Below are positions 1 to 36,775 of a DNA stretch of 36,775 nt, piece by piece; the first letter of the stretch is position 1, and each line of letters begins with the position of its first letter. The notes below the pieces were generated by a model that did no database searches, was not told the origin of the DNA, and worked only from the letters and a program-made list of their open reading frames with translations. This stretch comes from Basidiobolus ranarum (lineage: Eukaryota): assembly GCA_040143965.1 (NCBI GenBank), contig JASJQH010000057.1, positions 1 through 36,775 on the forward strand, read 5' to 3'. A program made the position numbers and the translations under genes.

Positions 1-12200: not shown

Positions 12201-15200
12201 AGACGATCCATATCTAACTTTTGACACCATTGGCGAAGGGTTTGTCGCCCTCTTTCAAATTCTGACTGGCGAGAATTGGACAGATATACTGTGGGATACT
12301 ATGAGGTCTCAGAATGGGATCATGATATTCGTTGGGGCAGTCTTTTGTGTTGTGTTTTATTTTTATTCTCATTTTATAATTGTCAACTTGTTTGTCGCAG
12401 TTTTCCTTGAGAATTTTGAAATGGAGGAAGAGGAGAAGCGTCTTCAACAGGTACACAATTATGTGCATCGAAGTAGAGGAAAGTCGAACCTCTCAAGGAT
12501 ATCTCCGCTTCTTAGAAATCTCAATCCCTATCGTCATTTGAAGCCAAGCCCCGAGTTGATCAAAGTTCCAAACTTCCCCTCCAACATGGCACTTCAAGTT
12601 CGCAAGAATTATTTCAAACAGTTCTTGATTGATACATCCACAAGCCAATGCGAAAGAAAAGACTCTCCAAAGAGTGTGATCGGGAATTCAAGGCTATTCA
12701 AGCTCTTTTCATGTTGGGGGTCGCGTAAAAGTAATAGAGATTCTATCGAGTTGCATCCATATCAAACTGTGACCACCCGAAACAGTTTACTTGGAAAGAA
12801 TGTGGTCGACCAACCATTCAGCTATACCCAGCTGATTGACCAGCCACAGTACCCAACCCTCATGGAGGCTCCAATTCGAGCCCGTAAACGACGCAACTCA
12901 ACATTTCTGTAGGTACCTTAAAGAAATATAGGGAATGACTTTTTACTAACTCATATTGCTTAACTTAGAGGGCAGTCATCTGCAAGTTACGTTGAGTTGA
13001 GAAATGAGTCTGATGAAGAGTCAGACTTCCAGGAGAACCATCCAATGCACAATCGTGCTCTCTTTATCTTGCCTCCACAAAATCGCCTTCGCCTTTTTTG
13101 TCAAGGTATTGTAGGCAGCAATAAGGAATCCTTCAGATCGTACTTTGACTGGTTCATACTTGTGTGCATTTTTGGGAGTGTTGTAACTGCAGCTATTGAT
13201 AACCCCATTCATCGAAAGTACAACTATGACCTTCCTGTAGAAGAACAAACGAATATTTTCCACCATTTGGATATATTTTTTGTTGTTATATCTACACTCG
13301 AATTCACTTTACGCGTGTTAGCAGATGGTCTCCTTTTCACCCCGAATGCATACCTACTCAATGGCTGGAATCAATTGGATTTCGTCGTTTTAGTGTTATA
13401 CTATATATCTGTAATAGGGCAGATCACCGAGTTTTCGTTACTTTCCCGGGCAATTCGTGCTTCAAGAGCCCTTCGCCCCCTACGCCTCATTCGACAATTT
13501 AAAGGGATGAAAGAGATCATGGTGTCTATGCTTCGTGGATTACCTAAAATCATAGATGCCACCATCCTGTCTCTTCTTTTCATCATTCCTTTTGCCATAT
13601 ATGGAGTTACTTTGTTTTCCGGCTATTTTAACCAATGCAACGACAAAAGTGTTAGCGGGTTCTTTGATTGCTCCGGAGAATACTGGCATAGTTATGACGA
13701 GGATGGCTCTAATGGAGTCTTGATACCTCGAGTTTGGGGAAATCCGTACACTCATAACTTTGACAGTTTTGGGTCGGCAATGCTGACTCTGTTTACAATG
13801 GCTTCAGGGGAAGGATGGATTGAAGCTTTGTTCCATGGAATGAGCATCCCTATAGATCCAGAGATTCAACCGAAATATTTGCCTTACGACAAGAATTGGT
13901 ACAATTGGATCTACTTTGTAGTATATATGCTATTTGGCTCAGTGTTTGCTATTCAGCTGTTTATCGGAATATCTGTGGAAATTTTCAAGAACCGAAGTGG
14001 AATGTCCCTCCTAACAGTTGAACAACGACAGTGGGTAGATCTACAGCTACAGCTCAAGATGGTGAAGCCTTCTAAACATCCATTTCGCCCGAGTTCTTCG
14101 TTTGCTGGATGGTGTTTCGATATTTTGTATGAGAAACGCAACCGCTTCTCGACAATAATCACCAGTATCATGATGCTTAACGTAGTCGTAATGATGACCG
14201 AGGCTTGGGGACAACCCCGTTGGGTGGATAACACCAGGAATTTCATTTACGGTGCGTTTGCACTTGTATACATGTTCGAGATATCAGTAAAATTGTGCGG
14301 TTCTGGATTCCAGCGATGGTATAAAAGTCGATGGAATATCTATGATGCCATAGTTACTCTTGGAGTCGCGTTGACAGTTATTTTCCGAATGTTCAGATTT
14401 CAAGCCAACATCCTCATTCAATTTCAGAAAATCTTCTTGATTGGAGTTGCCATTCGCGTGTTCCATAAGATTGAGAGTCTGAAAACTCTTCTTCAAGCGT
14501 TGGTTTCGTCTTTGCCTTCAATCCTCTCCATCACAGGTCTCTATGCCTTGGTACTCGTCATCTATTCCATCCTCTTTCAGGAAATCTTTGGGTTAGTCAA
14601 ATATGGTGTCGATACCACACCCAATTCCAACTTTAGGTCGTTCGGTAACAGCCTGTTGATGGCGATTCGAATGACTACCGGCGAAAATTGGCACGTTGTC
14701 ATGTTCGATATGATGGTGGAGCCCCCATTCTGTGTTCGTGGTACTGATGTCTACCTTGACTCTGATTGCGGCAGCACCCTTTGGTCTCTTTTGCTTTTCA
14801 TCTCATTCTATGTAATATGTACATATATTTTCTTAAATATGTTTATTGTGATTGTTATAGGCAGTTTCACCTATATTTATAATAGCAACTCAGCACTTGA
14901 ACTCATTTCTAAAGAGGATTTGATTCACTGGAAACGAACATGGGCCGAGTTCGATCCGCAAGCAACTGGCTATATATCCCCAGAAGATTTAGTTCCATTC
15001 TTCAATAAGTTATCCGGCAAGTTCAGGGTTAAAGTTTTTGATCCTGAATACTCAATCACCCAACTCAAAGCAGCTTTAAACACACCTGACACCACTCCAA
15101 AGCCATACGAAGCTCAACCAAGTCGATTCCCCCAATTCAATATTCGCTTACTTAATCAGCGCTTGAGTACCTTGGACTTGGCTACAACCAGAGATAGGCG

Positions 15201-15923
15201 CCATCAGTTCAACCAAATTTATCAAGAGGCAATGATGATACGTGAACGACGTGGGATTCCTTTCGCTCAGTTGCTTAGGATCTTTTCCTACCGGTTGATC
15301 GACGTGGAACAGTTTCTTGGAGTTGCTGAACTTCTTGATCGCAAAGAAGTCGATCATGCAATTCTTGGTGTATGGGCTATCGAGAAAGTACGTGGAATAT
15401 TAAAGACTATTGTTCAACGTCGTAAATTCCTTCAAAAGGAACCGAATTTATCGTTCAATACGCCAATCTCTTTGAAGATCCCTCGAATTATCATCAACGA
15501 AGGTACCGGCTTAACCGATACCGAAGAACATTCACCAGTCAGCTCCGGTAGTAGCTCTCCCATATCCCCTGTATCACCATATTTGACTCGATACCCATCA
15601 CACTCGAGTAGCCCTGGCAGTGGACCTGAACATCGTCAATCGTTGGGCGAATATCTTCCTCCATTCCCGGGAGTAGAGTAAGAATCCATATTTTTTTGCT
15701 TGCTCCATATACCATATACTAACGCTCTTCAATAGTAGCGTGGATTTAGATTCATCCAATATTTTACTCTCACCTAATCAAGCCAATACCATATTGATGA
15801 CGATGTCTGCCAATCGCTGGTTCGGTAAGTAAACTCGGAAATTCTAAAATGCCACCACCAAATCCCATGGCTAATTCCCCACAAACAGGCTCAATCGATA
15901 CCACCTCAGAAGACGAATCATGA
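9275..15923 (+). CDS. CCH1: Four-domain Ca2+ channel alpha subunit of the Cch1/NALCN clade
   Basis: Four 6TM repeats with pore loops ATEGW, TGENW, SGEGW and TGENW. Also LT.EQRQWVDL linker, SDCGS, and W..FDP.ATGYI. Last two small exons end at TGA 15921-15923. Confidence 0.95.
10524..10545. repeat. (AT)11 microsatellite in a CCH1 intron
   Basis: Directly visible ATATAT run. Confidence 0.9.
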
Positions 15924-16381
15924 GAGAATGAATACTAGAGCATCTCGAGCAGCAATTCGCCATCTCCCCATTTCACTCCACCCCTAATGTAATCCATATC
16001 ATTCTTCAGTTTTGTTCGCAAATCGCAAGACATAGCATAATACCCACTGTATACATCCCCATCTTACCTCGGTTAGTGAGATTCCATCTAGATAGATAAA
16101 GTGCTATATAATCTATAAACTCTCTATTGCCGAAACTTCCTGCCGTGTACTCTCCACCGAGGTATCTTAAAGCTTGAAAGTAGTCTGGAGTTAATGATTT
16201 ACGAAATTTATCAATGATGGAACTTCCTAAAATAGAAAATAGCCACACCATCTAGAATAGTTTTTGCCGAAATGTAGTCTACTAGTTTGGGAAATCCATG
16301 TTTCATTTATTAAACTCGCGATATGACTGATTTCTTTAAATTCACTTTTCGAACGTACCTTATCGTATTTATCCAACAAAT

Positions 16382-18157
16382 ATGAGCTTCCCTCAAAGAG
16401 CCTTCCACTTGGCTAATCGCTCTGGCATTTCTTCTAGAAGACCTCTACTTTTGAATGGAACTCGTTTTTTAAAAACTTGTTCACCTTCACTTCAAGTAGT
16501 CGCTGCTGAGAAATTAAAAACCAACGTTAACGGTACAATATATATAAATACATTACGGTCTATTTAATTGACTAACTTTTGGGGAAATTTCAGTTGAAAA
16601 GAGCCCTTCGACTAAAGCGTCCGACTCCATCTGGAATTTCTCGGTTACTTCCACTGAACCTTGGCTTAATATATTAAAAGGAGCTAATAAGGATACGAAC
16701 CAGGATTATGTACCACGTAAAGTCACTATGAAACGTATGGAAGATTCAGCGGTCGAAGTATTTTTACCCTTCAAGTCCAACCCACAACTTGCTGAGCAAT
16801 ACATAAATACTTATGGTGGTGTTAGGTAGATAAAACCACTTTTATTTGAACTATCTTTTTACTGACTCACTCATGTCTTTTCAACTCACTCTTTATAACT
16901 ATGTGTTAGACTTGGGAAAGTCCTTGAAGGTAACGGTCATATCCTCTAGCCTTATGCTTGAAATATACTAATTCTATCTTAAAGATTTGGATAGACTTGC
17001 CGCTTCTGTTGCTTACAAACATAACGATGATGGTTGTGGTGGCTGGCAGTCTTTAGTAATCATGACTGCAGCGGTTGATAGAATTGATATATTAAAGAGT
17101 TTCGACACAAAGCACGACTTTAAACTATCGGGTAAGTAATCATTAGTGCAAATTTAGAATCGGTTTTCTAGTCTAACTATTTCCCACGTACCATTTAGGG
17201 AAAGTGATTTATGTGGGTTATAGTTCTATGGAAAGTAAGTTGGATAAATCTAAGTATGGTCATATCAGCAATATTCTAATTCGATCTCGATTTCGTTACT
17301 TCCCATTTCTTGTCTAGTTTTGATGAAGATTGAAACTACACCCAATAGTCCTCAAGAAAGCGCGGATACTATACTTATCGCAAGGTTTACCATGGTTGCT
17401 AAAGATAAAAAAACCAAGAAATCCGCTCAAGTCAATCCTCTAAATATTATGAATGACGGGGAGAAAAAACTCTTCCAGGCTGGTGAAGGTATCAGTTTCT
17501 CATATAGAAATGGATACTACTTGATGTACTCACCTGCTTCGCTTCTTAGAATTGAAATCTCGTAAACGTAGCTCGGCCGCTGAATCCCTCTTAAAGAGGC
17601 CCCCGAACGCTCAAGAACGTTTGGTCATTCATGATCTTCACCTCGAAAAGCTAAGATATGATGAGCAAGGCATTAGACCGGATAATATGATCTGGATGGA
17701 TGAAACATTGATTCAGTCATATGTTTTATGTCAACCACAAGATCGTAACATTCAAAACTCCATCTTTGGTGGTTATCTTATGCGCTTGGCTTTTGAGTTG
17801 GCCTACTCCAATGCCTGTCTCTTCACCAAAGGACGTCCACAATTTTTGGCGCTAGATGATATCTCATTCAAAAGTGCGGTCGAGGTTGGCTCAATCCTGT
17901 CCCTCAGCTCCAGAATAGTGTATTCTCCTGGTGGTGATGATAAGGATTTCCAGGTATCAGTGGTAGCTGATGTTTTGGATCATGAGAAATCCAGTAAACG
18001 CACTACCAACGTGTTCCATTTTACATTCACCGGTGATGCCTCTAAACAAGTCCCACGTATAATGCCAAAAACCTATGCAGAATCAATGGATTATTTGGAA
18101 GGGAAAAAACGACAAGAAAGTAGCTCTTATCATCGTGAACTTGTGCCGAATACGTAG
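16382..18157 (+). CDS. Mitochondrial double-hotdog acyl-CoA thioesterase (ACOT9-like), multi-exon
   Basis: Spliced Y.N.YGGVRLGKVLEDLD.LA.SVAYKH, TAAVDRID, YVGYSSME, PQDRNIQNSIFGGYLMRLAFELA and TTNVFHFTF. Presequence-like N-terminus. Confidence 0.92.
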
Positions 18158-18377
18158 ATTCTTCTTTATATTCTATCACTTCATTAAACTCTGAACCAAG
18201 CACTAGCATATTTATTAAAAACCAGTATCTATTTTGTGGAAAATCTCCTTGGTTACTGTAAAATCACTATTTATTGAACAAACAAAAGTGCCATCAATCG
18301 TCTCTTGTGGAGCGCAATCATTTTATCCCTAATCTGGGCTAATAGATCTCAGGATTACTCATTTATGACTTTGCATC

Positions 18378-18689
18378 TTATTCGAGTGGCACAATAGGTG
18401 CTGTTGGTGGTGGCGGTGGTGGCGCTGGTTTCTTTACTGGTGCCTTTCTTTTTCCGACTCCGGTAATGAATACTAAGATATTGTCTACAACATCCTCGAT
18501 GATTGGGATACCAGAGAAGATACCAGATATATAACCCAGTGCCTCCTCACGCGTCTCAAAATCTATAGACTGCTCATTCTCCAATATTCCACGCTTGATC
18601 AGTCCAGGTGACCGCACCTCATTTACACTTCTTTTGGACAATGCCACTGCGACCAAAGAAAGTAGGAAAAGGCCACGTCGAAGCTGCAT
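18378..18689 (-). CDS. Small secreted precursor (103 aa) with three KR sites and a Pro-rich tail
   Basis: MQLRRGLFLLSLVAVALS signal peptide, KR..KR..GKR, then PAPPPPPPTAP. Intronless, with AATAAA downstream on the minus strand. Confidence 0.7.
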   Translation of the reverse strand: MQLRRGLFLLSLVAVALSKRSVNEVRSPGLIKRGILENEQSIDFETREEALGYISGIFSGIPIIEDVVDNILVFITGVGKRKAPVKKPAPPPPPPTAPIVPLE

Positions 18690-19160
18690 GGAATGATATG
18701 GAGTAAAGAGAGAAGATGATACAGAAAGGTTCAAGTCACTTAATTCCCAGAACAAAGTTGCTCTATGTTATTTGTGGTCTATTTATTCGAACCATTTTAC
18801 TGCTTCTCCACACTTCTCTATGATACTTGGATGAAACGCATAGGATTGGCAGGGGACTATTTGTTTAGTTTACGAAACGAAGTTCCATTCAATATTTGGA
18901 ATTCACTCCTTTAATTGGTTCATTCCAATCTGATTAATTACCTAACATTAGGTTCACTAGGATGACACACACTAACCGACTAATATGTGTGGTTGTTTGA
19001 TCTTTCTTTTCTACACTGTAGGAGGTCTATAATACACGTGTAAAGGCATTGAATACTTGGGGATGGGGATGAGGATGAAGGAAGTGGATGGAAAAGACCT
19101 AGGGGAGTAAAAGAATCGGTTCACTCGATTGTTAGGGAAAACTCGACAGACTCCGGAAAA

Positions 19161-19777
19161 TTAGGGGTTTCTTCTTCTTAAATGTAAATCCCTTAATACC
19201 TCATTGATATTCTGATAATTTTCATAAACTGGTGTAGAGAAATGATGCAATTCATGAGGATTGTCAGAAGAATGAGTTTGTCTTCGAGTTTGATGTACTG
19301 CGTTCAATAGTTGATTAATGTTATCATATTCGGTTACTTCTGGCTCATTGGAAGTGCGGGTGGATATGTGGATAGGTTTGAGTTGTCTTGGTAAGACAAT
19401 GGTAGACTCTTCAAAGTGAGAATTACTTTCACAATATAAAGATACTTGGTTAATCACTGGGTCTCAAGTTTTTCAAGTAAAATTCACATCAATAAAAAAG
19501 TGGCTTACTTTTCAACTTGATGCGAAGAGGAAGAGGACTCTGACCAATACCGATGACGAGGTTTTTTAAAGTTCGAAGGGGCTTCTAATGTATCTTCTTC
19601 AAGATCCAAACTCAACTCCGACTCGTCATCGCTAAATTGAGTCCGTTTCAAGTTTGTTCCACTGATGGTTGGTAAGTATGGGTAGTTGGTTTCTTTTACG
19701 CTATTCACTTGGTCTAAAGATAGTCCCGTACTGTATGCTTGATTCTCCCAATTGCTCCACGGAAACTCGGCAGACAT
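19161..19777 (-). CDS. Small disordered, probably nuclear protein with two YxNINxxLxxxH helices (FAM104/VCF-like), 2 exons
   Basis: ATG 19777, donor GTAAG at 19508, in-frame AAG acceptor near 19426. Contains a KKPRHR basic patch and the motifs YDNINQLLNAVHQTRR and YQNINEVLRDLHLRRR. Confidence 0.62.
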
Positions 19778-20242
19778 AAATTTAATAACAGTTGTCAATG
19801 AACCTTGATTCGGTATTTATATACGCCTCTATATATAGTAGTTGCACCGCTCAAGAAATCAACACCCAAAAGTTTGTTGTCAAAGTGTGAACTACTTTCT
19901 CTTAAAAAGCAGAATATTTTAGCTGACCCAACCCACCAGGCCTTCATCACCCATCACCCATTGCGTATAGTAATTAAATCAATGGGATTTGGATTGCGCT
20001 TTTTTTTTGAAAAACCTTGTAAGGATTCAGTGATCAATTGGATCAACGTCTTCAATTAATAATTCGATGGATTGGTCATTCATTCATTCATGTCCAATCG
20101 GATTGTAACTACAAATCATTGGTCTTAAGGTTATAGATGGGACTATTAATTTCTCAAAGCTTTATTGAAATAGTAAATTGGAGTAACAACAGCCGTCACG
20201 TGTACCATTCAAGTTCGAAACATAATTAAATAATCCATGATA

Positions 20243-21808
20243 TTAGATAGCCTTGTGTTCCAACAACATCTCGTTTTGAGGGGGGAGACCAACACAGGCA
20301 CGGAAGACGTTCTCCATAGCCATACGTTGCTTGCTAAGAGCGTTGACAACTGGGGTACCTTGAGGAACCACTGGTGCCTTCAACAAGTAAGAAAGGATGG
20401 AAAGAACGGAGTGGAAAGGAGCATACTCCTCCATCTCAGGGGTCTTGTATTGAATACGAGTCATCAACTCGGTGATGATAGCCAAATCAAAGATCAATGG
20501 GGAGGCCAAAAGTGAGTCTTCACAAGTATTATACAAAGAAATGGTGTTACGACCGTTCATGAAAATCTCACTAACATACTCATCTAAAGCACGCTTGGAA
20601 TCAGACACGGAAGGAACATACTTAATCACAACTACGTGATCAGGATGTTCACCCTTCTTGTAGAGAATGTGGTTGGCAGCAACCATATCATCTACAACAT
20701 TACTCTTAGAAATTTCCTTAGAGCGGAATTGCTCGGGAGCACTGAGGTTCTTACCATCGTTGTTACCAAGATGGTTATAACTGGTAATAGCAATTGGCTT
20801 AATACCAGCGTTGACCAAGAAATCAACAAGGACAGATTTGACCTTGGTTTGACCGGTCTTGAAGTCGTCACCACCAATATAAACTTGATGTTTCTCGGCA
20901 AGCTCAATAACACCAGGAACCAAAGTATTTTGGGGACTACCATTGATGAATGGTGCATTTTCCAAAATAGAAGCGATGGCGAAAAGAGTGGAGGGGGAAA
21001 CTTCGGAGTGACCTTGCTCAACAGCCTTCAACAAGTTTTCAGCAGTATCATTGACTCCATCAATAAGGTCAGCAAAACGCTCAGTGTTGGCAGTCCAAAG
21101 AACAATAATCTTATCAAGATTATTGTTGGCCTTGAAGTCACGGATGTTCTTTCTAAGCTCATCCAATTGCTCTTGGACAGTACCCTTGAGAACATTGTCA
21201 GCACGCTCTTCTTGATTGGCAGCGATGAAAGAGGGGAAATAAACGGAAGGCAATGGCTTCAACTCAGCAAGCTCGTCGTAAAGCTGTCTTTGAAGATCAA
21301 CATCCAATACTTGGGCTCTCTCCATAGACTCGGCAATGTTGGCAGAATTGATATCCCAACCACCAATCACAAAGTCGTTGGGATGAATCATAGGAAGAAT
21401 ATCATTGAAGGGGATAAAGACGTCCTTACCCGACTCATCAATACCAATCTTCAGGGTAGAAGAAAGGACAACGGAGCCGTAGTAGTTGGGTGATTTAACA
21501 CCTTCCTTGGTACGCCATTGAACGTTACGACGATTAGCGAGGATACTAGCGGTAACGGTGGAACCATTGTTTCCACCCCAACCGACAAGCATCAAACCGA
21601 CCTTAGGGACACGGTGATCGGTTTTGAACTTGTAGTTGGTTTCGATAGGCTGGACAATCATCTCGCCCAATTCGTTCTTAGTAACTCTGGTATTTTGGTA
21701 AACATAGTCGGCCAAAATATGACTGTCAGTGTACTGAACATTAGGGGCGTTGACGCGGAAAGCCTTGGTTTCAGGAGCAGGGGTATAGTTGGGAGTAGCA
21801 GGAGGCAT
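20243..21808 (-). CDS. INO1: myo-inositol-1-phosphate synthase
   Basis: [42 protein letters not shown] and TCEDSLLA motifs in an uninterrupted 521-aa ORF. Confidence 0.99.
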
Positions 21809-22763
21809 TTTGATAGCAGTTAAAGTTGGAAGTATTTGGGCTTGATTAGCACTATGGGGATTTCTTTGCTTTAGCGGAAACTCTTTTTCTACCCCTATAA
21901 AATGGTATGAATATTAGCATTTGTCGAATAAACTACTGGTAATGAATAGCAACATACCGGTGCGGATTGTGACGAGAACTTAAAAGGTTAGCGAACGTTG
22001 TTGCAAACACTTACAGCGATGTGGCTGTAAATAGAACTTGGTGCGCTTGGATGGAAGGAGAAGACCTGAATTAGAATTAGAGGTTGGTCGAAAGTTTATA
22101 TAGATCCCGAACACTTGTGGATAATGGGGTGGCTTCTTTCGCAATGTGAAATTGAAGTACAACAGGGCATCTCCCATGATTAAACCCTATAATGAACGGA
22201 ATTTATGGAGGATTGACAAATCGGGGTAAAATGAGGTTCGGCTGGGTATTTCTCCGTTTGGAGATGGGTCTGTGGTGAGGTGAGCTTAGCTTTGGTGCCT
22301 GGGGAGTGAGCTCTTAGCCAATTCATGATTGTACACGCGTTCGATATAGGTTCCTTTAAATTTATCGCTAATAAATATATTACATGTACCTCGAGAAATC
22401 ATTTGTCCTACATTGAATATCGGCCTGTTGATGCTTTTCATTGCTCCGCGGCTTTGACGGCAATATTCGATTTTGTAAGCAAAGAACGATACAAAAGAAC
22501 GATCCATTCTTGTACTACACACATCTTAAAACAGTTAGATAGTAATGATCACGAGTATCAATATGTTGTAAATTGATTATTGGTGGAAAATTATCTCCGG
22601 ATACTATGCCAAGAAACTCCAAAATTTCTAGCTGACTGCTTCTGAAATATGCTTATATGATTGTTCAAATGATATTAACGAACCAGAGAGAAAGCGACAG
22701 ATGTGCAATATCGAGCTTTGCAAATGCTAGGTGCAGTGCTACCACGTAAACCCTAATTAATTT

Positions 22764-22825
22764 CAATTTTTCGGATTACAAAAAACGTGTGGTGCAATTT
22801 CTCGGATTCCAAAAAACGTGCGGTG
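22764..22825. repeat. 31-bp tandem direct repeat (2 copies, 3 mismatches)
   Basis: CAATTTTTCGGATTACAAAAAACGTGTGGTG / CAATTTCTCGGATTCCAAAAAACGTGCGGTG. Confidence 0.88.
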
Positions 22826-22969
22826 CTAATGTTACTCATGTCATTATTGTTGTAATAGGATTAAAATTATTGTGCAAAATTGGTTTTATTTACAAAAATT
22901 ACATCTCCAGATTCTAAATATTGATAAAGATTAGTGATCAAATCATCAATACGTTTAAAATGAATCAAA

Positions 22970-23104
22970 GAATATTCGAGAAATTTGACAATCATCCTCA
23001 TTATGATAAGGACTAGAACATTCAAAAAACTCCATTAATCTAACACCGTTTATCCTTCAATGAAACTCATAGGTTTGAGAGTTTCATCGTACACACATAG
23101 TGTA
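22970..23104 (-). ncRNA. Intronic box H/ACA snoRNA, copy B (3' end uncertain)
   Basis: Lower stem ACACT/GGTGT, pocket ATGTGTGTA/AAGGATAAAC, 11-bp upper stem CGATGAAACTC/GAGTTTCATTG, H box AGATTA at 23041-23036, second hairpin, and a possible AUA box at 22975-22973. Confidence 0.68.
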
Positions 23105-23212
23105 GCACAACATTATTGTTAATGAAGAACGTTACTCACCACAGATGCGAATCCTAAAGAGAAAAATTGTAAGTTGAAGAACACAAAAGAAATGCTTTGC
23201 AAAATAAGTAGG

Positions 23213-23352
23213 AACTGTATGAATAAATTACTATGAGGATATCTTAGGAATCGATATCATCGAAAAGTAATTCAAACAAATAAATCTAGCACCGTTAATC
23301 CTTCAACAAAACTCGTGGGTATTGAAAGTCAAGTTGTACACACATAGTGCTG
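23213..23352 (-). ncRNA. Intronic box H/ACA snoRNA, copy A
   Basis: Lower stem AGCACT/GGTGCT, the same pocket, upper stem CAACTTGACTT/GAGTTTTGTTG, variant H box AGATTTA (23287-23281), second hairpin TGAATTACT/AGTAATTTA plus GATATC/GATATC, and ACA at 23218-23216. About 140 nt. Confidence 0.72.
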
Positions 23353-24326
23353 TAGAATAATATAAATTGTATAGTAAAGAAACTTACCCGGAGTACGGAC
23401 TGATTAAAGCGTGCGGATACTAATCATTGGCACTCGAATCAGATATTTATAGAACTCCAACTATACAATTTCTCATGGGTACACCCTGAATAAAATGGGA
23501 GAATATTTTTATTGGCCAATGAAGTTAGAGAAGACTGATGATTGGATAGTGGTTTGTTTATGCTTTTGATCAGTTTACGTTGAAGCAGCTTTAAACTAAC
23601 ACTTGGTTTTTCCTTATCTCGTTTCAACACGGTTATGTATAAACAGTGGCTGAGTACAACCCTTCATATTATTGCATTGTGTGCATCCTATGCATCGAAT
23701 TCGAGCAAGTCGCAGATCTGTGCATTGTAGTGTGAGTATGCATTTAGTAAATTTAGACATGTAGATAAATTCCAACTCCTTAGAATAATGACATCACTAT
23801 CATGGTGATCAAAAGCGAGAGCAAGGGTGAGAGCAACCAAAATTACCATATAGTAAGCAACTAAATACTTGTTTTAGGGTTGGGTTATGTATATAGGGTT
23901 AGATAGATTATTGATGTTTTGTTAGAGTTCAGTGTGATCTTCGATTGGGAAAAAGCGATGCCGATTGAGGTTTCTATTGTTGTTAATCTATGCGTCCGCT
24001 ATCATCGCAGATACTACATTGTACATTAATATTCAGTGCTATCTCATGAATCAAGAAACGATGCAACATATAGTTTCATAAAGCGTAACTGCCTAGTAAC
24101 CAAATACTTATCTATACCACATTACTTTGTATCAGTGATTACATGGCTTGTCGCCTTTGCAGACGTAATATTCATCTGTCAATGTTTCAAAGATGGGGGA
24201 GTGAGCGATTAAGGGGTTATACAATGAATTGATATAAAGGGATGAAGAAGATGTCAGTTGAAGAGTACCAGAGTCAAGTTCTTCAAGTCTCTTGTGCATA
24301 CTCCCTCTTACATTCTCATCATCATA

Positions 24327-25496
24327 ATGACTGCCTTTATGAACAATATTTCTACTAATTCCAATGGAGGAATTTTGAAAAAGGCATTTATTTTGATGAT
24401 GGCCTCTCCATTGCTTATGTCCAATACTGTTCAGGCTTTACCCTCTCTTGAAAGTAGCGGAGTAATGAAGGCTGAAGACATGGTTGACGGTCGTAGCGAA
24501 TTATTGGGAGCAGAGAATCAAGTGTTTGAGCATCTTTTCAAGAGACAAACCGATCTAGAGAATGTAGAGGGTGTGAGACTGGAGACAGTGAATGAAAAGC
24601 GTGATCTCTATGAGATTGAGCTCTCGGAGGCTGAGGCTGAACTATTAGGGAATCTGAAGAAGTTTGTGCCTGATTTCAAGAAGCTCGCACCACTTCTGAA
24701 GACATATATTCCTCTAATCCAGGCGCACGCTCCCTCTGTTCTAAATCTTTCGGTCAGGGATGCCATTGTCAAGCTTGGCCTTGGTAAGTATCTCAATGTG
24801 GTTGGTCTAGGTGGAGGAGAGTCATCTGGCGGACAGGATGGTGCTGAAGGTTACAGTAAACGTGATCTCTATGAAGTCGAGCTCTCCGAGGCTGAGGCTG
24901 AACTACTCGGAAAATTGAAGAAGTTTGTGCCCGATTTCAAGAAGCTCGCACCTCTTCTAAAATCATACGCACCTTTACTCAGAATGTATGGTCCCTCTGT
25001 TCTAAACCTCACAGTTAAGGATGCCATTGTCAAGCTTGGCTTTGGTAAGTATCTGAATGTGGCTGGTCTTGGTGGGGGCGAGTCATCCAGTGGTCAGGAA
25101 AGTGCTGAAGGATACAGTGGGGGTGAACTCACAAAGCGAGGTGTTAGTGAAGAGTATCCAGAAAAAAAAGAGGAAACTGTTAAGAACCCGAAGGCTAACT
25201 TTTACTCTCAGTTCAAAAAGGTCATTAAGCTCGCGCGTCCTGATAAAGTGTTGACTAGGGTAATTTTGAACTCACGAATAATTGATCTTCTCAAAGTTCT
25301 GAACATCAACCTTGGTCACAAATCGAAAACACACCATGTTGACTATGAGCCAAAGACCACTGACACCAAGCCTAGTTATGAAGCAAAGCCTGATAATGAA
25401 CCAAAAAAAGATGACGAGAAGAAAGCAGGTTCTTATGGCGATGCGGCTCCTAAGAGCCCCTATTCAGCCACCAAGGTTGCAAGCAAGAAGGCTTAA
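24327..25496 (+). CDS. Secreted Kex2-type repeat precursor protein
   Basis: TATAAA at 24233, hydrophobic signal-like segment ending TVQA-LP, four KR sites and two 87-aa repeats. Intronless, with AATAAA after the stop. Confidence 0.85.
   Translation: MTAFMNNISTNSNGGILKKAFILMMASPLLMSNTVQALPSLESSGVMKAEDMVDGRSELLGAENQVFEHLFKRQTDLENVEGVRLETVNEKRDLYEIELSEAEAELLGNLKKFVPDFKKLAPLLKTYIPLIQAHAPSVLNLSVRDAIVKLGLGKYLNVVGLGGGESSGGQDGAEGYSKRDLYEVELSEAEAELLGKLKKFVPDFKKLAPLLKSYAPLLRMYGPSVLNLTVKDAIVKLGFGKYLNVAGLGGGESSSGQESAEGYSGGELTKRGVSEEYPEKKEETVKNPKANFYSQFKKVIKLARPDKVLTRVILNSRIIDLLKVLNINLGHKSKTHHVDYEPKTTDTKPSYEAKPDNEPKKDDEKKAGSYGDAAPKSPYSATKVASKKA
24597..25118 (+). repeat. Internal tandem coding repeat, 2 x 261 bp (87 aa)
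   Basis: Units start at 24597 and 24858, each KRDLYE[IV]ELSEAEAELLG..AEGYS. Many differences fall at third codon positions. Confidence 0.95.
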
Positions 25497-25674
25497 GTTT
25501 AAGTATTTTCTCATAGAACAACTGTAATAAAATTCACATGAAGTTGTAGAGTTACACTATCACTCACATATATAAATTCAGTGGCAAGAGTAGGGCAGTA
25601 TAGTAACTACTTGCTCCAATAAGAGTTATCAAACTAAAAATTCTGTGGTGCTATTCAAAACACACCCTGGAGGT

Positions 25675-26525
25675 TTATTTCATTTTATCAAACATTCCGG
25701 CAAAATCTTTACGTTGCCTATCGTCTTGCTCTTTGTGTTTTTGCTTAAGAATTTCGTACTCACGTCTAACAAGCGGATCTGAAAATGATATATAGATAGT
25801 ATGAGGGATAAGTGCAGTCGTGGTGTGAAAAGAAACCAACTTTACCTTTGGGCGACTCCGCCAATAGTTGTTTCAAATCCTCTTCAGCACGATCCAAATT
25901 TCCCTGATTTAAGAAACTTTGTGCTCGTCTGAATCTAGCCTTCACGTTTTTGGGATCTGCAGTCAATGCCTAAAAAAACAACCAAGGTTTAATATTGAGT
26001 TTGCCTTACTCTAAACATGTCTTCTACCTTTTCAGCATACATAGATGCACGTTCCCAGCGTTGATTCTTGATGTGACAGGCTTGAGTTTGATTAGTAATT
26101 GCTGTAGAAGTATTTGTTTTATTAAGGCCAAATAACTTACCTGCCATATTGCTATAGCATACACTTAGAGTCTTTTGTACCTCGATCTTTTCCTCTTCCC
26201 CAAGAGGCTTTTGGCCGGTTGTAAAACCTGGTAACATGCCTTCGCCACCGCTAAGACCACTTAAAAAAAGAATGGCCTTTTAAGAAAAGAATGTTGCAAA
26301 GTTATTTACAGATTGCGTCGTATTGATCATTTTAAGATAACTCTCTTACTTCATGGTATTTTGTCATGGCTGTGAATAAGAATAGATTAGCAGATGAGAT
26401 AAGGGAATGTACTGAGATAATAAAGGCTTACCTTTGATGAAGTCACCAGCTTTGAAAAACTCATTCCCTTCGTCTTTACGGGCTTTACCTTCGGCTATTT
26501 TCTCGAGTTGATTTGGGGTGGACAT
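25675..26525 (-). CDS. TPR co-chaperone-like protein (TTC9/FKBP-type TPR), multi-exon
   Basis: Spliced ARKDEGNEFFKAGDF..AMTKYHEA, CYSNMAACHIK..RWERA, DPKNVKARFRRAQ, ending FAGMFDKMK*. Confidence 0.88.
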
Positions 26526-26755
26526 GTTTAAAATACAGAAGTGACCTAAAGAACCGCGACAACCTTAATACTATACTCGTATTATGATAAATCGGATAGT
26601 GGCTTAAATTCATCTTGTAATAATGATAAATCGGAATTGAATTTTATTTAATATCCTCAACTTCAGAACATTATGTGATTAAATTACATTACTCTTGCTT
26701 TCATTTTCATGGTTACTTTGGATAAACCTCTATAACTGAGAAGTAAAAGTCCTCG

Positions 26756-27744
26756 ATGAATCTAGACACTGAATTTCGTAACCCCTCTCCCCCTCCTCTG
26801 TCTGACCTAGATCCACTTCAGTCCTCTATCACAGGAATATTACTTTCATTAGTAACCAAGCTAGAGAGTAATACTGTAGATGAAATTGAAGAAAGTAAAG
26901 ATGTTACTGGAGAGGACAGCCCTTTTGAACTCACTCTGTGTTCTATCTGGGATCTTAGTAATTTCCCCGAGTATGCCATAGATTTTCAGCAATGGGAGTT
27001 GGATCAACTTTTATTACGTACTTTATCAGTGACGAAACGTCCACGTACTGTTGAGTTGGTATTTGGGATATTTAGTACCTTAGTTTGCCAAATATCACTG
27101 GTCAGTAAATATTTACAAAAAAACGAGCTCGTGCCCATTGTGTTAGAAACTCTACGAAACACTCAAGATCCAAAGATCTTAACTCAATGTGCAAGATTTC
27201 TTAAAAATATATTATCCACGCTATCTACCTCAGAAGAAGAGGAAGCGGGAGTCCCAGAAGAGTTTATTACTTTACTTAATTCCAATTATCCAACTGAGTA
27301 TCTTCTCTTTATTGTTTCAAACTCATTGGATGAGGAACTCAAAAACGAGGCTCTTAAGGCTTTGAAATGGTTACTGTTAACGTGTGAACCGCAACTCGGT
27401 CCTGAAGAAGAAAAAGCATTGATCGATGTCTGCATAGAAAATATGTCTGGTTCTTGGTCAGTATTGACATGAATTTCTCAACTGATTACTAGACTGATTT
27501 CAACGGTTATTTTACTCAGGTGCCTAAAAAAAGCCTCCATGAATCTATCTGCGATTGCTGTTTGGTTGTTCCCGCAAGCTTGGAATATCTTAGGTTAGTA
27601 AGGATTGAAATCATATCTTGGGTATCTGTAGCTCATCTCGTGTTTCAATTGACAGTTCCCAAATTAAAAGAGTCCTTGTCACAGGTTGAAGATGAAAAAG
27701 AACTCGCTGAACTTCAAAAATTAATGGCTGGTTTAGGTGTTTAA
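26756..27744 (+). CDS. SAAL1: SAAL1-like armadillo-repeat protein, 3 exons
   Basis: N-terminal RNPSPPP, LCSIWDLS and PRTVELVFGIF parallel animal SAAL1 (RNPSPPP..ICRVWDMS..PRLREICVGIL). Confidence 0.72.
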
Positions 27745-28078
27745 AATATCTGTCTGTGAGAAATTCCATTGTTTTATTGCTGCTAAAGTTTGTGCAAATC
27801 TGACTGCTTTAATAAAGAATCCTGAGAACACGTGATACGCCGTAGAAATCTCTTTTGTTTAAAGAATACTTTTCTTAACGCGTCAAAGTATAGTGGGAGT
27901 GATTGCTTGAGAGTTTAGGCTTAACGAATTGATTCGAACACAGTCAACTTTTTCCTTTCTGAGAAATCCTTACTGTTTCTTTACTTCAATTGATTAAAAG
28001 ACTTTCACTACTCTAAGTTACTAGTCTGCAACTTCCTTCTTCCATTTCCACTATTAGCAGTGAAATTTACACTTGGAC

Positions 28079-29440
28079 ATGTCACTATCAAGTAGAAACC
28101 AGACGCCTGAAACGGATTTCGCGAACAAACCCGAAGAGAATGTTACGGGTATGTGACTTGTAAACATCACTCTAGCTTCGCTTTAAATTCTTTTTTACCG
28201 AATTGATTAGTGGCATTTATATTCCAAGAGACTCCTTTTTAACAGCTCTTGACCTTGTGATTGACACCTCTTATTTTATTGTAGGAGTAACCCAAACTGA
28301 AAGTAGAAAAGAAAAACTCCATCGAGAAATTCTGGAGCGTCTCAATAGGTTAAACGAAGAGTTTGACTTGAGAAAAGCCAAGTTAGTTATAATGTTTTTC
28401 TTCTTTCTGTCCTTGAAAAAAATAGAAGGCTTCAGAAAGAAACCTTTCCGATCCATTCGTGTGCTATCTCTTACTCTTCTTTTTTTGTTGCTTCAGATTG
28501 TTCCGTGAAAAGAGTGACGGACTTAGTAGAGAATTGAAGCAGATTTACCACGGTGAGAATATTTTGTTGCTTCGAGAATATTTTTTAAGCTAGTTATTGA
28601 GATTTTCTTGTCCATAAAGAAACACATCCGGAATTCAAAACCTCTCTTGAAGAACTGGCCAATCAAAGAGATGAAAATCTATACGCCACAAAACTGTATC
28701 GAGAGTATCTGAGCTCAAATGTGGAGCGTATATACGAAGCGGAAGTCCAGAGAGCTGAAGAAGAATACGAGGCAAGTTTTACATAGTCCATACCATTATA
28801 TCTCAAAATCAGCTCACATCTGTGCCGTGATTTAGAAAGAGAAGCAAAGCATTAAAGAAAAGCTGCTAGCGGCAATAGAAGAAAAGAAGAGTAAACTTAA
28901 AGAAGATAAGGATAGCTCGCAGATCATCAATGGTAGCTTTCATCCTATTCTGTAAGCCACTTTTGAGTATTCGTTAAACATATTGTTTTAGAATATACAA
29001 TAGAGTCCCCGTCCCGCTCACATAGTACACGTAAACTACGGAAACGAAATATGGAGCACACAGAAATTAAGCCAGCCAAACGTCGTAATTTGAGTGATAT
29101 CCTTTTTACCAATTTTTATATACGCTATGATTGCTGCGCTATGATATCCTTAACTTTAGCCATCACGTCCTGCTATAAGTATTACTCTTAAAGAAGATGA
29201 GGTTAAAGAAGATATGACCATCCTTCGTGGTGTAAGTTGATGATATACTTGTGTCTTATCTGGTGTTCAAAGAGTAATCCATGTATATAGGAGTCACCCA
29301 GCAGTGAGGATGAGCAATTGGCAAGTGATCCTTCACAAAACCAACACCCTCAGGGTAACTTGAATGGGACTAGTAACGGGAGCGGTAATGGGAATGGAAG
29401 CAACGGAAGACGCGGGAATCAGTCGAAGCATAAAAGATGA
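28079..29440 (+). CDS. Sds3/BRMS1-family Sin3-HDAC complex subunit, multi-exon
   Basis: Spliced coiled coils, ETHPEF, E.E.K..K.KL...IEEKK.KL.ED, TRKLRKR and LSGPAISITLKEDEVKEDM (cf. BRMS1 SGPYIVYML....I.ED). Confidence 0.85.
28772..28835 (+). other. GC-AG intron
   Basis: GAG|GCAAGT..CTCAC..TTTAG|AAA. Removal gives in-frame EEYE-KEKQSIKEK. Confidence 0.8.
29097..29166 (+). other. U12-type AT-AC intron
   Basis: 5' splice site ATATCCTTTT, branch TCCTTAAC at 29147-29154, 3' end CAC at 29166. Removal restores RRNLS-G-PAISITL. Confidence 0.93.
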
Positions 29441-29973
29441 AAAGCTCGCTGTTCTCAATATTTCATTACTTTCTGATGTTATGTATATTTAGTTGGGCGG
29501 TTCAGTACTTAGACTATGCTTTTTTCTCCCCTCCCTTGCATTCTCGCACTCTTCTAGATAATTGTGTATAAGTTTTGCTAATGTTATTTATTTTGCGAAA
29601 AGCCCCATCTCTCCTTCCTCTTTCCATTATTCTCTTTCCATTATTGGTATAATAATAGATAACACATATACATATTGCGTAGTTTGACATCTATTGATTT
29701 TAGTGACAAGATGGTAAAGATGCTGGCATATCACATGAATATGGGCCGATTAACTCCATTTGGCTTAATATGAACTTTTTTATACTTGGCATCATTCAAT
29801 TTAATGACATGAAATCTCAGCCGAGAAAGGTCATGTTTGCCTAATGATTTTGTGATTGAAATTGTAATCAATTGGTATTTAATATCGTGACTCTTAAGAG
29901 ATGTTGATTTTTGAAATATGGACAAAACACTTCTCTTTCTTGCTTGCAACTTTCTCATTTCTAAGTAATAATC

Positions 29974-30504
29974 ATGTAAGTCTTTGTATTTTCGGTTATC
30001 GTATATATATTCGTATATGAGCGTGTAAGTAACCGCTGTTTTACTCAGGTCATCCCCATACGAAAATCCCAACAATGGTCCTTCTGCTAGCAGTCCCAAC
30101 AAAAGTAAGCTAGTACAACAACAGGTGGACGAAGTAGTAAATATCATGCAAGACAATGTAAATCGAGTCATGGAGCGAGGCGAACGTTTAGATACTTTAA
30201 ACAACAAAGCTGGTCAGTTTTTCCTTAGCTCTCTATATTATATACTATGGACTTTCGATTCTTAAACTTTATCTGTACTTGTAGAGGATCTCGAAAGCGG
30301 AGCTCTGCAATTCCGTAGAGGAGCCAACAAAGTTCGTAAGAACATGTGGTGGAAAAATTTCAAGCTCCAACTGATCATTATTGCAATCGTGATCATTCTT
30401 TTGTTGATTATCATAAGTATGTTCAGCTTTATATTTTTGATTTCTTCCTCCACCCCAACTAACCTCGTGTTCAATGTGTAGTTCCTTTGGTAACCAGAAA
30501 GTGA
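29974..30504 (+). CDS. SNC1: Synaptobrevin/VAMP R-SNARE (Snc1/2-like), 4 exons, start codon split AT|G by intron 29976-30048
   Basis: QQQVDEVVNIMQDNVNRVMERGERLDTL..KAEDL..GA.QF.RGANKVRK.MWWKN.K followed by a TM helix. Confidence 0.95.
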
Positions 30505-30949
30505 TGTTGCAACATATCTTCCAATCTTGTTTATAGCGTTCAATTATACACTACTTCGAAATGAACTATCATTTCCGATATCCATTATTTTCCCCCCTCA
30601 AAATGTAGTAAACTCATTGGTCTTTGGCCTAAATCAAATCATCAGTTTTCCCAGATATCAACACAATAAAAAATCAACCCACACTCGAATTCTGCACAAA
30701 AGCCTACTACATGTTCAAGTGACCATCCCTGTTTGACATCTTGGGCTGAGGTACCTAAATTAGTGGCAGGCTTTGTTTGAGAAATGCCAGAAAATACACT
30801 AACGACAACATGTTGGACACAGTGAGTTTCAAAGGTGAAACTATCAAATTAATCGGATTTTATTGGGGATATAATAGACCTTGCTGGAAGGCTGTCATAG
30901 TAAGGACAATCCCACCTTCCTCTCTTTATCCTTCTATCCAGACAAGACC

Positions 30950-31288
30950 ATGTTCACGCAGTTGATAGCCCTAGTTGTTGGTACGGTCATTCTTGCTTCC
31001 TCCGGAGTGGTTAATGGTGAATGTACTGACACTAATAAGAACTGTGCTGGCTGGGGCAAGTCTGGAGAATGTACAAACAATCCGCTCTACATGTTGGTTA
31101 ACTGTTGTACAACCTGTAAGGAAGTCGGCATTCAGTATGTTCAGCCCGATACTAATTGTTCAGATAACCACGTTTGGTGTGAAGCGTATGCTACTGCTGG
31201 CAAATGTGAAGTATCAGGAATCATTGCTTATGATATATCTATGGATATGTGCCCTAGCTCCTGTCATAAATGTCCATCATATAAGTAG
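30950..31288 (+). CDS. Secreted protein with two ShKT (ShK toxin-like) domains
   Basis: Signal peptide MFTQLIALVVGTVILASSGVVNG, then CTDTNKNCAGWGKSGECTNNPLYMLVNCCTTC and CSDNHVWCEAYATAGKC..MDMCPSSCHKC. Confidence 0.85.
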   Translation: MFTQLIALVVGTVILASSGVVNGECTDTNKNCAGWGKSGECTNNPLYMLVNCCTTCKEVGIQYVQPDTNCSDNHVWCEAYATAGKCEVSGIIAYDISMDMCPSSCHKCPSYK

Positions 31289-32789
31289 TGGTTAGCTCTC
31301 TATTGTAGTCACAATTTAATAATAAGGCATTTTGGATATTATTCCTTTGTTCCCTATTCACAGTTACTTGTCTTTCTAGTTACCTAATATTATGCCAGGT
31401 GGTATAGAGTTATTAGGAACAGTCTAACTATCATATATAAATATTATTGAGTAGGTGAGGGTGACAGGGGTGTACTTGAAGACCACATGCTACAGAATCT
31501 AAAAGTATTCCAATAATAATAGTTAATAATTATAGATCGTAATTTGCTGGATTAGATCTCTCGCAGGTAAGTCAGGAAATTGTCACTCATCCATGTTGCT
31601 TGTCTGCGGTGCTTTCCATTTTTATCAAGTGTAACTTACTTATAGCAGTTAGCATGCAGTCAATAAACGATATTTGGCAGCTCCAATTCGGTGGCTTATA
31701 TTAGTAGCTTGAACACTTGCGAATCTTGCATCGAATAAATATGTTGCTTATACAATGCAACATGTGAGTAAATTATAAACCATATATCAGCGAATGCCAT
31801 ATCTTGTTTGACTTCAACTTTCAGGTAAAAACAAACCAAGCAATGGTACTACAGCTGCTCTATAACTTCTCTGTTTGAGGCCCTTTTACTAACGGTAAGC
31901 GATTATGTAAGCACTAGAGATGGCGCACTTTGGTATTAATTGAAATAGGTTAACTGTATATTCGGGTATTGGAAAAGGGATTGCAATGAATCTTTGAATC
32001 TATGCAAAGTACTTCATTAATTTTGTACTTTCTAGAAAATACTTGACTTGTATCCTCTTACAGTTCGCAGGTATAATCTGGTGGGACCAGAAGCCAATCC
32101 TCACAGAGATTGGATTCACTTTCAATCTAGCCTAATGCCTAGGCCCCGTGACCTGTAATTTTGGATGAAGTGGATCAATTTAAAATAATAATTAAGAAAT
32201 AGTGGGGGAAATGATGTTTCCCTTCAGTTTTCTTAGTAAATCCAAATTGTTTGGCATTATTATTCTCTATCAGTATTTATAATTATATCAGTGAATACTA
32301 GCTCCGAAGCTTACAGTTTTAACAGAAAAGTTTGCTCGCTTAATAGTGCAGGTATTCTTGAGAGAAACAATAGCTTCTACATTGATGTTCTCCTAGTGTA
32401 GTAATATTGATATATCACTTGCTAGCATCGTAAGACCATCTAAAAGGGAATAGAGGCTAACTGGTGAAGTCATTAATCAAGCTAAAACAGTCAAATACAC
32501 ATAGGTTGCCTCTGACATCATTAATGCTGCAAAAGGAGGATGAGTTCAGCTTGAACAAAAGAAACCTCCATCTCAATTAGTATTATTATTAGTGTGCGCT
32601 AAATAACTTCGATAAGGTGGTTGTAGCTGATTGCTGCATCAAAAAACAAAAGGAAACAATTGCACCTGCTAGTTATAGTATATACATATAACTCTACAAA
32701 TTAATACCCATATATACGGAACCTATATGCACTAGATTTATTATTTTAAACTATGAAATGACTGCTGTATTGTTGCAATGGTATATAGA

Positions 32790-33640
32790 TGTTTAGCGGC
32801 GGCAACGGTAGCAGTGATATAGCCTGATGGGTCACTGACAGGTTGGAAAGTGTTCATGACTTTACCTTCATTAGATAGGTTGAAGGGCTTGAAATTGACA
32901 CTAGAGTAGTGCTTGTTGGGAAGTGCATGGCTAATCTTACTAACATCCACGCTCTCCCATCTTATACATGGTGGCTTGCACTGAGGTTGAATCATTGGTG
33001 GCAAAGATGCCGAGAGTGATCTCACAAGCACCAGAAGTAATCTCATCAAATAGAATAGACTCAATCTTCGACTTATCCAAACTGTAGGTCCACTTAGCAT
33101 CTACACTGGTAGAGAAGATGCGGTCATGAGCATCTTGAAGAGTAGTGTGCTCACAAAGATGGAAATTAATGAAGTTCGAGCCAGTGGACTTGAGCACAAG
33201 AAGGTGCTTAAGACGAGACTCGACGGTGACATTGCTACTGCGAGAGACAAGCAACTCAACACGTCTGGTATCTTCACCATTACGGAAGAAGGAGTGAGGA
33301 TGAAGCTGACCATCGATATCAACACGAGTCCCACGGTGCTGAATGATCTTGATATGAATATCATTGACGTGAGAGTATCTGTTGATAAAGTGTTGACCAA
33401 TCTCATAACCGAAACGTTCAATAATCTGGACATTGCTAGATTTCTTAGCAAGAACATAGATAGTGTTCTTGACAGTGTCGGTAGGAATAATAGGGCTGTT
33501 GTTAGCTTCAGTGTATGAGGTCTCAAATTTGCCGTCAAGAAGAACCTGGCAAGTAAGTTCAACTACATCGTGCCAATCTTTGGTATGGCGAATAACCAAT
33601 AATAGATTTGTACTTTACCATAGATTTGTGATTTGACACT
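32790..33640 (-). pseudogene. uox: Urate oxidase (uricase), probably pseudogenised
   Basis: YGK, PTDTVKNT, HPHSF, LVLKSTGSNF, DRIFST, SVQATMYKM, LPNKHY and PSGYITATV. There is a deletion/frameshift near 32950, W>G in the conserved WTR, and no in-frame ATG upstream of YGK. Confidence 0.85.
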
Positions 33641-33707
33641 ATATAAAGCCGTTAAGGAATGGGCCAGAAAAGTAGAGCTCCCCACTTGATCAAGTATCTA
33701 ATCAATC

Positions 33708-34416
33708 ATGTCATCATCTATTGAATCAAAATGTCAGGCTTACGGTAAAGCTAAAGTCAGAGTCACTAAAACTAAAGTCAGAGTCACTAAAGCTATCGGT
33801 CACACCGCTGACATTGTCGAGCTTGCCTGCCAAGTACTTTGAGAAGGCCTGCACTGAGGCTGACAACAGCATGGTAGTTCCGACTGACACAGTCAGAAAC
33901 ACTATGTCATTGCCAAGAGGTCTAACCATGTTCAAACTATTGAACGTTATAATTACGAACTCCGCAAGCACTTTGTTGACAAATACGCTCACGAACCCAC
34001 GCCAATGTCCACATTGTTCAATCTCATTGGGCCAGAATCAATTTCAATGTTGAGATTGACCCTCACTCCTACTGCGATGGAGCCGCAACCAGAAAACCTG
34101 GTTGACCATCACCGCCGATGGAGTCAGTATCAAATCAGGTTTGGAAGGTCTACTTGTGTTGAAGACCACTGGATCACCCTTCACCAACTTCCATCTCTGC
34201 GAGAACACTACCCTCTAAGATGCTGATGACCGTATATTTTCTACCCCCGTTAAGGCTCGCTATAACATCGACACTTCCATTGGAGTCGAGAATATTCCAT
34301 TCAATCGTATTTTCGATGGAGTTTGCAAGACATCCTTGGATGTATTTGCTTGTGATGACTCTGATTTCTCTGGATATATTACTGCTACCATTGGCGGTCG
34401 TAATAGTCGAATTTAA
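33708..34416 (+). pseudogene. uox: Second, more decayed urate oxidase copy
   Basis: MSSS..AYGKAKVRVTK, EADNSMVVPTDTVRNT, VLKTTGSPFTNFHLCENTTL..DDRIFST and SGYITATIGGRNSRI* spread over several frames, with stops and deletions. Confidence 0.9.
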
Positions 34417-35017
34417 TTCATCCAAGTTCTCATCAATCATATCATACGTGTAACATATCACTCTGAAATGCTCCAAACTCTGCAAAACAATAAAGTTCCT
34501 TTACATTGCAGTGGGCTCAAGAGAAGGTTTAGGGTTAAAATAGGAATATGTACGTTAATCGAAATATTCCTGCCGTTTGATTTAATCCTGTTACTACAGG
34601 TGTGGTGTGATTCAACCTTTTTTTGTTGGGAGCCCTTTCAACTCCTCTGTTTATATATATCTAAACGCCGAGCCAGTAAAACAGGTGATGGTGAATTAAT
34701 TAACGATTGAATATGCAAACATCGAGCTTGTTCTATATTAGCAATACACATATATGGTCTAACTCTGATTCGATCACTTACTCGAGGGAAGTGTGACCTG
34801 GAGTATCGGCTTCATGGCTTGTTCTAGGTTGAAACGCTTACAACAGTAGCCTATATGGCAGCCACCAATCTCATAGTATTATGAACAGCATCAAAGTGAA
34901 TATTTTTAATCCTAATTAATTGGTCCAGCCTTGTCTTTGTTTACCAGCATCTTGATTGGGTAATGTCATGATATATTAGTCAATGATAGAAAATATCTTC
35001 CCTTTAAGCACTAATAT

Positions 35018-35091
35018 AGAGAGAGAGAGTGGAGAGTCTAAATTGCTCACCGTCCTAGAGAGAGAGTGGAGAGTCTAAATTGCTCACCGTC
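35018..35091. repeat. 37-bp tandem duplication starting in a (GA)n tract
   Basis: AGAGAGAGAGTGGAGAGTCTAAATTGCTCACCGTC occurs twice with period 37. Confidence 0.92.
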
Positions 35092-35644
35092 TATTCCTTC
35101 ATCCCTAATGAACCAGTTGTGCTAAACCGAAAATATTGATTTCCTACTACCATAGTGTCGCGAAGTTACTAAAACGAACCATGTCCAATCGTGGAATGAG
35201 CATGTGCCTCCTCACCGGATAGTGAGAACGATGGAAGGTAAAAAACCGCTACTGGTTTGGGGGTACGTTAAATTGATGAATCAAACGGCAACAAATGAAG
35301 AAACAATCCTGTCTACGTTTTGAAATGCAGCATCGAGTTCGTCACAGTAACAATTTATTCCACAGTGAAGGGCTAGTTAGTCTACTCGTTCTTATTGGTC
35401 AATGTTTATAAACAATAATTTCGTGTTTGCGTCATATAAAATGGTATTGGATTATGGTAGATAATGTGCATAGAGTAAGGGAATCATTAGTGATTGGTTA
35501 TCTTCAGGATGAATAAATATAATCCACTCAGATTTGCTTACCAGAAGATAACACATAGCTTGTTAAAATTTCCACATTGGGGGCCGCCCATTGAGGCCTG
35601 TAGTCCATAAAAGCGAAGTCGGCTCAACACTTACGCTTATCCCA

Positions 35645-36313
35645 ATGATGTTTCTCAAATATCTTCTCTTCGCTTCTTCTGTCTCAACGGTTCTCGCTGT
35701 TCAAGTAAGCTTACCTTATTTTGCTGAAGCCTTCATGGCTACTCAAACTGGAGTTAGTATCTTGACTGGAGTCGCTACCGGAATGGCCTCTTTCTTTGGA
35801 ATCGGGGCTTTGTTGACTCAGTATCATAACGATAATCAAGAGATCCATGCCGTCTGTTGGGACATGGATACTGCTACATGTACCAATGCTGTAACTCTGT
35901 TGGGCTCCGGTTCCTGTGGAACTAGTGCAGAGAAATCCTGTGCGTTAATCTCTACCACTGCTGCTATTTTCAATAGAAATGCTAAAGCTTTGAATGGTAG
36001 CTCTGGCAAATGTACTCTTATTCCCAACAGCGAGAGGTATGCCTCCTGTGATGCCGCTGTAAAGGTGTTCAACCAAGAGAAAAGAGATATTGACTCTTTA
36101 TTGACTACTTTTCATCCAAATAACGGGTATTCACGCCGCACTAGTGTAACACGCGATGGTATTGCAGCACTTATCCGTAAGGAATGTAAACGACAGAATC
36201 TAAATGCTCAAAGATATGTCTGTAGATCTGTTGACCCGGTGGCTCTTGTTACAGCTGAATGTAAGAGGCAGACTGCCAACGCTGGAACAAATCACTGTGC
36301 TTTAAAATTATAA
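35645..36313 (+). CDS. Secreted cysteine-rich protein of unknown function (222 aa)
   Basis: Signal peptide MMFLKYLLFASSVSTVLA, a hydrophobic Gly-rich segment, 10 Cys and KR/RR sites. Intronless, with AATAAA after the stop. Confidence 0.8.
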   Translation: MMFLKYLLFASSVSTVLAVQVSLPYFAEAFMATQTGVSILTGVATGMASFFGIGALLTQYHNDNQEIHAVCWDMDTATCTNAVTLLGSGSCGTSAEKSCALISTTAAIFNRNAKALNGSSGKCTLIPNSERYASCDAAVKVFNQEKRDIDSLLTTFHPNNGYSRRTSVTRDGIAALIRKECKRQNLNAQRYVCRSVDPVALVTAECKRQTANAGTNHCALKL

Positions 36314-36775
36314 TACCCATGAAGTTATAACTCAATTCTGATAATAAAAGTTATGATCTATGTTTCAATTCTAGTAGAGAAATTGTTCACCATGTTTCGG
36401 TTTGTATATGAAAAACGAAAAATCCTGATAGCAATGCTATTCATGCGTATGCTCCTGACAGTGGCGTGGGTAGCTGTCAAAATCTTAGAGTGGCGTTTTT
36501 GGTCAGGGTTAGATATTAATTAGAAGATTAAGATATTAGTTAGATTTTGAATATGTTAGTGTTGGATTAAAAACGCATTTGTTGGCCAAGTGAAAGATAA
36601 GCCGCTAACGTAGTAGCAATGTAGAGATTTTGGAAGACTAAATGAGAGTCACGTGTATTTAAACATCTCAAACACACGGACAAGTTTGAAATAGTATGCT
36701 CTAAGTATATTTCTGTTATCATCTTTGCAGAAAGGCAACTTCTTAGTGTCAACATTGTCGACGATCTCTATCTTT

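Follow-up and report, generated by a model that had tools for sequence, protein, structure and literature searches.

The animal box H/ACA guide SNORA70 (U70, RF00156) has several paralogues, and its human host gene is protein-coding. The guide is intron-encoded. Pseudouridine 1692 (psi1692) of human 18S rRNA, the U directly 5′ of GUACACACCGCCCGU, is assigned to it in the available part of the relevant study (PMC9610020). In Neurospora crassa, UHG-like host genes (clusters I–V) carry one snoRNA per intron, with canonical splice signals for each snoRNA and only very short ORFs; as far as the accessible sections of that report go, the clusters are box C/D and the H/ACA genes of its Table 2 are mostly intergenic (PMC2780460). 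The survey 'The fungal snoRNAome' describes, in the portion available, an H box ANANNA with highly conserved first and third A, a more variable sixth position and G at position 2 in about 80% of cases, a highly conserved ACA box with rare but known variants at its middle position, and a median H/ACA length of 188 nt, 90% falling within 148–266 (PMC5824354). The available main text of the survey names neither Basidiobolus, Zoopagomycota nor Entomophthoromycotina, and no guide for the 18S site considered below (PMC5824354). A full-text literature search for Basidiobolus together with snoRNA returned nothing relevant.

Here we analyse a 36,775-nt stretch of Basidiobolus DNA (the window, always meant at its full length) in which a locus on the minus strand had been proposed to carry two intronic snoRNAs. 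The reading that we favour, and regard as fairly probable from the sequence, is that a non-coding RNA polymerase II unit has as its only valuable products two paralogous box H/ACA snoRNAs of about 136–141 nt, one per intron. As in the Neurospora hosts, intron signals (GTAAGT/TAG and GTGAGT/TAG) flank each candidate and the exons lack a meaningful ORF; unlike the clusters in the accessible part of that report, the unit holds H/ACA candidates only, these are intronic, and it combines two same-guide paralogues with a 14-nt middle exon in an early-diverging Basidiobolus-type fungus (PMC2780460). The class and the gene layout are thus already known from Neurospora, and the term 'vertebrate-style', applied to the locus in the preliminary description, overstates its novelty, since one-snoRNA-per-intron non-coding hosts are documented in that fungus in the sections available (PMC2780460). 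What is new is the lineage, a host that carries only H/ACA candidates as two same-guide paralogues, and the predicted target.

Organization of the putative host unit

The putative unit and its signals are arranged as follows.

23511..23520, minus strand: palindromic CCAAT element ATTGGCCAAT, read directly, about 60 nt 5′ of the TATA box
23444..23451, minus strand: putative TATA box TATAAATA, sequence read
23388..23420, minus strand: putative exon 1, start guessed about 30 nt past the TATA box, end given by the GTAAGT donor
23154..23387, minus strand: putative intron 1, 234 nt, GTAAGT donor from 23387, then CTTAC and TTTAG, with the TAG ending at 23154
23140..23153, minus strand: putative 14-nt micro-exon 2, GATTCGCATCTGTG, between the TAG acceptor and the GTGAGT donor
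22914..23139, minus strand: putative intron 2, 226 nt, GTGAGT donor from 23139, then ACTAAT and TTTAG, with the TAG ending at 22914
22866..22913, minus strand: putative exon 3, AATAAA at 22890–22885, 3′ end guessed

The TATA box, the 14-nt exon and the poly(A) signal of the preliminary description were all found again on the minus strand, and its statement that the unit has no ORF agrees with the joined putative exons (about 115 nt), in which no ATG-initiated frame exceeds 7 codons. The palindromic CCAAT at 23520–23511 may be a promoter element.

To compare intron lengths, the window was scanned mechanically for GTRAGT..YAG segments joining two open frames, which gave 12 candidates, five of them judged credible. 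These five measured 48–69 nt and had CTAAC or CTAAT close to the acceptor; other likely introns in the window ranged from 48 to 120 nt, so the introns of the host unit, at two to four times the usual length here, are indeed as unusually long as had been claimed. Intron 2 carries a branch-like ACTAAT about 20 nt from its acceptor that resembles the CTAAC/CTAAT of the other introns, and the sequence as read places the donor 36 nt ahead of stem P1 of the hairpin described below in both introns.

The 800 bp upstream of the TATA box contained no convincing coding sequence, its ORFs being random-looking. The next gene in that direction (24246–25496) is on the plus strand and hence divergent from the host unit, and the gene downstream, INO1, has its own TATATAAA and a 5′UTR intron. 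Hence the unit belongs neither to a coding gene nor, as a UTR, to one of its neighbours, and a protein-coding host was rejected on the strength of the random-looking upstream ORFs and the independent signals of INO1. Positions 23451–22870 of the minus strand are probably a short non-coding unit with one H/ACA candidate in each long intron.

A hairpin repeated in both introns

A stretch of about 70 nt is common to both introns, its two occurrences lying 246–247 nt apart, and the remaining intron sequence, including the 3′ halves of the two copies (A in intron 1, B in intron 2), could not be aligned between them. The 14-mer CACTATGTGTGTAC and the 17-mer TTGAAGGATNAACGGTG from this stretch each occur exactly twice in the window, both times here. 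When a covariance model of the hairpin was run over the 36,775 nt with filters off, it recovered the two copies with E values of 8e-27 and 1e-25, the next match having E = 3.1.

We evaluated the hairpin as drawn in the preliminary description, with a P1 of 4–5 bp, an internal loop of 10 + 11 nt and an upper stem of 11 pairs, giving 16 pairs in total. Its claim that the stems covary was borne out: both partners were replaced in two of the 16 pairs (G-C to A-U in P1 and C-G to U-A in the upper stem), and three more changed on one side with pairing kept. Only three of 32 pairing cells were unpaired, namely two U-U in the middle of the upper stem of copy A and the outermost P1 pair of copy B, and the proportion of paired cells was 90.6% as compared with 31–41% when the partners were slid by one to three columns. 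A shuffle control of stem pairing (138/500) is uninformative with only two sequences. The internal-loop strands, described earlier as almost invariant, proved to be so, with one substitution in 21 positions (20 identical) as against 14 in 43 for the stems and apical loop (Fisher p = 0.014).

Several base pairs of the hairpin are G-U when read on the minus strand but would turn into A-C on the opposite one, which indicates that the minus strand is the RNA strand; the plus strand was rejected on account of these mismatches. A search for homologues in metagenome contigs with the pattern CTATGTGTGTA-N(20-48)-GAAGGATNAACGG gave no match, so the covariation rests on two sequences.

H/ACA features of the two candidates

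The elements of the candidates, placed from folds and pair counts, are given below.

23213..23353, minus strand: snoRNA candidate A, about 141 nt
23351–23347/23292–23288, minus strand: candidate A, P1
23346–23337, minus strand: candidate A, 5′ guide strand, with the upper stem starting at 23336
23303–23293, minus strand: candidate A, 3′ guide strand
23287–23282, minus strand: candidate A, AGAUUU hinge
23274–23220, minus strand: candidate A, 3′ hairpin, with ACA at 23218–23216
22970..23105, minus strand: snoRNA candidate B, about 136 nt
23103–23100/23046–23043, minus strand: candidate B, P1
23099–23090, minus strand: candidate B, 5′ guide strand
23089–23079/23068–23058, minus strand: candidate B, 11-bp upper stem
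23057–23047, minus strand: candidate B, 3′ guide strand
23041–23036, minus strand: candidate B, AGAUUA H box
23032–22978, minus strand: candidate B, 3′ hairpin, −14.5 kcal/mol
22975–22973, minus strand: candidate B, possible AUA box, 2 nt past the 3′ hairpin

Both copies fold as hairpin, hinge, hairpin and tail, with a single-stranded hinge between the hairpins, and the folds have modest z-scores of −1.69 (A) and −2.41 (B). The hinge box starts 16 nt past the upper stem in each copy and is followed by the second hairpin, as the preliminary description had it; its letters are AGATTA in B and AGATTT(A) in A. The B box (AGAUUA) matches ANANNA exactly, and the A box (AGAUUU) has U at the sixth position.

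The ACA with which copy A had been said to end was located at the position listed, 62 nt after the hinge box, and an alternative fold of this half with the lower stem UGAAU/AUUCA puts it 14 nt below the top of a possible 3′ pocket. No ACA occurs anywhere in intron 2 downstream of the hinge of copy B, a point that was only implied earlier and is made explicit here. In copy B the AUA follows the H box at a distance of 60 nt, and the upper stem of the 3′ hairpin, whose pocket is tiny, is 16 nt away from it. Between pocket top and box there are 16 nt in each of the 5′ hairpins and for the AUA of B, and 14 nt in the alternative 3′ fold of A; a value of 16 nt is the upper edge of the 14–16 nt range. 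Judged by these landmarks, copy A is close to a canonical H/ACA snoRNA, and copy B appears canonical in its 5′ half with a doubtful 3′ box; reading AUA as that box is a rescue, and we treat it as a possible, candidate box only. The proposal of two paralogous intronic H/ACA snoRNAs thus agrees with every feature that the sequence can test, except that copy B has no canonical ACA.

At about 141 and 136 nt, the candidates are short for fungal H/ACA snoRNAs and shorter than 90% of the fungal snoRNAome set, as given in the available part of that survey (PMC5824354). Comparison with Rfam, one of the checks suggested at the outset, matched no family to either candidate: at the gathering score the window gave no relevant family, SNORA70 included; at E ≤ 10 no family, again including SNORA70 (RF00156), fitted the candidates in 22700–23600 (901 nt) or 23205–23360 (156 nt); and at E ≤ 0.5 no relevant family appeared in the whole window. 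Two kinds of weak match were judged to be noise, namely one to snoU85 at 22765–22844 (E = 0.12) and plus-strand C/D matches at 23222–23299 (snoMe28S-Am2634, SNORD58 and snoR30, E = 1–5), the latter made up of UGAGGA/CUGA-like words in AT-rich sequence.

Predicted target in 18S rRNA

As stand-in rRNA we used 110 metagenome loci with an ITS4 primer site (261,820 nt, both strands), which represent rDNA of other eukaryotes and not of Basidiobolus; the viral contigs contained no ITS4 primer site. The scan sought a U with two-part pairing, in which the sequence 5′ of it binds the 3′ pocket strand and the sequence 3′ of it, beginning after a single unpaired base, binds the 5′ pocket strand. Across loci, the sole recurrent top-ranked site was 18S GCCCTT-TG-TACACACC (in RNA, GCCCUU-U-G-UACACACC), to which both copies would pair through AAGG with CCUU and UGUGUGUA with UACACAC, that is, 4 + 7 Watson–Crick pairs with no offset, directly under the upper stem. 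This site was also the best in the rRNA of locus L036, a complete set with boundaries taken from Rfam, where it lies at SSU position 1676 of 1848, 172 nt from the 3′ end. Forty loci contain the helix-44 core GTACACACCGCCCGTC, and 37 of them have the pairing context; locus L047 is missing among the matches because it has the variant CCGTTTG.

Shuffled guides reached the score of this target in 2/300 (A) and 1/300 (B) cases without offset, and in 9/300 (A) and 12/300 (B) cases, or 3–4%, when offsets of 0–2 unpaired guide bases were allowed. Four of the 11 nt of the 3′ pocket strand pair with the target, the conserved AUWAACG lying outside the proposed pairing. When the 3′ pockets were used as rRNA guides, no convincing target emerged, the best scores being at most 14.5 as compared with 19 for the 5′ pocket site.

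We take the target U to be E. coli U1391 (the U before G1392) and budding yeast U1628, numbering through Cm1639 = C1402, and we know of no pseudouridine at this 18S U in budding yeast. In human 18S rRNA, the bridging oligonucleotide for the reverse-transcription stop of psi1692 starts with GTACACACCGCCCGT in the part of the study available (PMC9610020), from which it follows that psi1692 is the U immediately 5′, the same U that is predicted here. The target U lies directly 5′ of GUACACACC, and the position equivalent to that of SNORA70 was reached as a prediction. The 5′ pockets of both copies are accordingly predicted to guide the same 18S U as human psi1692, which is placed in helix 28, at the neck–head junction, in the accessible text of another report (PMC10227372).

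Supplementary Table 3 of a fission yeast study, as far as available, includes Cm1680 (the equivalent of C1402) and has no entry for the target site at 1669 (PMC4605285). For Chaetomium thermophilum, a nanopore table gives summed psi-plus-C fractions of 0.086, 0.169, 0.353, 0.0001 and 0.011 at 18S positions 1622, 1623, 1624, 1625 and 1626, respectively (PMC12723226), where 1624 is the target U by an offset of −4 that we derived from m7G1571 and m6,6A1777/78. This value hints, if weakly, that modification of the site can occur in a fungus; the main text of that paper does not mention the site (PMC12723226).

Discussion

Under the favoured reading of one H/ACA snoRNA per intron, the host RNA would be transcribed by RNA polymerase II and both introns spliced out, after which the lariats would be debranched, exonucleases would trim them back to the part that Cbf5, Nop10, Nhp2 and Gar1 protect, and the spliced exon RNA of roughly 115 nt would be discarded. 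In the open pocket of the 5′ hairpin, the 3′ strand (AAGG...) would bind 18S CCUU and the 5′ strand (..UGUGUGUA) UACACAC. U-G would then stay unpaired at the pocket's top, so that Cbf5 would convert the U to pseudouridine, at the junction of helices 28 and 44 beside the decoding centre. The 3′ hairpins seemingly would serve structure or stability only, and the pair may have originated by tandem duplication of an exon-plus-intron unit of roughly 247 nt.

The two copies could be genuine H/ACA snoRNAs and yet not be released one per intron, either because an unspliced dicistronic precursor is cut by RNase III and exonucleases, as happens in the snoRNA clusters of budding yeast and plants, or because a single 474-nt intron (23387–22914) is removed with the middle exon skipped. 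The 14-nt exon is extremely short and intron 1 has, with CTTAC, a weaker branch motif than the CTAAC/CTAAT found in other introns, both of which fit this idea, as does the alternative splicing documented for fungal snoRNA hosts in the accessible sections of the Neurospora report (PMC2780460). Each copy, however, comes with a strong donor at 36 nt and with a TAG acceptor and pyrimidine tract of its own, and the chance of two GTRAGT being so placed is low (roughly 1e-3, an estimate and not a computed value), which makes release by either route quite unlikely. Another view is that copy A alone works and copy B is a decaying or non-accumulating duplicate that has lost its ACA box. In this vein, there is no ACA after the hinge anywhere in intron 2, the ACA box is highly conserved in fungi with only rare middle-position variants according to the available part of the survey (PMC5824354), and the 3′ halves cannot be aligned. 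Decay of B is nevertheless unlikely in our judgement, given that the pocket strands were kept at 20 of 21 positions despite diverged stems and flanks with compensating changes, that B has the more regular upper stem of 11 bp and the canonical AGAUUA, and that its AUA stands at the matching place (60 vs 62 nt after the hinge).

The hairpin might also be a conserved structured element of a different kind, for example one that acts in splicing or regulation, binds a protein or gives rise to small RNAs, with the rRNA match due to chance. Such a reading could draw on the lack of any fitting H/ACA model in Rfam, a target duplex of only 11 bp with a GU-repeat guide strand, the 3–4% of shuffled guides that equal the score when offsets are allowed, and the half of the conserved 3′ loop strand that stays idle in the proposed pairing. 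Both copies nonetheless show all the H/ACA landmarks, correctly ordered and spaced, and the best rRNA match, reached without offset, falls on a U known to be a pseudouridine in humans, so that we hold a different element to be distinctly unlikely. Basidiobolus genomes are large and duplicated, a background against which the copies could be functionless fragments of a dispersed repeat or transposon. This last possibility is very improbable: the covariance model of the hairpin finds two copies only in the 36,775-nt window (next E = 3.1), the metagenome search returned no match, and the copies are in tandem at 247 nt within one frame of splice signals and show the substitution pattern of a structured RNA.

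Returning to two snoRNAs with a shared 18S target, the candidates differ from SNORA70 in that they have no detectable similarity to it in sequence or structure (no RF00156 match at E ≤ 10) and lie in a tiny non-coding unit, as opposed to the protein-coding gene that hosts human SNORA70. It is possible, although we rather doubt it, that they are the fungal counterpart of animal SNORA70, in which case the guide would have been present in the ancestor of fungi and animals, been lost in budding and fission yeasts, and perhaps been kept in Chaetomium. The shared site may reflect either common descent or convergence. If the candidates are counterparts of SNORA70, the guide survives in early-diverging fungi as two copies, one with an AUA box, and a decoding-centre modification studied mainly in human cells becomes open to fungal genetics.

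Should the candidates be real, Basidiobolus would have its first described snoRNAs, and the non-coding, one-snoRNA-per-intron design would be seen to reach H/ACA guides of early-diverging fungi. Of greater weight is the predicted target, since a fungal guide for a U that neighbours the decoding centre and is a pseudouridine in humans bears on the age of the modification, and deletion of the 600-bp non-coding locus would provide a simple system for testing its role. Beyond the target, the result is routine annotation of a locus that protein-based gene calling would miss.

Neighbouring genes and other observations

Positions 20243–21913 of the minus strand encode INO1, myo-inositol-1-phosphate synthase (Pfam PF07994 and PF01658), whose product is 93% identical to a Basidiobolus ranarum protein and 88% identical to that of B. 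meristosporus, the next best identity being at most 79%, which assigns the window to an early-diverging fungus of Basidiobolus type. The gene as a whole (20243–22101, minus strand) has its ATG at 21808, an apparent TATATAAA of its own near 22101 and an apparent 5′UTR intron of 120 nt (22014–21895, GTAAGT...GCTAAT...TAG). Between INO1 and the host unit lies a tandem direct repeat (22764–22825) of two 31-nt copies that are 90% identical, reading CACC(G/A)CACGTTTTTTG(G/T)AATCCGA(G/A)AAATTG on the minus strand and situated about 45 nt beyond the host unit's AATAAA, with the start codon of INO1 about 950 bp further downstream. A role as a C/D guide was rejected, as no rRNA complementarity of at least 9 nt was found in locus L036; the repeat could be a regulatory element of INO1 or a terminator.

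On the other side, the plus-strand gene at 24246–25496 is an open frame of 416 codons, divergent from the snoRNA host unit, whose product is without a match in Pfam. About 90 of its residues are duplicated internally (KRDLYE[IV]ELSEAEAELLG.LKKFVPDFKKLAPLLK...GLGGGESS), and its tail is rich in lysine and proline. Among the metagenome rDNA loci, L029 carries a group I intron within its 18S gene (positions 6248–6603; RF00028, 79.7 bits).
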